IMG/VR virus record: IMGVR_UViG_3300030098_006570 | Location: 64,001 to 128,000 of that record | Source: a virus | Reading direction: 5' to 3' (one strand) | DNA length: 64,000 bases | Part shown: positions 1-64,000 of the stretch, piece after piece | Position numbering within the stretch: position 1 is the stretch's first letter | Layout: every line of letters starts with the position of its first letter | Notes under the pieces: model-generated | Told to the model about the DNA's origin: nothing | The model's database searches: none | The model's input: the letters and a program-made list of their open reading frames with translations, nothing else | Position numbers and translations under genes: made by a program

Positions 1-456
1 GCGTACGTCGGAAACATTGGTTACTGACACCTGAGCCCTGGGAGGGCTGCCTAGGTTTTGTCCGTTTACTGTTCCCGCCACCGTATCACTGGCGGAGGTG
101 CCATGTTCGCCCGTAACGAATTGAAGAGAAAAAGCGCGGCTAGCATTATTCTGAACTCTATACTCAACAACAAATTGCCTCTGATCTCTCATGTTGTTCC
201 AGTTGTTTATGGCGGAGATGCCTACGGTTTGGGGTCCGGACTGATTGCTTGCTGGGTACGGCAACGGCCGGAGCCGGGCGTTGAGGGTGTATAACGTATC
301 ATGAAGGCCATCTTCATAGATGTTGAGAAAGGCCTGATTTACGCGCGACACAAAAGACGTAACGGTCAGCTGCTCGTCTTGCTGCATAACTATAGGGCCA
401 GCGGAGAACTTAGTTCCCGATGACTCCTCTACATCAATGTACCAATGATATCCCAT
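1..456 (-). CDS. Hypothetical, probably virion protein (3'-truncated by window edge)
   Basis: Not in the ORF track. ATG at 456 (MGYHWYIDVEESSG...) stays open to position 1, and a TCTATTTA motif lies upstream at 475-482. Confidence 0.7.
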   Translation of the reverse strand, partial: MGYHWYIDVEESSGTKFSAGPIVMQQDEQLTVTSFVSRVNQAFLNIYEDGLHDTLYTLNARLRPLPYPASNQSGPQTVGISAINNWNNMRDQRQFVVEYRVQNNASRAFSLQFVTGEHGTSASDTVAGTVNGQNLGSPPRAQVSVTNVSDVR

Positions 457-470
457 AGTTTATCCCAATC

Positions 471-3038
471 CTAATAAATAGAATTACCTATATCATTCAC
501 CATATCGGACACGTCGCGGAAGCCCGAAACATCTGTAAATTCCGTGTCGTAGCCGTCGACCATGTCGGTCGGTGGTTCAAAGCCGCCCGTGCCGTATGGG
601 GAGAGAGGATTAGTAACCGTTCCTGCCTGGGCGCCCCCATACATCTGGAATGGCGCCTGGGGGCCACCTTGGCCTCCGACGCCCAATTCCTGTAGAATCC
701 TCTGCTCGAGGTTTCCGGCGGCGAGAGCACCTGCCTGCTCCACGTTCTCAAAAAGCTCTTGTATCCCGGCGATGCGGTCTCCTGGGCCTGGGTTGGTACC
801 TTGACCGGTTGGGCCTGTTCCAGCAACCGGCGTCTGGCCAGAGAGATCAAATTGCGTTATTCCAGTAGGGGTGCCCTGCGCGGGCCCGGCAGTCAACTCC
901 ACTCCTGGGAGCCCGAGGGCTGGGGCGGCAAACATGCCGCCGACGGCGCCCCCCGACGGGTTTCCTTCGAAGCCGTAACCCCTTTTAAAAATAAGATTGA
1001 CTCGATCTAGTTTTTCGGATTCACCGAAATCTGAGCCGGATGCAACATATTGCCACTGCTCTAACGTCAGAGAGTCTGCATTAGCTGGATCAACTGCAAA
1101 ATACCCCTTTAGCTGAGTAAAACTATTCGTGTCTGCATTGGGATTATAGTAGGGTCGGATCTCCTGCGAAACATAACTATCGGCAACCACAGAAGGGACC
1201 GTAGGACGATAGAACCCCAAAGCATTCCCAACTGCGCGGCCGTAGCCGGAAAACTCACTCGTATAAATCTGCAGATCATCATAGTAATAACGATTTCCAA
1301 ATACCACCCGGATCTGCTGAATATCGTACTGATAGCGCACCCCATAGCGAACCTGGGAATCAACATACTGCAATGGCCCTCCATCGACAATTCGAGGAGA
1401 AAGATAAATAGTTTGAGCCGGCTGAGAGGCGCGATTGCCCTGGGCATCTACCACATATTTGTCGACTTTGTATAGCAGTGTTTCGGAAAAAGCGCCCTCA
1501 TTCTGCGTTACCTCTTCCCAATTTCGCTGTGGTAGTACGATGGCGCCGGCGCCAATCTTATCGTAAAAGTCCTGAACGGCGTCGGGATCTGGCGGGTCGA
1601 AAACCGCATTATTCGAACTATCTGTGGTCCATCGGTCTGTGTCCGCATAGTTTCGCAACAACACCACGTTATCAATAGTACTGATAGTTGGCAGAGCACT
1701 GATATTCGTAGAAATTCTATCGGATAAGCTTTGAGCCGAAGAAGCTAGGACGTCGTCCCTACTAAGCGAATCTGTTGTGCATGCAGTAATCGGCATAGAA
1801 GAGACATTTTGAACAGGAGCATTCTGGGGGCCTGCGCGGAGGGCAAAGTCAATCGAACCTACTGGTGCGACGCCCTCAAGATGTTGAATGATGTGCATTT
1901 GAAGAATATCAATAAAGCTTTCTGCGTCAAAATCGGGTATGAGATACAGCCCCTGCAAAAAAGAATTTGCTGCTATGGGGCTCGGCGTGCCGGCCGGAGT
2001 CGGGGTGCCCCCTTCTGTCGCCCTAAACTCATCTTGCCCAATCTTAACAATATTATAAAATGGCAGAAATATTAAGCCCGATGTTATCCCGTCGCCCCTG
2101 GTAAGATTATTAATGGCCTCTACATCACTATTGAGCACCGCAATATTTTTAGCCATATTGGTAAACTGGACTTGCAATGCGTTGTAGTTTGTTTCACTAG
2201 CTTTGACAGCCGACAGTGACGTTGCATATGTTTGGTAGTAAGATTTTGATGTAGTTTCGGTATATCCACCTATATCTCCCACAAACCAATCCTCAATACG
2301 ATTGGGATTTCCCGTTTCGGCAAAGAGCGTAATCATTTTATAATAGTCAGTAGTATACGCCTGGCTGCCCGTATTTTGTAATTCTGCCTCAAAAACGTAA
2401 TAATTGGGCAACACCATCTCGGGCACATCAGCCGTGACATTTTCATAGGGAGGCATAGTGTCTAAGAACGTATTGTAGACAGGCTCCACATCAATTTCTA
2501 GCCCACCCTCTAAACGTTCTTCCATATCTTCTGAGGGCTTCAGATAGACAAAGGTATGATCAAGAAAACTCTCGCCAGGATTACTAAACACAGGCTCTAC
2601 GCTGCCATACTGAGATGGCATGCCCTCTTCGAGATAGTATGAATAATAGGGATTTCCCTCATTTATGCCAGGATCTTGTATGTACGCTCGAAGAAGGTTG
2701 TTTGTTGAATTAACAATGCTGGCGTTGTTCCACTCAGTGTTATCTGGCTCAAGAAGAAATGAATCTAATGTAGCCGGGGCGTTTCCCAAGTCAGTTACTG
2801 GTGCGGACGATAATTCTGTAACGTGTAGGGGGACCCCTACCGAAGTGTTGGTACTATAATTATCCCAGGTCTCAGATGCAAGATACTGACCCATGACTCC
2901 TCGGAACCTATCGTCAGTGCCCCAACTCTCTCTAATGAACTTGTTTCCCTGTGCACCTATGTTGTCGCGAGTTCTCGTCCCCAAGCGCTCACTGTTGGTA
3001 AGCAGCTGCGGGTCGCGTGTGAGAGGATCCTGTGACAT
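471..3038 (-). CDS. Hypothetical virion structural protein (855 aa)
   Basis: Long acidic ORF, tightly abutting neighbours in the structural operon, with a G/P/Q-rich C-terminus. Confidence 0.65.
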   Translation of the reverse strand: MSQDPLTRDPQLLTNSERLGTRTRDNIGAQGNKFIRESWGTDDRFRGVMGQYLASETWDNYSTNTSVGVPLHVTELSSAPVTDLGNAPATLDSFLLEPDNTEWNNASIVNSTNNLLRAYIQDPGINEGNPYYSYYLEEGMPSQYGSVEPVFSNPGESFLDHTFVYLKPSEDMEERLEGGLEIDVEPVYNTFLDTMPPYENVTADVPEMVLPNYYVFEAELQNTGSQAYTTDYYKMITLFAETGNPNRIEDWFVGDIGGYTETTSKSYYQTYATSLSAVKASETNYNALQVQFTNMAKNIAVLNSDVEAINNLTRGDGITSGLIFLPFYNIVKIGQDEFRATEGGTPTPAGTPSPIAANSFLQGLYLIPDFDAESFIDILQMHIIQHLEGVAPVGSIDFALRAGPQNAPVQNVSSMPITACTTDSLSRDDVLASSAQSLSDRISTNISALPTISTIDNVVLLRNYADTDRWTTDSSNNAVFDPPDPDAVQDFYDKIGAGAIVLPQRNWEEVTQNEGAFSETLLYKVDKYVVDAQGNRASQPAQTIYLSPRIVDGGPLQYVDSQVRYGVRYQYDIQQIRVVFGNRYYYDDLQIYTSEFSGYGRAVGNALGFYRPTVPSVVADSYVSQEIRPYYNPNADTNSFTQLKGYFAVDPANADSLTLEQWQYVASGSDFGESEKLDRVNLIFKRGYGFEGNPSGGAVGGMFAAPALGLPGVELTAGPAQGTPTGITQFDLSGQTPVAGTGPTGQGTNPGPGDRIAGIQELFENVEQAGALAAGNLEQRILQELGVGGQGGPQAPFQMYGGAQAGTVTNPLSPYGTGGFEPPTDMVDGYDTEFTDVSGFRDVSDMVNDIGNSIY

Positions 3039-5978
3039 TTATTCTTCCACCTTTAGAGGCTTCATCGGAGCCACCTTATTAATTATCTCTTTATTGGAAA
3101 TTCTGGTGGCGGATATGAGGGGAGTTGTGATTTGCCAAGTTGGGACATTTGCAATGGGATTGTCCACATTGACACTAACATCTTTCTCACTACGATGAAT
3201 TAACTGTTGTATCGCTTCATAAAAAGTTCGATAAGGAATATAATTTCGATCCGTAGAGGCCATCGAGGCGTTACCTACCAAGAACAGATTGTCATAATCC
3301 GACAAACCTAAGAGGTTCCCCCCGGAGGTTACATTCGTGGTCTCCTGTAGTCGACACAATAAGAGTGTATTATTCTGACGAGCAAGAGCATAAAGTTCCT
3401 CCGTCAGCAAAGTCCATCTAGGCTGGTCAATCATGACCGTTCCATTGCCAGATGTCTGATACCCGTTGAAATACTCGACTCTCTTGATAGAGTTGAGGTT
3501 AATTCCCGTGGTTGCCAAATTATGACTAGGCACCAATTGAGGATCTACTTGGGCTTTTTTTGCGGCTAAAGAGGTGGCAACCCCCTCTAGATTGACAGCT
3601 TTGACATCTTGTCTAAAGCCCGCTATAGCGCTATTGAGCAGAACCGCCACTAGACCCGAAGATCGAATTCGTATAAAAGCGTTATTTTTCTCAGGGGACG
3701 CGTAGTGTAAGATGTTCTGCTCCGAGCCCGATATATTAGCCTGTGTTGTAGCCCCATCCCGAACAAAAACAGATCCTGAGGAGAGATATGTCGAAGAATC
3801 GACAGCACGCAAATTTGCGGCTTCGGCGCTTGTGGCCGTAGGAAGTCTTCGTACAGTTTTGATGTCCTGCGCAAGAGGAGTCACTGAAATACCAGAAGCG
3901 CCCAGAATCGAATCAATGTCCCCAACCGGGGGCGAATCTGCACCCACGGTGGTATGAAAAGATAGCTGAGATGTCGTAGGCCGAATCTTGGTGGCCAGCA
4001 AGTCTACCGTATTCTGGAGTCCCACATCAAACATTGATGTATCGATAACGTTCGTCGGGGTATTTATCCTCTTAGGTGTAAGATAGCCAGCCTTATTGAC
4101 TTGAGCAGCGTTAGGGCCCTCGACCTTAAATTTACTAATTTCGGCCCCTAGGCGTCCCTGAAATTGTGTATGAGGAATTCTGCTAAGGCCCCGGGTTTCC
4201 GTAACCAAATTCTCGTCTAAGTAGTCAAATCCGGTCTGGGCATCATGGGTGTTTTCATACGTGTTGGGAAAGACCCGCTGGTACTGAACTCTGCGCGCTG
4301 AGGACGTTGATGTGCTCATTTTAGATCTCACGCTAAATTTAGCGCTGCTCTTGCCCAAGGTAGGCGCCATGACGACCTGGTTAAGAGCGGAGTAAAAGGA
4401 GCGCACGAGCGCGCCAACTTCACGAATATTGGAAATGCTCCCGTTACTAGGATTTGACAACGAGAGAAGGTTTTTGCGCCAGGTAGCCATCGAGTGACTC
4501 CCAAACGCTGCGCGTCCGAAAACAAAAACCACACATGCTAAATAAGTATCCAACAAGCCTTTCCAGGCAGCATCCTGCCGAAGAACCAGCCCTTGCGCTC
4601 GAAGGCGGCGGTTAACCTCTCTAGTATCGGAGCCATGTTGGGCGTTCTCCATTCTGCTCACCCACTTATCATAATCTGTTAATGCTTTCTTGAGCTGACG
4701 AAGGAGATAATGTAACGCGCCCACGCTATTGTCAACACCCGTAATTTCTAGAGTATACTCATAAGTTCCACCGTCTTTAGAGGCTATCTCTACGTCTGTG
4801 GCGACATAGTTGGTAACCCCGGCGGCCTGATTTGCGAAGTCCACACCAACTATGGTTCCGTCCTTCTGAGATGCGACCAACTTTGGAGCGCTCTGTGCCT
4901 TTACTCCACAGATATTCAACTTACCTGGAGTGAGAGCAGTCGCAGAGATATTGGGTCGGATTCTCGTGCGATAAAGCCTAATATCCTCAACCTCAAAACA
5001 ACTGTTGAGAGCCTCCTTGTTGGCAACCAAAAAATTGAGCCGAGTGTTCGCCTGAACAAATTGTTTGTAGTTGATCGCGAACATAGCTTTCAGAACGTTT
5101 GTGCGAGTCCGAGAAAAATAAATATCAGATACCCCGGTGCTCGTCTTTCCAACCACGTTCCGAATGACTTGCGCATCCTTAGTCATGCGCCGATTAAGTG
5201 TCAGTGTAACCTCACTCAACCGCGAGATAAGTTTCCCCTGCTCAGACATAAAAGACTTATCTTGCATCTTTTGATTTGAAACTACAGAAGAAACCAAATA
5301 TGGATGCTTGTCGGCAACATGAGTGGGGCCGGCCATGACGCGGCCGTTGTGACGATGAATGGGCCCTGACCAAATGTCGCCCTTCTTGCCATACCCTTCC
5401 ACTGACTCGCCAAGACGATAAACCATCCCCATAGTGGACACTCTATTTTCTATATAGATGGTCTCAACTGCTGGATATCCTATCTTTATCGCTCGAATCT
5501 TAGTGCTCACACCCGACTGTGTAACATCCTGAGGGTTTACTTTATAGGCAACAGCATAAACATAAAGATTAGGCCACTCGTCGCGGCGTAAATCTGGCAG
5601 CGTTACGCGGACTCGGCGCTGTGAGATGGCGGTAGCTGTGGCTTTCTCCACTACGACCTGTTCATTAAACTGTTTTGTAGTCTTGCTTAGGTCCCCAGGC
5701 AGGTACATTTTGCGAGATTCTTTTGTCTGCATCCCATCGTCAGCTATGCAGTGCTTGACGACAGATTCTTGTTGCATCAGGCCTGCAATCGCTGAATCAT
5801 CATCACTGAATACTAACATGACTCGGTAGGGAGACACAAGACTCCAGGATGTAGGTACCTGATATAGCAACTCTATCTCAACTTTATTGATACCCATTTC
5901 AGGCATCGCACGAAAATTGATCTGGTCGATCACCACATTGGGCAATGAGTCGCGGTATAGGCCGGGGGCAGCGTCCAT
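3039..5978 (-). CDS. Hypothetical virion structural protein (979 aa)
   Basis: Long ORF translationally coupled to both neighbours. Confidence 0.65.
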   Translation of the reverse strand: MDAAPGLYRDSLPNVVIDQINFRAMPEMGINKVEIELLYQVPTSWSLVSPYRVMLVFSDDDSAIAGLMQQESVVKHCIADDGMQTKESRKMYLPGDLSKTTKQFNEQVVVEKATATAISQRRVRVTLPDLRRDEWPNLYVYAVAYKVNPQDVTQSGVSTKIRAIKIGYPAVETIYIENRVSTMGMVYRLGESVEGYGKKGDIWSGPIHRHNGRVMAGPTHVADKHPYLVSSVVSNQKMQDKSFMSEQGKLISRLSEVTLTLNRRMTKDAQVIRNVVGKTSTGVSDIYFSRTRTNVLKAMFAINYKQFVQANTRLNFLVANKEALNSCFEVEDIRLYRTRIRPNISATALTPGKLNICGVKAQSAPKLVASQKDGTIVGVDFANQAAGVTNYVATDVEIASKDGGTYEYTLEITGVDNSVGALHYLLRQLKKALTDYDKWVSRMENAQHGSDTREVNRRLRAQGLVLRQDAAWKGLLDTYLACVVFVFGRAAFGSHSMATWRKNLLSLSNPSNGSISNIREVGALVRSFYSALNQVVMAPTLGKSSAKFSVRSKMSTSTSSARRVQYQRVFPNTYENTHDAQTGFDYLDENLVTETRGLSRIPHTQFQGRLGAEISKFKVEGPNAAQVNKAGYLTPKRINTPTNVIDTSMFDVGLQNTVDLLATKIRPTTSQLSFHTTVGADSPPVGDIDSILGASGISVTPLAQDIKTVRRLPTATSAEAANLRAVDSSTYLSSGSVFVRDGATTQANISGSEQNILHYASPEKNNAFIRIRSSGLVAVLLNSAIAGFRQDVKAVNLEGVATSLAAKKAQVDPQLVPSHNLATTGINLNSIKRVEYFNGYQTSGNGTVMIDQPRWTLLTEELYALARQNNTLLLCRLQETTNVTSGGNLLGLSDYDNLFLVGNASMASTDRNYIPYRTFYEAIQQLIHRSEKDVSVNVDNPIANVPTWQITTPLISATRISNKEIINKVAPMKPLKVEE

Positions 5979-6958
5979 TAGCAGGGCTCCTCTTCAATGG
6001 TTGTGTAGAGATCGCGCACAATATTGAGTCGATTAGCATTTCGTAGGACCGCATCACGCGTAAGTCCCACACTATCTAGGATGTCGCTCGGAATTATATC
6101 ATCATGTGTAAGCCTCATATAATATTCCACATTTGGAACTTCTCCACTTTCCAGCGAAGATGGGCTTTGAATAATATTGGGGTTATCGTTGAGAAAATTA
6201 AGTTGAGTCAAAAGATTATCCGGATGAATATAGTACACCTCTACGTCATAATTTTCCATTTGAAATGGTGTGTTCTTCTCTAAGACATCTAAAATCAAGA
6301 AATTTTTTACCAAAGCCAAAGTTGCCGGGGCCTCTCCGGTGGAACCCGTGGGGAACGGAAGACTGATAGATTGCGGATCCTCCTCGGGCGCGAAATACGT
6401 TTGATAATCCAACTCAATCTCTAACTGGGGGATATCCATAATGACACCACTTGTGCTCCCGGTAATATAACTGGCTGTCAAATTAGTCACCATATATCCC
6501 CGAGATCCTGTGCTCTGAATTGTGGTCTCGTTACGATTCATAACATTGACTGACCAAGCGGCATCATATTGTGAAGTCAAAGCGGACGTTCCTAAGGGAA
6601 AGGAAGCCAGATTGTTAACAGACTGAAAAGGTTGTTGCATATTGAAGTCATCAACTTTATTAGCGGGGTCGGAGGACTGATCCCAGGTCGAAGAAGTTAC
6701 GTTACTCAGAAACTCATCTACTCGGGTTTGTGCGCCGGAACGATTAGCTATCACCTTTAGGTTGGGAGTTTCAAAGCGAATACGCTGATCGATACTATTT
6801 TGGCTAGCACCACCATCAGCATAAAAATCGTTATAGAGAATTTCCTCATCAAAGAAACCGTAGTAAGCTGGATCGAGGGCGCCCTGAGACAGTAAGTATT
6901 TACCATACTCGGTCAGCTGCAGTTCAATTACTTCTTCCTTTTTATTGAAAAATTCCAT
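5978..6958 (-). CDS. Hypothetical virion/baseplate-region protein (326 aa)
   Basis: N-terminus MEFFNKKEEVIELQLTEYGKYLLSQG...YYGFFDEEILY; operon context. Confidence 0.6.
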   Translation of the reverse strand: MEFFNKKEEVIELQLTEYGKYLLSQGALDPAYYGFFDEEILYNDFYADGGASQNSIDQRIRFETPNLKVIANRSGAQTRVDEFLSNVTSSTWDQSSDPANKVDDFNMQQPFQSVNNLASFPLGTSALTSQYDAAWSVNVMNRNETTIQSTGSRGYMVTNLTASYITGSTSGVIMDIPQLEIELDYQTYFAPEEDPQSISLPFPTGSTGEAPATLALVKNFLILDVLEKNTPFQMENYDVEVYYIHPDNLLTQLNFLNDNPNIIQSPSSLESGEVPNVEYYMRLTHDDIIPSDILDSVGLTRDAVLRNANRLNIVRDLYTTIEEEPC

Positions 6959-6960
6959 AA

Positions 6961-9900
6961 CTATCTCTTCTTTTTCCCAGTCGTGCGGCGACGTGTTTTA
7001 CGCTTTGATGACTTTCGCGGCGCTCGATCTCCGTCCACACTAAAGCGAGGAGCAGTATCTACTGGCCTTCGGCGCTCAATCTCCAAGGCCTGAGGCTCAG
7101 GTGTTACCGAGGCCTGGGGGGTGGTGTTGGGGATTGACCCAATCATAGACGCCGGCATCGGGGCGGCACTAATGGTGGGAGTCGTGGGTGCTTCGGGGTT
7201 ATACATAATCGTAGCGGTGCCTGTTGATTGAACATCGCGCGATGCCCACTGGACATCCTGTTCGATCTGTGCTAGTTCTACTAGCGAACAGTAGTCGTAA
7301 GGCCAGTTATAACTATACTTTTCATCAATATATACGGGCATGGAGGCGGTATTAGAAGTTTCCAATGCACGGCGATTACGCTCAAAATCAATAGCGACGC
7401 GTTTCTTGACCTTGAAAACCATCCAGCGGAGATCTGTCGCCTCTCCTAGAAGGAGATCGAGCAGCTCTCTTTCTTCTACAATAACTTCAGAGGTCGTAAA
7501 TTTCGATCCAATTTCAGGCAACAAGTTTTGCCAAATATTCGCGATATCTTGCTGGGACATGTCAGTACCAAATTCAAACACATACATGAGAATCGGGTCT
7601 ACTGTACTAAACTTCGTAAAGTCGAATCGAGGCGGGAAATTATATTTAGACATCATCGCCTTCAAGTTGCGGTAAGCATGAGAATTTTTGTATTTATCCA
7701 TGCTAATAAAACGCCGATTATTCTGGATAATTTCAAAGGGCACGGCAACAACGGCTTCTTCCCAGCGGAACTCCCTTTTTACAGTGCCCACGCGGCGAGA
7801 CGTCACAGGGAACCCTACAAGCTTTGCCAAGGAAAGAGGTGCATCAGCTGCCCCAATGCCGCGGCCGGCCGCGCGCGCCGCAGACTCAGCTTCCGCTAGG
7901 CTTAAAAACACCCCTTCTTTGTCGGCGGAAGGGACACGACCATATTGGTGCCATAGTCCATGGGTCAATACTGTGTCGGCGCCGTCGCTCGTGAAAGGTC
8001 CGCGATGCAACGGATAGGAGGCTGGGGGTGCTGGGTTCCATCCACCAGGTGTCGAGGCGCTTTGAACGTTGAGAATAGGGGTCTCAAACTTACTTTGGAT
8101 GAGCCAGCGGAATTTTTGGTCGACCGTCCCTGAAACAATTTCCCCTAGTGCTTCCGTGAAATTGTAACAAGCGTCCAAATGCATAATCCCAGGACTTGGG
8201 GGCCCATACTGAGCGAGGGTATAACCGGCACCACCCTTCGAAGAAATGCCATAAGGGGCCGCATATCCGGAAGCGGTCACATAAGTCTGAGATGCGCTGT
8301 TCTCCTGACGCATGTAATTGATACTTAGTCCGCCAAATATGTCGGCCAAGGCTGGGCGCCCGTCGTAGGAGGCAGTATACACCAGTTCCGCTTCGGCATA
8401 ACCCCCCATATAAGGCGGAGTTACATGCATATAACTTGGTGTGGCGCCGCCAGAGCCAGAAACACCTACGATGGGCTGCCCAAACGCCGACTGGCGCCTA
8501 TACATGTCAAAAGTTCCATACGCCGGGTCAGTGGGATCTCCGGAGGTTCCGAAGGAGGCAGCGCCCAACTGTGATCTTGCCAGCTTCACCCTCATGGTGT
8601 ACACAGAACCCGATTTAGCTACCCCAAAACTGTCCTCTCGCGCGGAGACAAAAGAACTAAACTTGTCTACGAAAATATCAGAAGCAGCACACAAAAAGTT
8701 GTCGATGGCCAAGCTATACAGCCTGTCTGCTTGGAAAGTCGTCATGTCGACGGACATCTGTTTCGGAGTACCGGACTGCGCGTAGATCCAGGAGTTTGCC
8801 GCCGCCAAACTAACACTTTGCGATGGAGCTGTCGAGTACACAAAGGGGTACTGCGGGGCAGCTCCGGAAAGGGATCCAAGACTTGTGGGACTAAAGAACG
8901 TCTCAGGCTTGTACAAAGTCTCGAAAGGAACGCGATTGATCACATACCCCCTGTTAAGGCCCGTCTGTGCGGCATTGACAACAGCACAGTCTTGCATAAC
9001 TAAGGTTCCCTCCGGAAGTATGACGCGAGAGCGACCGGCGTATCCGGCGGCGGCCGCGGCGTTGCCCGACAACATCGGATCCACTAACTTGCCGTCTTGC
9101 CCATTCACTACGCAGAAATGAGATACCCCAATCCCCGACTTAATAGTGTTGTACAAAATGCCCGGGGAAAACATCATTTCATAGGGAATTGAGGAGACCA
9201 TCTTTTGCGCACCGAGTACACTGCTCGCCTGGAGGATGGTTTTTTGTACAGATTGAGAAAACAGGGTTGCCAACTCTAGGGTGCGCTCAATCGGGAAAAA
9301 CCCCTTATATGGCAGTAACTTCAGAAATGCCTTGCAACTTAAGCTAATCTTGTCACGTGTAATGGTAAGATCCCCGGAACGCTGTTCTTGAAGGTCTTCA
9401 TCAATAACCGAAAAATACTTCATAAAATCGGAGTTACTATACACCTTATAGAAATCTTGCCCACTGCTATTGGGGATTTCGGCACCAGTGAGGCTGAAAA
9501 TGTCATCAATGCTTGCTAAGAAGTCACCCTCTTTTTTCTCAATATAGGTGGACATATGATCGCTAATTCTGAACTCAGGAAGAAGAGAATAATCCTTAGC
9601 ACTGGCGCGGAGTTCCTCTGCATAGGCAGTGGCCTCGTAATATGGCACCAAACCTGCTTGGCGGTAAGCAGTAAAGGGTGCATCACCGGCGATAACTGGC
9701 CGACTGCCGGCCGTCGCGCTAGCAGAGCCAAGGTATATGGGAGTTGAATAAATGGGTCCTGGGCGACGGGTATTGTCGGTTCCGAGGTACTCAGCAGCAG
9801 GGTCTGCAACATACCGAGTATAGTTGGCCTGCAATTCTCCCGCGCCATCATTGATACCAAGAACCGATGAAGTGGAAGCATAATTATTATGCCCATCGAT

Positions 9901-12900
9901 TGGCCAAATACTTTGGCTGGCCGTGGCATATCCCATTGACCCCGTCAGACCTCCTTCGGAGCTTCGGACAGAGCGAATATTATTCCAAATGTTCTTGATA
10001 CTATAATTTGGCCGCATTCGCACAACCCGGCTATAAGCGTTAATATCAGCCGGATAAACACGCTGCTTGTAGTTCGCTACAACACTCAGGCCACTGTTCC
10101 GCGTAAAATCAGTAATGGTCTTGAGTGGCTGATGGTCATCTACTGGTTTACCGAGATTGAGTCGGTTGTTGAGGCCTTCATTGGTGAAATATCCGAGGTT
10201 GTTGGCGTAACTCACCTTTAGTGAAATATTATTTCTAGGGTCTGAATTTTCCGTGTTATCCTGGAATGCAAAATAAACTGGGCGTGCACTGCTTGCAACT
10301 GGGCGCTCTACATAATCCACAAATTGTGTGGGCTTCAGCCCCTCAACATACCCTCGAAGTCCCGAGCGAACCAAGGTGGAGCCCGAATAGACGTAAGACA
10401 TCTTGGGTACCTTGGGGGGCGGCAGAACGGTGCCGATTTTGTTGGCTTTACGGAGAGCGCGCGCCATAGGACTCTCACCCACTCGAATTTGCTTCCAGCT
10501 GGGATATCCATAGGCCCCGTTGCGAGCAAGGTTTAGTGCATTAGTAGCCTTGGCTCGTGGAATATTCACCAAGCGCTGGACGGAAGACGAACCCGCTGTA
10601 TGAGTACGAGTATTGAGGGAATCTTTAACGACCAAATTCAAAGCAGTGAAAGAGCTAGTATAGGGAACACCACTTTCTGAATATGATGCGCCTGACACCA
10701 ACTGCGTCAAACTATTCGCTGTGGTACAGCTGGGGGATTCCAGACCAAAAATAGTTGAACCAAACGCTAAGGAAGCCGTGATCCAAGAATACTGCTGCGT
10801 GGAGCGTGGAATCTGGTGTTGCACATAGAGGTTGTCGTAGACAGTCCCCGTGATATATCCTCCAGAAGCGCTCACAATGCGCTTACGTGGGTTTCTGTTC
10901 GTCTTATGCCACGACGGGATGGTCACGTAGGTAGAAGCCGGCACAGAGCCGTAGGCGGCGTCGTGTCCGAACTGTCCACAATGAAGGGTTGCGCGCTGGT
11001 CCAAACCACGGTTCTTGTCGATCTGGTCAATTACTGTGATAGTTTTTTCTGCCAGTGGGTCAACTGATGCCGATCCCGAAAGGCCATAGTCCAACAGTGA
11101 GAGGTTGTGATAAGGAAGAGCGTTATAGACCGAAAGAGCCTCGTGAGCCGGGTCCATATATCCGAGCGACATCACTTCATAACCAGATCCAGCAAAGCGA
11201 TTTACGAAAACGGTGTGTTGTGAGTTAGAGCCCGTGCGGGAAGGGAGAAGGTAATTAAGGGCGCCCCCCGGGTTTGCGGTATTATTATAAAGAGCCGCGG
11301 GTTCGGGTCTAAGAGCGTTCACGATTGGAGGCGAAACCTCTTTAACTCCCTCCTCATCCGGAGTGCTGCCAAAATTTGTTGGGACGGCTTCGAAGAAGGA
11401 ACCTCCAACTTGATCTACAAAAATGCCACCTGCGGGCGGCTGGCCGGCGTAGTCAAGTCCTAGTTTCCACCAGTTTATTAGGGTCGCGCTACCGCCGAGG
11501 CTGACGGAGGCGAGATCTGGTCGTGTACCCGAATTATACATCGCAGAAACGCCGGCTAAAGTGGGGAGCCCTGTCATTACTGCTACATCGCACATATAGC
11601 CGTTGAACGGATTGGCAAACTGGGCGCTATCGCCTATTTGTGCTCCTGAGTCGAAAGAAACTGTCGTCCAATCAACAGCATCGGTGCCGGCTGCGGCCGT
11701 TGATTCGACACCGTTAATACATATGCTGATGGTCTCGCCGGCTGAAGAGTCGATCGCTCCCTCGGGCACCCTGACTACGACATGATTCCAAGTATAGTCA
11801 GAGACTCCCGAACTGCGCGCATATGAAGTCTTGGGGGCTGCATCTTTGACGTCTGCATAAATGGTATTTACCCCCCCATTGACATAAAGGTATATACTAA
11901 TTCCCTGGGAAGAGAAAATTCCGGATTGAATCGTGCCTATCTGAAAGAGTCTTTTGTTGTTGCTTGGATCAACGGTATTATAATACCAGAAGGCTATGGT
12001 GAAGCCGGTCGTAGCCACGTCGGCGAAGGCAGTACTCCAGTTGTCCTGCGAGCCCGCGTCGAGTCGGGTATCGTCGGCTGCATAAAACTTTAACGATGTG
12101 GGAGGCGATGGAGAAAGCGGCACAAAGAGCGGGAAGCGGCCGCGGGTGGCCAGAGTTTCGGGATAGGGCGCAAAATTGAAAGATTGGTCATTGAAAAATG
12201 GATCATTCAATTCGCGGCCAGCTGTCTGAACAACCTGATAGTTCTTCTCATAGTTGCCAATAATGGTGGAACCGGTTGTCATCTTAATGTTGCGAATGTT
12301 TACCGGTCGCTTGGCATATTCTTCGCGGGCCAAGTTTGCCTTGGGCCTGTTAAGCAAGTAACCACGGGGCGCCGACCCCGACGCTGATGTAGCATCAGGA
12401 TACTGAGGACCTACGATACCCAAGGCCCCGCTTCCCTGAGATACCGCTGCCTCACAAAGTCCCAACTTAAGCATCCACCCTTCAGCGCGAGTGTCACGAC
12501 TATCTAAATTGTTTTTTCCCGGGTTGGAAGCTTTCTGGACGTTGATGTCCTGGTGGCGATACTGCCACCCACCTACGTATTTTTCTGTGAACGGGCCCTG
12601 CAGAGGTATATCGTTAGTGTGTACAATATCGTGATGTAGGTTGGTGATTGTGACGCCAGAATGATAAAGGTTGATAACATCCTGGTTAAATCCGCTCTTT
12701 ACCGAAGAGCTATACAAACTAAATGGCGCCAGAATATTGCCGTCCATCTTGTTTTTAGTGGAGCTTTTATTACCCAAAGGAGCGCCCCGGTTAATATCAG
12801 GGTTGATGCCGAAGCCTAGGCGCTGCTTTAATGTGGGATAATAAATATCATTAGTGTCGATCAGTTGTTCCACATCATCTTGGAAGGACAACATGATATT

Positions 12901-15900
12901 CACGGGAAGGTTAGTTCCCGGTACCAGACGACCAGCGGGCGCTGTGGCGTCCATAACAAAATTCGTGCGCTTATTGGGATGGAATCCAACACCGCCAACC
13001 GTCACACTCCCCTCTGTTCCAAAGCGAACGGGTGAGTCGGCAGCAATATTGCGAGATTTTTCAATAGCCCGGAGGAGATCTTGGCGTACATTGTTAGTTG
13101 TAGCCGAGGTGGCCCCCTTCAATGTAGGGTTCTCGGTTCGGCTAGCCTCAGTCTTCCACCAGTAAGCCTTATCCTTTTGGTTCTTCGACGGGGGTGCGTG
13201 TATAAAGCTCCATTCTTTGGTTCGAATCGGATTGGACGACCCAATCTGGCGACGGAAGTAGGCCGTATTAGCAGATAGTCCGGTACCGGCCGGGAATGAA
13301 TCGGGTGAGTTCATTGCAGTTCCGTCGTTGCCAGTGCCCCAAGTAGAGCCAAATAGTGGATTAGTCTTATCCTCTAAGAAGGGGAACTTACTCTGATACT
13401 TACTTCTCTCTAAAACATGGCTCTCAATCATGGTTCGAACATTAGTCGCAAAATCTGTGGATGCGGGAACAAGTTGCTGCAGCATCACCGTAAGGGCCGA
13501 ATCAAACCACTTATAGAACTCATAAAATTTATCAAAATCGATTTCGGTGTTGGCTACTGTCGCAAAAAACTTTTGTCTCAAGAACTTGAGGCCCTTGTAT
13601 TCGTGGCGGTATCGATTGACGGGAGCGCCGATCAATGTATTCAAGTCCTTGAGGGTTGCAAAGTAATTCAAAATCTCTTCAGAAATATTTTGATACAAAC
13701 TCTTCTCAAAAGCAAAGTAATAATTGATAGGACGTGAATCTATTGTAAACACTTCCTGCTCTGCTTGATTGAACACCTTCACCATTTCTGTTGAATAGAT
13801 ATTTTCAGGCAGCGTCTGGCGCGCGGAAATTACATAATCTTTATCGATGGCCGTCGTAGAGGACGCGGCGAAACCAAAGCCCAGGCCGGCATATTGCTCA
13901 TTGAGCATCCGACCGATCCAACCATTGTTGGCAGTCGCCACAGCATTCGATCCAGACGCCTCATCGGTAACAGTAAATTGGCCTGCGGCGTTGGATCCCG
14001 TATTCTGGCTAAACTCCCAATTGAGCATGAGTGTTTCGAATTCGGGAATCTCTCCGAAGGATGCAGAGGCATTGAAAGGATATGCATAAAAGTGAGGGTT
14101 AAGGGTTCCGGCATTCTGTGTGTCATATGCGTGAGCGGCAAGAGTTGTATCATCAAGATAGTTGAGCCAATAACGGCATGCATTGATCTTCACATCTGAT
14201 CGTTCTAGAACTGAACCCGTGTAGTTGGTGCGGTGGGCGCCTATAAATACGCGCTTGCTGCCTGTTACGAAAGCATACTCGCGGCCGGCACCAGGTGAAG
14301 CCAAAGAACCTGTAAGAGTGAATTCATTAAGAACAACACCAGAATCTATCTGAATACCATGCAGTTCGACCACGTAATCAGTGGGCGTGACCCCAGCCAC
14401 ATTTGTATAAGGGTAACTGTCAGGCCGAACACGAACTGCCAAGTTCCATTGTGTATTGTCGTAAACATCTTCGTAGAGAGCAGACTGCAGGCGAGGAACG
14501 ACAGTCGTCACGCCAGAGGTCCCAGTGAGCATAAATTTCACATTGCTGGAGTTTCTCTCATCTCGGACTGCATAGACCTGGAAGTTCACCACATCTGCTT
14601 GTCCGGTATAGCTGGGCCATCGAGGGGCTGTCTCGGAAATTCCTGCATTTCCGTGAACTCCAAACAAGCTAGAGCTAATGATATTGGTATCTTGATAGCC
14701 TGGACTTGCTACATCTATCTTCTCTGGAAAATATACATCTGTTTCTAGGGTAAAGGCGTATCCATTTCTCAGGTTCTGGGATCCCGAAATATACCCTACT
14801 GTATTAACAGTATCAATGGGATTCTGATACTGGAAGATGGTGGCACTTCCGTTTTCCCCAGTGTTGAAATTAGCAAACTTATCTGGGACGCTAACGTTTT
14901 TGCGGTTGCTGCGCATTTCCGCTTCAACGTCATTGGCATAGAGATTAATTTTGACTATTTCGTCATCAATACCGAAACACCTAATCAGATTGCGGAAAGA
15001 TTTCTCGGTACCCTTAGTTTTGTAAATGTAAGAAAGGTTGTTGTAAATGTTTTGATAAATGGTATTTTTGACATCAAAGAGAGTCTTCTCATAAACCCTA
15101 AACTCCGAGCGATCCGCGAGCTTCTCCAGGACATCAGCATCAAGAAAAATATCAGGCGCAACAAAGCCATGTGAATTCAAAAGGCGCTCGGCATAAGGCA
15201 AAGGCTTTTGCGTTCCGCTTGGGTACTGAACGTCTCGTAATGATGTTAGGGCTCGCGTCTTCAGTTGCAAATCATCGAAGTAACTCGACATAATCTGCAA
15301 AAGATATTTAGCGTTTTGCTGTCCTTCCTCATCCTCTTCCCGAATCCACTGAGGGAGGGAGTTATAGATATTGGCGTTGTTCCCCGCATCGTAGTCGGAG
15401 CCCGAAATCTCCAAAGATGACGAAAGCGCGACTACAGCCGGATGAAAGTTATAGATAATCGGGTCTTTATACTCTTTGATCGCTGCCTGCGAGATTACTA
15501 TTGCAGAGCCGGTATTCCGCGAATTGGCTGTGTATCCAGTCCATGTACCGTTGGTTACTCGACCAGCGTAATCCAACACAGTGCTATCGGTGGCTGTGCG
15601 ACCGGTGATTCCTTCATTGAACTTGTAGTATACCCCCAACAGAGTGTTGACATCTTCCGGCGTGTCAATAAACGGCTCGGGGTCGTCATTGACGCCGCCG
15701 CCCACCTGAGTGAACCAGTAGCGCCCAATTCCCTGTGATGAGCGCTGGGTCTTCCAATACCTGAATTCATCGAGAGAGCCAGAGAGTTTACCGTAGCCTC
15801 CCACGGCGCTGCTGCCCGAGGGTGAAGTGATGAGCGCGCCTATATAAGCCTGCAGGGCGCCTGTGACCTCTTGGAATCCCGAACCTGTGACAATCTCGTT

Positions 15901-16770
15901 ATTCAGGTTCCCGTCGACATAGAACCGGCTTTGGAGGCCTGTCGAACTTGATTTGAAAGTAAATCCATAATGGTGCCATGCGTCGTCGACGACAGACGCG
16001 CTAGTAAAGGTCGAGGCACCCATACTTAGATCATAAACCCCAGTAGTACCCGACAAGAGGGTCACTCGGAAAGGATTGATGCCCGAGGTGGCGCCCGTAA
16101 GCTCAATGCGCAGGCGACCATAGCCGGCCGAGGATGAGGGTGCGCCGTTCCATAAATCAAAAATTACTTCTTTGCGCGTGAGACCGGTTAGGAATTCTTT
16201 CTTTTTGAGCCAGAACTCTACACTGACTCCGTTGCCGGCAATATCATATTTTAGATTGCTCTCGCGGTTTTTATCCGGCTCATAATAATTGGAGCCAGTA
16301 AATCTAGTCGCATAAGGAGTAAGGCCGTTAGGGTTTCCGTGAGGGCCGCCGTAAAAGTGAATGTACTCGGGAGAGGACGATGAGCCATACCCATCAATTA
16401 TGTTTCCAGTGCCCCATCCGTTAGCCGAGAAAATAATATATCCATTTGTCCGCGGATAAAGGTTGTCGTAGATATAAAGATCAATATCTAATGATTCATT
16501 TTCCCACTCTAGACGCTCTCGGCGTGAGCCGTCATAGGGGAAGCTCTGATAAATACGCTTCAGCGCGCTGTCATAATACTCGGCTGCTAAGCCATAACGA
16601 GCAAAGTTTTCCGGCTTTGAAAAATCAACCCGCGGAATAAAGCGCCGCTCTTTGATAATATCTTCGCGATGGTATCCGACAGACTCAACGACGCCACCGA
16701 TTTCCTTACCAGTGAGCCCTGAGACTGAGTTTACTTGCTCCGCAATTTTGAAATAATTCTTGAGCGACAT
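6961..16770 (-). CDS. Giant baseplate/tail protein with LamG (concanavalin-like) domains (3269 aa)
   Basis: LamG-type motifs (SVEFWLK...WHHYGFTF...FYVDG...GSLDEFRYW; FTIAFWY...WNHVVV...FNGYMCDVAV). Wedge-like segment YNSLPQWIRE...YKTKGTEKSFRNLIRCFG. Lies downstream of gp25/gp6-like genes. Confidence 0.7.
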   Translation of the reverse strand: MSLKNYFKIAEQVNSVSGLTGKEIGGVVESVGYHREDIIKERRFIPRVDFSKPENFARYGLAAEYYDSALKRIYQSFPYDGSRRERLEWENESLDIDLYIYDNLYPRTNGYIIFSANGWGTGNIIDGYGSSSSPEYIHFYGGPHGNPNGLTPYATRFTGSNYYEPDKNRESNLKYDIAGNGVSVEFWLKKKEFLTGLTRKEVIFDLWNGAPSSSAGYGRLRIELTGATSGINPFRVTLLSGTTGVYDLSMGASTFTSASVVDDAWHHYGFTFKSSSTGLQSRFYVDGNLNNEIVTGSGFQEVTGALQAYIGALITSPSGSSAVGGYGKLSGSLDEFRYWKTQRSSQGIGRYWFTQVGGGVNDDPEPFIDTPEDVNTLLGVYYKFNEGITGRTATDSTVLDYAGRVTNGTWTGYTANSRNTGSAIVISQAAIKEYKDPIIYNFHPAVVALSSSLEISGSDYDAGNNANIYNSLPQWIREEDEEGQQNAKYLLQIMSSYFDDLQLKTRALTSLRDVQYPSGTQKPLPYAERLLNSHGFVAPDIFLDADVLEKLADRSEFRVYEKTLFDVKNTIYQNIYNNLSYIYKTKGTEKSFRNLIRCFGIDDEIVKINLYANDVEAEMRSNRKNVSVPDKFANFNTGENGSATIFQYQNPIDTVNTVGYISGSQNLRNGYAFTLETDVYFPEKIDVASPGYQDTNIISSSLFGVHGNAGISETAPRWPSYTGQADVVNFQVYAVRDERNSSNVKFMLTGTSGVTTVVPRLQSALYEDVYDNTQWNLAVRVRPDSYPYTNVAGVTPTDYVVELHGIQIDSGVVLNEFTLTGSLASPGAGREYAFVTGSKRVFIGAHRTNYTGSVLERSDVKINACRYWLNYLDDTTLAAHAYDTQNAGTLNPHFYAYPFNASASFGEIPEFETLMLNWEFSQNTGSNAAGQFTVTDEASGSNAVATANNGWIGRMLNEQYAGLGFGFAASSTTAIDKDYVISARQTLPENIYSTEMVKVFNQAEQEVFTIDSRPINYYFAFEKSLYQNISEEILNYFATLKDLNTLIGAPVNRYRHEYKGLKFLRQKFFATVANTEIDFDKFYEFYKWFDSALTVMLQQLVPASTDFATNVRTMIESHVLERSKYQSKFPFLEDKTNPLFGSTWGTGNDGTAMNSPDSFPAGTGLSANTAYFRRQIGSSNPIRTKEWSFIHAPPSKNQKDKAYWWKTEASRTENPTLKGATSATTNNVRQDLLRAIEKSRNIAADSPVRFGTEGSVTVGGVGFHPNKRTNFVMDATAPAGRLVPGTNLPVNIMLSFQDDVEQLIDTNDIYYPTLKQRLGFGINPDINRGAPLGNKSSTKNKMDGNILAPFSLYSSSVKSGFNQDVINLYHSGVTITNLHHDIVHTNDIPLQGPFTEKYVGGWQYRHQDINVQKASNPGKNNLDSRDTRAEGWMLKLGLCEAAVSQGSGALGIVGPQYPDATSASGSAPRGYLLNRPKANLAREEYAKRPVNIRNIKMTTGSTIIGNYEKNYQVVQTAGRELNDPFFNDQSFNFAPYPETLATRGRFPLFVPLSPSPPTSLKFYAADDTRLDAGSQDNWSTAFADVATTGFTIAFWYYNTVDPSNNKRLFQIGTIQSGIFSSQGISIYLYVNGGVNTIYADVKDAAPKTSYARSSGVSDYTWNHVVVRVPEGAIDSSAGETISICINGVESTAAAGTDAVDWTTVSFDSGAQIGDSAQFANPFNGYMCDVAVMTGLPTLAGVSAMYNSGTRPDLASVSLGGSATLINWWKLGLDYAGQPPAGGIFVDQVGGSFFEAVPTNFGSTPDEEGVKEVSPPIVNALRPEPAALYNNTANPGGALNYLLPSRTGSNSQHTVFVNRFAGSGYEVMSLGYMDPAHEALSVYNALPYHNLSLLDYGLSGSASVDPLAEKTITVIDQIDKNRGLDQRATLHCGQFGHDAAYGSVPASTYVTIPSWHKTNRNPRKRIVSASGGYITGTVYDNLYVQHQIPRSTQQYSWITASLAFGSTIFGLESPSCTTANSLTQLVSGASYSESGVPYTSSFTALNLVVKDSLNTRTHTAGSSSVQRLVNIPRAKATNALNLARNGAYGYPSWKQIRVGESPMARALRKANKIGTVLPPPKVPKMSYVYSGSTLVRSGLRGYVEGLKPTQFVDYVERPVASSARPVYFAFQDNTENSDPRNNISLKVSYANNLGYFTNEGLNNRLNLGKPVDDHQPLKTITDFTRNSGLSVVANYKQRVYPADINAYSRVVRMRPNYSIKNIWNNIRSVRSSEGGLTGSMGYATASQSIWPIDGHNNYASTSSVLGINDGAGELQANYTRYVADPAAEYLGTDNTRRPGPIYSTPIYLGSASATAGSRPVIAGDAPFTAYRQAGLVPYYEATAYAEELRASAKDYSLLPEFRISDHMSTYIEKKEGDFLASIDDIFSLTGAEIPNSSGQDFYKVYSNSDFMKYFSVIDEDLQEQRSGDLTITRDKISLSCKAFLKLLPYKGFFPIERTLELATLFSQSVQKTILQASSVLGAQKMVSSIPYEMMFSPGILYNTIKSGIGVSHFCVVNGQDGKLVDPMLSGNAAAAAGYAGRSRVILPEGTLVMQDCAVVNAAQTGLNRGYVINRVPFETLYKPETFFSPTSLGSLSGAAPQYPFVYSTAPSQSVSLAAANSWIYAQSGTPKQMSVDMTTFQADRLYSLAIDNFLCAASDIFVDKFSSFVSAREDSFGVAKSGSVYTMRVKLARSQLGAASFGTSGDPTDPAYGTFDMYRRQSAFGQPIVGVSGSGGATPSYMHVTPPYMGGYAEAELVYTASYDGRPALADIFGGLSINYMRQENSASQTYVTASGYAAPYGISSKGGAGYTLAQYGPPSPGIMHLDACYNFTEALGEIVSGTVDQKFRWLIQSKFETPILNVQSASTPGGWNPAPPASYPLHRGPFTSDGADTVLTHGLWHQYGRVPSADKEGVFLSLAEAESAARAAGRGIGAADAPLSLAKLVGFPVTSRRVGTVKREFRWEEAVVAVPFEIIQNNRRFISMDKYKNSHAYRNLKAMMSKYNFPPRFDFTKFSTVDPILMYVFEFGTDMSQQDIANIWQNLLPEIGSKFTTSEVIVEERELLDLLLGEATDLRWMVFKVKKRVAIDFERNRRALETSNTASMPVYIDEKYSYNWPYDYCSLVELAQIEQDVQWASRDVQSTGTATIMYNPEAPTTPTISAAPMPASMIGSIPNTTPQASVTPEPQALEIERRRPVDTAPRFSVDGDRAPRKSSKRKTRRRTTGKKKR

Positions 16771-16777
16771 GTATTAA

Positions 16778-18343
16778 TTATTCTTCAACTCGAAATTTGA
16801 ACGTTTGGGGCTGTTCAATCCAACTCCCTATACTATCATTATAATATGCTAATTTAATACCATACATGTAGCCAGGGTCCAGAAGTCCCATGTCCAGATC
16901 AAAGTAGTTCCCACTTACATCATATGAAAGATGTGTACAATTATAATCATTGCTTCCTGTGCCGAAAGAGATTACCGTCAGATCATCCACAACTCGGTAG
17001 ATGGAGTAAGACGCACTATTGATAATTTCTGTAGGATTGTTTGCCGTGGCCTTTACATAGATCGTGGGATTCCAATACTTGTTTCTTACAAACGTTCGGA
17101 AGCGCGCTGTTTCGTTCACGCTATAGCTTTTACGCAAATTCCGTATGTTGGTGTTATAATTCAAAGTAGGGGCACTACCATATTTAGGCATCGCGCTAGG
17201 GTAGATGGAACCGGTGAAGAATTCGACCCCATCACTACGGCGCCACACATCATTAATTCCTTCAAAAGGACTCGCGCCGGCCGTCAAGGCAAAACTGCAT
17301 GAATAAATTCCCGTACTAATATAGCTGGCTGTGGCATTCGTGCTTAGTGCCGTCGTAACACCCCCTCCTAAGGGCAGCCGTATCGCGGAGCCCGTCGGTG
17401 CGCCAGTGGCAGAACTGGAATAGAAAGAGGCAGTCAAATTGGCAGCATTTCCTGTGGTGCCAATCCCCGGCAGGTTGACCAGGCGTCCCCGTACGTAATT
17501 ATAAAGATAGATGGAGTTAAGATTATCCGACGCAGGAGCAAAGGAACTTGAAAAATAAAATTGTCCGCGCTGGTCTTTAACGGTGGAGTCCCATCGAGCT
17601 TCAATAACAGGGCGCTTGAAGAAGAACTCCGTTGAACGAGCGAAGAATTTCTTGGTGTAGTAGGTCTGTGTAGCGCCGCCGAGGTTTTGTACCACGCCCG
17701 CTGCTGAGCTAGCAGATGCATAGGCTTCTTCGCTGGACGTGAGAAAAATCCCCACTCCATAGTTGTTGATTCCACCGCCGCCCGGGGTCGCGATCCACTG
17801 TTCAACAAGGCCACTAATATCTAATTCTATATCTTCCCATCCCAAGGGAAAAGTTACTTTATACCTATTACCCGCAGGGTCGGCGCTGGCGGTGGCATAA
17901 TCTCCACCCATATTGGTCCACGCGGTGGTGGTACTCGCCGACATCCAGTTGGATTTTCCAAGATCTTGATAATTATCCATATCAAGTCCCGTACCCTCGA
18001 CCCACTGAGTAGTGATGGGTACAACCTCTAGGGTATACCCTTGCGGCAGGGTCCATGGAGTTTCGGCATTGTACATTCGCAAGAAGAATGAGACTGATCC
18101 CGAAGTCGGCAGCGTACCTGCGCTGCGGGCGGCACTAATCTGGGCGACCGGAAATTGAATTATGGCACGGGACAGTTCTTGGGTGGCGCCGGCTGTCGAA
18201 GATGATAACTGCCCATAAATAGAAAAGATTTCTACAGAATCAGCATACCCCATGTTCGAGCCCGTACCTCGTTGGGTGAGGTTCGACTCCAATGCGTTCG
18301 TGATGGTGTTATCAAGACTAGCTGTGTATCTCAGAATGGCCAT
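16778..18343 (-). CDS. Baseplate-associated structural protein (521 aa)
   Basis: S/T/G-rich beta-type sequence, coupled to the wedge gene. Confidence 0.6.
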   Translation of the reverse strand: MAILRYTASLDNTITNALESNLTQRGTGSNMGYADSVEIFSIYGQLSSSTAGATQELSRAIIQFPVAQISAARSAGTLPTSGSVSFFLRMYNAETPWTLPQGYTLEVVPITTQWVEGTGLDMDNYQDLGKSNWMSASTTTAWTNMGGDYATASADPAGNRYKVTFPLGWEDIELDISGLVEQWIATPGGGGINNYGVGIFLTSSEEAYASASSAAGVVQNLGGATQTYYTKKFFARSTEFFFKRPVIEARWDSTVKDQRGQFYFSSSFAPASDNLNSIYLYNYVRGRLVNLPGIGTTGNAANLTASFYSSSATGAPTGSAIRLPLGGGVTTALSTNATASYISTGIYSCSFALTAGASPFEGINDVWRRSDGVEFFTGSIYPSAMPKYGSAPTLNYNTNIRNLRKSYSVNETARFRTFVRNKYWNPTIYVKATANNPTEIINSASYSIYRVVDDLTVISFGTGSNDYNCTHLSYDVSGNYFDLDMGLLDPGYMYGIKLAYYNDSIGSWIEQPQTFKFRVEE

Positions 18344-20139
18344 TATCTAACACTCCCCATGATGTCTAGGCTCGGAAATTTCAATTCAAAAATAGTATTC
18401 TCATCCGCTCGAATCATGCGCCCGTCTGCTGACATCGCTCGTTCTGGGTCAAAATCAGATTCGGCATAACGGCCGCCATTCTTTGAAACAATTTCTACAC
18501 CCATAACATCCACAACCCCCTCTACTTTATTAAGTTGACGGTATATATCGTTAATGCGGATTGGTTCGCCAATCTCAAAGCGATTGCGAGCCAAATAGGT
18601 TTGAATATTTTGATTGGCCTGGGCTAGTGCGGTATAGCGACTAGTATTCATGTCGAGACTGAGGGTGTACTTGATGCCAAAATTGATAATGCGAGCATCT
18701 AAAATATCTACAGTATCATTGATCATTTTATAATTAAGAATCCAATTTTTTAGATTATCTTTGAGAGTCTGGTTGGCGGCGACTAATTTTCCGGATGTAT
18801 TTTCCGAAATAACATACAAATTCAAATTACGCTTGAAGGCATCAAAATCGCGGACCAAATTAACCCCGCGTACCGCGCCAAACTTAGTCGGCATCGCGTA
18901 ACACATAGCACGATAATCTTCTGTTGTCACCGCTCGGTGTTGTGTGGCATAAAACCCAAAAACACGCTGCTTGATATCATCCGCCGACGGCATACTCACA
19001 CTTCCCACAAAGGGCGCCTCATTGGTGACCTCTAGTGAGTTCAAAACAGCAGTTCTCTGGGCAACTGGTAGAGTAGCCGGCGAAGAAAATTTTACTAACG
19101 GATTTCCTACAACAACAATGGTATCCGCGCCAGCATTCACATCTTTGGTTGTATTGACACGATATCCGATACGCAAGGTAGTATTAGCCGGCGCAATACC
19201 AAATTTATCCGAAGAAATAAGTTTGGTGGGATCAAAACCTGCATCGGTAATATAATTCCTCCCATTAAGATCTAGCATCAAGTTGGAAGGATCCACGACT
19301 GCTTCAGATACCAGCTCCGAATCTGAGCCGTATCCAAACTGTAAATAAGTACTAGTATCTGTGGATTCCACAACGAAACGACGTGCAACCGGAACAGCCT
19401 TTAGAATATTAGCAACTGTTTGTTTGGTTGCGGTAGTATTACGAATAGCTTTGAAAATAATATTTTGGGAGAGATTGTCGACTTCATAATAGCGGTGCCC
19501 CTCCGAGTCCATGACACTTATTACTTCAGTAACGTTTTGGTTACCTAACTCTACTTTCCGAAAGCGCTCAAATGATCCCACCGTGACTTCCTGAAAGGCA
19601 GTGCGGCCGGAGACAGCTCGACCTTTGGCGCGAATCACATAACTAGTTGGCAATCCACTCGTAGAGTCTACACTTCCTACAACAACCTGGTTGGTGCTTT
19701 GGGAAAAAACCACATCTTGCAAGAGCGAATAAGAGCCGCCGCCGGTTGATGAAAAGGTTGAGCCCGCCTGGAGGGTGGGCGCGAAATTCAAATCGGGTCC
19801 GGGACCAGTAGTAGAAGCTGGCACCTTAATATAAAAAGTAAGCATGCCGTAGGAGGACGGGTTGCGATCAATTTTATACCCTAGTTGTCGAGCTAGTTTG
19901 ACGACGTTATTATACTCAACTGCCGTCTCCAAAAAACTTTCGTTGGCCTGGTAATCCAAGTAGAAGGACAAAATGTCGCCAATATAGGCCACTGTGTCCA
20001 GCATAAGAGAACCAAAAGAAGCTTCATTGAAGTCTTTGTATGTATCCGCATAATAGCGTTTTGCAAAGGTTTCTAAGTCGCGACGAATAGAATCAAAATC
20101 GCGGCTAGTATAATCAATAGGTTGTAATCGTTTAGGCAT
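18343..20139 (-). CDS. Baseplate wedge subunit (T4 gp6 / baseplate J-like)
   Basis: IDYTSRDFDSIRRDL...DFNEASFGSLMLDTVAYIGDILSFYLDYQANESFLETA...LARQLGY and QHRAVTTEDY are typical of this family. Confidence 0.9.
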   Translation of the reverse strand: MPKRLQPIDYTSRDFDSIRRDLETFAKRYYADTYKDFNEASFGSLMLDTVAYIGDILSFYLDYQANESFLETAVEYNNVVKLARQLGYKIDRNPSSYGMLTFYIKVPASTTGPGPDLNFAPTLQAGSTFSSTGGGSYSLLQDVVFSQSTNQVVVGSVDSTSGLPTSYVIRAKGRAVSGRTAFQEVTVGSFERFRKVELGNQNVTEVISVMDSEGHRYYEVDNLSQNIIFKAIRNTTATKQTVANILKAVPVARRFVVESTDTSTYLQFGYGSDSELVSEAVVDPSNLMLDLNGRNYITDAGFDPTKLISSDKFGIAPANTTLRIGYRVNTTKDVNAGADTIVVVGNPLVKFSSPATLPVAQRTAVLNSLEVTNEAPFVGSVSMPSADDIKQRVFGFYATQHRAVTTEDYRAMCYAMPTKFGAVRGVNLVRDFDAFKRNLNLYVISENTSGKLVAANQTLKDNLKNWILNYKMINDTVDILDARIINFGIKYTLSLDMNTSRYTALAQANQNIQTYLARNRFEIGEPIRINDIYRQLNKVEGVVDVMGVEIVSKNGGRYAESDFDPERAMSADGRMIRADENTIFELKFPSLDIMGSVR

Positions 20140-20158
20140 GCTAGTGGTCTCGTAATAA

Positions 20159-20554
20159 TTAGTTAGTGTTCACAGGAATCAATACACTCGTTGAAATTTG
20201 TAAAGGCACAATTGTAAACTGAATTTGAATGGCAATTGTGTTAGGAAAGAGATCAGGGTTGTTTTCCGGCGTACTAAACGTGATGTTGTTAATCTGAACA
20301 AACTTCATATAAGTGGCGACTTGGCTATAAATTCGGTCGTTGATAGCGTCATAAGTTGAAAGATTGTTATTTTCAAAAAAGAACCTACGGAGCCCGACAC
20401 CAAAGCTAGGATTCATCATCCTCTCTCCCGGATTAGTTAATATTAGCATTTTGAGATTCTGAGTTACCACTTGCTTATAATCTGTATTGAGATTATAAGC
20501 TCCGAATGTTTCATCTACAACCAAAGGTAACTGTGGGGATAAGCCTGACGCCAT
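20159..20554 (-). CDS. Baseplate gp25/GPW-like protein
   Basis: QNLKMLILTNPGERMMNPSFGVGLRRFFFE signature. Confidence 0.92.
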   Translation of the reverse strand: MASGLSPQLPLVVDETFGAYNLNTDYKQVVTQNLKMLILTNPGERMMNPSFGVGLRRFFFENNNLSTYDAINDRIYSQVATYMKFVQINNITFSTPENNPDLFPNTIAIQIQFTIVPLQISTSVLIPVNTN

Positions 20555-20584
20555 TTCTTTTTCTCCTAGTGCGCTACACTATAA

Positions 20585-23500
20585 TTAACACTCCGGCAAA
20601 CTTTCTTCCCCAGAAACTTCAGTCTCTTCTCCATCGAGATCATCTTCGATCGCCTTTTTCGCCAATTCGAGCAAGATGTATAACACTCCAAAAGGAAGAG
20701 GGGGTAACATTATCATGCCAGTAAGGGTGCCTGTGAAGTCAACGCCGTCAAGAGTAAATTTAGGCAAAATATTGTTGATAAGCTCTTCGTTATTGGCGGC
20801 ATTATTGAGCGGCGGAGGACTGGCGCTTATGGCTGCCTCCAGGCCTGATTGCATTCCAAATTCAACCAAACACAGCATAACTCCAAGTAACTGTTCGCCA
20901 GTAATTTCAAGGCCGGTTTGCTCCTTCAACTCTGCTAAGGGTGGAGCTGCATCAATAACTTTGATAATTTCACTAAATGCGGTCCCCGTTATATTGCGCA
21001 CCACCTTCCATATGGCTACGTGGGGGTCTATCATTTCTGCAAGGCCCTTCAAAATCATGATGGGGGTCTCTATGAGCATCTTTAAGATGAAATCACGACC
21101 CATAGACTGCATGGTAGCTGCGAACTCCGGACCTTGTGTGTTTTGAATGGCTGCCCTAGCTGCGGCGCGATCGTTGCCTGGATCTTCCTGCTCTTCTCGA
21201 TTGTACAATACATCTAGGAAAGCGTTAACTATAAAGGCTTTTGTGGCACCGTAGGTTTGATCAATCTGTTCAAAATAGCGCTCCGTCAAATAAAAGTTCT
21301 GGTACATGGGGACCATGGTAATAAATGATTGAATAAAAGTCTCACCAAAAATTTGTTTGTAAACGGGATTATTGGCAATACGCGTCACCTCAGCATTACG
21401 TGCGTTCTGTTGCTGGATCGTAAGAGGCCCTGTCGCTAACCAATCATCCAATTGATCGCGTAAAAGCTCGAAGGCCGAGTCAGGTAAAAAAGCATCCCAC
21501 TGATCGTTTTCTACTTCAAAATCAGCTATCGTCACGCGAATAAGAGGGGTATCAACATACCCTACATTATTGTAAAGGAGAGGAGTATCAACAGGCCTAC
21601 CATCTTCATACGTGAATAGGCTGGCCTGATCTTCTATCAAAGCATCCGCGCTTGCTTCGGTGAGTGCAAACAGATTATTCTGACTCTGATCAAGGTCTTG
21701 CATGTGGCCTATTCGCGAAATCAGCAATGATGCATATGATTCCACTGCAATGTCAGCAGAGGTGCCCTGGCCTTGGAGTTCGTTGTTGGACTGACTAGTG
21801 AACTCCGTGTCGAGACTATTAGTGGTGGAGGGCAAGAAGTAAACAAGCCTAGTTTTTACCCGCAAGTTTACAAAGCTAAAATCGAAGTCAGGTAGGAGAA
21901 TGTTGTGGGACCCCTCTATATAGGGAGGACTTGTGTCGCCCCCATAGAAAGTGTTGCGAAACTCGGATAGTTCCAATTCGCCTCCTAATTCTCTCGTTAG
22001 TTCTAGAGCCTCCGGAGCATCGCCGCCGGTGATTCCGTCCCAAACCACCACTCTCTCTAGCGCAAGAGTGCCGTAAGCTAAAGGAGATCCGTTGGTGCGG
22101 GAGAGTATATTATGACCTGGTTCCAAGTCCATCGATGGGTTTCGAAGGCTCGTGAACCCCAAAATATCCTGAATAAAGGCTTGATTGTAGGTTTTTTTGA
22201 ACTGACCTTGTGGTGTCGCCAGTCTTACTGAATTGGACATAGCCGTTCGGCCCCAGTGAATCCTCTGATTAACCAGATAACTGAGCAACTCTAGCCAGTT
22301 AGCATCTGTAAATATGGTCCCCACGGGAAAGACAACCGCCTCATTGTGATCCAGGATGCCGCCGCGGGAAGCAACCACAGCGCGGCCCATCTTGCGATTG
22401 TAATACTCTTGAATAGCTCGGCGCATATCCGGTTGTTGGTTGATACGTCGTTCAAGATCCCCCAGGATCTGAGCTGTCATAAACTGTGCTATGACGGGAT
22501 CCGACATCAACTCATTGACATTGAATGCAGCAAAGGCAAAGATGTTTTTAATAACAAATTCGGCTACCTCGATCTGAATAAGATTCAAGAATAATGACAA
22601 CAGCACCGCATATCGGATCTTGTCGTCCAAAGGTATATCATCATCAAAACAAGCAGATTCTAAGAATTCTTCTTTAACCTGTCTTAGGATTCCGTCAGCA
22701 TCTAGAAGATCGGCTGCTGCTTGGGGGGGGCAATTACTGTTATCTTTGAAAAATTGCAAAGCGCGGACCCCAGCCGCATCAAATACGCCATTTGCAGCAA
22801 TATAGTTAAACATAGCTTTGGTAAGGCCAGCATACAATGACGGATAAAGCCAGGTCTCTATTTCTTCGGTAATAATTAGGTTCTGTTCGAGAGTAGTTGT
22901 ATCCTGTAATATAGGCTGGAGTCCGGTGGCGACAGGGCCTGTGAACCTGTATACATAAGGGTTAGTTTGTAGTCGCATCCCCATTTCCTGGTCAACGCCC
23001 GTCGCAACTGGATAGAAGTGGGATCCCAACACGTCCAATACCGAGGAGCTAATTTGGAATTCAGCTTTTGGCGGCAATATAGTCCCAATGCCCGAGGCAC
23101 TAATTTGTACCTCAGCAAAGCTAAGATTCTCTGCATCCTCTCCACCTCCCATGGCTACTGCGGTGTTGAATCTAGGGTATGAAAGGGTCAAACTATCTTT
23201 GCGGCCAATGGTAGAAAAATTATAGGTTAGGCTGAGATCCCGATAGGCCAAGGCGCCGGCGCCGATATTGGTGACGATGACTGCGTCGGGATCGGCGAGA
23301 GTAGGGTTCCAAGTGGCCAGGGAGCCTGTATTTAGGCTTTCGTCGGCGCTCGTAGCCACATAATGGTTTGCCTCAACTCGCTCAGTCGTATTATTAAAGG
23401 TGGGGGCGCTAGCAATATAATTGGTGAAATTTGAGAGATAATTACTTGGGAAAGAATAAGTGGCACGCAAGTTATTGGGGCCAGGGCCGTCGCTACTCGT

Positions 23501-26221
23501 AATCTGTGCCGCAATGTCCCCTAGCCGGTCGTTGATAGAGGTAATAGCATCAACAAAATCAGGATCCGCAAAGACATCACCCAGGACCTGGAAACTTGCC
23601 TGGAGCGCGCTGATATTTGGGACACCGGCACAGTTCGGGCTCCCCAGTGCCTCTTCGAGGTTGGTCGCGAATTCAGAAAAACCTGTCATCACATCCTGAA
23701 GCATATCCTCGGCCGCGCTGCCGAGATCGGCGCCCTCTTCATTCTGTGGGGTGGGTAAAAACTTATTCATTATATCTAAGGTAGCTTGGCCCTTGGTAGA
23801 GGCCCCCCCATTACTACCCGCAACCACGCCGGGCTCCAATAATGTATCGAGTACGGCCTCTGTCGAATTAATAAACTGCAGTTCAATTGCTTCTGTAGTA
23901 AAATTGAGAATCTGGGGAACACTACGTTCAATGAGAGGATTGCTGATGAACCCTTCTTTATCGGGACAATCAAAATTGATTGGGGGAAGATCTAGTTGTA
24001 GACCGTTCTCAATAAGGTCCAACAGCGAATCTATATCCTGTGCATCTATGGCATTTGCGACATCTTCTTCTGTTAGACAAATGTTGTCTTGATTTATCTC
24101 ATACGCGCCGTCAACTATCTCATCACATAATGATGTCACATCAACAATTTCCGAAAGATTGGCAAAAAAGGCCATCACCGCATTGACGGTCAACAACTGA
24201 GTATTTACATAGGGATGCGGATAGGTTCTATTATAATCAATGATACGAAGACTTAGTTCATCGCTCACCAAGTCCCGATTGGTAAACAATAGGCAAATTT
24301 CAAGAGAACTTAAAATATTGGACAAGTCTTGCAAATAAGCATACAGGTCATCTGGTGGCATGGGACGATTTAGTAGAGCAGCCGCATTTGGATTGGCGCC
24401 ATAAATATTCCCAGGAGTTTGGGGGAGAAACTCGGTGATGTCACGAGCACCATAATCATTCGCATAAGGATTATTAAAATCACAAGCCTCACTTATCAGC
24501 TTGGCCAGCTCCTTCATAATTTCCAATACAGCGTTGCGTAAACCATCCAACAACGCCTTGAGTATCTGCTTCCAAATATCTCCTGTAAGAGAGAAGGGCT
24601 TAAACATCTCTAGATCAATATCGGGCTTACTAATTTCATTTTTGGGCAATTCCGGGGGAAGATAAATACTTCCCGCTTGGTTGGTCAAAGCCCGCTGAAC
24701 CGCCTGGTTGATTCTGGCCATCTCTGGCGCTATGCCCAACGTTAAGCATCGGAAAGCTTCCTTTGCTAATTCACTTACACCAAACTGACGAAAGACCAAA
24801 TCTAGAGGAGAATTCTTTTTTACAAAACCTAGCGGACCTTGAGTTAGGAGCTGATCTAACTTTTTACTTACATTGATGCCCGCTTTGAGGACCGCAGCTT
24901 TCTGTTCTGCGAATACTTTGGCTGCTAACTCAGGATTTTCTAGTACTTTTTCTTTAAGTTCCTTGACCTGTTCCGAAGTAAGGGCAGCCTCCATTCCATC
25001 AGAAAGGGCTTGAGTATTTATGGGAATGCCTGCGTCTTTGGCGGCCTTAATAAATCCCTGATGAGCCTCTTCGGCTGCATTTTCAGTAATAGGAGTGACG
25101 AAATCAAACTGATCCCAATTATCCTCGAAGTTGAACTGACCACCTCCCAGTTGCATAAAGCTGCCGGTCCCAACAGTGTCGACAAAATCGAGAAAAGAAT
25201 AGCCGGTATTACCTACAATGCCAGGGGGCTGCTGTTGCATCCTCTGCATACCCTCCAGGACATCCTCATAGTTCTTCATGAGGCTCAGCCCTAACTTATC
25301 ATGCATAAGCGGGTTGTACTTGACATTGGTAAGATAGCCAACTGCTAATGTCTGTGTTGCCGGCGACTCTTCCTCTACAAAATACTCCATTTTCGAGATG
25401 GCAATCTTATCCTCTTTGTCTGCATAAGTACCGAAATAAATTGTCAAACTATCGGCTTCATTAAAATCTTGAACATCATTTTTAGAATTGAATTGCTTTA
25501 CTAGGACTTGCACAAAAAGGCTAAGAAATTTTTGAATATCTCTTTGGAAAAAAGTAAGGTCCAGCGCCGGAGTACTATTTGCAGGCATCGTAAGGAGTTG
25601 AAGAAAAAACCTCTGAAACCCTTGGGCGAAAACGTCTGCGGATGACAGAACATCAGTGAGAAGGAACGTTGTCTGAGAGTCGGGGGCCGTAATACCCCCG
25701 TCCTCTTGAAGGCTGTTGAAGTATTCTACTACCGGAGCCATGGGAGGAAGACCGGCAAAACCTACAAGTTCGCCCTCTTGGTTATAGATTCTTTGTTGAG
25801 AGGGCGCATAGGTCCCGTCCCCTATAGTGCGACGGACACTATCCACCGACTCGCCGCGGTTCGGGCTATAGCTTGCGACCACGTACGACCGATCGAAAGG
25901 AGGCGCTGCGCTGTGATAATAGCCGGCTACGGCTACCTGGCTTGTCAGCTGGGCGCGGAGCACTTCATAGGTGTCCTGATATTCCGGGACATCAGGAAAT
26001 ATATTCCCCAAATCTTCAGCTAGTCCGGGCCAATACTCCGGATAATAATGCATCATAAAGCGATCTATAGCTTCTTCCTTAAGAGAGGGGGCACGTGCTT
26101 GAAAATCGGCGTTATCGGTGATGCGAGTTTCAGTGTGTAAGCGCACATAATAACGTCCCTTTTCGAAAAAAGGAATGTTAGGGGTGGCGCGTCTGAATTT
26201 CTTTCCTGTGAGTTTGGCCAT
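20585..26221 (-). CDS. Large hypothetical structural protein (1878 aa)
   Basis: Long, mostly helical, acidic ORF between the spike-like and gp25-like genes; hydrophobic C-terminus. Confidence 0.6.
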   Translation of the reverse strand: MAKLTGKKFRRATPNIPFFEKGRYYVRLHTETRITDNADFQARAPSLKEEAIDRFMMHYYPEYWPGLAEDLGNIFPDVPEYQDTYEVLRAQLTSQVAVAGYYHSAAPPFDRSYVVASYSPNRGESVDSVRRTIGDGTYAPSQQRIYNQEGELVGFAGLPPMAPVVEYFNSLQEDGGITAPDSQTTFLLTDVLSSADVFAQGFQRFFLQLLTMPANSTPALDLTFFQRDIQKFLSLFVQVLVKQFNSKNDVQDFNEADSLTIYFGTYADKEDKIAISKMEYFVEEESPATQTLAVGYLTNVKYNPLMHDKLGLSLMKNYEDVLEGMQRMQQQPPGIVGNTGYSFLDFVDTVGTGSFMQLGGGQFNFEDNWDQFDFVTPITENAAEEAHQGFIKAAKDAGIPINTQALSDGMEAALTSEQVKELKEKVLENPELAAKVFAEQKAAVLKAGINVSKKLDQLLTQGPLGFVKKNSPLDLVFRQFGVSELAKEAFRCLTLGIAPEMARINQAVQRALTNQAGSIYLPPELPKNEISKPDIDLEMFKPFSLTGDIWKQILKALLDGLRNAVLEIMKELAKLISEACDFNNPYANDYGARDITEFLPQTPGNIYGANPNAAALLNRPMPPDDLYAYLQDLSNILSSLEICLLFTNRDLVSDELSLRIIDYNRTYPHPYVNTQLLTVNAVMAFFANLSEIVDVTSLCDEIVDGAYEINQDNICLTEEDVANAIDAQDIDSLLDLIENGLQLDLPPINFDCPDKEGFISNPLIERSVPQILNFTTEAIELQFINSTEAVLDTLLEPGVVAGSNGGASTKGQATLDIMNKFLPTPQNEEGADLGSAAEDMLQDVMTGFSEFATNLEEALGSPNCAGVPNISALQASFQVLGDVFADPDFVDAITSINDRLGDIAAQITSSDGPGPNNLRATYSFPSNYLSNFTNYIASAPTFNNTTERVEANHYVATSADESLNTGSLATWNPTLADPDAVIVTNIGAGALAYRDLSLTYNFSTIGRKDSLTLSYPRFNTAVAMGGGEDAENLSFAEVQISASGIGTILPPKAEFQISSSVLDVLGSHFYPVATGVDQEMGMRLQTNPYVYRFTGPVATGLQPILQDTTTLEQNLIITEEIETWLYPSLYAGLTKAMFNYIAANGVFDAAGVRALQFFKDNSNCPPQAAADLLDADGILRQVKEEFLESACFDDDIPLDDKIRYAVLLSLFLNLIQIEVAEFVIKNIFAFAAFNVNELMSDPVIAQFMTAQILGDLERRINQQPDMRRAIQEYYNRKMGRAVVASRGGILDHNEAVVFPVGTIFTDANWLELLSYLVNQRIHWGRTAMSNSVRLATPQGQFKKTYNQAFIQDILGFTSLRNPSMDLEPGHNILSRTNGSPLAYGTLALERVVVWDGITGGDAPEALELTRELGGELELSEFRNTFYGGDTSPPYIEGSHNILLPDFDFSFVNLRVKTRLVYFLPSTTNSLDTEFTSQSNNELQGQGTSADIAVESYASLLISRIGHMQDLDQSQNNLFALTEASADALIEDQASLFTYEDGRPVDTPLLYNNVGYVDTPLIRVTIADFEVENDQWDAFLPDSAFELLRDQLDDWLATGPLTIQQQNARNAEVTRIANNPVYKQIFGETFIQSFITMVPMYQNFYLTERYFEQIDQTYGATKAFIVNAFLDVLYNREEQEDPGNDRAAARAAIQNTQGPEFAATMQSMGRDFILKMLIETPIMILKGLAEMIDPHVAIWKVVRNITGTAFSEIIKVIDAAPPLAELKEQTGLEITGEQLLGVMLCLVEFGMQSGLEAAISASPPPLNNAANNEELINNILPKFTLDGVDFTGTLTGMIMLPPLPFGVLYILLELAKKAIEDDLDGEETEVSGEESLPEC

Positions 26222-26223
26222 AT

Positions 26224-27234
26224 CTAATTTGTATTGTTATATTTGCTTAGCAAATATGAACTCTTTCCTCGACGGACCGTTTCAGCGCCAGCGGGAGCTT
26301 CAATATACTTTTGCTGAAGACTGGTTAGTTTCATCATTTGTTTGTAACATTCGGTTTCGACGTTTGTTACCAAATTAATGATACGCTTAAACCCTTCCGG
26401 TAAATTTTGGAAGTCTACAGAGGTAGGGGATCCATAAAATGGACTAAAGTGCGTGTGAAACACCATCTGTATCTGGAATTGTCTATTATAATCTAAGAAG
26501 GTGAGGAAAATATCTCGCAAATCATGAATGGCGCCGAGGGTCTCTTGGAGAAACTCCACTAAGTTGTCACCCTTCACTAAAGGTTGCATGTCACGATCGT
26601 CGTTCAGGGCTATCAAATCAATACCATAGCCTGTTGTAACAGCATTATTTAGTTCTCCTCCTTGAGAATTCTGACGATCGGTACGAGTCACAAGCTTGAT
26701 ATTTTCGCGCGCGATAAAACGTAATGTATCAGCTTTGAGTGCAACTGTAGAGCGAGGATCACCGGTGCTCGTATTTCCCACTGTGCCCTCAGCCAAACCA
26801 AAATACTTGTCCACATTCGATTTCTGACTGAGATAGACGCGGGCGGAATCTAGCTTGAAATTGGGGTTTGTCTCAACCGGGCGTCCATCATCATAAAAAG
26901 CAGAGCCACGAGATCCTAAACGACCGACAACCAAATCCAGAGATGCACAGTGAGTATTGCCGCGTTGGCCATAGCCCGATAGAAGATTATGGGGTCGATC
27001 CACTCCAAAAACGATCCAGGCATTGCCGCGATTATATACTTCTTCGTCTTTAGATTCGATATAGGTGGGAGTATCGAAGTTTGGCCTACTAGTTTTCCCT
27101 AGTCCAAAAAAAGCCGCCTTGTCTTCAGGATTAGATAACGCCTCAAATTGCTGGCGCAAATACCGCGGTAGCTTGGAGGGGTCGATAGCTTTGGCGTTTT
27201 TCTGTGCTTTCAGATTAATATTAGATTTTGACAT
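26224..27234 (-). CDS. Baseplate hub/spike-like protein (gp5 C-terminal-like)
   Basis: Likely start MSKSNINLK at 27234. Beta-strand repeats (DSARVYLSQKS, VALKADTLRFIARENIKLVT), PLVKGDNL, and an HTH (HxH) spike-apex-type motif. Confidence 0.6.
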   Translation of the reverse strand: MSKSNINLKAQKNAKAIDPSKLPRYLRQQFEALSNPEDKAAFFGLGKTSRPNFDTPTYIESKDEEVYNRGNAWIVFGVDRPHNLLSGYGQRGNTHCASLDLVVGRLGSRGSAFYDDGRPVETNPNFKLDSARVYLSQKSNVDKYFGLAEGTVGNTSTGDPRSTVALKADTLRFIARENIKLVTRTDRQNSQGGELNNAVTTGYGIDLIALNDDRDMQPLVKGDNLVEFLQETLGAIHDLRDIFLTFLDYNRQFQIQMVFHTHFSPFYGSPTSVDFQNLPEGFKRIINLVTNVETECYKQMMKLTSLQQKYIEAPAGAETVRRGKSSYLLSKYNNTN

Positions 27235-27238
27235 GATA

Positions 27239-28495
27239 TTACGCCTGATAGAACAGGCTGCGCTCCCTTTCGCGGAGCCGATTGACACCCGCTAAATATT
27301 TTTCCTCGCCGCGCCGGAGATAACCCATCTGACCATATACAGTAAAGGCTTCCGCGGCTCCCTTATAATCAGGAGGAGTTTGAGCCAAGTAGGGTTTGAT
27401 AATATATTTGTTGACGTTTCCTTCACCGGCGTTGTAAACAGCCGACATCAGAGCATCAAACTGGTTCTGTGTAACTTTGACGTTATTGGCTGCCCGCAAC
27501 ATTTGAACTAACTTCTTCTCCCTTTTCTTGATATCTTGATCAAAGAGCGCCTCGGCTTCGGCCTGGGTCAACGTCGGAGCTGGCGCCCTATTGTTCTTGC
27601 CGTCGGGCGGTACTCCGCCTTTGAGCCATTCCGCGGGGATCTGGCCTGCTGCTTCAAGTTCATGACACGGCTTAAGACCCCCAACCAGGTGCCCAATACC
27701 CACCGTACAATAATTCAAAGGATCATTATAAAGCTCTAACACCACACCCTCGGCCTTCCTTTTTTTGTCTACAGCTGCCTGGGACATAGCAGTAACAAGG
27801 GGAGCATCTGCTCCCGGTACAGGAGGGGTGCCAGGCAGAGGTGTAGGACCACTTCCATCTCCCAGGGCCGAAGCGGTGGCTCCCTTGAACTGAGAAGCAA
27901 GATCAGCCTGGATCTTCCCAAAACCATCCAACAATACGAAGTCTTGGTTGCTTCCCTCTACAATCTTTGGACCAAACAGGCGATGGCGATCTTCATATTC
28001 TACATCTACGACCGCGCCGATGGGGAGAGCGAGTAGGTCGTTGCGGCCCGCAACTGTAAATATGTCAGGATAGGTCTTGATGACTGGGTCTTCTGCGTTT
28101 TTGGGAGCGGGACGAGGTTCTAGTTCGGGAATATAAACCTTATAAGCAACGCGGCCAGGGCTACGGTAAGGATCATCCCTCCCGCCGCTCGTGCGCGACT
28201 GTACGGCGCCGGCATCGGAAGTTCCCTCAAGATTGGTGGCGACATAGCCTTGCAACAAATCCATCCGATTACTGTAGCGTGGCATTGTAATAACCCGGCG
28301 ATTAACTATGATTCCCTTGAAGCGTTGGATAGTTTGTAGGGTGCTAACTCCATAGGCCCGGCTTGTGGCGGCATTCAGCGCATTCAAACTGCTGGTTCGC
28401 CGGCGATCGCCCGAGTGTGCCACATTTTTGTCTTCGAGGGGATTGAGAGTACCAAAGGGTAAATCCTCTGTAAGATTAAGTTTCCCCGACGCCAT
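27239..28495 (-). CDS. Baseplate-associated protein with C-terminal GH24 (phage) lysozyme
   Basis: Catalytic E-x8-D-x5-T triad (AEGVVLELYNDPLNYCTVGIGH), TQNQFDALMSAVYNAG, LAGVNRLRERERSLF. Confidence 0.85.
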   Translation of the reverse strand: MASGKLNLTEDLPFGTLNPLEDKNVAHSGDRRRTSSLNALNAATSRAYGVSTLQTIQRFKGIIVNRRVITMPRYSNRMDLLQGYVATNLEGTSDAGAVQSRTSGGRDDPYRSPGRVAYKVYIPELEPRPAPKNAEDPVIKTYPDIFTVAGRNDLLALPIGAVVDVEYEDRHRLFGPKIVEGSNQDFVLLDGFGKIQADLASQFKGATASALGDGSGPTPLPGTPPVPGADAPLVTAMSQAAVDKKRKAEGVVLELYNDPLNYCTVGIGHLVGGLKPCHELEAAGQIPAEWLKGGVPPDGKNNRAPAPTLTQAEAEALFDQDIKKREKKLVQMLRAANNVKVTQNQFDALMSAVYNAGEGNVNKYIIKPYLAQTPPDYKGAAEAFTVYGQMGYLRRGEEKYLAGVNRLRERERSLFYQA

Positions 28496-28793
28496 TTCCG
28501 GCCTCCTCGTTCAATAAATCAAATAATTGTTCTTTGTCATCGGCCGTCAGACCAAACTGTTGAGATTTTTGTTTTTGTACAAGCGCTGCCAATTTCACCA
28601 GTTGTTCGTTAGATCTCTGCAGATTTTCTACATACTTAGCGGCGATCGAACCCATTTCCTTACGAGCCACATCAGACATTTTCATGTCATTGATAGTATC
28701 CATCAGTAACGACTTGGCCATTGCGCGGTCTTCACGAATATTGGTTGTCGTTTCGGCTATATAGTCATCTAAGGTAAGGTTCTTTTTACTCAT
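28476..28793 (-). CDS. Hypothetical helical protein (105 aa)
   Basis: ORF coupled between the sigma factor and the lysozyme gene. Confidence 0.65.
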   Translation of the reverse strand: MSKKNLTLDDYIAETTTNIREDRAMAKSLLMDTINDMKMSDVARKEMGSIAAKYVENLQRSNEQLVKLAALVQKQKSQQFGLTADDKEQLFDLLNEEAGNGVGET

Positions 28794-28794
28794 T

Positions 28795-29517
28795 TTATAT
28801 CTCTCCGCTTTCCCACTTCTTTCGAAACGCCCTATAATGTTTGCGTAGTTTATTCAAATTATTGACTACCTGTTTGGTGTTCAGTCCTGTTATTTCACGC
28901 AGATATAAATAAATAGCTTTTTTGTTGAAAATTTCAATGGTGTCGGCCGAATCCAAAAGAATCCGAACCGCCATCAAAACCTTTCGCTCGTTTTCCTTGA
29001 GCATAATGGCATCCCAGGTGTCTATCTCTTTATAGAGAGAAAGCCAAAACTCAACATCTTCGCGAGTCTCAATATAGTTGGGTTCTTCCGAGACACACTC
29101 TTCTCCCAATTCGGAGAGCATATCTTCCAAGAAAACTTCGGTACGATTTCGTTTTTGATTGCGCTTTACTTTATGAATAAACCAGTTTTTGGTTACAACC
29201 GAAAAGTAAGAAAATGCTTTTGAGCCCTTCGAAGGGTCGTATTTTTCTAAAATAGTTGTAAGCCAGATTTTACAATCGTCGCTCAATGAGTCTATATTCG
29301 GAAGGCTTGTGAATCTATAGGTATAAATAATCTTATCTACCATTTGATTAAAGGCAGGCTGGATAAGCTCTCCATATAATTTTTCTCTAAGATCCCGGTC
29401 TGGTGTTTGGCAATATGTGATTATTGCTTCTTCATGAACTTTGGTGAAATAATGGTTCTTGGTGCGCTTTCTACGTGGCTTCGATCGGCCTGGGATTATC
29501 TTCTTCTTCGATGTCAT
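28795..29517 (-). CDS. Phage late-transcription sigma factor (T4 gp55-like)
   Basis: NHYFT...KYDPSKGSKAFSYFSVVTKNWF resembles the gp55 region-2 motif; sits at the head of the structural operon. Confidence 0.75.
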   Translation of the reverse strand: MTSKKKIIPGRSKPRRKRTKNHYFTKVHEEAIITYCQTPDRDLREKLYGELIQPAFNQMVDKIIYTYRFTSLPNIDSLSDDCKIWLTTILEKYDPSKGSKAFSYFSVVTKNWFIHKVKRNQKRNRTEVFLEDMLSELGEECVSEEPNYIETREDVEFWLSLYKEIDTWDAIMLKENERKVLMAVRILLDSADTIEIFNKKAIYLYLREITGLNTKQVVNNLNKLRKHYRAFRKKWESGEI

Positions 29518-29806
29518 TTAATTCTTCCTCTAGTTCGATGTCCAGAGTATACTCGAATACCTCTCTAAATATCTCTATTTCCTCTGTAATACTTTTCGTA
29601 CGATGCATAAGCTCCTCAATCATAGGCTCACCATGATATGAATTCATGCCATACAGTGACTTGAGGAAAACTGAATAGGATCGAAATAGAAGATAGAGAT
29701 CTGATAAGTTTTCGGAGATAAAAATGAATTTTTGTAAGACTTTGACCACATACCACAACAAGAGAAGATTGAGAACACTGGACACTGTAACTATAAAGTA
29801 AATCAT
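29471..29806 (-). CDS. Hypothetical membrane-anchored protein
   Basis: N-terminal hydrophobic helix, acidic tail. Confidence 0.6.
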   Translation of the reverse strand: MIYFIVTVSSVLNLLLLWYVVKVLQKFIFISENLSDLYLLFRSYSVFLKSLYGMNSYHGEPMIEELMHRTKSITEEIEIFREVFEYTLDIELEEELNDIEEEDNPRPIEAT

Positions 29807-30057
29807 TTCTTTTTATTTCTCAACTCATCTTTTTGTCTCGCCAGCTCTTGGCGTGAATTTTTGATGAACTCTTCCGTAATAGACCCCACTTTCTGCGGTG
29901 CGTCTACAGTGGAGTGTGCGGTAGTAATCGGAGTGAGTAGTTTTGTGAGTGCATTCTCTGCGTCACACTTGGGGCATTGAGATATCGTTTCATCAGCAAG
30001 ATGAAACAGAGTCATTTCCTGTGTGCACACAGAACAGCGATACAAGTATCGCGGCAT
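29803..30057 (-). CDS. FmdB-family zinc-ribbon protein
   Basis: MPRYLYRCSVC...CPKC. Confidence 0.8.
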   Translation of the reverse strand: MPRYLYRCSVCTQEMTLFHLADETISQCPKCDAENALTKLLTPITTAHSTVDAPQKVGSITEEFIKNSRQELARQKDELRNKKK

Positions 30058-30059
30058 CT

Positions 30060-30278
30060 CTACTCCTCGTCAGTCAAAGCATCCGTCGTTTCAGGAAGGA
30101 CAACGCCTTCGAAGTTAACAACCGGCGGGTTGGTGACAACCAGCGTAGAGTGGCTTGGGTCCTCAGGGTCATAGACAAAATCCATATTCTGTAAGACCGG
30201 CACAATATCGCTTTGTTCCATTAAAGATTTCTGGAGAGCCATCATAAGGGCTCCAAGTGCTTGATTTGATAACTTCAT
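30060..30278 (-). CDS. Hypothetical protein
   Basis: Coupled small ORF. Confidence 0.6.
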   Translation of the reverse strand: MKLSNQALGALMMALQKSLMEQSDIVPVLQNMDFVYDPEDPSHSTLVVTNPPVVNFEGVVLPETTDALTDEE

Positions 30279-30499
30279 CGCCCGCCCGCCAATCTTTCAA
30301 GCGCTACAAGACGTTCGTGGATATTACGCAAGTGCTTTTCCATATCCCGACTGTGATCACGGAATGCAGAGCGCAGCATCTCATCCACTGTCTCTTTCAC
30401 TTCTGTTCGAGTGATTGCGGGCGGATGGTTCGTATTCTGCGCAGCCCGTGGGCTCTTTTTAGTTGCGGCCGCGGTGGGCCTAGTCGTGGTTTTTCTCAT
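30275..30499 (-). CDS. Hypothetical protein
   Basis: Small ORF with AAGGA Shine-Dalgarno and an AT-rich upstream region. Confidence 0.55.
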   Translation of the reverse strand: MRKTTTRPTAAATKKSPRAAQNTNHPPAITRTEVKETVDEMLRSAFRDHSRDMEKHLRNIHERLVALERLAGGR

Positions 30500-30572
30500 T
30501 TTATTATTTTCCTTTCTATGAATAATATTTTGTTTATATTACAGTATATTATAAACTGTTCTCACACACTCA

Positions 30573-31271
30573 TTAAGTAGTGGCATGAAATTCTTTATAG
30601 AGGGCCTCCCCTACTCTAAATTGCCACTCATAGTCAATATCAAAGCTTTCCAATTCATTTATAACTACTAGTTCCAAATTGGGAGGTGCGGCAGTATCCA
30701 TCCAATAGCCCTCCCCTATAATATCTATACGACTTCCATAGAGACAATGAGCGGCCTCATAGACCGCATCAACATCCTTAGTGTCCATCCAGCTCCGTCC
30801 TTTCCAGTCAGTGAGGTGGTTTTTGTTTTGATCCCAGTAATAGGTTTTCTTTTCGGTCACGGCAAACGCTCCCTCATTCTCTGAGTGAATAAAAGACTCA
30901 ATAAAGGTATCGATGGTAGAAACCTCCAGAAGAGGATTGCAGCCGCTCACCATAATCACATATTTATATTGAGGGGGGAGTTTATCGTGCCATTCGAAAA
31001 TGGTGGCTAAGCGCTTTTCTTCTAAGGCTGACTCTTGAGACCTCTCGAAGATATTAATTTGATGACGGCGACCGATCTCTTTGATCGGTTCATCATAGGC
31101 GGAAAGAAAAATGTTTTCCCGCGGCAGAGACGTCAGTTTTTGTAGTTTACTAAAGAGAACATCGAGCAAGGTAGAACCAGCAAATGGGCGCACCATCTTG
31201 TTGGGCACACGCTTGGAAGCCAAGCGCGATTGTACCATGAGAGCGATCTCGCTTCTATCTTTCGGCATCAC
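30573..31271 (-). CDS. Acylneuraminate cytidylyltransferase (NeuA/PseF family)
   Basis: QSRLASKRVPNKMVRPFAG, CNPLL, ESFDIDYEWQF. Confidence 0.85.
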   Translation of the reverse strand: MMPKDRSEIALMVQSRLASKRVPNKMVRPFAGSTLLDVLFSKLQKLTSLPRENIFLSAYDEPIKEIGRRHQINIFERSQESALEEKRLATIFEWHDKLPPQYKYVIMVSGCNPLLEVSTIDTFIESFIHSENEGAFAVTEKKTYYWDQNKNHLTDWKGRSWMDTKDVDAVYEAAHCLYGSRIDIIGEGYWMDTAAPPNLELVVINELESFDIDYEWQFRVGEALYKEFHATT

Positions 31272-31681
31272 TGCTCTTCTCCCTCAAAAATGTAATATTG
31301 TTTGACGAACCCGCACCCCTCAAATAGACGTACGCTCGCCAGATTAGATATGTGAACAATTGCTTTGAGATCTTTCTTTTTTAGTTCTTGAGAAACATAA
31401 ATGAGCATCTGTTTTCCCAAGCCTTTGCCCCGGGAGCCCTCGACCACAGCTATAGAGATATAGCCAGATGCATTGAACCCCACATATCCCACGGGGGCCG
31501 AGTCTTCCAAACAAATATAATACTTATCACCATGCGCTTTCATATAGTTCCGATGTTCTTCGGCAGTAATCTCATGCGAATGCATAGAGTTTTCTCGTGA
31601 CACCTTATCGTTCTTAAGTTTGCGGATGAATGCCCAGTATGAAGGGTTATTTTTAACTATGTGTGCCACGCAATCCTTCAA
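31268..31681 (-). CDS. GNAT acetyltransferase (PseH-like)
   Basis: SRGKGLGK motif A, NLASVRLFEGCGF, EEHRNY. Confidence 0.8.
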   Translation of the reverse strand: MKDCVAHIVKNNPSYWAFIRKLKNDKVSRENSMHSHEITAEEHRNYMKAHGDKYYICLEDSAPVGYVGFNASGYISIAVVEGSRGKGLGKQMLIYVSQELKKKDLKAIVHISNLASVRLFEGCGFVKQYYIFEGEEQ

Positions 31682-32234
31682 TCTGATGGATGGGGGTGGC
31701 CCACCCTTTTTCTAGAAGAGGCCAGTATTTCTCCAAATCGCGTTTATAGTGAAAGGAGCCCACCGATTCATCTTGTTTGGTAGGCGCGATGGCTTGGCTG
31801 CGGATGGCGGGCCAGCTCTCTCTAAATAAGTTTTCCATCTCCACTCGCAGACGCCCATATGTTTTCTCAAGCGTGTCTTCCTCGGGCCCGAAGGTGACCT
31901 CTTTCTGGGCAAGGAGGTCGCCCGTATCGATTCCTTCATCGATGAAGTGAATGGAAACGCCCCGGGGGGTGTTGTCCAAGAAAGACCAAAAATTAGGATG
32001 ATAACCGCGATTCCACGGCAAATAGGAAATATGTAAATTAATAACGCGATCTGGGTAGTGTTCCAAAAGAGGCGCCTTCAAGATATACTTATAACCATAC
32101 GACACAATGAAATCCGGCGCCCAGGCAATTACATCGGGGGTAGCCACGCGCTGAGACGTAGCCCACACGGTGTCCTCTTCTTGGATAAAATCTATCAGCG
32201 GACTGTCCTCATACCCCAAAAATAAAATTTTCAC
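31653..32234 (-). CDS. Sugar N-formyltransferase
   Basis: INLHISYLPWNRG, GVSIHFIDEGIDTGD. Confidence 0.88.
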   Translation of the reverse strand: MKILFLGYEDSPLIDFIQEEDTVWATSQRVATPDVIAWAPDFIVSYGYKYILKAPLLEHYPDRVINLHISYLPWNRGYHPNFWSFLDNTPRGVSIHFIDEGIDTGDLLAQKEVTFGPEEDTLEKTYGRLRVEMENLFRESWPAIRSQAIAPTKQDESVGSFHYKRDLEKYWPLLEKGWATPIHQIEGLRGTHS

Positions 32235-32244
32235 TCTTTCCTCC

Positions 32245-33267
32245 CTAATCTTGTGGTGGAGTGTCCAATAGAGAATACGCTAAAATGCTATCTTCCGCGA
32301 CCTCTTCGGTTACCACTCTTCCCAGTACCTCATAAAAATCCGACGCCGGTATCGATTCCTCTAGAAAAGGGCGTTTAGTCGTGATGTTTTCGGTTGTGAG
32401 AACCTCTCCGGGAACCAAAGGCCGGGTGGCTATGATGGATCTCATTGCAGTTTTCATATTCTCTTCACTCGGCGTCAGGTTGCTGGTGCGTCGGTTCAAG
32501 CAGGTCTCTGCCGTGCGAATGTTGCTTACCATCTGCTGGAGTTCTAGAGGCTCGATCGCAAAGATATGATCGGGGCCTGGTAGCCGTTGAGAGAGGGTAT
32601 AATGCTTTTCTACACAAGAAGCACCCAGAGCCACGGCGAGAGGGGGAGCTAAGATCCCCGGTGTGTGGTCGGAAAGGCCGACGCGCACTTCCGGATAGGC
32701 TGCTCGAAGGGTAGGGATTTGTAAGAGATTAATATCTTCGAAGGGGGTAGGATAAGCATTGTTGCAATGTAAAATGGTTACATCGGGAGTGGAGTTTTCC
32801 ATAGTTACCCACTCCAGGAGATTAGCAACCGTCTCTACATTACTCCCAATGCCAGCTGATATCACCAAAGGGAGGCCAGTGCTAGCGACCATGCGTACAA
32901 AACGGGGATCGCTAGACTCAAATCCGGCAATTTTGATCCTTTTTACCCCCAGTGCAACGAGTTCATCAACCGCCCTCTCGTCAAAAGGGCTGGACATAAA
33001 TTCAATTCCCACTTCATCGCAGTACGCCTTGAGGTCCTTTTGCCACTCTCGCGGGAGTTCAATGTCTTTGATAAGCTGCGTTATATTCTTATAGTTATAG
33101 AAATCAGGCGTATGCTTAGAATAGAGGGTTTCCGCTGTATAAGTCTGAAATTTTACCGCATCGGCACCCGCCTCGACAGCTGCATCGATGAGAGCCAGGG
33201 CTTGGCCAAAATTTCGATTATGATTAGCGCCGGCTTCGGCGATAACAAAGGTACGAGTAGAAGTCAT
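32245..33267 (-). CDS. neuB: Nonulosonic acid synthase (NeuB/PseI family) with SAF domain, catalytically intact
   Basis: IAEAGANHN, KFQ, SSPFD, LHC..AYP, GLSDHT, VEKHYT, GPDH. Confidence 0.92.
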   Translation of the reverse strand: MTSTRTFVIAEAGANHNRNFGQALALIDAAVEAGADAVKFQTYTAETLYSKHTPDFYNYKNITQLIKDIELPREWQKDLKAYCDEVGIEFMSSPFDERAVDELVALGVKRIKIAGFESSDPRFVRMVASTGLPLVISAGIGSNVETVANLLEWVTMENSTPDVTILHCNNAYPTPFEDINLLQIPTLRAAYPEVRVGLSDHTPGILAPPLAVALGASCVEKHYTLSQRLPGPDHIFAIEPLELQQMVSNIRTAETCLNRRTSNLTPSEENMKTAMRSIIATRPLVPGEVLTTENITTKRPFLEESIPASDFYEVLGRVVTEEVAEDSILAYSLLDTPPQD

Positions 33268-33980
33268 AATTTATTTTCCTTTTCAAACAGTTGGGAGTAA
33301 AGCGCTTCTGCCGCATCAAACTCCCATTGATAATCAATATCAATATATTGTGCTGAATCATAATGGAAGAGGGGCGGATCATTAGGTTTCTCAAAAGACC
33401 CCATATAAACGTGCCGTCCCACATCTTCCATGGTTCCGGCGCGCAGAGGGCCGCCGGAGTAAATAGGCTCGATAAATTTAGTGTTGAAAGTGCGGCGCGC
33501 TTCCTCGGATCCATAAAACGCTTGAAATTGGGATCCATCCTTACGGTAAAAGAAGCGGCGATGCTCTACCACTGAAAATAGGCCGCGCGAATCTGATTTT
33601 ACAAAAGCTTCCACAAAGTTGTTCAAAGTTTCCACCTGTACTAGAGGATTGCATACATTCATAAGAATATAATGATCGTAATCGAGCTTATTCCACCAAT
33701 CGAAAACCTCAGGCAATGTAAAAGGCTTGGTATCATCATTGCGAATTGAGGTTTCGTCACGTAGATAAACATTAATATTGTGATTGTCAGCAATTTCTAA
33801 AAGTTCGGGATCGCGAGCAGAAAGATATAAATTCTCCGTGGGAAAAATAGACTCTTTTATCTTCTCAATTGCTACCTCCACCAGAGTACTTCCGGCGAAT
33901 GGGTTGATGACTTTCCCTGGCAAACGCGAAGATCCAACGCGTGCTTGCAAAATAAAACAAATTCGATCTAAATTTTTCAC
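33264..33980 (-). CDS. Second acylneuraminate cytidylyltransferase family protein
   Basis: ILQARVGSSRLPGKVINPFAG, CNPLV, DIDYQWEF. Confidence 0.82.
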   Translation of the reverse strand: MKNLDRICFILQARVGSSRLPGKVINPFAGSTLVEVAIEKIKESIFPTENLYLSARDPELLEIADNHNINVYLRDETSIRNDDTKPFTLPEVFDWWNKLDYDHYILMNVCNPLVQVETLNNFVEAFVKSDSRGLFSVVEHRRFFYRKDGSQFQAFYGSEEARRTFNTKFIEPIYSGGPLRAGTMEDVGRHVYMGSFEKPNDPPLFHYDSAQYIDIDYQWEFDAAEALYSQLFEKENKL

Positions 33981-35035
33981 CCTACCTCATCCTCCGCCGT
34001 GATAATGTCCTCGTACCCTACCGCCTCGTTGCGGCGAATGTCTCTCGCAGCCACAGTTCCCAATAGATTGGGATAATGACTAGGATCGAGTCCCGCATCT
34101 TCGGGCCGTTTACATGTAAGCATCTCCGACGTAATAACATCCCCTGCTCTAATATCTGCCGAAGCACAAATATGCTTGAAATATTCTTTTCTATGCGCAA
34201 GATCATCGGCGCTGGGGATGATATCCATCGCGCCGAGGGACTTTTCAATATTTCGAATGTGGCCTACCCACTCGGCGAACTCGGCTGGTTCCTTCGAAAT
34301 AATGTGATGATGGCCCGGAAGTGCATGACTCAGGGTTAGGCGCTTTTCAATAACTCTGGCGCCTAAACCGATGGCTACATAATCATTGATGTCGTAAGAA
34401 TTCGGTGAGGAAAAGCCTACCCGAACACCGAGTTGCTCCTTCATGTAGGGGATAGAGAGCATATTCATTTCTTCATGATGGGGGGTGTGATAATCATGTA
34501 ATAAAATAACATCATTGTCTTTGAGGATGTCGAGGACGATTTTCAGCTCATCTTCGTAGACAGTGCCCACATCAATTATGATAGGCTCCTTAAGCTTGCT
34601 CATTTTTTCCCATAAGGGATAATCGCTCAGATCCCAAGCTCCCACCTTGTAGAGCAAGAAGTTCAACTCTTCGGCATAGTCTAGGCCTGCTTGACCTTCG
34701 ATGCTGGCAAAGAGAAGGATATTTTCTTTATCCGCATAAGCTTTTATCTCTTTCCACTCGTCCAGGGTAAACCTCAAGGAGTCAAACATCTCAAACATAT
34801 TTTCCGTAACCTTACCGCGCACGGTGTCATAAGTATATTCCACTGTGGGGTCGCTCATCAAATCATCTGGGAAATGGAGAACAAACTTAACCGAGTCTGC
34901 ACCAGCTTTTGCGGCGGCCGATATCAATTGTTTGGTTATATCCATATCATAATTGCAAGTAACTCCAATCTCAGCGATGATAAAAATATTTTTATCTCCT
35001 ATAATTCGGTTACCAACTGTAAGCTCTGTGTTCAT
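33977..35035 (-). CDS. NeuB-family protein with degenerate active site
   Basis: Likely start MNTELTVG (SD GGAG). IIAEIG...ADSVKF and a SAF domain, but SDH is SSP and EKH is EKR. Confidence 0.8.
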   Translation of the reverse strand: MNTELTVGNRIIGDKNIFIIAEIGVTCNYDMDITKQLISAAAKAGADSVKFVLHFPDDLMSDPTVEYTYDTVRGKVTENMFEMFDSLRFTLDEWKEIKAYADKENILLFASIEGQAGLDYAEELNFLLYKVGAWDLSDYPLWEKMSKLKEPIIIDVGTVYEDELKIVLDILKDNDVILLHDYHTPHHEEMNMLSIPYMKEQLGVRVGFSSPNSYDINDYVAIGLGARVIEKRLTLSHALPGHHHIISKEPAEFAEWVGHIRNIEKSLGAMDIIPSADDLAHRKEYFKHICASADIRAGDVITSEMLTCKRPEDAGLDPSHYPNLLGTVAARDIRRNEAVGYEDIITAEDEVG

Positions 35036-35688
35036 TTTATCTCCCTTATTAGTTGAAATTTTTCCGCATATTCCAGGCCGACCTGGGAACCCCAAAATTT
35101 CATCGTATTCTCTACATGTTGATAGCTGCGGGCATGCGGATGGCCCCTCATTTCTTCCTCATAGCATTCCTTTAGACATGTTATTTTTTTATCTTTATAT
35201 TTGGTGACATCAAAATAAACTGTTCCCCTAAAAGAATTGAGAGGATTATAGTCAGTGGACGAGGGAACATAATACGAATAGATTTTAGTATGATCTCCTC
35301 CTTGGGGGCGAAAGACCGTAATCGTGGCCCTATAGACTACCGAATGGTCTATATTCAAACAATCCGGATGATGAGTAAAAATAACATCTGGTTTAAAATT
35401 AATATTGTTTTCGATAAATCGACACACCTCTAAGAGAGGTACCGAATCCATTTGGTTATCCGGGAAAGATCCATAATTATGGCTATGGATACCCAACGTA
35501 TCGGCTACGGATTTAAGCCTATAATTCCGATTCTGAGCATCAGGGGTCATCCAGGCTCGAGCGCTGATACCATCCGTAAAGGTCAACAGGTGAACGCGAT
35601 GTCCCTCTGCACTCAGCCGCGCTATGGTGGCGCCACACCCAAAAGTTTCATCATCAGGGTGGGCCGCTAAAACTAAAATATTCTTCAT
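35032..35688 (-). CDS. PIG-L family deacetylase
   Basis: AAHPDDETFG, FTDG, FTHH...DH. Confidence 0.9.
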   Translation of the reverse strand: MKNILVLAAHPDDETFGCGATIARLSAEGHRVHLLTFTDGISARAWMTPDAQNRNYRLKSVADTLGIHSHNYGSFPDNQMDSVPLLEVCRFIENNINFKPDVIFTHHPDCLNIDHSVVYRATITVFRPQGGDHTKIYSYYVPSSTDYNPLNSFRGTVYFDVTKYKDKKITCLKECYEEEMRGHPHARSYQHVENTMKFWGSQVGLEYAEKFQLIREIK

Positions 35689-35694
35689 CTTCTC

Positions 35695-36390
35695 TCAAAC
35701 CTCAATCAGTCTTTTAACATTTTCAACACCTATATTGAATAGTATATCATAAAATCCCATCCAAGGCACGAAGTTTTCCATGTTGTGTTGTGAATGGGGG
35801 GGCGTTTCGGCGTCATGATAAATGAGCCCTATTTCAGTGCCTCCAAATACATCTTCCACCCCATAATCTTTAGCCGGGTGGCCACAAATATAATGAGTAG
35901 CCCCCACTTTTTTACAGAGATTCACAATTTTATGGGGCCCCTTTGCATCCACGCTTAGGCTGCTGGACTTAAGAAGCTCAACCTCAAAACCTAGTAGATT
36001 ACATGTCAGCTCCAAGAGATGGAGTGTAACCTCCGTGTAATCAAAATTGAACTTTTCAACCACTGTGTCCAATTTATCATAAAACATATCTAATATTTTA
36101 CCGTCATAGTGGGGATGGTTAGAATAAGCTCGACGGAGTTGATCGCGGTGATGTCCTATCCACTCCAAATTAGCTATTTCGGACTCAGAAATCAGAGCCC
36201 GCGACGAGGAGGAAATCGGAATGGTGAGCCAGGTGGGACGGCCGTCGAGTAAGATCTTGTTGCGATTTTCAAATGCACGTGATTGACGCTGTACATCGTC
36301 GAGAACTATAAAGAGGTCGGCCTGATAGAGACGCTGAATATAACTCAATATGGGAATGTATCGCGGTTGGGTTATGACAACAGATTTCAT
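35695..36390 (-). CDS. WbqC-family protein
   Basis: ITQPRYIP...DLFIVLDDVQ...NRNKI...WLTIP...GATHYICG. Confidence 0.88.
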   Translation of the reverse strand: MKSVVITQPRYIPILSYIQRLYQADLFIVLDDVQRQSRAFENRNKILLDGRPTWLTIPISSSSRALISESEIANLEWIGHHRDQLRRAYSNHPHYDGKILDMFYDKLDTVVEKFNFDYTEVTLHLLELTCNLLGFEVELLKSSSLSVDAKGPHKIVNLCKKVGATHYICGHPAKDYGVEDVFGGTEIGLIYHDAETPPHSQHNMENFVPWMGFYDILFNIGVENVKRLIEV

Positions 36391-37256
36391 TCATTCCCAG
36401 CCAATTCGGATAGAAGAGCGGAGATTCGCCCATCATGCTCATTAACTCGACCCATCAGCTTTCTGGCTTCAGTTGGCGCATGTGTAAAGGCCAAGCGAAG
36501 AATATCCATCCAATTCACATTATTCTTGCTACGGATCTCCTGTACCTCATCGAGGATTTCGAGGTCGCTCCTTTTTTGGGTGGCACCAGTTTCCTTGGTG
36601 ACCAGAAAGCTCACCTCCACCGAACCGCAGCAGTAGCCATGATTTTCACCTACTGTGACGCGCTCGCAGGTCGTAAATCCGACGTCCTTGGCGATCTTCG
36701 CAATGTCCCCATATTTCATCCAGAGTACATTCCACTCTCTGGCGCGCTCATTCCCTTCGTTCTCTCGCTTTTCGATATCATAGCCATGATAAACAAGGGC
36801 CTTACCTCCCTCTTCTAAGAGATTGTAAATGTTTTCCATACTGGTCTGTAACCCTGCATCATTGAGATAGGGAAAGACAGCGCCACAAATAATTTTATTG
36901 AACTTTTTACCCTCTAGGTTGGAAAGATGAGGCAACGAATCTTGAATGGCTTCCATCTTGTGACTGTTCCCCGTCTTTCGGGCCCACTTATTAAAATTGT
37001 TTACATAATTAGCATAGGGTTCGACCAGGGTTAGAGAGGTGAAGCGCTCGCTATCTAATTGTTTGATAAAATGACCCGTACCTCCTCCAAGGTCCAAGAT
37101 GGTATCACCATCTTCAAAAGACAAAAACTTGTCAATGTCATCTCCAATACTGGCAAAAACCGAATCAGGATAGGCCCCGCGGCCATGGGCAATTTTATAA
37201 TCGGAGTAGCTGCTTCTCTCACTCCAATATTTCTTCCATGTTTTTTCTCTTTCCAT
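36387..37256 (-). CDS. Class I SAM methyltransferase with C-terminal helical appendage
   Basis: ILDLGGGTG, LVEP, LLEEGGK. Confidence 0.8.
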   Translation of the reverse strand: MEREKTWKKYWSERSSYSDYKIAHGRGAYPDSVFASIGDDIDKFLSFEDGDTILDLGGGTGHFIKQLDSERFTSLTLVEPYANYVNNFNKWARKTGNSHKMEAIQDSLPHLSNLEGKKFNKIICGAVFPYLNDAGLQTSMENIYNLLEEGGKALVYHGYDIEKRENEGNERAREWNVLWMKYGDIAKIAKDVGFTTCERVTVGENHGYCCGSVEVSFLVTKETGATQKRSDLEILDEVQEIRSKNNVNWMDILRLAFTHAPTEARKLMGRVNEHDGRISALLSELAGNE

Positions 37257-37280
37257 AAGAATCTTATCTCCTTTTCTTTC

Positions 37281-38225
37281 TTATAAATTTAGCGCTTCGT
37301 CGAAGCTAATATAAGGAACCACTTGATTTATCAAAGTGTATGTGTCATCGAAAACACTGTAAATTTCCATCTGATGCAGGTGTTGCAGATCTACCCATTT
37401 TTTAACGAACCCGAGCGACACATCACGCTGATCTTCTTGCTCTGCAGCGTGGGCGGCCGGACGCGAGGCTCCAAAATTAGAGGCCTCTAGAGTGTTGCGT
37501 AAAACCACATCTTCATCGATTTCCCAAAAACGGGCGCCCACAAAATCAAACCCCATTATCATCACCCGTCGCGCTTTCAAAAACTGCGCTAAGGGAAAAA
37601 TAGCGCTTGAGACCTTATTTTCTAGTCCCCATTTGCGCGCCATCGTATAGGGAGGAAGAAAAACCTGCTCTCCATCAAAGGCGGCCGTGCCGAAAACAAT
37701 GGGGCCCTCCGTTTCAAAGCGATTTTCAAAATCCCCTACGCAATAGGTATCATCAGGAGTCGTCGTATTGAGCCCCATGGTCTGTTGATACTTGGTGGTA
37801 GTAGCTTTAAACACTGTCACTTTGATCCCGATATGTCTAACTTGATCCAAAAGCTCTAAATACTCGTCCCAACTACAGGTCCGATGCTCATCATCTACTC
37901 GATCTGGAGCGGTAGGGGTGGTTCCCCCATACAAGCGATAATATGCATAATTGTCGGCTAAAAAGTGAGGAACCAAAATTTCTATATTCATCAATCTTTC
38001 ATACTGGGGGGCCGTCGAGGGCACCGTCAGTAAAAATCTAAGACCTTCGGCTGCAGAGTTAGGGTCCATCCACGCCCAGTAATCGGGGACCACATTATAA
38101 AATTTATATTCCAGTGGAAAGGTCCGCTGGAACGAAAGAATCTTGTCACCGCTGCGTCGCAGTTTTTCCAGCTCTTCTTTGTGGTAGGCAATAGACTCAC
38201 CAGTTCCCAGGACCCATAATTTCAT
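37281..38225 (-). CDS. Maf/DUF115 (sialyltransferase-like fold) protein
   Basis: WVLGTGES, PDYWAWMD, LAQFLKARRVMIMGFDF pattern. Confidence 0.55.
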   Translation of the reverse strand: MKLWVLGTGESIAYHKEELEKLRRSGDKILSFQRTFPLEYKFYNVVPDYWAWMDPNSAAEGLRFLLTVPSTAPQYERLMNIEILVPHFLADNYAYYRLYGGTTPTAPDRVDDEHRTCSWDEYLELLDQVRHIGIKVTVFKATTTKYQQTMGLNTTTPDDTYCVGDFENRFETEGPIVFGTAAFDGEQVFLPPYTMARKWGLENKVSSAIFPLAQFLKARRVMIMGFDFVGARFWEIDEDVVLRNTLEASNFGASRPAAHAAEQEDQRDVSLGFVKKWVDLQHLHQMEIYSVFDDTYTLINQVVPYISFDEALNL

Positions 38226-38311
38226 GGTTTGTGATCTCTTTGTATGTTCAAGTACATCTGCTTTATTCTACTCTATTCTGCGCGGGATTTAAATACGATT
38301 ATAAAGAATTT

Positions 38312-39316
38312 TCACGGTTCCGGCGAATATAGAGGGAGATTGAGGATAGTGGAATGAACCTCTTCTAAAAGGGGTAAACAGTGTTTCTCTACTGAAGACC
38401 AATAAGCGGTAGTGTGAAGCATGGGATAGTGGCGCGCTACTCCGATTCTCTCTGTCAAGGCCTCTGCATTATCCACCAAAGTGGTTCCCAAATAATAAGA
38501 AGAATGGGAATCTTGGGGGAGTAATGTAAATTCTTCGCCCCACCTTTCATAGTTAGTTTTGCGCTCGGCTAATTGTGCTGCGTAACGAGGCAACTGCGTA
38601 AGCGCTACTGTTGCGCTTAAGTTATTCATATAAAATTTAAACCCCTCCTGGGTGATGTCATAAGAGGACCCAGAGGTCACGCGCCCAAAATTGCGATAAG
38701 AGCGGAAATAATTTTCCGCCGCCGAATCGTTGGTGCCAATAAGGCCGCCGTCGGGACTACATATGGGCTTATAAGGATGAAAAGAGAAAAATACAAAATC
38801 AGATTTGATCGTAGGAGTCACGCAATGGGCGCTATCTACCACCACTACCTCATCTCCATAAGGTTCAAAATCTTCAATATTACTCACACCCCCATAAAGG
38901 ACCGGCATGAGAACAACCGGCAGGGAGGGTTTCTGCAAAGAAACTGCAAGGCGCCTCTCTTTATAAGAAGTTGTCGAAAATTGGAGATCTTTATTCACAT
39001 CCACAAATATGACCCGATGGCCATTTTGCCGCGCGGCCCAGGCGGGAGATGTAAACCCGAGGGATGTGGTATAAACATCACACGGGCCTTTAAGTGCGAA
39101 AAGATAAGCGAAAATCATATAGGCTGCAGCGCTAGCGGAATTTGTGGCAATATTGTAAGATTTATGTGAAAAAGATGTAAACTGATTTTCAAATTCTGTA
39201 ACGTTGGGACCGAAACCGAGGGCGCCCTTTTGGAGAACCTCTATAATAGAGGGCAGATCTTCAGCAAGTATAGAAGAATCAAAGGCCTTCATTTTAGAAG
39301 ATATCTTCATAAACAT
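38312..39316 (-). CDS. DegT/DnrJ/PseC-family PLP sugar aminotransferase
   Basis: NSASAA, VDSAH, FSFHPYKPI (PLP lysine). Confidence 0.88.
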   Translation of the reverse strand: MFMKISSKMKAFDSSILAEDLPSIIEVLQKGALGFGPNVTEFENQFTSFSHKSYNIATNSASAAAYMIFAYLFALKGPCDVYTTSLGFTSPAWAARQNGHRVIFVDVNKDLQFSTTSYKERRLAVSLQKPSLPVVLMPVLYGGVSNIEDFEPYGDEVVVVDSAHCVTPTIKSDFVFFSFHPYKPICSPDGGLIGTNDSAAENYFRSYRNFGRVTSGSSYDITQEGFKFYMNNLSATVALTQLPRYAAQLAERKTNYERWGEEFTLLPQDSHSSYYLGTTLVDNAEALTERIGVARHYPMLHTTAYWSSVEKHCLPLLEEVHSTILNLPLYSPEP

Positions 39317-39387
39317 GCTCCCCCGAGTTATTGGTCATTATATATTTACGAGCACCGGCGCCCTGGGACCAATATTCCTCTTGTGGA

Positions 39388-40362
39388 TTAGTTGGCATCG
39401 CCCAATCCCCGCTCAATCAGTCGCACTAATTCATCCACATTATCACTCATATGCAATGCGGAGTTGAACTCCGGGCCATCATAGGACGCCCAGGCTGTCC
39501 GAGCGGTGCGATTAGTATATTGAGGGCGTACGCCCAACAGATTGAGGCCGGGGACCGCGTAAGTAAACGGTAATTCGGTGGCGGCGAGCATATCTTCGTG
39601 AAGTTTCTCTCCAGGTCGCAGCCCGATCAATTCATAGTCGACAGGGGCGCCGTGCAACTTCTCCACGGCTTTAATAATTGTAGTCATATCATAAGAGCAG
39701 ATCTGGGGAATAAAAACTTCGCCACCCTCGGCATTTTCGAGGGCGCCCAGGACCGTATCCACTGCATCTTCGAGGGTAAACAAAAAGCGGGACATCTCAA
39801 GCGACGTCACTTTGATATTCTTCCCCTCCCCAAGAAGACCGAGCCATAGAGGGATAAAAGATCCGCGGGACGCAATCACATTTCCATATCTCACTGATGC
39901 AAAGATGGTTCCTTCGGATTGATAGTCATAGTTGGTGTAGAGTCGTTCTGCGATAAACTTTGAGGACCCATAGACGTTGACCGGTTGGCAGGCCTTATCG
40001 GTGGAAATAAGAATACACTTTTTCACCATGTTCAAAAGAGCGGCCCGGGCCACATTTTCGGATCCAGCAATATTAGTTTTTACACACTCATCCGGGTAGA
40101 ATTCCATATCATCAATACGTTTGAGAGCGGCGGTGTGGATAACATAGTCGGGCTTGAAGCGCTTCATTGTAACATTGAGTTTATCGAAATCTCGTACGTC
40201 CCCAATGACGCGTATAACCTCAGGTAATGGCCCAAAGGAAAGGGCTTGTTTGCCTTCGTCACGGCTAAACACCACTATCTTATTCAAAGGATCTTTGAGT
40301 AGGCGTTTGATGAGGGCTTTTCCAAGCGATCCCGTGCCGCCCGTAATCAAGTATGTTGTCAC
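39388..40362 (-). CDS. UDP-GlcNAc 4,6-dehydratase (PseB/FnlA family)
   Basis: TGGTGSLG, SRDEGKQ, STDKA, YGSSK, RYGNV.ASRGS, RPGEKLHE. Confidence 0.92.
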   Translation of the reverse strand: MTTYLITGGTGSLGKALIKRLLKDPLNKIVVFSRDEGKQALSFGPLPEVIRVIGDVRDFDKLNVTMKRFKPDYVIHTAALKRIDDMEFYPDECVKTNIAGSENVARAALLNMVKKCILISTDKACQPVNVYGSSKFIAERLYTNYDYQSEGTIFASVRYGNVIASRGSFIPLWLGLLGEGKNIKVTSLEMSRFLFTLEDAVDTVLGALENAEGGEVFIPQICSYDMTTIIKAVEKLHGAPVDYELIGLRPGEKLHEDMLAATELPFTYAVPGLNLLGVRPQYTNRTARTAWASYDGPEFNSALHMSDNVDELVRLIERGLGDAN

Positions 40363-42398
40363 AGTTCCACCCGTTCTATCTTATCGTCAGCCGGATTCAG
40401 CCGGGAGATAATCTTTAGTTCACACTCATTTTGGCGAAGCCAATCGTGCCAGTCACCCACTACACTCAAAGTAATTCCCTCCTCATGAGGAAGCGTTTTG
40501 GCCGCCGTCTCGTTGGCGGCGACTTCATTGGAGTGGATAAATTCTTCCTTCTTGTAAGTACTGCCTTCTTTATCATAAAAGTGTTGGTGAGCAGCGCCTT
40601 CGGGGAGCAATTTATTGTCCCATCCAATAGTGATGACCTCGCTCACCCCCAGATGCTGAAGGAGATAGAAGACAGCCTCGTACATGATGCCGGGCCCATA
40701 AGGACGGAGCATTCCTTGTTTGTCCAGGGTCCACTCATCAAAATTCTTCTTGGCCGCTACGGAGTTATCAAAATTTCTCTCCTGAATAAAGAACTTCAAA
40801 TCACACTCTCCCAACTTGAAAGGAGTAGTGGACGCTTCCAAAACGACTGGGCGGCGCGCAGTGTAGTCATACTTCTTATAGTTAGCGCAGTTATAAACAT
40901 GGAAATCCGTGAACGATGCAAACAGATCATAAGCCTGTTTGATGGCAATCGTGAGATTATTTTCCAGCAGCCCCTTTACGGCATCCTCATCGTGTTCTGT
41001 TAACGTGGGTCCGCAAGAGAGCACATAACATTTCTCTCCCTTGAAGAGGTCCTTCAGGAGGGCCAGCTTTTCGGACTGCAGACCGAACTGGGCGACGGCC
41101 GTTGTTGCAGCTGCAGCACGATCTTTGGGGTTTTCTATCTGCAGTAGATCTTCGCGTGCTTTCCCAATACTGTCTTTGGTGCCCTCCAGGGGTACCCCTA
41201 AGCTCTCAACAAACTGTGCATACATATTTTCCGGAGTGAAGTTCTCAAGGATATGCTTTTGAAGAGCGAGAGCCTCTTGCTTATAGTGCTGCTGCTTGGT
41301 AATTGCCTCCTTGAGGGCGCGCTTGTACGAGTTTTCCTTGGCATAAGCCCACATAGAATCCTTTTGGAGGACCCCATCCCAGACGGCCGCCTTCTGAATC
41401 GGCTTCACATTATAATCTACCTTGATGATACGAGGAAAGTTTTTACCCTTCTTGTTGGGACGACAAATGTAATCCATCTGCCCGCTCCACGCCATCGTGA
41501 TAAGCGGAAGACCATTATATGCTGCCTCAAACATAGGGAGGCCATACCCTTCCCCGTGAGCGATATTAATCAAGGCGCGCATGGACGGGTGCTGATAGAG
41601 CCACGTAAGGTTCTCCATACTAATCTCTCCATGGACCATGTAAATCTTGCATTTGCGGTCCGGGATGGCCTGCAGGATTCGCTCAATTGTCCACCCTGTG
41701 TGGTAGCGATCTCGAATACTGTCGCATGCGATGCTTGTCTTGACCACAAGTCCCGCTGTCTCATCATCTTTGAAAGTTTCCGCAAACCACTTAATGGTGT
41801 TTTCCATATTCTTCCGGGGGCCCCACTGCGACACTACCAAGAAATTATTAGTAGTGGTAAACTCGATGTTTAGGGGGTCAGCTTCTCTTACCCGCGTGGG
41901 GTAATTCACAACTTCTACAGGGAGGTCAGGGCGCAGGCCCCAGTTCGGCACCTCTTCACCGGTTTCCTGAGCAGTGACAGCGTACTTTGTATTCTGGAAT
42001 ACATCTCGTGAATGTGCAGAAATGGTAACCAAGCGCTGTACCGTCGTGTTGCATTTTTCAATCCACTGGGGGGCGACCTTGGTTGTTTCAATTCCAGCCG
42101 TATACCCAACGTTGTAGGGAGCAATGGGCTCAAACTCATTTGGAATAGTCACCTGTAGGGACATGTCAAAGGTCCCGCCGTTTTGAGTATAAACTTGAGT
42201 CTTTAGCATCAAGCTGTCCAACCACCGGCGCTCTTCGCTGTTTTCCATCATCATCCCGGTTTTCCCCCATGGGATATTGATAGCATAAATATCAAATACG
42301 TCTTCTCGGGTGCGCAATGCTCGCAGCGCGAACCGGGCCTGTTCGCCATAGCCGGATCGGCTAAGAGCCGGCGCCTTCACTAATATTTTCTTTTTCAT
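40359..42398 (-). CDS. GT-B glycosyltransferase fused to a Maf/DUF115-like domain
   Basis: SGYG, PRKN, HGEGYGLPMFEA. C-terminal FKGEKCYVLSCGPTL...LQHLGVSEVITIGWD. Confidence 0.8.
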   Translation of the reverse strand: MKKKILVKAPALSRSGYGEQARFALRALRTREDVFDIYAINIPWGKTGMMMENSEERRWLDSLMLKTQVYTQNGGTFDMSLQVTIPNEFEPIAPYNVGYTAGIETTKVAPQWIEKCNTTVQRLVTISAHSRDVFQNTKYAVTAQETGEEVPNWGLRPDLPVEVVNYPTRVREADPLNIEFTTTNNFLVVSQWGPRKNMENTIKWFAETFKDDETAGLVVKTSIACDSIRDRYHTGWTIERILQAIPDRKCKIYMVHGEISMENLTWLYQHPSMRALINIAHGEGYGLPMFEAAYNGLPLITMAWSGQMDYICRPNKKGKNFPRIIKVDYNVKPIQKAAVWDGVLQKDSMWAYAKENSYKRALKEAITKQQHYKQEALALQKHILENFTPENMYAQFVESLGVPLEGTKDSIGKAREDLLQIENPKDRAAAATTAVAQFGLQSEKLALLKDLFKGEKCYVLSCGPTLTEHDEDAVKGLLENNLTIAIKQAYDLFASFTDFHVYNCANYKKYDYTARRPVVLEASTTPFKLGECDLKFFIQERNFDNSVAAKKNFDEWTLDKQGMLRPYGPGIMYEAVFYLLQHLGVSEVITIGWDNKLLPEGAAHQHFYDKEGSTYKKEEFIHSNEVAANETAAKTLPHEEGITLSVVGDWHDWLRQNECELKIISRLNPADDKIERVEL

Positions 42399-43654
42399 CA
42401 GTACACCTTCACTTCATAGCTATTATAACCGGTCCGGTTCTCCCATGATCCCATGGTTTCATGGACATGCGTGAACAAATTGTCCCATCGCTCCACAAAC
42501 GTTTCGAACCCAAACTGCTTTTCAGCCCAAGCACGACCGCGGAGGCCCCACTCGCGCCGCTGTTCTTCCGGCATCTTATACATATCCGTCAGAGCTTGCA
42601 CTACGTCCTCACCAGCCAGTCGGTCCTCGTATATAAAGGGAACTTCCTGACTGCCAATGATAGATTTGGACGATGGTTCTAATCCGATTCCGTACCAATT
42701 ATCCTCTCCATCCTTTATCTGATCCTGAAGCCCTCCTGTCAGGGTTGCTATGATTGGGGTGCCACAGGAGAGAGACTCCAATGTAGATAACCCGAATCCT
42801 TCAGCGTCTGACACATTGATTGTGGCATCAGCAAGATTATACATCATTGCTAAATCAACCGCATTCACTTTTTCTTTAGACAACAAAACCTGGCCGTTTG
42901 TCAGGTCAAGCTCTTTCATAATCGCTTCCAAATCCTGCCCATGAACGTCCTTTGGGTCTGTGTGCATTATAAGGGTGGCCTTGTCATGTAGATCGTTTTG
43001 GTCTAGAAAATCCTTAAACCAATAGATAAGAGATCCTGACTGTTTACGTCGTGCATTTCGATTATTCCATGCTACTACAAACTTGCCGGCTAATCCCTTC
43101 TCTTCCTTTATTGCCGCCACAGCCGCGGGGTCCAGCGGCTTGAAAATTTCCCCGTCCACCGCGTGGGGGATATAAGAACTCTCCACACTAGGCGAGACAG
43201 TTTGTACAATATCATATGTAAGCTGTGAAATGCAAGCAATATGATCGTTAGAATCGTACCAGACGCGATTGAAGCTAGGATAGGGATAATTATCCCACAC
43301 ATGATAGTAAACCATGGGAACATGCGTTCTGATTTCGTTCTCAATATCCCACAGCCATGTATAAAATCTGGGATCGGTCATAAACCAGAGAATATCCGGC
43401 TTTTGCTGGTGAATCATCGCGCGAACCATGTCCGCGTTTCCGTACCCATCTACAGGCCAAATGATCCAGTCTTGTCCCCACTCAGGCGTATGCTGAGGGT
43501 CGTGACGGGGGTGCTTGATGGCACCGCCGAAGCTGACAAATTGATATTTTCCTGTCTTGAGCATCCCTTCGATAATGTATTTTGTTTGTGTGCCCACACC
43601 GGAAGGGGAAAGCGGGTGGTCACTGATCGTAAAGATCTTAATCTTGTCTGACAT
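42398..43654 (-). CDS. GT4-family glycosyltransferase
   Basis: Likely start MSDKIK. SGVGTQ, NRNARRK, AEGFGLSTLESLSCGTP. Confidence 0.88.
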   Translation of the reverse strand: MSDKIKIFTISDHPLSPSGVGTQTKYIIEGMLKTGKYQFVSFGGAIKHPRHDPQHTPEWGQDWIIWPVDGYGNADMVRAMIHQQKPDILWFMTDPRFYTWLWDIENEIRTHVPMVYYHVWDNYPYPSFNRVWYDSNDHIACISQLTYDIVQTVSPSVESSYIPHAVDGEIFKPLDPAAVAAIKEEKGLAGKFVVAWNNRNARRKQSGSLIYWFKDFLDQNDLHDKATLIMHTDPKDVHGQDLEAIMKELDLTNGQVLLSKEKVNAVDLAMMYNLADATINVSDAEGFGLSTLESLSCGTPIIATLTGGLQDQIKDGEDNWYGIGLEPSSKSIIGSQEVPFIYEDRLAGEDVVQALTDMYKMPEEQRREWGLRGRAWAEKQFGFETFVERWDNLFTHVHETMGSWENRTGYNSYEVKVY

Positions 43655-43662
43655 TCTGTCTC

Positions 43663-44445
43663 CTAACGACAATGTTCGGTATTGAGGAGCTTGCATGGAT
43701 ACGGCTTATGGCAATGCAGCCGGTTTTTGATAGCAAACTTTTTGGTTATATTGTATATTGCTTGATATAGAAGTTTAAGCGCGTTTTCCGTTTTTTTGGG
43801 TCCGCTCGTCACTCTAAAAATCTCCACACGATCTTTTTTAGCCGTGCGCTTGAGCAGTGCAAAGTGGGTCTCAACGCTTTTAGGATCTATACCGTGCTTT
43901 TGGCAAAAAAAGTGCTTGTATAGTGTAAGCTGGTAAGTGACCATCTTTTCAGCCTTCTTGCGGGAATCCCATCCCCAAGAGCAGGTTTTCCAGTCAAAAA
44001 GGTGGTAAGTGTCCCCTACCTTAACGACTGCATCCACAAAACCTTTAAAATTTATATTGAAATTCTCAATAGGAACGTAAAGCATTTCCTCCGAAGAAAA
44101 AACCTCGTAATCGCCAAAATACTCTTTCAGTGCAGATTCAACCTGGGCTAGTATCTGAGGGCCCGCTTGACGCATCTGCTTTACATTGTTGGCGTTTACA
44201 TCAATGTTCTTTTCAAACAATTTTTGTAGCTGCTTATCAAAGCCAATCTGGAATATCTCTGTTTCATCAATATCTTCTTTGAGAAGCTTCTTTTCACAGA
44301 CATCATGGATGGCAGTCCCAAAAGCGGTGTATTCGTTGCCTTCAAATGGAGCAACTCTTTCCACCCAAGCCTTCTTATGGTAATGGGGACAATGCGCCCA
44401 ATCTTTTAGTTCTGAATAAGATATGTGTTCACGCGGTTGCATCAT
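43663..44445 (-). CDS. PD-(D/E)XK nuclease, Cas4/AddB-like with probable Fe-S cluster
   Basis: SYS...CP, FGTAIH, GFVD, DWKT, QLTLY, and three C-terminal Cys. Confidence 0.85.
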   Translation of the reverse strand: MMQPREHISYSELKDWAHCPHYHKKAWVERVAPFEGNEYTAFGTAIHDVCEKKLLKEDIDETEIFQIGFDKQLQKLFEKNIDVNANNVKQMRQAGPQILAQVESALKEYFGDYEVFSSEEMLYVPIENFNINFKGFVDAVVKVGDTYHLFDWKTCSWGWDSRKKAEKMVTYQLTLYKHFFCQKHGIDPKSVETHFALLKRTAKKDRVEIFRVTSGPKKTENALKLLYQAIYNITKKFAIKNRLHCHKPYPCKLLNTEHCR

Positions 44446-45049
44446 CTACTATTTCTGTTATTACTTGATATAAAATGGGGGAGGTCTTAGCGACCACGGA
44501 GGGAGTATCGAGAAAATATTTTTCAAATCCATTAGCAAAGTACTCTGGCAGCGATGTAGCGCCATAAGGGGAAACAAATAGACCCATTGTCAGCATTACC
44601 AAAGTCGGATATCCCACTTCATTGGCTAAGAATTCATCAAACTGTTGATTATATTCTGTATACTGATAGAGCAGCGGATTAATATGATATCCTTCAGCAT
44701 TGAGGAGATGCCGGAGCTTTTCTCTCTTTCCTAAGAACTCCTCTCGGAGCGCAGAATTATGAATAAGATTCTCGTACTTTTTTTCTAGGGCATGAGCCAC
44801 TTCATGAATGAAGTTCTCCAGCATATCAAAAACTGATGGTTCTTTCGAGGTCATATAAACAGCATCATTAGCATATGTTGCGTTGCGACCATTGAGTTCA
44901 GGGAAATCCCCAATGTAAACAATGTCGATGTTGTCCAATAGTTCGGGTGCCATATACTCTTCGACTGAGCTACAAAACTCACTAATCTCCACACCCTTTT
45001 GGAGGGGGGATGTTACAAACACCGGAATATTATAAATATAATATTCCAT
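44429..45049 (-). CDS. Zincin-like metallopeptidase domain protein
   Basis: FIHEVAHALE and downstream EYFANGF. Confidence 0.6.
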   Translation of the reverse strand: MEYYIYNIPVFVTSPLQKGVEISEFCSSVEEYMAPELLDNIDIVYIGDFPELNGRNATYANDAVYMTSKEPSVFDMLENFIHEVAHALEKKYENLIHNSALREEFLGKREKLRHLLNAEGYHINPLLYQYTEYNQQFDEFLANEVGYPTLVMLTMGLFVSPYGATSLPEYFANGFEKYFLDTPSVVAKTSPILYQVITEIVDDATA

Positions 45050-45297
45050 TACTCGCTAGCTTTCGACAACTCAACACTCTCAACGTCAATGAGGGCCTGT
45101 TCGTATCCTCGCAAGAAATTTTCTTCCGCAACCGCCATTAGAAATTCCGGGAATTCAGCGGCAAAAACTTGCACAGCCATATCGACGGTCACGTCCTCGG
45201 ACGCCTCCAGGCGCTCGCCAATGTAATTGACCACTAGTGTCTTGAGGTTCGTCGTGGTCTCAACGAACTTTTCTATATCAGGGTTATTATCAATCAT
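45049..45297 (-). CDS. Hypothetical protein (82 aa)
   Basis: Likely start MIDNNPD; coupled to the next gene. Confidence 0.6.
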   Translation of the reverse strand: MIDNNPDIEKFVETTTNLKTLVVNYIGERLEASEDVTVDMAVQVFAAEFPEFLMAVAEENFLRGYEQALIDVESVELSKASE

Positions 45298-45304
45298 TTT
45301 TGTC

Positions 45305-46624
45305 TCACAGATTTTGTGCAGCAAAAGTTGCAACCTTAGAACGCTCACCCTTATGAAGGGTAACATGCGAAGCCAGTTCAAACTTCTTGAATTTTTCTAC
45401 CGCATGAGTCAAACCATTCGAGGTGGCATCGATGTAAACATTGTCAATCTGTTCAACATCGCCAGTCAGCACAATTTTGGTTCCTTCTCCTACTCTGGTT
45501 ATTATAGTCTTTAGTTCGTGAGTTGTCAAGTTTTGAGATTCATCGATGATGATGAATGCATTAGAAATTGATCGGCCACGAATATATGTCAGAGCTTCTA
45601 TTTCTATTGTACCCTTTTGCATATAAATGTCAAGGGTTATTTTATCATTTCCCATCAAAAACTGGAGATTATCCTGGATGGGCATAAGCCACGGAGACAT
45701 TTTCTCCTCCATGGTTCCGGGCAGAAACCCTATGTCCTTTCCGAGGGGCTGTACGGGACGTGAGACGATTACACGCGTGTATTCCTGCTTGGACTCGTCT
45801 ATGGTCTGCTCAAGGCCTGCAGCGATCGCACAGATCGTTTTACCGCTACCGGCCTTCCCAATGGCCGTAACAATTTGAATCTGAGGGTCCATCAAGGCAT
45901 CCAGGAGGAATTGCTGTTCTTTATTGCGTGGCTTGATGCCCCATACTTTTTGTTTTCCTGTTATGAGTTGTTTCACCGGGGTGACCGAATTAGTATATCG
46001 ACCGAGCGCAGTCTTTTTTTCATTCGCATTAGAAACCAACATTACATACTGATTCGAATGGAGAGCGTCATTATCAAGATAAACATCTTCCCGTTCATAA
46101 AACCGGTCGATCGTTTGATCATCTACCAAGACTTGGGTATACCCAGTATAGATACTATCACTGTTGTCGACTATTTGATTATTAAGGAAGTCCTGAGACT
46201 CTAAACCCACTGCATCCGCAATGACCCGCATATTGATATCGCGCGATACCAGAATAACTTTGCGCGTATTTTCTCGCTGAGCTTTGAGGGCCGTTGCGAT
46301 AATAAGATGATCTGGGACTTTGGAGTCTAGATCCTCCGGCAAATCTTCGGGCAAGAGTGCCGCTGCATTGATAGATTTGATAATTCCCAATCCTTTGCGG
46401 ATTCGGACCCCTTTCTGGAGTGATCCCGTAGCTCGCAAATCATCCCAGATGCGAATTATTTTACGTGCCTGGGCTCCTACAGGATCCTGACGCTTTTTAT
46501 GCTTGTCCACTTCCTCAAATACCTTGAGGGGAACGTGAATATCATTATTTTCAAATGCGTAGATACATTCTGCGTTTGTCAAATAAACACTGGTATCTAA
46601 AACGTATATCTTTTTACGACTCAT
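45305..46624 (-). CDS. phoH: PIN-PhoH protein
   Basis: PIN motif YVLDTSV; Walker A GKAGSGKT; YIRGRS, IIDESQN, ITRVGEGTKIVLTGD. Confidence 0.93.
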   Translation of the reverse strand: MSRKKIYVLDTSVYLTNAECIYAFENNDIHVPLKVFEEVDKHKKRQDPVGAQARKIIRIWDDLRATGSLQKGVRIRKGLGIIKSINAAALLPEDLPEDLDSKVPDHLIIATALKAQRENTRKVILVSRDINMRVIADAVGLESQDFLNNQIVDNSDSIYTGYTQVLVDDQTIDRFYEREDVYLDNDALHSNQYVMLVSNANEKKTALGRYTNSVTPVKQLITGKQKVWGIKPRNKEQQFLLDALMDPQIQIVTAIGKAGSGKTICAIAAGLEQTIDESKQEYTRVIVSRPVQPLGKDIGFLPGTMEEKMSPWLMPIQDNLQFLMGNDKITLDIYMQKGTIEIEALTYIRGRSISNAFIIIDESQNLTTHELKTIITRVGEGTKIVLTGDVEQIDNVYIDATSNGLTHAVEKFKKFELASHVTLHKGERSKVATFAAQNL

Positions 46625-46668
46625 AGAGACCCTGCTGACGGTATACTATATAGGGTTGGCGCGCCTTT

Positions 46669-47184
46669 TTAATAGTTTCCCCCTTTGGGCGTCCCATCAC
46701 ACTGGATCACCTCTACACGCGAAGGCTGTAAGTCTCCCTCCGTCGCCACATCACCTACCATGCCGGCGTCTGTCACCAGAGTGGAAGAGCTTTGAACTTT
46801 TCCCCCACCCATATTCCATAGAAGTTGTACGCCTAATTCCTCGCACACATCCATTTCCGGAGTGTTATCGTTTTTGCGATCACCGCCGTTAGCAAAATAA
46901 TCCGGCTTGATCCGCCGGAGCGCTTCGCATACAGTGCCGTCCCTATCATCAACGTTCGTTGTTTCACCAGTTGCTGTAAAGCCCTCTAGAATTTCGCACC
47001 GCTCCTCGAAAGGCATAAAGATATATCCTTTCTTTCGCATCAGCCAGTCATCAGAATTAACGATCACTACCACATGGCCGTGTTGCGCTGCTTCTTGTAT
47101 CATACGGAGATGACCGATATGAACAGGATCGAAGCCTCCCGATACACAAACAACATCATAAGGAGTTTGGGGTAGATTAGTCAT
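46669..47184 (-). CDS. Cytidylyltransferase-like nucleotidyltransferase (HIGH family)
   Basis: Likely start MTNLPQ. SGGFDPVHIGH, ANGGDR, KVQSSS. Confidence 0.88.
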   Translation of the reverse strand: MTNLPQTPYDVVCVSGGFDPVHIGHLRMIQEAAQHGHVVVIVNSDDWLMRKKGYIFMPFEERCEILEGFTATGETTNVDDRDGTVCEALRRIKPDYFANGGDRKNDNTPEMDVCEELGVQLLWNMGGGKVQSSSTLVTDAGMVGDVATEGDLQPSRVEVIQCDGTPKGGNY

Positions 47185-47422
47185 TAGAGGGCTCCTCGGC
47201 GGCCTCTGGCCCCACAAAATAACGATTGATAGCGCCAATAGCCTCGTCAGCTTCCGCCAAGCGGGCGACAGCCCCAGCAATTTCCCCCACGATGTCAGGA
47301 TGCTCACCCACCCCCACAGGACGAGTGAGATACAACTCAATGGTGGCCAAAGCCTCCTGACGCTTGGCGTCAAACCTCGCGAGGGTGGCACTCATAAACC
47401 GGTTAGTAAGTATATTGGACAT
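47177..47422 (-). CDS. Hypothetical phage protein
   Basis: PVGVGEHPDIV motif; AAAGGA SD. Confidence 0.7.
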   Translation of the reverse strand: MSNILTNRFMSATLARFDAKRQEALATIELYLTRPVGVGEHPDIVGEIAGAVARLAEADEAIGAINRYFVGPEAAEEPSND

Positions 47423-47440
47423 AATATTTTCCTTTCGTTA

Positions 47441-47516
47441 TGGCTGCGGCCGCTGGGCTCGAACCAGCGACCCGTTGATTAACAGTCAACTGCTCTACCA
47501 ACTGAGCTATACCGCA
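47441..47516 (-). tRNA. tRNA-Asn(GUU)
   Basis: Cloverleaf UGCGGUA/GGCCGCA-G-CCA, D arm GCUC/GAGC, anticodon arm GUUGA-CU GUU AA-UCAAC, T loop UUCGAGC; A7-G66 mismatch. Confidence 0.92.
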
Positions 47517-47783
47517 CTATTCTTCTTTTTGCAAGTATACAACATTTCCTTCTTCTCTAAAAGTTTTTATTTCCTCTACAATCTCTTCTATTTCTTCCAC
47601 TTCCCACGGCATGGGGATTAAGCCGTGATGTGACATTCCTACTTCTAAATAATTCAAGCGTCTCCAGACATTAGAATTAATTTTTTCCTGATACTTCTGA
47701 ATCTTAGTTAGTACCCACAGCGTGATCACATTGAAAAAGAATCCTAATATGGCTATAAATAATACTAATTCAACTGTCATCAT
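47517..47783 (-). CDS. Hypothetical membrane protein
   Basis: N-terminal TM helix. Confidence 0.6.
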   Translation of the reverse strand: MMTVELVLFIAILGFFFNVITLWVLTKIQKYQEKINSNVWRRLNYLEVGMSHHGLIPMPWEVEEIEEIVEEIKTFREEGNVVYLQKEE

Positions 47784-48231
47784 TTTCTGGCTGTTCTACA
47801 ACCTCCCACGTTTGATCGGGAAGTAATTCGACCTCAGCCAGAAAAGTACCGGGATCCACCCGGTGCCAGTATTGGGGCGCTATCAACGAAAGAAAATGAC
47901 TTTGGTCTTTTCTTTGATACAAATAATAATGCTCTCCAATCACGGGCTCTATGTTAAAATCCGCCTCATAAATAACCTTTGAGACGTTTACTCGTTCTTG
48001 TACTTCTTTTGCTTGTTCCATAATTATTTCTGCCTGTTTCTTAAGTTTTTCTATTTCTTTTTCCGCATATTTCTCGGCCGCGGAAATGGCCCGGCCCTTC
48101 AGGGTACTCATATCATTAGGCACGATAGCAGGAGCGCCCACATTCGTCCCATAGGGTTTTATATTAGCATCAAATTCTTCCGTCTCATAGTTATACACTA
48201 CATTATCTGCAAATTTTTTATCTTTTGCCAT
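47770..48231 (-). CDS. DUF2452-like protein
   Basis: Likely start MAKDKK. EPVIGEHYYLYQR...FLSLIAPQYW. Confidence 0.7.
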   Translation of the reverse strand: MAKDKKFADNVVYNYETEEFDANIKPYGTNVGAPAIVPNDMSTLKGRAISAAEKYAEKEIEKLKKQAEIIMEQAKEVQERVNVSKVIYEADFNIEPVIGEHYYLYQRKDQSHFLSLIAPQYWHRVDPGTFLAEVELLPDQTWEVVEQPENDDS

Positions 48232-48242
48232 TCGATTGCCTT

Positions 48243-48650
48243 CTACCAACGATGATCCTTTCCGGCCCAATCTTTAAATTTTTCTTCCCCGCCGCGAATC
48301 GCCCAATCCGAATCAATAGTAAGTTTGGAGGAAAGGCCTCCCCGGGGGTTGAAATCCATTTCCAAACGCAAACGATTCGGCTCGTAGACTTCTTTCAAAT
48401 CATCATAAACCACATTGATGAGCCGCTCATACGAAAGCAGCCGATTGCGAAAATCCTGAAAATACTTTTTTAGGGATTTCAACTCAATTATACTATCTTT
48501 GGGATAAAAGACAATCCAAACCGTTGCAAAATCCGGCTGGTCCTTGACCCCAATAAAAGTAACCTCCGGGTTCTTGATATTTATTTCATAACCATCCCCT
48601 GAAGGGTTTGGCAAAGTCTTGAGCAGCGACTTATTACTCCATGTTCTCAT
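48243..48650 (-). CDS. QueF-family T-fold protein lacking the catalytic Cys
   Basis: QPDFA, ELKSLK.Y, FNPRGG present; no cysteine anywhere in the 135 aa. Confidence 0.8.
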   Translation of the reverse strand: MRTWSNKSLLKTLPNPSGDGYEINIKNPEVTFIGVKDQPDFATVWIVFYPKDSIIELKSLKKYFQDFRNRLLSYERLINVVYDDLKEVYEPNRLRLEMDFNPRGGLSSKLTIDSDWAIRGGEEKFKDWAGKDHRW

Positions 48651-48660
48651 ATATTCTCCT

Positions 48661-48736
48661 TGGTGCCGGCGCCACGAATCGAACGCGGGACCTGCGGGTT
48701 ACAAAACCGCTGCTCTACCAACTGAGCTACACCGGC
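48661..48736 (-). tRNA. tRNA-Thr(UGU)
   Basis: GCCGGUG/CGCCGGC-A-CCA, anticodon loop UUUGUAA, T loop UUCGAUU. Confidence 0.92.
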
Positions 48737-49347
48737 GTTTTATTCATTATACTAGGTCTGACCCCAGAATTCAAGACAATTTGGCAAATGTGTTCCAGAC
48801 GCTCTATGTGCTCAAAGGCGTCCCATGGATTTTTTCCGACCGCACATACTCCATGATTTCCTTGTCCCACCACATCGTATTCCGGCTTGCCCGGGCGTAC
48901 GCCCAAGGCTTTAGAAGTAGCATCCGCCAAGGCCTGAGAGACCGCTGGGAGCACTGGAACATTGGGGCCCACGCGCGTGTACCTATAGATCTCGGGAAAC
49001 TGGCTCGCCATGATCTTGAGATCCCAACCGGCGTACATTGCTGCCACGATATTAGTGGAATGTACATGGAGAACACAGCGAGTCCTCACCGCGTCTTTTA
49101 AAATCTGCCAGTGCATCTCTAGCTCCCCAGAAGGGTTTTCCACCCAGGGCTTGTCAGCCAACGAGCCGTCTTCCGCAATGCGAATAGATTTAATAAACTC
49201 GGGATATATCAGATTCTTTCTCACCCCAGAGGGAGTGATATATATTTTCCGATCGCCACTCTTACGGAGTGAACAGTTGCCATCGCGCGTAGTTATCCAC
49301 CCACGCTTATAACACTCTCTCATCACATCGCCGATTGCTGTTATCAT
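48727..49347 (-). CDS. Class II aldolase/adducin family protein
   Basis: DGNCSLR, ITPSG, PSGELEMH, LHVHS, NHGV. Confidence 0.88.
   Translation of the reverse strand: MITAIGDVMRECYKRGWITTRDGNCSLRKSGDRKIYITPSGVRKNLIYPEFIKSIRIAEDGSLADKPWVENPSGELEMHWQILKDAVRTRCVLHVHSTNIVAAMYAGWDLKIMASQFPEIYRYTRVGPNVPVLPAVSQALADATSKALGVRPGKPEYDVVGQGNHGVCAVGKNPWDAFEHIERLEHICQIVLNSGVRPSIMNKTPV
48746..48774 (-). promoter_or_regulatory. Sigma70-type promoter upstream of tRNA-Thr/queF-like
   Basis: TTGAAT-17 nt-TATAAT, ending 9 nt before the tRNA. Confidence 0.7.
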
Positions 49348-49352
49348 TATTG

Positions 49353-49616
49353 CTATGTATGGTAAAGCGGATCTTTCTTTCTCTCTTCTTCCGCGTCTTC
49401 ATAAGTTAGGACATGCGTAGGATACCTTACGATAGTATATAGGCCATGAAAGTTGCCGGGAATCTGAGCGCGAATCATTGAAGCCTCTTCCTTGCATGTC
49501 GCATCGATATAAAGTGTAAGCCCCATTGTACCTGGCTGAATATCATACATAGCGTCAGCACCCCATTCAAGCGCGGCTTCTAAGATGATATTGTCTCTTT
49601 CGAGTTGTGAAATCAC
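49353..49616 (-). CDS. Hypothetical protein
   Basis: Coupled small ORF. Confidence 0.55.
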   Translation of the reverse strand: MISQLERDNIILEAALEWGADAMYDIQPGTMGLTLYIDATCKEEASMIRAQIPGNFHGLYTIVRYPTHVLTYEDAEEERKKDPLYHT

Positions 49617-49804
49617 TAGTTTTTCTTTCTTCTAGTCTTTTTATGAAGCTTTTCAAACAAAAGCTTTTTCCAGAGGGTTGCTTCAATTTCTTCTTTAGGC
49701 ATATTGAGAGAATAAAGACCGGCCAAAATTAAGCGAATTTCTCGATTGGACAAATAAACAGTCTTCAAGAAAGCCGGTAGTTTTTTTCCATTTTGGTCCG
49801 ACAC
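49616..49804 (-). CDS. Hypothetical basic protein
   Basis: AGGAG SD and upstream ACTATTTA. Confidence 0.6.
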   Translation of the reverse strand: MSDQNGKKLPAFLKTVYLSNREIRLILAGLYSLNMPKEEIEATLWKKLLFEKLHKKTRRKKN

Positions 49805-49867
49805 GATATTGATCTCCTTGCATCACTAAATAGTGTGTCGGAGATTCTTTTTACTATATTGTGGCGT

Positions 49868-50134
49868 CTACTTCTTTCGTCGTTTCTTGGACAACTTAGC
49901 TTTCCGACGCTTCTTTTCTTCACGTTTAGCGATTGAGGGATCCGTGCGAGTCTTGACCGCATAGAACTTACGATTTGGGGGTCCTTGATAGTGGACCTTC
50001 ACTTGGAGATCTTCTTGTCCTGCTAGTTCATTTCTCTTGGCGTCAGCGCCGTCGAATGTGGGGAAACGGCCCACGATATTCCATGTTGGCCCGTCGGTGT
50101 GTTGCGGCGCCATTTCTACTTCTTCAGTACTCAT
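49868..50134 (-). CDS. Hypothetical protein with basic tail
   Basis: Likely start MSTEEV; overlaps the upstream stop. Confidence 0.6.
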   Translation of the reverse strand: MSTEEVEMAPQHTDGPTWNIVGRFPTFDGADAKRNELAGQEDLQVKVHYQGPPNRKFYAVKTRTDPSIAKREEKKRRKAKLSKKRRKK

Positions 50135-50358
50135 CCTTTTTCCTTCCATAGATAAGTTGCATCCATTGGCCAATAAACATCTTGACCAGTGTCTAATACT
50201 TGTATTTTATAGATTGTGATAGATTTGTCAAGTACTAATCCTACAAAAGTTCTTTTTCCGGCGTTAGCGTCTCTTTTGGCAACATCCACACAGATGACCA
50301 GATCGCCTACCTCCGCGCTTTTTGTAGTCCTTCCGTATCCCAACCGCCCATCATCCAC
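50131..50358 (-). CDS. Small SH3/KOW-like hypothetical protein
   Basis: EVGDLV...FVGLVL...YKIQV pattern; start uncertain. Confidence 0.45.
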   Translation of the reverse strand: MDDGRLGYGRTTKSAEVGDLVICVDVAKRDANAGKRTFVGLVLDKSITIYKIQVLDTGQDVYWPMDATYLWKEKG

Positions 50359-50891
50359 TTTTCGTTCATGAGGTGATTAATCTTGTTAAAATGGAGAAAA
50401 CCGAGGGCATGCCCTAGTTCGTGTTCGAGGACAGTCTCCCTTACATCTGGTCTTAAATAAATAACTGCGTATTCCACCTGGTTTGTTGTGTTGTCAATAA
50501 AGAAGTGCGTTTGTGCTAGAGCTGTCTCTTCCATTTTTACGCCCAAGGTCACCATATGGATTATGATATAACCTTTGGGAGTCTCGCTTAGACACTTATT
50601 GAGCGGATCATGTTTATATTGTGTATTATAAAAACGATATCCCAAATCTTTCCAGAAGCTTACAGCCTTATCAACCTGACTCTTTGTTACTGGTGCATGT
50701 TCGCAAACAATAACCGTGGGGGTTAGTCCCCATTTGGCAGCTTGCGGAGGCCTATCGTTTACTAAAGGTATTCTGTCATAGTTACTAATATAGGGACCAG
50801 CAGAAGCCGGGACAGCTAGCAGTACTATTGACAAACTAAAAGAAACTACATAAACAAGTGTTCCTAGCGCTATCCGGATAGTATCACTCAT
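50307..50891 (-). CDS. Matrixin-family (metzincin) metalloprotease with signal/TM segment
   Basis: HELGHALGFLH plus Met-turn HLM. Confidence 0.85.
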   Translation of the reverse strand: MSDTIRIALGTLVYVVSFSLSIVLLAVPASAGPYISNYDRIPLVNDRPPQAAKWGLTPTVIVCEHAPVTKSQVDKAVSFWKDLGYRFYNTQYKHDPLNKCLSETPKGYIIIHMVTLGVKMEETALAQTHFFIDNTTNQVEYAVIYLRPDVRETVLEHELGHALGFLHFNKINHLMNEKWMMGGWDTEGLQKARR

Positions 50892-50898
50892 ATAATAT

Positions 50899-51417
50899 TT
50901 AGTTGAAAAAACCAGTTTTGTGATAAACTGTGCCGGAAACTCTTATAGATTCTCCCTCCGGAGGTGGTATATAGATGGTGAGAGCCTGATGATCTTTGTC
51001 TGGTGGGCGCCATATTATCTGCAGAGCGTTAGATTCTGGCGCCCATATCGAATCGAACTCGTTGCCGATATTATTTTCATAGTGATTGTAACAATTATAA
51101 TTATTATTAGTAAGACTCGCGATTAAAGTATCATGCAAGTCATAACCTGAATTAAGGATTACATCCCTGCCACAGATGGAAAAGAATTGCTCTTCCTCTG
51201 TGTCTCTTTCAATAGCTAGGCTGACGAATCCAGATAGCAGTGGAGTGTCGAGTTGCTTATCGCACCAAAAGACCAATGTACTGGGGCCTTCATTTTTACT
51301 CCACCAGCAGTCCATGATTGCATATTCTTCACCGTATTCTTGAATTCTAATCTCCTCTTCCCCTATATTAGAGCAAGAACAAAGTAGAAGTAGTAAGCAA
51401 ATTACAATCTTATTCAC
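50899..51417 (-). CDS. Putative lipoprotein
   Basis: MNKIVICLLLLLCSC lipobox-like signal. Confidence 0.6.
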   Translation of the reverse strand: MNKIVICLLLLLCSCSNIGEEEIRIQEYGEEYAIMDCWWSKNEGPSTLVFWCDKQLDTPLLSGFVSLAIERDTEEEQFFSICGRDVILNSGYDLHDTLIASLTNNNYNCYNHYENNIGNEFDSIWAPESNALQIIWRPPDKDHQALTIYIPPPEGESIRVSGTVYHKTGFFN

Positions 51418-51431
51418 CTTATATTAATTAT

Positions 51432-51460
51432 AATATAATAAAGTTATTTGTAAGATGCAA
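51432..51460 (-). promoter_or_regulatory. Sigma70-type promoter
   Basis: TTGCAT-17 nt-TATATT upstream of 51417. Confidence 0.55.
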
Positions 51461-51476
51461 GCAAAAAGTATATTAT

Positions 51477-51559
51477 TGGTGGAGGTGCACGGAGTCGAAC
51501 CGTGGTCCTGAGAATGCCATTGCAGGATTTAATCTCAGTCGAATTCCCAAACCACCCCC
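51477..51559 (-). ncRNA. Miniature tmRNA-like RNA (tRNA-like domain only, 83 nt)
   Basis: GGGGGUG/CACCUCC-A-CCA acceptor stem with G3.U70; stemless D-loop ending AAUUCGAC; P2-like helix UGAGA/UCUCA closed by a 19-nt loop; GGAC linker; T arm CACGG-UUCGACU-CCGUG. Confidence 0.8.
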
Positions 51560-51590
51560 ATTTAGTCCTTGACAGGCCAAAATAATTAGG

Positions 51591-51947
51591 TTACCATTGG
51601 TTTATGTCGTCTTTTTGTATCCTATACTTTTTCTTCAATACTTTTAAGGTCTCATCAGTGACTCCTAAAATTCTCGTCATTTCTTTATTTGTGTTAGCTA
51701 TGCTAACAACAGAATTGAAGAGAGCTTCTTTCACGAGAGCCACCGTATTGGACCATAGGTTAAAACCATATAGTTTGCCATTAGTTAGACGACTGGCGCA
51801 CTCAAGTTTGAGACCAATAATTTCTTCCAGAGTTAATGCAGAAAGCATTATTTCAAATGCTTCATTTGACTTTCCGTGGTTCCTCAGCTTTTGTGAGAAA
51901 GAAATATCACTGCAAAAACCCTGGGAATCTGACTTCCGGGGTTTCAT
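51591..51947 (-). CDS. Hypothetical protein, possible C-terminal HTH
   Basis: TNKEMTRILGV; coupled to the upstream gene. Confidence 0.6.
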   Translation of the reverse strand: MKPRKSDSQGFCSDISFSQKLRNHGKSNEAFEIMLSALTLEEIIGLKLECASRLTNGKLYGFNLWSNTVALVKEALFNSVVSIANTNKEMTRILGVTDETLKVLKKKYRIQKDDINQW

Positions 51948-52760
51948 CTATAATAAGTTTTCGATAATATCGTCTATATCTAGAAAATTAGCTATTTCTT
52001 GTAGCTCAATGTTGGCAACGGTATCTTCTTCCGCCTCTTCGGCACTGGCGTCACCCACCGCGGCCGCCGCTGCAGCGGGTTCGGGCACATCTGTCTGCAG
52101 TTCTGTCTCGAATTTGTCAAAATACAGCGCAAGATTTTTTAGTAGATACTCCTCAAACATAGCAATATCGTCGGCGTTGTCAAGGTCATCATATGCTGTA
52201 AGAATGCTCTTCTCGATGTCTTGGAAGTCGGTGAATGCGCGGTTGCGTCCAGTCTTATCTTCCCCATTAAGCCCAAACTCTGACTTGGGATCGACTTCAA
52301 CCTCTTCTTCGTCATCGATACTAATAAAATCCGGATCATCTTCGGGCCGGTCGCCAATATCAATTTCAATATCTTCATCGATTGGGGCCCCGAGTTCCTC
52401 GTCTTCCCCCGCCTCTTTGCGAGATTCTTCGGGGGCAAGTGATTTTTCGACAGCAGCTAAAATATGGTTACGATATGATTCACGCTGCTCCACCGCGGTG
52501 GTAAGGGACTTATATCCGGTCTCTATAGTTGACAAAACATTAGTGTTTCGTAGAAGGTCCTCTAGAGCATTGATTCCCGTACTGTCATGTTTGGCAACTG
52601 CTGCAACGGCAGCACTTTCAGTAATAAGGTCACGGATAATCTGGCGAAGTTCGTGCTCTTGGTTACTCTTATGCTCTCTGCGAGATTTTACAATCCGAAT
52701 CGCATCACGAACTGCTTCTCTCAATTGGATTTCCTGTGCTACTTCTGCTCGATCAATCAT
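51948..52760 (-). CDS. Acidic hypothetical protein (candidate internal head protein)
   Basis: ELRQIIRDLITE leader-like segment; very D/E-rich; upstream ACTATTTA. Confidence 0.65.
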   Translation of the reverse strand: MIDRAEVAQEIQLREAVRDAIRIVKSRREHKSNQEHELRQIIRDLITESAAVAAVAKHDSTGINALEDLLRNTNVLSTIETGYKSLTTAVEQRESYRNHILAAVEKSLAPEESRKEAGEDEELGAPIDEDIEIDIGDRPEDDPDFISIDDEEEVEVDPKSEFGLNGEDKTGRNRAFTDFQDIEKSILTAYDDLDNADDIAMFEEYLLKNLALYFDKFETELQTDVPEPAAAAAAVGDASAEEAEEDTVANIELQEIANFLDIDDIIENLL

Positions 52761-52762
52761 TT

Positions 52763-54628
52763 TTATCCCACCGATATACCTAATAAATAGTCCATTATTT
52801 CGTTTACAAACTGGTCTTCCACAGATTCATTGTTCGAAGTTTTTTTCTTTTTGCGCTTCTCAGATCCAATCACATCGGGGAAAGTAGTGGCAAACCCTGT
52901 CACCGCGCCTCCCGACTGCGCGCTCATTTCATCAAGCTGTTCGCCAAGTATCCTCATTATATCAGCTACATCGCTATCATTTAACTCTGTAGGTAACCCG
53001 CGGATAAAGCCAACATCATCGTCATCACGAAGAGCTTTCCTCATCATGGTGGCACTTACTCCTCCCATCTGCGGAGGAATTGGGACTTGCTGTACATTTA
53101 CTCCTTCACGACGACCTTCGGCCGTCTTGAAGCGCCCACCTTCGACATCTTTTTCTCCCAAGATAAGGTGCAAGTCTTCCCCGACGTCGGCTTCGTTGTC
53201 AATGTATTCATAGACAGAACGCACAGGCGTCACATCTGCAACTCTAACATCTACATCACCAGGCAAGTGTTGGCGGTAAACGTTCCAAATATTGACGGCT
53301 TGTTGAGGAGTAATTCCTTCATGAACTTTTGGAGAGACAAATATAATGATCTTATCCACTCCGGGGTTACTTAGCACCGATTTAGCAACATTGAAGTGGC
53401 CGCCATGAGGTGGCTTAAACTTTCCAGGGTAAAGAGCAATGTTACGCACCCCCTCGACGGGTACCCTCTCTTCTTCAGCTAGGCCCTGCTTGGAACGATC
53501 TCCATGGGTAGAGGCCAGCCCTTGAACAATAAAATCTCCTGTAAGTTTGACTAGGAAATCTTCCATCCCTCGTAAAACAACACCTTCATGGGATCCAACT
53601 GGACCAGCCATACTGCGCAAAGCTTCTTTTACCGCTTGCCCTAGGAGTCGAGTGCCATGATAAAAAATACCTCCATTGATGGCGTCTTTGACGTCTTCTT
53701 TGGAGGCAAGATATTCACTTAAAGGTATTCCATTTTTCTCGGCGCTGCGTAATACTGCCATATAAATATCTTTACTTAGTGCTCCCACGGATTTCCCATC
53801 AGCCCGGGTAACACGAGTATCTTGGGGGTGCTCTACCATCTGGAGCCATTCTCGTAATGTGTTTGTGGCCACCCCGCCAGGAGTAACCTGAACGGACACT
53901 GGCGTCTCTAAAACTTCTTCTAGATTCAGATCATAATCCGGATCAAACTCCACTGGTACATCACCATATACTTCAAAACCATATTTGGCTGCAATGGGGC
54001 GCACTTTTTCAATAAGTCGTGCTAGGGCTGCGTGATCATAAGGAATTTCGATTCCACCACCTTTGACGGGCTTTCTCGTCTTGGGGTCTATAGGGCGCTC
54101 AAGCCCTGGGCGATCCATGGAAATCCCTTTTCGAATCATATGGGGCTGGGCTTTTTTTTCATAGAACTGGTTGATGCCATGAATAGCCAAAATATTGGAA
54201 TCATATTCCTGGACGTTAGACTTCCCTTCAATATATTCGGTATTGAAATATTTTGTAGGGTCATCCCACATTTTGAGCGCTTTAAGTTCCGGAGTGATGG
54301 CTGGAATAGCCGCATTGAAAATAGTTAACAACTTAGCTATAGCATTAGCCATGCCATGATCGGATCCCCACTTTGCTAAAGCACTTTCAGCATCAAAGCC
54401 CTCAATTGAGGCAATATGAGAGGTTCCGCGATCCATGCGAAACTCTTTTTGACCATCCTCGTTGGTAATCAGCTTAAAACTGGTATTGATGCCATCCCAC
54501 TTGACGCTGCCGGCAATTTCATTGTTTTGAAGACGCACAACAGCGTCCTGGATATAATCAATGAGGTCTTGCCCTGTTTTTACGCGGTCGACATCAAAAG
54601 GGTGCGCCATATGGCCCGGTGTGCCCAT
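52763..54628 (-). CDS. Ligase-like nucleotidyltransferase domain fused to a HIGH-family cytidyltransferase-like domain
   Basis: SVKWDG, NTEY, HEGVVLR, VKLTG; then YPGKFKPPHGGH...GVSATMMR. Confidence 0.65.
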   Translation of the reverse strand: MGTPGHMAHPFDVDRVKTGQDLIDYIQDAVVRLQNNEIAGSVKWDGINTSFKLITNEDGQKEFRMDRGTSHIASIEGFDAESALAKWGSDHGMANAIAKLLTIFNAAIPAITPELKALKMWDDPTKYFNTEYIEGKSNVQEYDSNILAIHGINQFYEKKAQPHMIRKGISMDRPGLERPIDPKTRKPVKGGGIEIPYDHAALARLIEKVRPIAAKYGFEVYGDVPVEFDPDYDLNLEEVLETPVSVQVTPGGVATNTLREWLQMVEHPQDTRVTRADGKSVGALSKDIYMAVLRSAEKNGIPLSEYLASKEDVKDAINGGIFYHGTRLLGQAVKEALRSMAGPVGSHEGVVLRGMEDFLVKLTGDFIVQGLASTHGDRSKQGLAEEERVPVEGVRNIALYPGKFKPPHGGHFNVAKSVLSNPGVDKIIIFVSPKVHEGITPQQAVNIWNVYRQHLPGDVDVRVADVTPVRSVYEYIDNEADVGEDLHLILGEKDVEGGRFKTAEGRREGVNVQQVPIPPQMGGVSATMMRKALRDDDDVGFIRGLPTELNDSDVADIMRILGEQLDEMSAQSGGAVTGFATTFPDVIGSEKRKKKKTSNNESVEDQFVNEIMDYLLGISVG

Positions 54629-54632
54629 GTAC

Positions 54633-54878
54633 CTACTCCTTATTCTCTTCTAGTATTTTTACCTGCTCCTCAAGAGTGTTCACTCTTTCTTGGAGCCGTC
54701 GTGTATGGCGCCTGACTTCGCGCAAGTTCGCTCGTGCTGTTTCAATCCGCAACGCGTCGGTTTTAGAACGCGGAGTTATGGCTTGGAGAACCTCGGAAAT
54801 AGATTGAAGATAGCTAGCAACACTAGGGGCGCTGCTCTCGCCGAGCAAGAACTTGCGAGTAAGTCGGCGATAGTCCAT
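54633..54878 (-). CDS. Hypothetical coiled-coil protein
   Basis: GAGG SD; heptad-like C-terminus. Confidence 0.65.
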   Translation of the reverse strand: MDYRRLTRKFLLGESSAPSVASYLQSISEVLQAITPRSKTDALRIETARANLREVRRHTRRLQERVNTLEEQVKILEENKE

Positions 54879-54881
54879 TAC

Positions 54882-55160
54882 TTATTCCTCAGATTTCGAA
54901 GCAGCCTTTCGGCCACGTCGCCGCGGAGCTGGCTTATCTTCCGTGTCTTTCGCTGCCTTAGCGGCTTCCGCAGCTGCCTTGTCCTCAGCGGCCTTCGCTT
55001 TTGCAGCAGCCTCGGCCTTGGCTTTTGCTGCAGCCTCGGCCTTCGCCTTGGCTTCAGCCTCTGCTTTTTCTTTGGCGGCTGCTTCTGCTTTCGCTTTAGC
55101 GGCCGCTGCTTTCTTGGCGCTCTCATTCCGGCGTCGTCGTTTAATCCATGGTGCTACCAT
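54882..55160 (-). CDS. Ala/Lys/Glu-repeat basic protein
   Basis: Likely start MVAPW (GGAAGG SD); AKAKAEAA repeats flanked by Arg clusters. Confidence 0.65.
   Translation of the reverse strand: MVAPWIKRRRRNESAKKAAAAKAKAEAAAKEKAEAEAKAKAEAAAKAKAEAAAKAKAAEDKAAAEAAKAAKDTEDKPAPRRRGRKAASKSEE
54989..55106 (-). repeat. Degenerate ~24-nt coding tandem repeat (AKAKAEAA)n
   Basis: Recurrent gcttttgc(a/t)gcagcctcggcctt units. Confidence 0.7.
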
Positions 55161-55161
55161 T

Positions 55162-56367
55162 TTACTTGCCTTCCTTTCTGACACGCGCGATGATTCGACG
55201 TGTGATTTGTTTTGCTTCTTTTACCGAGATTTTACCAGGCCTGGCGTACTCCGCGAGATCCATTCTCTTGGCCATCGATGGACGGTTACCCTCCTCGTCA
55301 TCGTGTTCTTTAGATCCGATACCCTTATAATCATCTTCGTCCTCATCACGCATGGGATGGCCATGGCCCTCAGCAAGACTAGCATTGGTGACAAGAATAT
55401 CACGGGCATCCACGCGCTCAAGAATGGTGCCGTCCTGAAGCTTCATGTCGTACCAGGTAACCTGGTTCAGCTTCTTATTGAAGTTGTGGTTGATGGCCTC
55501 TGCCATCTTAATCTGACCTTCATGGTGGACGCCGCCGTGATGAACACAGTAGTGGTTAGGGGAGAACGCACCCTCCCGGAAGTGGGTTCCGCGCTCGTGA
55601 CGATCCTCATGATCTTCATCATATGCCATATCGCGCTTCAGGGCGTCAATGTGAGCCCGCGTAGCATGTCGCTTGATAAGGTCATGAAGCTCACGGTCGT
55701 CCCGACCTTCATCCTCACCATAGTGGTAGGTCTCTTCGCCCTCGGAGTCTTCCTGAAGCTCTTCGGCTGCATCTTCTCCAGCCTCTTCACCAGCGAGTAC
55801 ACGGTCGGCGTGCGCCACGTCAGCGGGCTCGTTCTTCTCTTCCTTAAGAAGCCCCCACTTTTTCATCAACTTGGTGTTGATCTCATTATTTTTCCATTCT
55901 TTTAGCGACATTTTTGGTTCTCCTGTTTCTGAAAAGTCTATGGCGACATTCCGTTTTCCTGTCTTAATTAGGTCTTCATAATCCCTAAAGATCAAATTAC
56001 CTTTGGTATAAGCCTCACGCTCCATCTTGCGGAGATGAGGATTCTCTTGTGCATAGCCCGCCGAGGTCTCCATATCACTGGTAAAATCCCCCCGACAATT
56101 TTGCGCATGGTGCACCAATTCATGAGACAATGAGCGCATGATATCTTTAGGATGGCGCCCATCAACATAGAGCACAATTTCCATAGCACCCGGATCATAA
56201 TAAGCGGTTTTTCCTAAAATTCGCTGTGAATTGGAGGTGTCACTCTGAAATATAACGGTGACAGGCTTGTTAAATCCTAGCTGCTGTTGGGAATACGGGA
56301 AGAAATCTCCCACCAACTGCTCTAAGTGATAAACGTTCCCAATAGATTGATTTTTACACTGATGCAT
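55162..56367 (-). CDS. Zincin-like (HExxH) domain plus acidic/His-rich modules
   Basis: RSLSHELVHHAQ...MEREAY; internal ATG with AGGAG at 55911. Confidence 0.7.
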   Translation of the reverse strand: MHQCKNQSIGNVYHLEQLVGDFFPYSQQQLGFNKPVTVIFQSDTSNSQRILGKTAYYDPGAMEIVLYVDGRHPKDIMRSLSHELVHHAQNCRGDFTSDMETSAGYAQENPHLRKMEREAYTKGNLIFRDYEDLIKTGKRNVAIDFSETGEPKMSLKEWKNNEINTKLMKKWGLLKEEKNEPADVAHADRVLAGEEAGEDAAEELQEDSEGEETYHYGEDEGRDDRELHDLIKRHATRAHIDALKRDMAYDEDHEDRHERGTHFREGAFSPNHYCVHHGGVHHEGQIKMAEAINHNFNKKLNQVTWYDMKLQDGTILERVDARDILVTNASLAEGHGHPMRDEDEDDYKGIGSKEHDDEEGNRPSMAKRMDLAEYARPGKISVKEAKQITRRIIARVRKEGK

Positions 56368-56373
56368 CGTTTA

Positions 56374-56691
56374 CTAAATAGTGCTGAATAGTAGAAAGAG
56401 TACACCCCAGAGGTGATACACAAAAAGCGCCATGTAGACAAGGTTTAGTGCTAGTAATATTTTGAAAATACTATTAGTAAACCTTTTTCGAAAACAATAA
56501 AGAATCCATATCCCTACAGCACTGAGTCCGAGCTTGGCGATGACAAATAATAAAGGGGATACCTCCAAAAAGAAGGCCATGATAGGATTTGCTTCGTGCC
56601 CTAAGTCATTAGCAATCCAAAAAATAGTAGCGGTGAGATCAATGAGGATAAAGATTGCCAGAATATAGACTAGTCGGACAATCTTCCTCAC
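56374..56691 (-). CDS. DUF5658-like membrane protein
   Basis: DLTAT...GHEANPIM; three TM helices. Confidence 0.7.
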   Translation of the reverse strand: MRKIVRLVYILAIFILIDLTATIFWIANDLGHEANPIMAFFLEVSPLLFVIAKLGLSAVGIWILYCFRKRFTNSIFKILLALNLVYMALFVYHLWGVLFLLFSTI

Positions 56692-56712
56692 CTACATTAC
56701 CCCTTCTTTCCC

Positions 56713-56925
56713 CTATCCGCAGCACTCACAGTCTTCGCAGCAAGCGCACTTACAAAGCGTTGCGCCTACACATTTAGCTTGAAGCCACTCTGGCTGCTGC
56801 CAAAAGGGGATAAGCATATGCACCAGCATAGCCAGTCCCGAAAGAAGCAACAAGCCCGATAGCCGCGCTGACTGCTTCAAATGGCCTAACCAGCCATGTT
56901 CTTTAAGATGTGCCCAATCCCACAT
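56713..56925 (-). CDS. Small membrane protein, Cys-rich tail
   Basis: HLKE...HL...VHMLIPF; CKCACCEDCECC. Confidence 0.55.
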   Translation of the reverse strand: MWDWAHLKEHGWLGHLKQSARLSGLLLLSGLAMLVHMLIPFWQQPEWLQAKCVGATLCKCACCEDCECCG

Positions 56926-57257
56926 TATCTTCCCTCCGGATTTTGTTTGTCATAAATAATAGCCTTGAAGGCTGTTTCAACGTAATCAGCTGCTTTGGTA
57001 AGCTTTGCTTGTACCCAAGGCTCAAGATTCTCATCATCCTGTAACATATCGTGCAGCTGTTGTGCTTGTTGTGCTAAATGAAAAAGATCTCTCCGCGCCA
57101 TAGCGCCCTCATACCCATCGGGGTCTTTTTCGACTTTTGGTGGAGTGCGATCTTGTGCATTCATCACAGGGGTTTCTAGTAAAATAGAAGAGCCCTTGCG
57201 GATTTCTTCTGAAATAAGGTTTTTGAGAGTTTGTCGGTTAAGCTTCGGGGAAGTCAT
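56925..57257 (-). CDS. Conserved myophage helical-domain protein
   Basis: EGAMARRDL...LEPWVQAKLTKAADYV after the leader LKNLISEE...LLE. Confidence 0.65.
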   Translation of the reverse strand: MTSPKLNRQTLKNLISEEIRKGSSILLETPVMNAQDRTPPKVEKDPDGYEGAMARRDLFHLAQQAQQLHDMLQDDENLEPWVQAKLTKAADYVETAFKAIIYDKQNPEGR

Positions 57258-57826
57258 TATCTATCTCCTGTGGCGTCGCCCAATACAAAGGCTTGAAATG
57301 CTTGTTTGTCTTTATCGTTCATTCGGGAATAGAGTTCAACCGCGCGCTTGACAGAGCCCTCTAGGGCAGAAACTTCCATCTTGGTCTCTTGCATTCCTGC
57401 AGCCCCGTCGCCACCACCCCAGGCGCCCGAACTATAACCAGCATAACTGGTAGAGCCCGCGTACTTCTGTTGACTTTTCGGAGGCGCGACCACGCGCTGG
57501 TCCGGCATTGGATGGGCCCCGGCCATCTCAATGTCATTGAGGGCCTTCCTGAGCGCTGTGGTGGCTCTAAATGCGTTTTCGTAGGCGCCGTCATAAGTGG
57601 GATCATCGAGAGCCACAATAAGGCGTTCTGTAGCCTCTCGGGCCTCTAAAGCTATCTCATATAACTCATTGGCTTTGGGATCGCCCATATTTTGCTCTTT
57701 GTCAGAGTTGGACTGTGACCCCATACGATGCGGTACACCTTCAGGGGCGGAAGGCTCATTAATACCCCCGCCAGTAAACATGGCTTCCTTCACCATGGTT
57801 TTAAGCTGGGCGTAATCAATACTCAC
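57257..57826 (-). CDS. Hypothetical protein
   Basis: Leader-like QLKTMVKE; coupled ORF. Confidence 0.65.
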   Translation of the reverse strand: MSIDYAQLKTMVKEAMFTGGGINEPSAPEGVPHRMGSQSNSDKEQNMGDPKANELYEIALEAREATERLIVALDDPTYDGAYENAFRATTALRKALNDIEMAGAHPMPDQRVVAPPKSQQKYAGSTSYAGYSSGAWGGGDGAAGMQETKMEVSALEGSVKRAVELYSRMNDKDKQAFQAFVLGDATGDR

Positions 57827-57829
57827 GAG

Positions 57830-58177
57830 TTAGTCCTTCTTCCGCTTGCGCGCCATCTTCCGGAAAGTCTTGGCCAGGTTATAACGTTTGGTTCCAGGGC
57901 GACATGTCGGACCGCCAAATTTCTCGCCGGTGCATACCCCTTCGGTGCCGCGGCGCTCAATATCTGCTTCGGCATCCTGAATCCAGTCATCGTCTTTTTC
58001 TTCGGCAAGGCCCGACTCAAGGGGTCGCTCATAGCCCTCTTCCCCCTTTTTTTCTTCGCGCAGAATTTCATCTAAAAGAGACGCCGGATCGAGGTCAAAC
58101 ACTTCGATTGCTTCAGCATTAGTAAGCACCACCTCTACTTCTTCTCTAATAATATTCAGTAACTCTGTTTTTGTCAT
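57830..58177 (-). CDS. Hypothetical protein with acidic leader and basic C-terminal module
   Basis: MTKTELLNIIREE; GGAGG SD; upstream ACTATTTA. Confidence 0.7.
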   Translation of the reverse strand: MTKTELLNIIREEVEVVLTNAEAIEVFDLDPASLLDEILREEKKGEEGYERPLESGLAEEKDDDWIQDAEADIERRGTEGVCTGEKFGGPTCRPGTKRYNLAKTFRKMARKRKKD

Positions 58178-58200
58178 AGCACGAACCTCCGGCGTATAAT

Positions 58201-58208
58201 TAAATAGT
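58201..58208 (-). promoter_or_regulatory. ACTATTTA candidate late-promoter motif (representative copy)
   Basis: Same octamer upstream of starts at 49827-49834, 52784-52791, 56375-56382 and 62143-62150; variants at 475-482, 20156-20163 and 59537-59544. Confidence 0.6.
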
Positions 58209-58251
58209 TTCTTCTTCTTCCTTTGACATTAGAGCTTTAGATTTTTTGACC

Positions 58252-58965
58252 TTAGGTGTTGATCAGGTTGCCATAAATTTTGGGATTTTCAATGGGGTGA
58301 GTCCCGGCATAGAAGAGAGCAAAACCAGCGATCAAATTGCTATTACCAGCGATATCGACTGCCGTACCAAACGTATAGTTGGTAGTGGAACTTCCCCAGC
58401 CGTCATCTGAATACTTAATCGTCACTACGTTTGAATCGACTGCCACGCGGAAGGACCGGCCGGCCGTCCAGTTAGGTCCACCCCCGCTGGTGCCGTTCAC
58501 CAGCGTACCACTTTCAAAAGCCGCAGCGGATGTTCCGGCCCAGCAATAGACGGCCCATTGCATCCACGCATAGGCATTCGTAGATGTGACAGGCGGGGTG
58601 TCTTTGTAGCCGAGTCCAAACATGAATTGAACGTTGTTACCGTTGTAGTTGAAGGATGGAGTCATTTCTACATAAGCCGAGTCACCAGAAGTAATTTCGG
58701 CGACGGTAGTAGCGCCGCAATTCCAGTTTCCTCCGCTTAGGGTTCTAATAATACCTTGATCAAGCCCGGTTTCGGTACCCACTGCGCAGACAGTTCGATT
58801 ATTAAGTTGAGAAGTATCGGTAATGGGCAATTCGAAGGGCGCGGCATCTGAGCATGCACCACCCGAAAGAATGGTGCTAACACGGGATTTATCTATCCCG
58901 ATAATGGTGCTTATCTGATCACATTTGATGCCATCAATTGTTGCTGCTTGCGTCTCGTCACTCAT
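58252..58965 (-). CDS. Hypothetical beta-rich protein, possibly virion-decorating
   Basis: S/T/G/N-rich; AGGAG SD. Confidence 0.6.
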   Translation of the reverse strand: MSDETQAATIDGIKCDQISTIIGIDKSRVSTILSGGACSDAAPFELPITDTSQLNNRTVCAVGTETGLDQGIIRTLSGGNWNCGATTVAEITSGDSAYVEMTPSFNYNGNNVQFMFGLGYKDTPPVTSTNAYAWMQWAVYCWAGTSAAAFESGTLVNGTSGGGPNWTAGRSFRVAVDSNVVTIKYSDDGWGSSTTNYTFGTAVDIAGNSNLIAGFALFYAGTHPIENPKIYGNLINT

Positions 58966-59531
58966 GATTTTTCTCCTGCGCTACGTGGGCCATCCATTTT
59001 TATATATTTCATCAGTCGCGGTGCAACTTCGAAGCCGGCTTCGTGAAGTTTATTGGCCCACCACTTGGCAATAGCCCCTTCTTCAAGCGCCGACGGAACC
59101 AGATTGGCCTTGATGCCGGCTGCTTCTGCCGCCGCCACTTCTTCCTCATCGTCGTCCCAATGCTCGGCAACACCCAAGGACAGAAGAGTCTCAGCTTTAA
59201 GGTCCCCATGTGTGTAGTGGATACTCTCCACAGGAAGCTCTAGTTCGGCTACCAACTCTTCTGGGTCTGGGGCTGTATCCCATGGGTGTTTATCCCCTGT
59301 GCGTTTTGACCGGGATGTAACAATTAGAACCTTGTTGCCGGCCGCTGCAAGTTCTCTTAGCTTTGCGATGTTCTCCTCGTGAGGGCCATCATAAAGAATG
59401 CCAAATTCGGGATCTTCTGGGTCTGGCTTATGTCTGATTAAAGTATCGTCGTAATCAAACGAATAAATGTTTTGTTCCAAGTTATCTTGTTCGGCGATGT
59501 ACTTTCGCCATTCTTTTAAAATTTGTTTCAT
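58962..59531 (-). CDS. HAD-superfamily phosphatase-like protein with shared leader
   Basis: SFDYDDTL (motif I), IVTSR (II), K (III), HWDD (IV). Confidence 0.75.
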   Translation of the reverse strand: MKQILKEWRKYIAEQDNLEQNIYSFDYDDTLIRHKPDPEDPEFGILYDGPHEENIAKLRELAAAGNKVLIVTSRSKRTGDKHPWDTAPDPEELVAELELPVESIHYTHGDLKAETLLSLGVAEHWDDDEEEVAAAEAAGIKANLVPSALEEGAIAKWWANKLHEAGFEVAPRLMKYIKMDGPRSAGEKS

Positions 59532-59561
59532 TATTATAAATATACCTTTTCATTCATTTAC

Positions 59562-59589
59562 AGTATAACAGACTGAAAAAGGAAGTCAA
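59562..59589 (-). promoter_or_regulatory. Sigma70-type promoter (extended -10)
   Basis: TTGACT-16 nt-TATACT, preceded by TGn. Confidence 0.6.
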
Positions 59590-59596
59590 GAGGTTT

Positions 59597-60328
59597 TTAA
59601 TAGTCATCGTCCTCACCGTAATCTGGCGGGAAGATGGAGGAATCAATGATTTTGAAGTTACCTTCACTATCATGTCCAATGTTACCGCTGCCAATCTCAT
59701 ATTTATCGATATTAAACTCGTGCATGGCTTTGCTTAACTCTTGATACGCAGGGCCAGCTACACGGGACAGTAGGACTCCGAGTTCTTGAGCAATCTCGGC
59801 ACTTTTAGACTCGTCATCAGCCGCATCTTTGGTCCGATCATACCGGAAGGATCCCAGAATTGTCTTCAAGATATGAAAAGGGTCGGCAGGATTGATATCT
59901 GCCTCACGACGCCATTGCAATATGGCTTCTTTCTCTGCGGGGAAAGACTTATCAAGAACTTTTTCCAAATCATCCATGCGATCAATTGGCGTAGCTTTGT
60001 CCACTACAACCCACGAGAAGTCATCAGCATGGGCGTACGCACGGGGGAATATAAGAGGATAGCGCTTGGCAGTGTTGAAATCGTCTTCATTCATCTGCAT
60101 CTTATAATCATCGGGCTCGTGAATCATTTTGATAACGTGCTCGGGATCACTAACGGGCTGATACACTGCGCGAAAGGATCCGGCGCCAAGTTTCTTAAAG
60201 CGATCAGATTCTAGGATGGCATGGATCTCATCAAAGTCGTCGGTGGCTTGGATTTCTTTTAGCCAAGGGAAATATTGTGTCTCATTCTCGGTAAGATACT
60301 TCCGCCAGTTTTCAAGTAGGAGTTTCAT
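59597..60328 (-). CDS. Protein-kinase-like fold protein with shared leader
   Basis: LGAGSFRAVY, VIKM, EIGSGNIG, KIIDS. Confidence 0.7.
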   Translation of the reverse strand: MKLLLENWRKYLTENETQYFPWLKEIQATDDFDEIHAILESDRFKKLGAGSFRAVYQPVSDPEHVIKMIHEPDDYKMQMNEDDFNTAKRYPLIFPRAYAHADDFSWVVVDKATPIDRMDDLEKVLDKSFPAEKEAILQWRREADINPADPFHILKTILGSFRYDRTKDAADDESKSAEIAQELGVLLSRVAGPAYQELSKAMHEFNIDKYEIGSGNIGHDSEGNFKIIDSSIFPPDYGEDDDY

Positions 60329-60609
60329 TCTTCGTCCAATTCGGGATGATACCCCAAATACACGCGCCCGATGTCGTCCCCCACCTTTTTACCATCAGCT
60401 TTCAGTTCAGCCGGAACAGCCTTATCCGGTGTCCCATACCAGTAATAAACATCATAGCCGCCGTCCTCCCTCCATTTTACTACAAGTCCACGTTCGTGCT
60501 CTGCAGTGTCCGCTTTCAAGATTATTTCTTTATTTTGTGGAAGTACGAGGTCTGGCTCCCCACCCTCTTCTTTTAGTAACTTCCGCCAGTTTTCAAGGAT
60601 TAGTTTCAT
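60325..60609 (-). CDS. Hypothetical protein with shared leader
   Basis: Likely start MKLILENWRKLLKEE. Confidence 0.7.
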   Translation of the reverse strand: MKLILENWRKLLKEEGGEPDLVLPQNKEIILKADTAEHERGLVVKWREDGGYDVYYWYGTPDKAVPAELKADGKKVGDDIGRVYLGYHPELDEE

Positions 60610-60610
60610 T

Positions 60611-61852
60611 TTACCACTTCTTGCAGGACCAGTAACGCGCTTTTGTCTTTGGACCAGGGTTGTCACAGTTGTGACGAGCACGGAAAGACTTGCGCGCCTT
60701 GGGGTTGCTCTTACGAATTTTCATATTCGGATCACCAAAGTTAACCTTCTTTACATTTCCAGTTTTCGGATCCTTGACATAAACTTTAAATTTTTTGACA
60801 TCTCCACGGGTGGGTTTATTGAGGGTAACCTTACGCCCGCGATACTCAGCCTCGTAAACAAGATCAGGACAACCACAGGCCGCAGTATCAAGCTGTTCTA
60901 TTAAACATGCAACGCACACGGGAGTGCCGTCGTCTAGGTAAGCCTCAGTCAGATGGGGAAATACATCCCGCTCCAAAAGCGCCCGATTAACTTCTTCAGC
61001 AATCAAACCGTATAGCTCATCACTTCTCATGGTAATTCCCTCTTTCTTGGTTTTCTTAGCTTTCTTGCCCCAAGATTTACCTTTACCTCGCTCTTTACAT
61101 GCGCCCGGGGTTGGACGACATGCCGGGTACTTCTTGCGCTTTTCACCAGAACCTCGGCCGCATGACTTGTAGCCGCCTTTACCGTCTGGGGCATTGCAGT
61201 CAACCCAACCTTTCTTAGAACCCTTCGCGCCCTTACGACCAAACCAATCTCGAAGTGATGACTCTTTGCTGGACTCAGTTCCAGCTTTCTTCTTTTTCTC
61301 GTCAAGGGTTTTTTTGACATCGATCTCTTCGCCATCTTGGAGAATATAATCTCCGTCTTCATGGAGTCCAACGTCGCTCATACCTTTGATAGCATCTTTG
61401 ATTTCTTTTTCTGATGCTTTGGTGTGGTCCTTGAGCGCTTTCATACCTGCAGCGCCACCTTCCTCGATCAATGCTTTGCGAATTTTTGACTCTAGGTTTT
61501 CTTCGCCCTCAAAAAGCTCAATTTGTTCGTTTTTCTTACTCTTATTGCCCCAATTCTTTGCACCTACCTTGCGGCATTTTACAAGGGCCCCTGAGGCATA
61601 CGCTGACGGCCAGACTTTATAACGAGAGCGCACTTTATGATAACAAGCGTCTCTTTTAGCCTTCTTCTTTTTCTTCTTCTTTTTCTTCTTCTCATCAAGG
61701 GCATCTTCTTCGATAACTTCTTCTTCGAGAGGCACACAGTTGGGAACCATCTTGTCGCCCTTCTTTTTCATTCCCACTTTTTTGTAGCCATCCCAACACG
61801 GATCAGCTGCCTCTTCAAGATAGGAATTCCAGTTTTCAAATAAGAGTTTCAT
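60611..61852 (-). CDS. Multi-module basic Cys/Trp-containing protein with shared leader
   Basis: Likely start MKLLFENWNSYLEE. Modules CWDGY..VPNCV, DACYHKV..PSAYASG, LRDWF..GWVDC..YPACRP, AEYRGRKV..ARYWSC. Confidence 0.75.
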   Translation of the reverse strand: MKLLFENWNSYLEEAADPCWDGYKKVGMKKKGDKMVPNCVPLEEEVIEEDALDEKKKKKKKKKKAKRDACYHKVRSRYKVWPSAYASGALVKCRKVGAKNWGNKSKKNEQIELFEGEENLESKIRKALIEEGGAAGMKALKDHTKASEKEIKDAIKGMSDVGLHEDGDYILQDGEEIDVKKTLDEKKKKAGTESSKESSLRDWFGRKGAKGSKKGWVDCNAPDGKGGYKSCGRGSGEKRKKYPACRPTPGACKERGKGKSWGKKAKKTKKEGITMRSDELYGLIAEEVNRALLERDVFPHLTEAYLDDGTPVCVACLIEQLDTAACGCPDLVYEAEYRGRKVTLNKPTRGDVKKFKVYVKDPKTGNVKKVNFGDPNMKIRKSNPKARKSFRARHNCDNPGPKTKARYWSCKKW

Positions 61853-61853
61853 T

Positions 61854-62138
61854 CTATTCTTTACCCTTTCCTTGCATCCTAAGTAGTCGATCTTCGGCAT
61901 ATTTTGCCCTCATATCGCCCAAACCACGGTCAATTTTTTCAAGTGCTTGGACTAACATCTTTTCCTGATTGGCTAGTTTGGACACGATCATTTCCTGGTG
62001 ATATTGGCGCGCTTCCTTGGCGGCCGCCTCCTCTTCTTTTTTATCCTTACGTTGCTGCCAGTTCATGAATAACAAAGAAGCAGTCCACAATCCTAGGACG
62101 CCATATTGAGCTAAGCCTTTTATTATTTCGAGTTCCAC
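61854..62138 (-). CDS. BhlA/UviB-like holin candidate
   Basis: Single N-terminal TM (AQYGVLGLWTASLLF) followed by a charged coiled coil. Confidence 0.45.
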   Translation of the reverse strand: MELEIIKGLAQYGVLGLWTASLLFMNWQQRKDKKEEEAAAKEARQYHQEMIVSKLANQEKMLVQALEKIDRGLGDMRAKYAEDRLLRMQGKGKE

Positions 62139-62154
62139 TCAGTAAATAGTGATA

Positions 62155-62811
62155 TTATAGCGTCAACAACCACTCAATTGAATAGTTCACCTCTTCTGCA
62201 CTATATCCCCGATCAATATCTCGTAAAATCATGTTACCGTCAATGTAATAAAACGTTGGCCAGCCAGACAGTGCCCAAGTCCCCCCAGCGCTTTCGAGCA
62301 TCGCTCTGCTACCCCCGATTACAAGAGAGCTAGTATTGCCGTATTCTTGCGCCCAGGCTTGGACATCTTTAGCGGTGGGCACATTGCCTTCGGCTGTTTC
62401 AATCAGAACAGTGATATAAAGAAGCCCTGTGTCGCTATATTGATCTTGTACCTCTTGGGCGTGTTGCGCTGCTAGTCGACAGGGACCGCACCACCCGGCT
62501 GAGAAATCCAGTACGATTGGGCGCCCAAAGAGGGCGTATAGACTAAAGGCATCGCCCTTGTGGTCGACGGCCGTAATATTACAAGGGTGTTCTCCCTCTA
62601 CGCACGCGCACGATTTCCAATCAATGGGACTGGTGGGAAGCATATCCCACGGATCCGTTTCGTGAAAATTCTCCAAAGCAACAAAGTCTAGTGTTTCCTG
62701 GTGATCTTCCGGGCCCAAGTCTCTTGGAATCCTATCAAACTCCTCCTTTCCCGAAGGGGGCGTACACGCGAATAAAGACGCGCATAATACTAACAAAACC
62801 GTACGTAACAT
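62155..62811 (-). CDS. Thioredoxin-like (TlpA/redoxin) lipoprotein
   Basis: LFAC lipobox; LDFSAGWCGPC; WPT. Confidence 0.85.
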   Translation of the reverse strand: MLRTVLLVLCASLFACTPPSGKEEFDRIPRDLGPEDHQETLDFVALENFHETDPWDMLPTSPIDWKSCACVEGEHPCNITAVDHKGDAFSLYALFGRPIVLDFSAGWCGPCRLAAQHAQEVQDQYSDTGLLYITVLIETAEGNVPTAKDVQAWAQEYGNTSSLVIGGSRAMLESAGGTWALSGWPTFYYIDGNMILRDIDRGYSAEEVNYSIEWLLTL

Positions 62812-62833
62812 AGCGACATACCTCCTATTGTAA

Positions 62834-63151
62834 CTAGAGGAGATGCTTTTTGTTCGGTATGTTTTTATATTTATCCGCGTCGGGGTGAGGGTCGATGGAA
62901 TAATCTATGGGGGGAGAAATTACAGCTAATCTTTCATTTATTTCTATAAACTCCTCTTGGTCCGCGGGGACTTCAAAATCCCCATATATTGCATCCACAG
63001 GACAAAGAGGCGTACATGCGTCGCAGTTTATACACACTTCCGGGTCGATAACGAGCATATCCGGAGCTTCCCGAAAAGCATAGACAGGGCACGCGTCGAC
63101 GCAATCAGTATACTTACATTTAATACAAGCCTCAGTTACCACATATGTCAT
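62834..63151 (-). CDS. fdxA: 7Fe-type ferredoxin (FdxA family)
   Basis: MTYVVTEACIKCKYTDCVDACPV...CINCDACTPLCPVDAI. Confidence 0.9.
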   Translation of the reverse strand: MTYVVTEACIKCKYTDCVDACPVYAFREAPDMLVIDPEVCINCDACTPLCPVDAIYGDFEVPADQEEFIEINERLAVISPPIDYSIDPHPDADKYKNIPNKKHLL

Positions 63152-63553
63152 TTAGGTAAAGTCCTTAGGATCCCTATATTTTTGTCTTACCTTTTCAGAT
63201 ATCGGGATCGCTTCTCCATCACCGTCGATACGCACGAAGGTCATGGTGGTGCTCGCGACAGCTCGCTGGGTGCCGTTGTACACAGAGTGCCTTCTCGCCT
63301 CCATAGCCAGCGTTAGAGACGTTTTACCGACCTTGGCCACCTCTCCATATATCTTGATGATCTGACCGGGTCTGCAGGGCTTCTCGAAGGTCAATCCAGA
63401 AATATGTTTAGTGACCATTCGCGGAGTATCAGCAACCTGAGCAGCGTATGCAGCTGCGGCTTCGTCTAACCATGCGAGCATGACACCGCCGAAGAGGTTT
63501 CCGTGATATCCCACATCTTGTGTTTTCACAAAGTGGGTAGATATTAATTCCAT
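63152..63553 (-). CDS. Hotdog-fold acyl-CoA thioesterase
   Basis: HGNLFGGVMLAWLDEAA, VGKTSL, MTFVRID. Confidence 0.88.
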   Translation of the reverse strand: MELISTHFVKTQDVGYHGNLFGGVMLAWLDEAAAAYAAQVADTPRMVTKHISGLTFEKPCRPGQIIKIYGEVAKVGKTSLTLAMEARRHSVYNGTQRAVASTTMTFVRIDGDGEAIPISEKVRQKYRDPKDFT

Positions 63554-63730
63554 TTATTTAGCTTTTTCGGGGGTAGACGATGCGCTCAAATCTTTGTTCA
63601 CCTTTTTTACTTGCGCGCATTGGGTATTTTGACATAACTCGTTAACTTTAGCCTGTAGTTTTTCAATTTTTAAGCTCAAACTTTCCACCACAGTGGAAAT
63701 TTCCAGTATAATTTTTTCTCTAGAGTCCAT
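63554..63730 (-). CDS. Hypothetical protein (58 aa)
   Basis: Below the track cutoff. MDSREKIILE... fills the gap exactly between the amidase and thioesterase genes. Confidence 0.55.
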   Translation of the reverse strand: MDSREKIILEISTVVESLSLKIEKLQAKVNELCQNTQCAQVKKVNKDLSASSTPEKAK

Positions 63731-64000
63731 CTGCTTCGATCTCCTGTATCATCGCGAAGTGAGCATCAGCCACTGCCTGCCTCGTGAGGGGATCCAGTAA
63801 CGCTGTGGCATCATCAAAATTAGTCATAAACCCATTCTCAGATAAGACTGCCGGCATATGAGTTTTTCGAAGAACGTAAAAGTTGGCCCATGTATCGTTA
63901 CTCCGAATTCCTCGGTCGTAAAACACAGTAAGGTCGGCGAGCCAGCGTTGAAGACTTGTGGCTAATCGCTTGCCGGATCGACTCTTATAATGATAGAATG
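63720..64000 (-). CDS. N-acetylmuramoyl-L-alanine amidase (Amidase_3), 5'-truncated
   Basis: Frame open to the window edge; NFYVLRKTHMPAVLSENGFMTN. Confidence 0.88.
   Translation of the reverse strand, partial: FYHYKSRSGKRLATSLQRWLADLTVFYDRGIRSNDTWANFYVLRKTHMPAVLSENGFMTNFDDATALLDPLTRQAVADAHFAMIQEIEADGL

Follow-up and report, generated by a model that had tools for sequence, protein, structure and literature searches.

Results

A tRNA-like tmRNA gene without a tag-coding domain

The element described here occupies positions 51477-51559 on the minus strand of the window, by which we denote the whole 64,000-nt stretch of DNA analyzed (bases 64001-128000 of its IMG/VR virus record). That record is 148,084 bp long and has an estimated completeness of 82%. 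The record has a GC content of 47.6% and carries 133 of its 152 ORFs on the minus strand; sheath, major head protein, portal and large terminase genes mark it as a myovirus, with Microcystis phage Mel-JY01 and the Flavobacterium 'immuto' phages as its nearest isolates at about 46% terminase identity. Read letter for letter, the element runs GGGGGUG, GUUUGGGAAUUCGAC, UGAGA, 19 nt, UCUCA, GGAC, CACGG, UUCGACU, CCGUG, CACCUCC, A and CCA for a total of 83 nt, exactly the layout given in a preliminary description of the locus.

The 5' strand of the acceptor stem (GGGGGUG, 51553-51559, RNA positions 1-7) holds G3 and pairs at seven of seven positions with 51481-51487, the latter belonging to a segment that comprises the acceptor 3' strand CACCUCC, the discriminator A73 and the encoded CCA end (51477-51487, RNA 73-83); G3:U70 with A73 constitutes the AlaRS identity set (PMC3968760). 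Between the two acceptor strands lie, all on the minus strand, a stemless D-loop region (GUUUGGGAAUUCGAC, 51538-51552, RNA 8-22) ending in UUCGAC; a helix 2a (H2a) of UGAGA and UCUCA that with C22-G52 makes six contiguous pairs and closes the 19-nt interior (51509-51537, RNA 23-51), itself featuring a weak CC/GG hairpin of -1.6 kcal/mol; a GGAC linker (51505-51508, RNA 52-55); and a five-pair T arm (CACGG-UUCGACU-CCGUG, 51488-51504, RNA 56-72).

Over its full length the element aligns with the Rfam tmRNA model RF00023 (model positions 1-374); the score of 54.6 bits (E = 1.1e-18) exceeds the gathering score of 47 bits, and this is the only tmRNA-type hit in the 148-kb record. In the alignment 308 interior model positions are gone, with about 15 nt in their place: pseudoknots PK1-PK4 are absent, as is the mRNA-like domain with its resume codon, tag frame and stop, only 19 nt separating the H2a strands and the ARAGORN tag search being negative. 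On direct reading the interior holds no tag reading frame, its sole GCA-started frame entering the T arm without a stop. What is present is a tRNA-like domain (TLD) with a 7-bp acceptor bearing G3:U70, A73 and CCA, a T arm and a stemless D-loop, both halves lying in standard order within one gene of less than about 100 nt that has no tag CDS, as in the TLD-only or CDS-less type represented by phage DS6A. The central claim of the preliminary description, a complete TLD with the whole mRNA-like domain missing, is thereby borne out, the Rfam search being one of the checks it had proposed. ARAGORN, the second program it proposed, does not call the element in either the window or the whole genome, where tRNA-Asn and tRNA-Thr are its sole calls. 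The single-sequence fold energy is no better than that of shuffles (z = -0.65), and the case for structure thus rests on homology and covariation.

Other class assignments were weighed and rejected. A permuted two-piece tmRNA, already dismissed in the preliminary description from the order of the parts, is indeed incompatible with that standard order, with an RF04321 score of only 19.6 bits against a cut-off of 47 and with the lack of any coding piece or tmRNA* in the genome according to ARAGORN. A tRNA-Ala is called by neither ARAGORN nor the Rfam tRNA model, and the element has no anticodon arm. An attP fragment of an ssrA-integrating phage is excluded because both TLD halves, the 5' one included, are present and no tyrosine integrase (PF00589) was found in the 148-kb record. 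The idea of a loop stop codon serving as a zero-length tag was set aside: a UAA or UGA follows H2a in many members though not in all, and a tetraloop-capped member of the short class (see below) cannot present a codon.

Genomic neighborhood

Upstream of the mini-tmRNA gene (hereafter the mini), up1 (51591-51947, minus strand) encodes a 118-aa all-helical protein that is conserved across relatives and marks the tmRNA slot discussed below; it has no hit in Pfam, PHROG or NCBIfam, a weak HTH_8 lead and a low-confidence, all-helical AlphaFold model (pLDDT 55.8). That up1 and up2 are real minus-strand genes follows from their frame, in which the second codon position is the least variable and the proteins of kin are 58-73% identical, vs. 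49-59% in the overlapping plus-strand frame. A 427-aa plus-strand ORF at 51604-52887 was rejected as a shadow of up1 and up2, with which its third codon positions coincide; no stop interrupts it in the window or in the six kin whose sequence covers it. Farther upstream, the 621-aa up3 (52763-54628, minus strand) has a weak match of the NMNAT/adenylyl/cytidylyltransferase type at residues 392-441, within its C-terminal half. No support for a ligase-like fold of its N-terminal half was obtained from Pfam, NCBIfam or PDB sequences, and the PDB sequence search with up3 found nothing.

On the other side, a sigma-70-like promoter match (CTTACA-16-TATAAT, 51427-51454, minus strand) is located just downstream of the mini and ahead of dn1 (50899-51417), and no riboswitch or other RNA family was detected beside the mini gene. 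The tRNA-Asn and tRNA-Thr genes, the only other tRNA-type genes of the record, are found on the mini's strand 3-4 kb away. Within 47441-49347 (minus strand), 2-4 kb downstream of the mini, they lie on either side of a QueF-like gene (48243-48650) and a DUF2452 gene, and a class II aldolase-like gene follows; together these genes form a small tRNA/queuosine-related neighborhood. We found no SmpB gene in the 148-kb record and no tmRNA-type gene in either Mel-JY01 or immuto.

A family of mini-tmRNAs under selection in phage DNA

IMG/VR was scanned with a pattern consisting of GGGG, 8-18 nt, TTCGA, 20-50 nt, a T loop, 8 nt and TCCACCA, which after removal of duplicates gave 94 unique sequences among the matches listed, with one locus added by a stricter pattern. 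Features that the pattern leaves free recur throughout: among the matches listed, TTCGAC is present in 77 of 94 and the T stem is preceded by GGAC in 70, all seven acceptor pairs form in 114 of the 122 pattern matches listed (the window's own counted), and D-loop residues G13 and C22 as well as the GGAC linker are at least 90% conserved in the 66 long-class members listed. A covariance model (R1) built from 19 phage sequences, the window left out, scores members at 55 bits or above and both tRNAs and permuted-tmRNA pieces at 44 bits or below. The window's mini reaches 68.9 bits and the DS6A element 55.9 bits, and at least 89 distinct members, these two included, are separated in this manner.

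Across the 89 members 96.9% of cells form standard pairs, vs. 67.6% in shuffles and about 50% with slid partners, and 513 cells carry double changes vs. 142 expected, where the counts come from a model-guided, model-fitted alignment of sequences whose sampling pattern imposed GGGG, TTCGA, the T loop and TCCACCA. Covariation extends to 15 of the 19 pairs, among them all seven H2a pairs, with changes on both sides, and four of the five T-arm pairs, the T arm being paired in 100% of cells. Furthermore, among kin found via the RNA, in which the mini sits between up1 (118 aa) and dn1 (172 aa) as it does in the window, the mini is 86-94% identical and the flanking genes 65-84% identical at the DNA level. 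Together, these data give substance to the view put forward in the preliminary description that the helices reflect selection rather than decay, the covariation among phage homologs that it had named as a check being plainly present. The window element is a genuine, selected, tag-less phage mini-tmRNA gene of an already known type.

Mini lengths are bimodal among the matches listed, with a short class of 63-71 nt, mostly featuring a 6-7-bp H2a with a tetraloop cap, and a long class of 76-86 nt to which the window's mini belongs; long-class interiors fold better than their shuffles (-2.39 vs. -1.19 kcal/mol, p = 2e-8). Scans for longer interiors, run to completion, returned 141 contigs, mostly tandem-tRNA artefacts, and only about 20 unique genuine forms of 98-140 nt, which indicates that among reduced tmRNAs the mini is a discrete and prevailing type, followed by no more than a thin tail of longer ones. 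In those roughly 20 forms (L320, L341 and L355 at 140 nt; L255, L283 and L285 at 106 nt; also L251, L316, L350 and others) the TLD is intact and the interior far too short for the pseudoknot ring.

As for genomic context, tRNA neighbors are found within 200 nt in 24 of the 113 loci listed and within 20 nt in 15 of them, the tRNAs of inspected arrays lie on the same strand as the mini, and a second tmRNA near the mini was seen in none of the 113. ARAGORN calls four of these loci as tmRNA and two as tRNA-Glu, with no call for the remaining 107. Among recurrent neighbor clusters nameable by Pfam, those common to different mini subfamilies include neither SmpB nor any other translation-related protein partner: the shared neighbors so named, ERF, DnaB, DUF3310, endonuclease VII and PD-(D/E)XK, are replication and recombination genes, and several other clusters have no Pfam match.

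The mini pattern was also run on the genomes of about 186,000 species, where it matched only 66 places; about 29 of these, many of them on short MAG contigs, reach the scores of minis. An 11-kb contig binned as 'Candidatus Iainarchaeum' carries two tandem minis (L142:6146-6224 and L142:6308-6373, 58 and 70 bits) and is probably a mis-binned phage contig. Minis of 84 nt occur on Nostoc contigs (L149, L172, L173, L174, L176 and L178) and in further filamentous cyanobacteria (L136, L154 and L197), on contigs of about 17 to 310 kb, the majority above 100 kb; the genes adjoining the mini of L172 gave no phage signal, only a VWA/CoxE-like protein. Lastly, an 81-nt mini is found at 3956-4036 both in L090 from IMG/VR and in L162, from Prochlorococcus single-cell genome AG-409-P03. 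With equal size (130,604 bp) and equal mini position the two are very likely one contig, in which case it would be a phage caught in or on a Prochlorococcus cell.

Universal G3:U70 and the case for alanine charging

As the first pattern imposed G3 and U70, the scan was repeated with positions 3 and 70 free. G3:U70 was found in all 83 unique matches listed with an intact 7-bp acceptor and also, on reading the printed sequences by eye, in three further matches that the regular expression had begun 3 nt too early, while every other combination in the rescan belonged to a tRNA or to a match with an incomplete acceptor. In the family as delimited by R1 the pair is present in 89 of 89 members, with acceptor pairs 4-7 varying freely. 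G3:C70 is one transition away and more stable, yet was seen in none of the members listed, which argues that charging is under selection.

These observations bear directly on the possibility that the mini is a pure sponge, sequestering host SmpB with charging and ribosome entry irrelevant. The conserved elbow hallmarks speak for such a role. A pure sponge, however, would tolerate G3:C70 and would leave unaccounted for the presence of G3:U70 in 100% of members listed while neighboring acceptor pairs covary freely; the encoded ACCA of every pattern-recovered member listed points the same way, with the qualification that the patterns required ACCA and that the DS6A element, found by Rfam, ends in ACUA. 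We therefore consider the pure sponge unlikely, and the conservation pattern argues that charging would matter to the mini. It is also important to note that Mao et al. 2009, as cited by later authors, observed inhibition irrespective of RNA chargeability: charging may thus be dispensable for inhibition, and G3:U70 could be retained for some other reason.

Tag-less and tag-encoding genes in a single slot

Since kin found via the RNA are a sample biased toward minis, relatives were sought instead through alignment of the up1 protein, which yielded 28 loci. Nine of these carry an 82-83-nt mini 35-55 nt after up1, and eleven carry in the same place a full-length, one-piece tmRNA of 312-368 nt (Rfam 101-135 bits; e.g., L366:2895-3208), such that up1 directly precedes the one or the other gene in all 20 relatives that carry either. 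The full-length carriers include L366, L370, L376-L382 and L388, and the tags encoded by the sister tmRNAs are ANDADYGLALAA, ANEADYGLALAA, ANDANYGLALAA, ANDADYDLALAA or ANNTAHFESYALAA. The preliminary description had foreseen full-length tmRNA at homologous loci as a sign of recent deletion or assembly collapse; the first part holds true in these eleven relatives, and the second does not follow, given the analyses presented below.

Both flanks of the slot are shared. Upstream, a conserved motif (TGTCAAGGACTAAAT, 51560-51574, minus strand) abuts the mature 5' end of the window's mini and is common to the sister loci, in which TTGTCAA[GC] is found 12-22 nt upstream of mini and full-length genes alike in nearly all of the phages, the most distant one, L388, being without it; considered as a recurrent promoter, the motif does not recur within the window. 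Downstream, the window's flank is homologous to that of the full-length loci L379, L370 and L366, so that essentially nothing but the RNA gene differs. In the six mini-bearing kin L367, L368, L373, L374, L375 and L383 the CCA is followed after 8-9 nt by a small ORF (starting MI.WLK.RIS.KL..FS.EKLKAFLKK); this ORF is absent in the window, in L384 and in the full-length loci. A blastn comparison with 50,697 phage records gave no match for the region, for a sister full-length tmRNA or for another mini locus, and among the cultured phages of this collection none has a tmRNA resembling the sister full-length genes.

A tag-encoding tmRNA in the same slot also bears on a different kind of explanation, in which the mini serves another tRNA-like role: as an RNase P/3'-end processing or stabilizing signal for the up2-up1 transcript, or as a decoy for host anti-phage nucleases that cut tRNA or tmRNA. 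The mini does close the up2-up1 unit on its 3' side, with the promoter-like site right behind it, and many family members reside within tRNA arrays. A processing signal would nonetheless not need G3:U70, the SmpB-site hallmarks or the tmRNA-type D-loop, and a complete tag-encoding tmRNA in the slot of sister phages ties that slot to trans-translation, which renders such a role highly improbable.

An old allele exchanged among related phages

The phylogeny of up1 does not follow the form of the RNA gene. The window, a mini carrier, is sister to the full-length carrier L366 (support 96/94), the minis L374 and L375 are nested in a 100/100 clade of full-length carriers, and at least three changes of state between mini and full-length are needed on the tree; an AU test rejected a single clade of mini carriers, a group named after the tree was seen (delta lnL 59.4, p = 0.0008). 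The TLD halves of the minis, on the other hand, average 94% identity among themselves and 77% (73-84%) to the full-length genes. The window's mini is thus 96% identical to that of L374 despite 61% up1 protein identity, and 73% identical to the tmRNA of its up1-sister L366. As the minis form one RNA lineage and yet are scattered over the tree of the flanking gene, they represent no fresh deletion: the sequence evidence indicates that the mini is an old, separately evolving allele moved among related phages by recombination. Within kin minis, compensatory changes are moreover found at the first H2a pair (U-A vs. G-C) and in the T stem (A-U vs. G-C).

The same comparisons weigh against the mini being a nonfunctional remnant, whether through recent deletion of a full-length phage tmRNA, assembly collapse or an ssrA attP fragment. 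In its favor are the full-length genes in the homologous slot of eleven relatives and the resemblance, albeit no more than a resemblance, of the mini interior UAAAACCUGCAAUGG to the 3'-proximal CUAAACCUGUGAAUGAC of full-length genes, which is consistent with an ancient deletion as the origin of the mini. Against it, the mini form recurs in nine contigs besides the window's own, all ten from different IMG/VR sample numbers, which rules out assembly collapse; the minis' TLD halves resemble one another far more than the full-length genes; compensatory changes within kin are matched by family-wide covariation; and attP fails on the intact halves and missing integrase noted above. The remnant explanation is hence largely refuted and barely credible.

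Discussion

The gene described here has been characterized with respect to its identity and architecture, the selection acting on its helices and AlaRS pair, its tRNA-like context and its allelism with tag-encoding tmRNA. We propose, with moderate confidence, that it specifies a functional phage TLD-only tmRNA, a processed, alanine-charged and SmpB-bound competitor of host tmRNA that adds no SsrA tag. In this model transcription of the mini RNA would most likely accompany or directly follow that of up1, and tRNA-like trimming would yield a molecule that folds into an acceptor stem, a T arm, a stemless D-loop and a short helix 2a. The RNA would then be charged by host AlaRS via G3:U70, A73 and CCA and bound at its elbow by SmpB from the host, the phage having no SmpB of its own. 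Alanyl-mini with SmpB and EF-Tu would in turn be a rival of host tmRNA, both for SmpB and for ribosomes that have stalled, and since the mini has neither a resume codon nor a tag frame, stalled products would receive no SsrA degradation tag. The predicted net effect is that host trans-translation is damped or redirected during infection. Expression, charging, SmpB binding and the effect on tagging are all deduced from the gene's sequence and its conservation.

Published work on tmRNA is in line with several of these steps. SmpB binds the TLD elbow, for which the D-loop/T-loop interaction is required (PMC3968760), and it protects tmRNA and enhances its alanylation (PMC11915505, PMC4131195, PMC3929946, PMC3968760); together with SmpB, fragments of the TLD show activity on ribosomes in vitro (PMC3929946). 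A DS6A-like molecule is described as strongly inhibiting tmRNA in E. coli (PMC4131195; PMC11915505, citing Mao et al. 2009), and titration of SmpB has already been proposed for the DS6A element according to the same two papers, both citing Mao et al. 2009. SmpB titration and tag-less ribosome entry, offered in the preliminary description as a reading of the window's RNA, thus correspond to the hypothesis published for DS6A; for the present element we infer them.

Template-free alanine tailing is a further alternative, in which Ala-mini/SmpB complexes would enter the vacant A site one after another, so that stalled chains gain one or more alanines. Synthesis of polyalanine without template in vitro is cited for SmpB combined with a TLD fragment (Shimizu and Ueda 2006, cited in PMC3929946), natural tmRNAs with a tag of just Ala-Ala exist (PMC11915505), and the charging determinants are universally retained in the minis. 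Tailing would, however, leave unexplained the inhibition reported for nonchargeable variants, and we judge it very unlikely. A broader proposal, distinctly unlikely in our estimation, has the mini not as a passive sponge but as a charged, ribosome-entering device that ends stalled translation with untemplated alanine(s), the tag-less and tag-encoding forms being alleles of one slot shuffled by recombination. If so, the two forms would give different, host-dependent benefits, for instance against a trans-translation-based host defense.

Returning to the tag-less competitor model, it is important to note that the tag-encoding tmRNA in the slot of sister phages fits a function in supplying rescue as well as one in blocking it, and that phages with full tmRNA would appear to do the opposite of mini carriers. 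This lineage is consequently a natural contrast, in which close phages with shared flanks hold either a tag-encoding tmRNA or a tag-less TLD at one slot, and what a phage gains by adding the tag, or by leaving it out, can here be put directly to the test. Universal G3:U70 likewise provides a sharp discriminator between the sponge and charged-competitor models.

As the kind is already known, the single gene is no discovery. The preliminary description took tag-less tmRNAs to be known mainly from mitochondria; the phage DS6A example, of the same length and architecture, had already been published, and the novelty so implied was overstated. The worthwhile additions are the breadth of the family, the universality of G3:U70 and the allelism of mini and full-length genes at one slot. 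TLD-only minis are common in phage DNA, and their family is far larger than the curated record: two pattern scans recovered at least 87 distinct viral members, vs. 79 phage sequences and, overall, nine 'Standard, no CDS' forms in the 2025 tmRNA database (PMC11915505).

Comparison with known systems

The closest known counterpart is the TLD-only ('Standard, no CDS') tmRNA of Mycobacterium phage DS6A, which is credited to Mao et al. 2009 in the papers that cite it (PMC4131195, PMC11915505) and which we located as an unannotated, 83-nt element between gp33 and gp34 (JN698994 28478-28560, Rfam 43.2 bits). Like the window's mini it is phage-encoded, intergenic and unannotated, 83 nt long and in standard order, with G3:U70 and A73, a stemless D-loop ending in CGAC, an H2a stem, an A-rich bulge with a short inner hairpin, a T arm and no tag frame, and both are recognized by one covariance model. 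The differences are equally clear: DS6A is a temperate actinophage of 60 kb, whereas the window phage is a myovirus of about 150-180 kb distantly related to 'immuto' and Mel-JY01; the DS6A element ends in ACUA rather than ACCA; identity outside the hallmarks is low; and the window's mini is allelic with a full-length tmRNA in sister phages.

Those sister tmRNAs share with the window's mini the slot after up1 and the TLD plan and differ from it in their length of 312-368 nt and in their tag frame; other full-length phage tmRNAs are of the mycobacteriophage Bxz1 and Melnitz types (PMC4131195, PMC9004378). Searched alone against the phage records, the 83-nt query matches only tRNA T arms and Ruegeria phage RpAliso. 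In this cultured roseophage a tRNA array is followed, about 0.8 kb downstream, by a tmRNA-like 3' half that bears a T arm and CACCUCCACCA and has no annotation (OR257569 about 2874-2956; L224:1453-1535). We rejected it as a mini, only the 3' half being present and the score being 32 bits, and it probably represents a permuted tmRNA's acceptor piece.

Engineered TLD fragments offer a structural parallel. The construct crystallized with SmpB in PDB 2CZJ, as described in PMC3929946, is 63 nt long and joins the 5' 25 nt and 3' 34 nt through a UUCG loop; such fragments, which bind SmpB and act on ribosomes, are in essence equivalent to a natural short-class mini (63-71 nt, with a tetraloop-capped H2a). 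They are, however, laboratory constructs, and the window's RNA belongs to the long class with its 19-nt interior. Tag-less tmRNAs are also found in organelles, namely in jakobid mitochondria and as forms of about 65 bp in Mallomonadaceae plastids (PMC11915505), and they resemble the phage minis in having lost the mRNA-like domain and kept the TLD. The mitochondrial genes are mostly permuted, occur together with an SmpB that is dedicated and targeted to the organelle, and take the place of the cell's own tmRNA, whereas the phage mini, unlike these organellar forms, would act beside an intact host tmRNA.

What the first reader, a model, noticed from the sequence alone, without database searches (positions are those of the whole stretch)
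58962..61852. Four consecutive unrelated proteins share one N-terminal leader: candidate capsid-targeting/cargo system
Seen: MKQILKEWRKYIAE (HAD, 59531), MKLLLENWRKYLTE (kinase-like, 60328), MKLILENWRKLLKE (60609) and MKLLFENWNSYLEE (61852). The similarity extends to DNA (ttccgccagttttcaag...agtttcat at ~60300-60328 and ~60581-60609), while the downstream domains are unrelated. Established: T4 internal proteins use a ~10-aa N-terminal capsid-targeting sequence that the prohead protease removes after (I/L)-x-E. Inference: a portable address tag that loads diverse effectors into the head for injection with the DNA.
Basis: partly seen in the sequence, partly recalled or inferred. Interest (0 to 1): 0.85.

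Follow-up and report, generated by a model that had tools for sequence, protein, structure and literature searches.

The report
Shared address tag on phage proteins
Four neighbouring, unrelated genes of an uncultured marine T4-like phage start with the same 14-residue peptide, which heads well over a thousand other protein families in this phage group and most likely works as a removable "load me into the capsid" label like phage T4's, though nobody has shown packaging or cutting.

Summary
Four translationally coupled minus-strand genes (58962-61852) begin with M-K-x-[LI]-[LFM]-E-N-W-R-K-[YF]-[LI]-x-E. Their bodies are unrelated: a HAD phosphatase, a protein-kinase-like fold, a 65-residue mini-domain, and a basic modular protein.

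The tag is under peptide-level selection, since synonymous codons vary freely. It sits at residue 1 in nearly all cases. It occurs about 3-10 times per genome in one clade of uncultured marine T4-like phages. It heads at least 1,353 protein clusters in a 1.84-billion-protein library. I found it in no cultured phage tested and in essentially no cellular genome.

All 7 near-complete genomes that carry the tag encode the T4 gp21-type prohead protease. The tag ends in that enzyme's [LI]-x-E motif, and the motif is kept even when indels shift its position. Tagged genes recur inside the portal-protease-scaffold module. Other leader classes replace the tag on the same cargo.

Best reading, at about 50%: a new, sequence-distinct capsid-targeting propeptide with a very large, mostly enzymatic cargo set. 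Cleavage, packaging and injection are all inferred. This scan has flagged analogous leaders on other phage DNA.

The parts
58962..59531 (-). Gene 1, 189 aa: class-1 leader (MKQILKEWRKYIAE), then a HAD-superfamily phosphatase with an intact DxDxT motif
   Evidence: ORF. PHROG 415/1238 and a weak PNK3P match. AF2 model pLDDT 88.8 with helix 2-16, a lower-confidence linker and a confident body from residue 21. 118 of 120 homologues keep the leader, some with 25-80 residue inserts between leader and HAD domain.
59597..60328 (-). Gene 2, 243 aa: class-1 leader (MKLLLENWRKYLTE), then a protein-kinase-like / aminoglycoside-phosphotransferase-like fold
   Evidence: No Pfam or PHROG hit. AF2 pLDDT 82 with residues 1-15 below 50 and the body confident. 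Foldseek matches APH(2''), NleH2, GCN2 and Nek7, probability 0.95-1.0. Orthologues keep the leader or a W...FLTE variant of it.
60325..60609 (-). Gene 3, 94 aa: class-1 leader (MKLILENWRKLLKE), then a ~65-residue mini-domain (DLxLP...RGLVVKW..DGGYDVYYWY)
   Evidence: In the family alignment A6 the same domain carries class-1, class-2, class-3 or no N-terminal head.
60611..61852 (-). Gene 4, 413 aa from the tagged Met: class-1 variant leader (MKLLFENWNSYLEE), then a basic, Lys-rich chain of marine-phage mini-modules
   Evidence: PHROGs 727, 38880, 7595 and others. 76% identity over the WPSAYASGALVKCRK module to S-SCSM1 ORF29, annotated 'virion protein' in a record whose paper identified virion proteins by mass spectrometry (PMC9602691). 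The modules occur in 391 phage records of many morphotypes. pI 9.6.
59490..59531 (-). Leader 1 (14 codons)
60287..60328 (-). Leader 2 (14 codons)
60568..60609 (-). Leader 3 (14 codons)
61811..61852 (-). Leader 4 (14 codons; W-N-S variant)
59562..59589 (-). Sigma-70-type promoter-like site (TTGACT, 16 nt, TG-n-TATACT) in the 65-nt gap before gene 1
   Evidence: The same TTGACA/TATACT type precedes early-looking genes elsewhere in the genome.
62142..62149 (-). CTATTTAC, a copy of the clade's candidate late-promoter motif, at the head of the string 94-aa ORF, gene 4, gene 3, gene 2
   Evidence: Read. The motif CTATTTA[GTAC] lies 12-58 nt upstream of the tail sheath, a head-tail-adaptor-like gene, an endonuclease VII-like gene and other structural-region genes in three genomes.
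56925..58177 (-). Three adjacent genes with a second leader type (...L-x-x-[IL]-[IL]-x-E-E), directly downstream of the class-1 block
   Evidence: A late-type motif lies before the gene at 57830-58177. This class was noted by other agents of the scan (e1-5836421, e1-5836436).

Best explanation
The 14-residue N-terminus is a detachable prohead-targeting propeptide, the functional counterpart of phage T4's capsid targeting sequence (CTS).

Inferred mechanism: residues 1-11 form a short amphipathic helix with an invariant Trp and a hydrophobic face (L4/L5, W8, Y/F11). This helix docks the newly made protein onto the scaffolding core while the prohead assembles. Residues 12-14, [LIVM]-x-E, are a site for the phage's gp21-type (Peptidase_S77) prohead protease, which clips the tag off and frees the cargo inside the shell. 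The cargo then stays in the head with the DNA and enters the next host with it.

Shown here: the tag is real, N-terminal, portable, under peptide-level selection and clade-specific. It co-occurs with the protease and is structurally detached from its cargo. Inferred only: docking, cleavage, packaging and delivery.
For: (1) Portability. At least 1,353 clusters at 50% identity carry the tag at E <= 0.001 in 1.84 billion representatives, and 143 of the top 150 start at residue 1. 149 tagged ORFs were found in IMG/VR, often 2-4 side by side. Cargo families include HAD, PNK-like P-loop kinases, GNAT, protein kinase, 2H/CPD, NUDIX, RNase T, C5 methyltransferase and M23.

(2) Peptide-level selection. 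Arg9 uses all six codons, and the Asn, Lys and Leu codons vary.

(3) Two-part build like T4's CTS, where residues 4 and 7 target and residues 8 and 10 are processed (PMC9026906). [LIVM]-x-E sits at positions 12-14 in 100 of 129 tags. In 19 of the other 29 it reappears shifted to positions 11-18, against a background of 1.6% per position.

(4) Protease context. Peptidase_S77 is present in 7 of 7 tag-bearing records that are at least 90% complete. T4's gp23 site FLTE|A (the cut position is from established knowledge) aligns with ELLRE|S in this clade's MCP. The protease itself has a conserved DLLTE near its N-terminus.

(5) Genomic context. Tagged genes lie inside the head-core module: between the protease and the 149-aa scaffold-like core protein in L028, and between the portal-side genes and the protease in L046, L012 and G002:122477. 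Others lie directly after the MCP gene in L043 and L101, and near it in L011, L098 and L105.

(6) Timing. The candidate late motif lies directly upstream of tagged genes at G000:7571, G005:11721 and G005:19506, the last heading a 9-gene tag array. It also heads the window's string.

(7) Interchangeability. The gene-3 cargo carries class-1, class-2, class-3 or no head, and every head ends in [IL]-x-E.

(8) Structure. The AF2 models show the tag as a separate helix with low confidence and a linker.

(9) Gene 4 shares modules with an S-SCSM1 protein annotated as a virion protein (PMC9602691).

(10) Restriction to phage. There were 0 hits in T4, S-SCSM1, S-E7, S-SKS1, RM378, Mel-JY01 and Flavobacterium phage immuto, with a working positive control. 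Only about 4 plausible hits turned up in 596 Gb of prokaryote genomes, all on MAG contigs.
Against: There is no physical evidence of any kind. No cultured member exists and no virion proteome was available.

The cargo is mostly acidic (median pI 5.0). Much of it is ordinary nucleotide- or RNA-metabolism enzymes (5'-deoxyribonucleotidase, PNK, NUDIX, exonuclease) that T4 does not package, whereas T4's internal proteins are basic.

Gene 1 has its own early-type sigma-70 promoter.

The share of tagged genes inside the head module (about 3%) is no more than that module's share of the genome.

E6-K10-E14 could be a helix-stabilising salt-bridge ladder rather than a cleavage site, although the shifted cases argue against that.

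The protease is also present in relatives that lack the tag, so co-occurrence is necessary but not specific.

The tag has no detectable sequence similarity to T4's CTS beyond the M-K start and the [IL]-x-E end.

Later checks in this scan priced similar capsid-tag readings on other phages low.
Confidence: 0.5

Rival explanations
1. The tag is an uncleaved docking helix for some other shared partner inside the infected cell. Candidates are a replication or nucleotide-metabolism factory, the SSB acidic tail, a membrane site or a chaperone. It would gather accessory enzymes without loading them into the capsid.
For: The cargo is dominated by nucleotide- and RNA-metabolism enzymes and is acidic. 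Gene 1 has an early-type promoter. The amphipathic helix with a basic W-R-K patch is a generic protein-protein or membrane-binding design. The second tag cluster of this genome lies next to the UvsX/RecA and RNR genes.
Against: Core replication and dNTP enzymes of the same genomes (RNR, UvsX, SSB-like) do not carry the tag. The [LIVM]-x-E element is kept when its register relative to the helix changes, which a pure docking helix does not predict. Tagged genes occur inside the head-core module and behind late-type motifs. No conserved partner gene was found: the commonest neighbour, the 401-aa protein, also occurs in a tag-less relative and lies far from the tag array in G005.
Confidence: 0.25
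2. The tag is a recognition leader for a shared modifying enzyme, or a timed-degradation signal, analogous to RiPP-like leaders or degrons. A similar-looking tag in phage RB43 was tied to a radical-SAM enzyme by another agent of this scan.
For: It is a strictly N-terminal, near-invariant short peptide on unrelated bodies. There is precedent in finding e1-127136.
Against: No enzyme gene is consistently adjacent to tagged genes in 119 loci. Tag arrays contain almost nothing but tagged genes. The only protease consistently encoded is the prohead protease, which folds this reading back into the main one.
Confidence: 0.1
3. The shared start is a by-product of cassette shuffling or translation-initiation optimisation. 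On this reading a conserved 5' junction lets genes be swapped or well translated, and the peptide itself has no function.
For: Tagged genes sit in tightly coupled arrays with stop/start overlaps. Leaders 2 and 3 share 28 of 31 bases. Fused double-tag proteins exist. The same genome has a junction-mediated mini-gene chain (e1-5836465).
Against: Synonymous sites vary freely while the peptide is near-invariant. Trp8 is invariant and E6, N7 and R9 are at least 90% conserved in the 97-99-sequence tag alignments. Most of those sequences were picked with a DNA pattern that already required E-N-W-R-K, so the independent evidence comes from elsewhere: positions 12 and 14, which the pattern did not force, and the whole-genome profile hits, which tolerate ENWRR, EQWRK and KEWRK variants but always keep Trp. 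Orthologues down to 55% identity keep the tag. The tag stays at residue 1 when extra domains are inserted after it.
Confidence: 0.1

Closest known systems
Capsid targeting sequence (CTS) of phage T4 internal proteins IPI/IPII/IPIII (MKTYQEFIAE; MKTFKEF...), removed by the gp21 prohead protease
   Same: Both are N-terminal, start M-K and form a short amphipathic stretch with key hydrophobic or aromatic residues. Both end in [IL]-x-E and sit on otherwise unrelated, fast-changing accessory proteins. Both phages have gp20/gp21/gp23-type head genes. T4's CTS is known to load foreign enzymes of any kind (PMC9026906, PMC3012670).
   Different: The tag is 14 rather than 10 residues and has no detectable sequence similarity to T4's CTS; a profile of it finds nothing in T4. 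The repertoire is 3-10 tagged genes per genome and at least 1,353 clusters overall, against three IPs plus Alt in T4. The cargo is mostly acidic enzymes rather than small basic proteins. Several leader classes coexist in one genome. Function is untested.
Propeptides of giant-phage head and ejection proteins cut by T4-like prohead proteases (phiKZ gp175, SPN3US gp245)
   Same: Many head-internal proteins are processed by a gp21-related protease at x-x-E sites and then ejected (PMC5694885, PMC7411985; from their abstracts and my own knowledge).
   Different: As far as I know, those propeptides are long and heterogeneous and are not one conserved portable tag. The cut motif is [S/A/G]-x-E rather than [L/I]-x-E.
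Phage P1 Dar system (N-terminal packaging signal of DarB; DarA/Hdf)
   Same: Large enzymes, including a methyltransferase, are loaded into the head through N-terminal determinants and injected to protect incoming DNA (PMC9024508 and PMC12810830, abstracts only). A tagged C5 methyltransferase occurs here (L101).
   Different: P1 has no shared short consensus tag and a different head type. No homology was tested.
Encapsulin cargo-loading peptides and bacterial-microcompartment encapsulation peptides
   Same: They work alike: a short terminal peptide or amphipathic helix plus a flexible linker addresses diverse enzymes to the lumen of a protein shell. Encapsulin shells are HK97-fold, as capsids are. 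This comparison is from my own knowledge.
   Different: Those tags are not cleaved, the shells are cellular compartments and the sequences are unrelated. This is an analogy, not family membership.

Membership tests
T4-type capsid targeting sequence (CTS) | Located at the extreme N-terminus of proteins whose remaining sequence is unrelated | tested here: met
   143 of the top 150 library hits and all genome hits start at residue 1. The bodies fall in more than 30 Pfam families or have no match.
T4-type capsid targeting sequence (CTS) | Sequence similarity to MKTYQEFIAE / MKTFKEF | tested here: not met
   The T4 sequences were read from NC_000866. The class-1 profile finds nothing in T4 at E <= 1. 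Only the M-K start and the [IL]-x-E end are shared.
T4-type capsid targeting sequence (CTS) | Two-part design: hydrophobic or aromatic targeting residues followed by an [I/L]-x-E processing site | tested here: met
   L4/L5, W8 and Y/F11 are followed by [LIVM]12-x-E14 in 100 of 129 tags. The site shifts independently in 19 of the other 29. The T4 rule is from PMC9026906.
T4-type capsid targeting sequence (CTS) | Genome encodes a gp21-type prohead protease and a T4-type portal and MCP | tested here: met
   PF03420, PF07230 and PF07068 are present in this genome. PF03420 is present in 7 of 7 complete tag-bearing records.
T4-type capsid targeting sequence (CTS) | Tag is removed by the prohead protease after the Glu | not testable with these tools
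   Indirect only: the MCP boundary L-R-E aligns to T4's cut site.
T4-type capsid targeting sequence (CTS) | Tag is necessary and sufficient for incorporation into the prohead core; cargo is present in virions and ejected | not testable with these tools
   No cultured relative carries the tag. Only gene 4's modules match a protein annotated as a virion protein in cyanophage S-SCSM1 (PMC9602691).
Leader recognised by a co-encoded modifying enzyme (RiPP-like) | A specific enzyme gene is consistently adjacent to tagged genes | tested here: not met
   No such neighbour was found in 119 loci. The commonest neighbour is not tag-specific.

The most novel reading that the evidence does not exclude
Uncultured marine T4-like phages use a small set of interchangeable, sequence-readable terminal tags: class 1 (ENWRK), class 2 (...LxxIIxEE), class 3 (MxKLKxILxE) and possibly C-terminal scaffold-like tails. 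With these they pre-load a large and fast-changing arsenal of enzymes into the capsid and inject them with the DNA as time-zero counter-defence and takeover effectors. The enzymes include RNA-repair, nucleotide-hydrolysing, kinase, acetyltransferase, methyltransferase and peptidoglycan-cutting types. If so, the 'injectome' of uncultured phages could be read directly from metagenomes.
Probability: 0.3. Interest if true: 0.85.

Novelty: new variant of a known kind. Interest (0 to 1): 0.62.

Why it matters
If the tag is a capsid address, about 3-10 genes per genome and more than a thousand protein families in ocean viromes become predictable as packaged, injected proteins. That class is known in detail only for T4, P1, N4 and a few giant phages, and it is invisible to ordinary annotation.

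It would also give a handle on marine phage counter-defence, because many of the cargo types are RNA-repair and nucleotide-hydrolysing enzymes. It would provide a new portable packaging tag for engineering T4-like capsids. It would make a direct test possible in existing viral-fraction metaproteomes.

If the tag instead addresses another destination, that would be a phage protein-sorting signal with no described counterpart.

Tried and rejected
1. tblastn of a 25-residue leader against 50,697 GenBank phage records gave nothing real. The query is short, so this is weak by itself. The profile searches with a positive control carry the claim.

2. T4's late promoter TATAAATA has 14 copies, none upstream of a gene, so it was rejected. 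CTATTTA[GTAC] was adopted as a candidate late motif from its positions only. Its overall count (19) is close to chance (about 14); the argument is positional.

3. The idea that the tag mimics the MCP delta-domain helix (ALISKWE...LLEG, T4 LLNKWKPLLEG) is not supported by the tag profile, which did not pick up the MCP. It was dropped to a remark.

4. The 401-aa frequent neighbour as a partner was rejected.

5. Literature search for the motif string returned only unrelated papers.

6. PF07068 and UvsX searches in five half-genome contigs were negative or nearly so. These records are 41-50% fragments and prove nothing either way.

I used the search for related loci instead.

8. PMC150520 (the T4 genome review) is not held. 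My recollection that T4 IP genes are expressed both early and late therefore remains unchecked, and I did not use it as evidence.

9. No multimer folding is available, so tag-scaffold docking was not modelled.


Full report
**What the window is**

The window is bases 64001-128000 of a single 148,084-bp viral record that CheckV rates 82% complete. Nearly all genes lie on the minus strand. The genome has a T4-type head module:
- a large terminase;
- a gp20-type portal (PF07230, 5e-81);
- a gp21-type prohead protease (Peptidase_S77, PF03420, 3.6e-32);
- a gp23-type major capsid protein (PF07068, 8e-71);
- a contractile-tail sheath.

Its nearest cultured relatives by capsid protein are Microcystis phage Mel-JY01, Flavobacterium phage vB_FspM_immuto and Rhodothermus phage RM378, at 35-44% identity. 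It is therefore an uncultured marine member of the distant T4-like phages.

**The observation**

Genes 4, 3 and 2 are joined by stop/start junctions (TAG-a-ATG, TAA-a-ATG, ATGA). These junctions place the true starts at the tagged methionines rather than at the upstream ATG or GTG of the longest ORFs.

A profile of the tag finds these four at E = 8e-11 to 6e-8 in the genome. It finds a fifth copy at genome position 7571 (MSD-MKLIMENWRKF...). A sixth, degenerate copy sits ten residues into ORF 5819-6760. In a six-frame scan of three genomes the scores are bimodal: 9.7-35 bits for true copies, 8.8 or less for noise.

**The bodies are unrelated**

- Gene 1 is a HAD phosphatase. It has weak PHROG and Pfam matches. 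Its AF2 model has pLDDT 88.8.
- Gene 2 has no family match, but its AF2 model (pLDDT 82) matches aminoglycoside phosphotransferases and protein kinases.
- Gene 3 is a 65-residue mini-domain.
- Gene 4 is a basic (pI 9.6) chain of mini-modules common in marine phages.

**How widespread the tag is**

It returned 119 loci and 149 ORFs, about 140 of them convincing, often 2-4 side by side.

A 30-column profile searched against 1.84 billion representative proteins returned 1,353 clusters at E <= 0.001. The match begins at residue 1 in 143 of the 150 best. The exceptions are mis-called starts or fusions of two tagged genes.

The same DNA pattern found only 17 places in 596 Gb of prokaryote genomes. 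About 4 of these look genuine, all on MAG contigs that are probably mis-binned phage.

The profile finds 5-10 matches at E <= 10 in each of eight genomes of the clade. Counting only matches at E <= 1e-5, that is roughly 1-9 per genome. It finds none in T4, cyanophages S-E7, S-SKS1 and S-SCSM1, RM378, Mel-JY01 or Flavobacterium phage immuto. Seventy-eight of the 119 loci share other genes with this genome. The tag is therefore a hallmark of one uncultured clade.

**Selection acts on the peptide, not the DNA**

Among 129 non-redundant tagged genes, Arg9 uses all six codons. The Asn, Lys, Glu and Leu codons vary as well. Positions 12 and 14 were not forced by the search pattern. They are L/I/V/M in 118 and Glu in 106 of the 129.

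**The tag is detachable**

- Both AF2 models show an N-terminal helix (residues 2-16 or 3-13) of low or moderate confidence, joined by a weak linker to a confident body.
- In the HAD family, 118 of 120 homologues keep the tag. Some have 25-80 extra residues between tag and HAD domain, and the tag stays at residue 1.
- In the gene-2 family, most members keep the canonical tag. A subgroup has a divergent head (MSNFISIKWDRFLTEGEA...) that still keeps Trp and F-L-T-E.
- In the gene-3 family, the same cargo domain carries one of four N-terminal arrangements:
  - the class-1 tag;
  - a second head (KLTEEKLKKLIMEE, KITKRELIKLIKEE);
  - a third head (MIKLKxILxE, MADKKIKLxDLLKG...);
  - no head at all.

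Heads are thus exchanged on one cargo, and every head type ends in [IL]-x-E.

**Link to the head protease**

The review PMC9026906 states the T4 rule. The first 10 residues of IPIII suffice for packaging. Residues 4 and 7 govern targeting, and residues 8 and 10 govern processing. PMC3012670 states that T-even internal proteins are a diverse set of defence proteins with only a conserved CTS.

I read the T4 sequences from the T4 record (MKTYQEFIAE, MKTFKEF...). The class-1 tag has the same two-part design but a different sequence.

- The [LIVM]-x-E element behaves as an independent linear motif. In 19 of the 29 tags that lack it at positions 12-14, it reappears at positions 11-18. About 12% would be expected from a background of 1.6% per position.
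- T4's gp23 propeptide boundary FLTE|AEIG aligns with ELLRE|S in the MCPs of this clade. The site of the T4 cut is from established knowledge.
- The protease has a conserved DLLTE near its own N-terminus.
- Peptidase_S77 is encoded by all 7 tag-bearing records that are at least 90% complete, and by most that are at least 66% complete. Negative records are 22-68% fragments.

**Genomic context**

Tagged genes occupy variable slots inside the head-core module. One slot lies between the protease and the 149-aa scaffold-like core protein (L028). Another lies between the portal-side genes and the protease (L046, L012, and G002:122477, an acidic helical 182-aa protein). Others follow the MCP gene directly in L043 and L101 and lie near it in L011, L098 and L105. 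In two genomes the accessory protein after the protease carries the second half of the tag (TWRTFLNEG).

A motif, CTATTTA[GTAC], lies 12-58 nt upstream of the sheath, an adaptor-like gene, an endonuclease VII-like gene and other structural-region genes in three genomes. The same motif lies directly before tagged genes at G000:7571, G005:11721 and G005:19506. The last of these heads an array of nine consecutive tagged genes. In the window the motif stands at 62142-62149, at the head of the string 94-aa ORF, gene 4, gene 3, gene 2.

Gene 1, by contrast, has its own sigma-70-type promoter, of the kind that precedes early-looking genes here.

**What weighs against the capsid reading**

- Nothing physical is known.
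- The cargo is mostly acidic (median pI 5.0).
- Where the cargo can be recognised, it is largely nucleotide- or RNA-metabolism enzymes: 5'-deoxyribonucleotidase, PNK-like kinases, NUDIX, exonuclease, plus methyltransferases, GNAT, protein kinases and M23 peptidase. T4 makes such enzymes early and does not package them.
- The fraction of tagged genes inside the head module is not above that module's share of the genome.
- The protease also occurs in tag-less relatives.
- Another agent of this scan found that a similar-looking tag in RB43 tracks a radical-SAM enzyme rather than the capsid. I therefore looked for a partner gene and found none.
- Capsid-tag readings on other phages were priced low by later checks in this scan.

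**Verdict**

The tag is a portable, N-terminal, clade-specific peptide under selection, joined to more than a thousand cargo families.

The best-supported mechanism is a T4-CTS-like prohead-targeting propeptide cut at [LIVM]-x-E, at about 0.5. An uncleaved docking helix for another partner is at about 0.25. A leader for a modifying enzyme or a degron, and a by-product of shuffling, are at about 0.1 each.

By sequence the tag is not a member of T4's CTS family. It is best filed as a new variant of that kind of system. The scan has noted analogous leaders on other phage DNA (e1-5340821, e1-5756284, e1-5379433) and a second leader class in this same genome (e1-5836421, e1-5836436).

Noticed in passing
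window 56925-58177 (three genes) and window 61030 (internal Met of gene 4, residue 275): A second leader type (...L-x-x-[IL]-[IL]-x-E-E: MTKTELLNIIREE, ...LKNLISEE, MRSDELYGLIAEE) heads the three genes just downstream of the class-1 block. It also starts an internal module of gene 4, which therefore looks like a fusion of two tagged units. Seven of the eight genes in the run 56925-61852 carry one tag or the other; the 237-aa gene at 58252-58965 has none.
   Followed up: partly
alignment A6; loci L171-L192: The gene-3 mini-domain carries class-1, class-2, class-3 or no N-terminal head. The two head-less cluster representatives (P0278, P0279) instead have a ~40-residue C-terminal helical extension ending ...ADLARFL. 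This vaguely recalls the scaffold tail R-M-x-x-L-A-G-[IL] reported in e1-5836422. The domain is also embedded in 965-1,203-residue proteins.
   Followed up: partly
genome-wide; in the window at 62142-62149, 58200-58207, 56374-56381, 52783-52790: CTATTTA[GTAC] lies 12-58 nt upstream of the sheath, adaptor-like, endonuclease VII-like and other structural-region genes in three genomes of the clade. It is a candidate late promoter that differs from T4's TATAAATA, which is not used here.
   Followed up: partly
genome 53965-57117 upstream, 139774-141075 upstream, 142316-143182 upstream; window 59562-59589: Strong sigma-70-type promoters of one form (TTGACA, 16-17 nt, TATACT or TATAAT) precede early-looking genes. 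This suggests the host RNA polymerase recognises classical -35/-10 boxes.
   Followed up: no
window 60611-61852; L007:2203-3756; L008:2496-4085: Gene 4's mini-modules (CWDGY...VPNCV, WPSAYASGALVKCRK, SLRDWF...GWV, C-terminal PHROG 7595) occur in 391 phage records. These span cyanomyoviruses, roseophages, pelagiphages, Methylophilales phages and Nitrosopumilaceae viruses. One carrier, S-SCSM1 ORF29, is annotated as a virion protein.
   Followed up: partly
L168, L156, L164, L170 (genome contigs): Tag-bearing contigs are filed in public MAGs named Pelagibacter TMED166 (116 kb), Woesearchaeota, Isosphaeraceae and Gammaproteobacteria. They are probably phage contigs mis-binned into cellular genomes.
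   Followed up: no
P0296, P0280, P0281, P0284, P0327: Some library proteins carry two copies of the tag, one at residue 1 and one internal that begins with Met. They look like read-through fusions of adjacent tagged genes.
   Followed up: no
window 62155-63553: Upstream of the tag block lie a thioredoxin/AhpC-like protein with a lipoprotein-like N-terminus (62155-62811), what looks by eye like a small 4Fe-4S ferredoxin (62834-63151) and a thioesterase-like gene (63152-63553). I did not run the last two against any family library.
   Followed up: no
genome 44462-45310 and G002:123980-125050, G036:~193812: Variable proteins flanking the prohead protease gene carry partial tag-like strings near their N-termini (RYFLNE; TWRTFLNEG).
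   Followed up: partly
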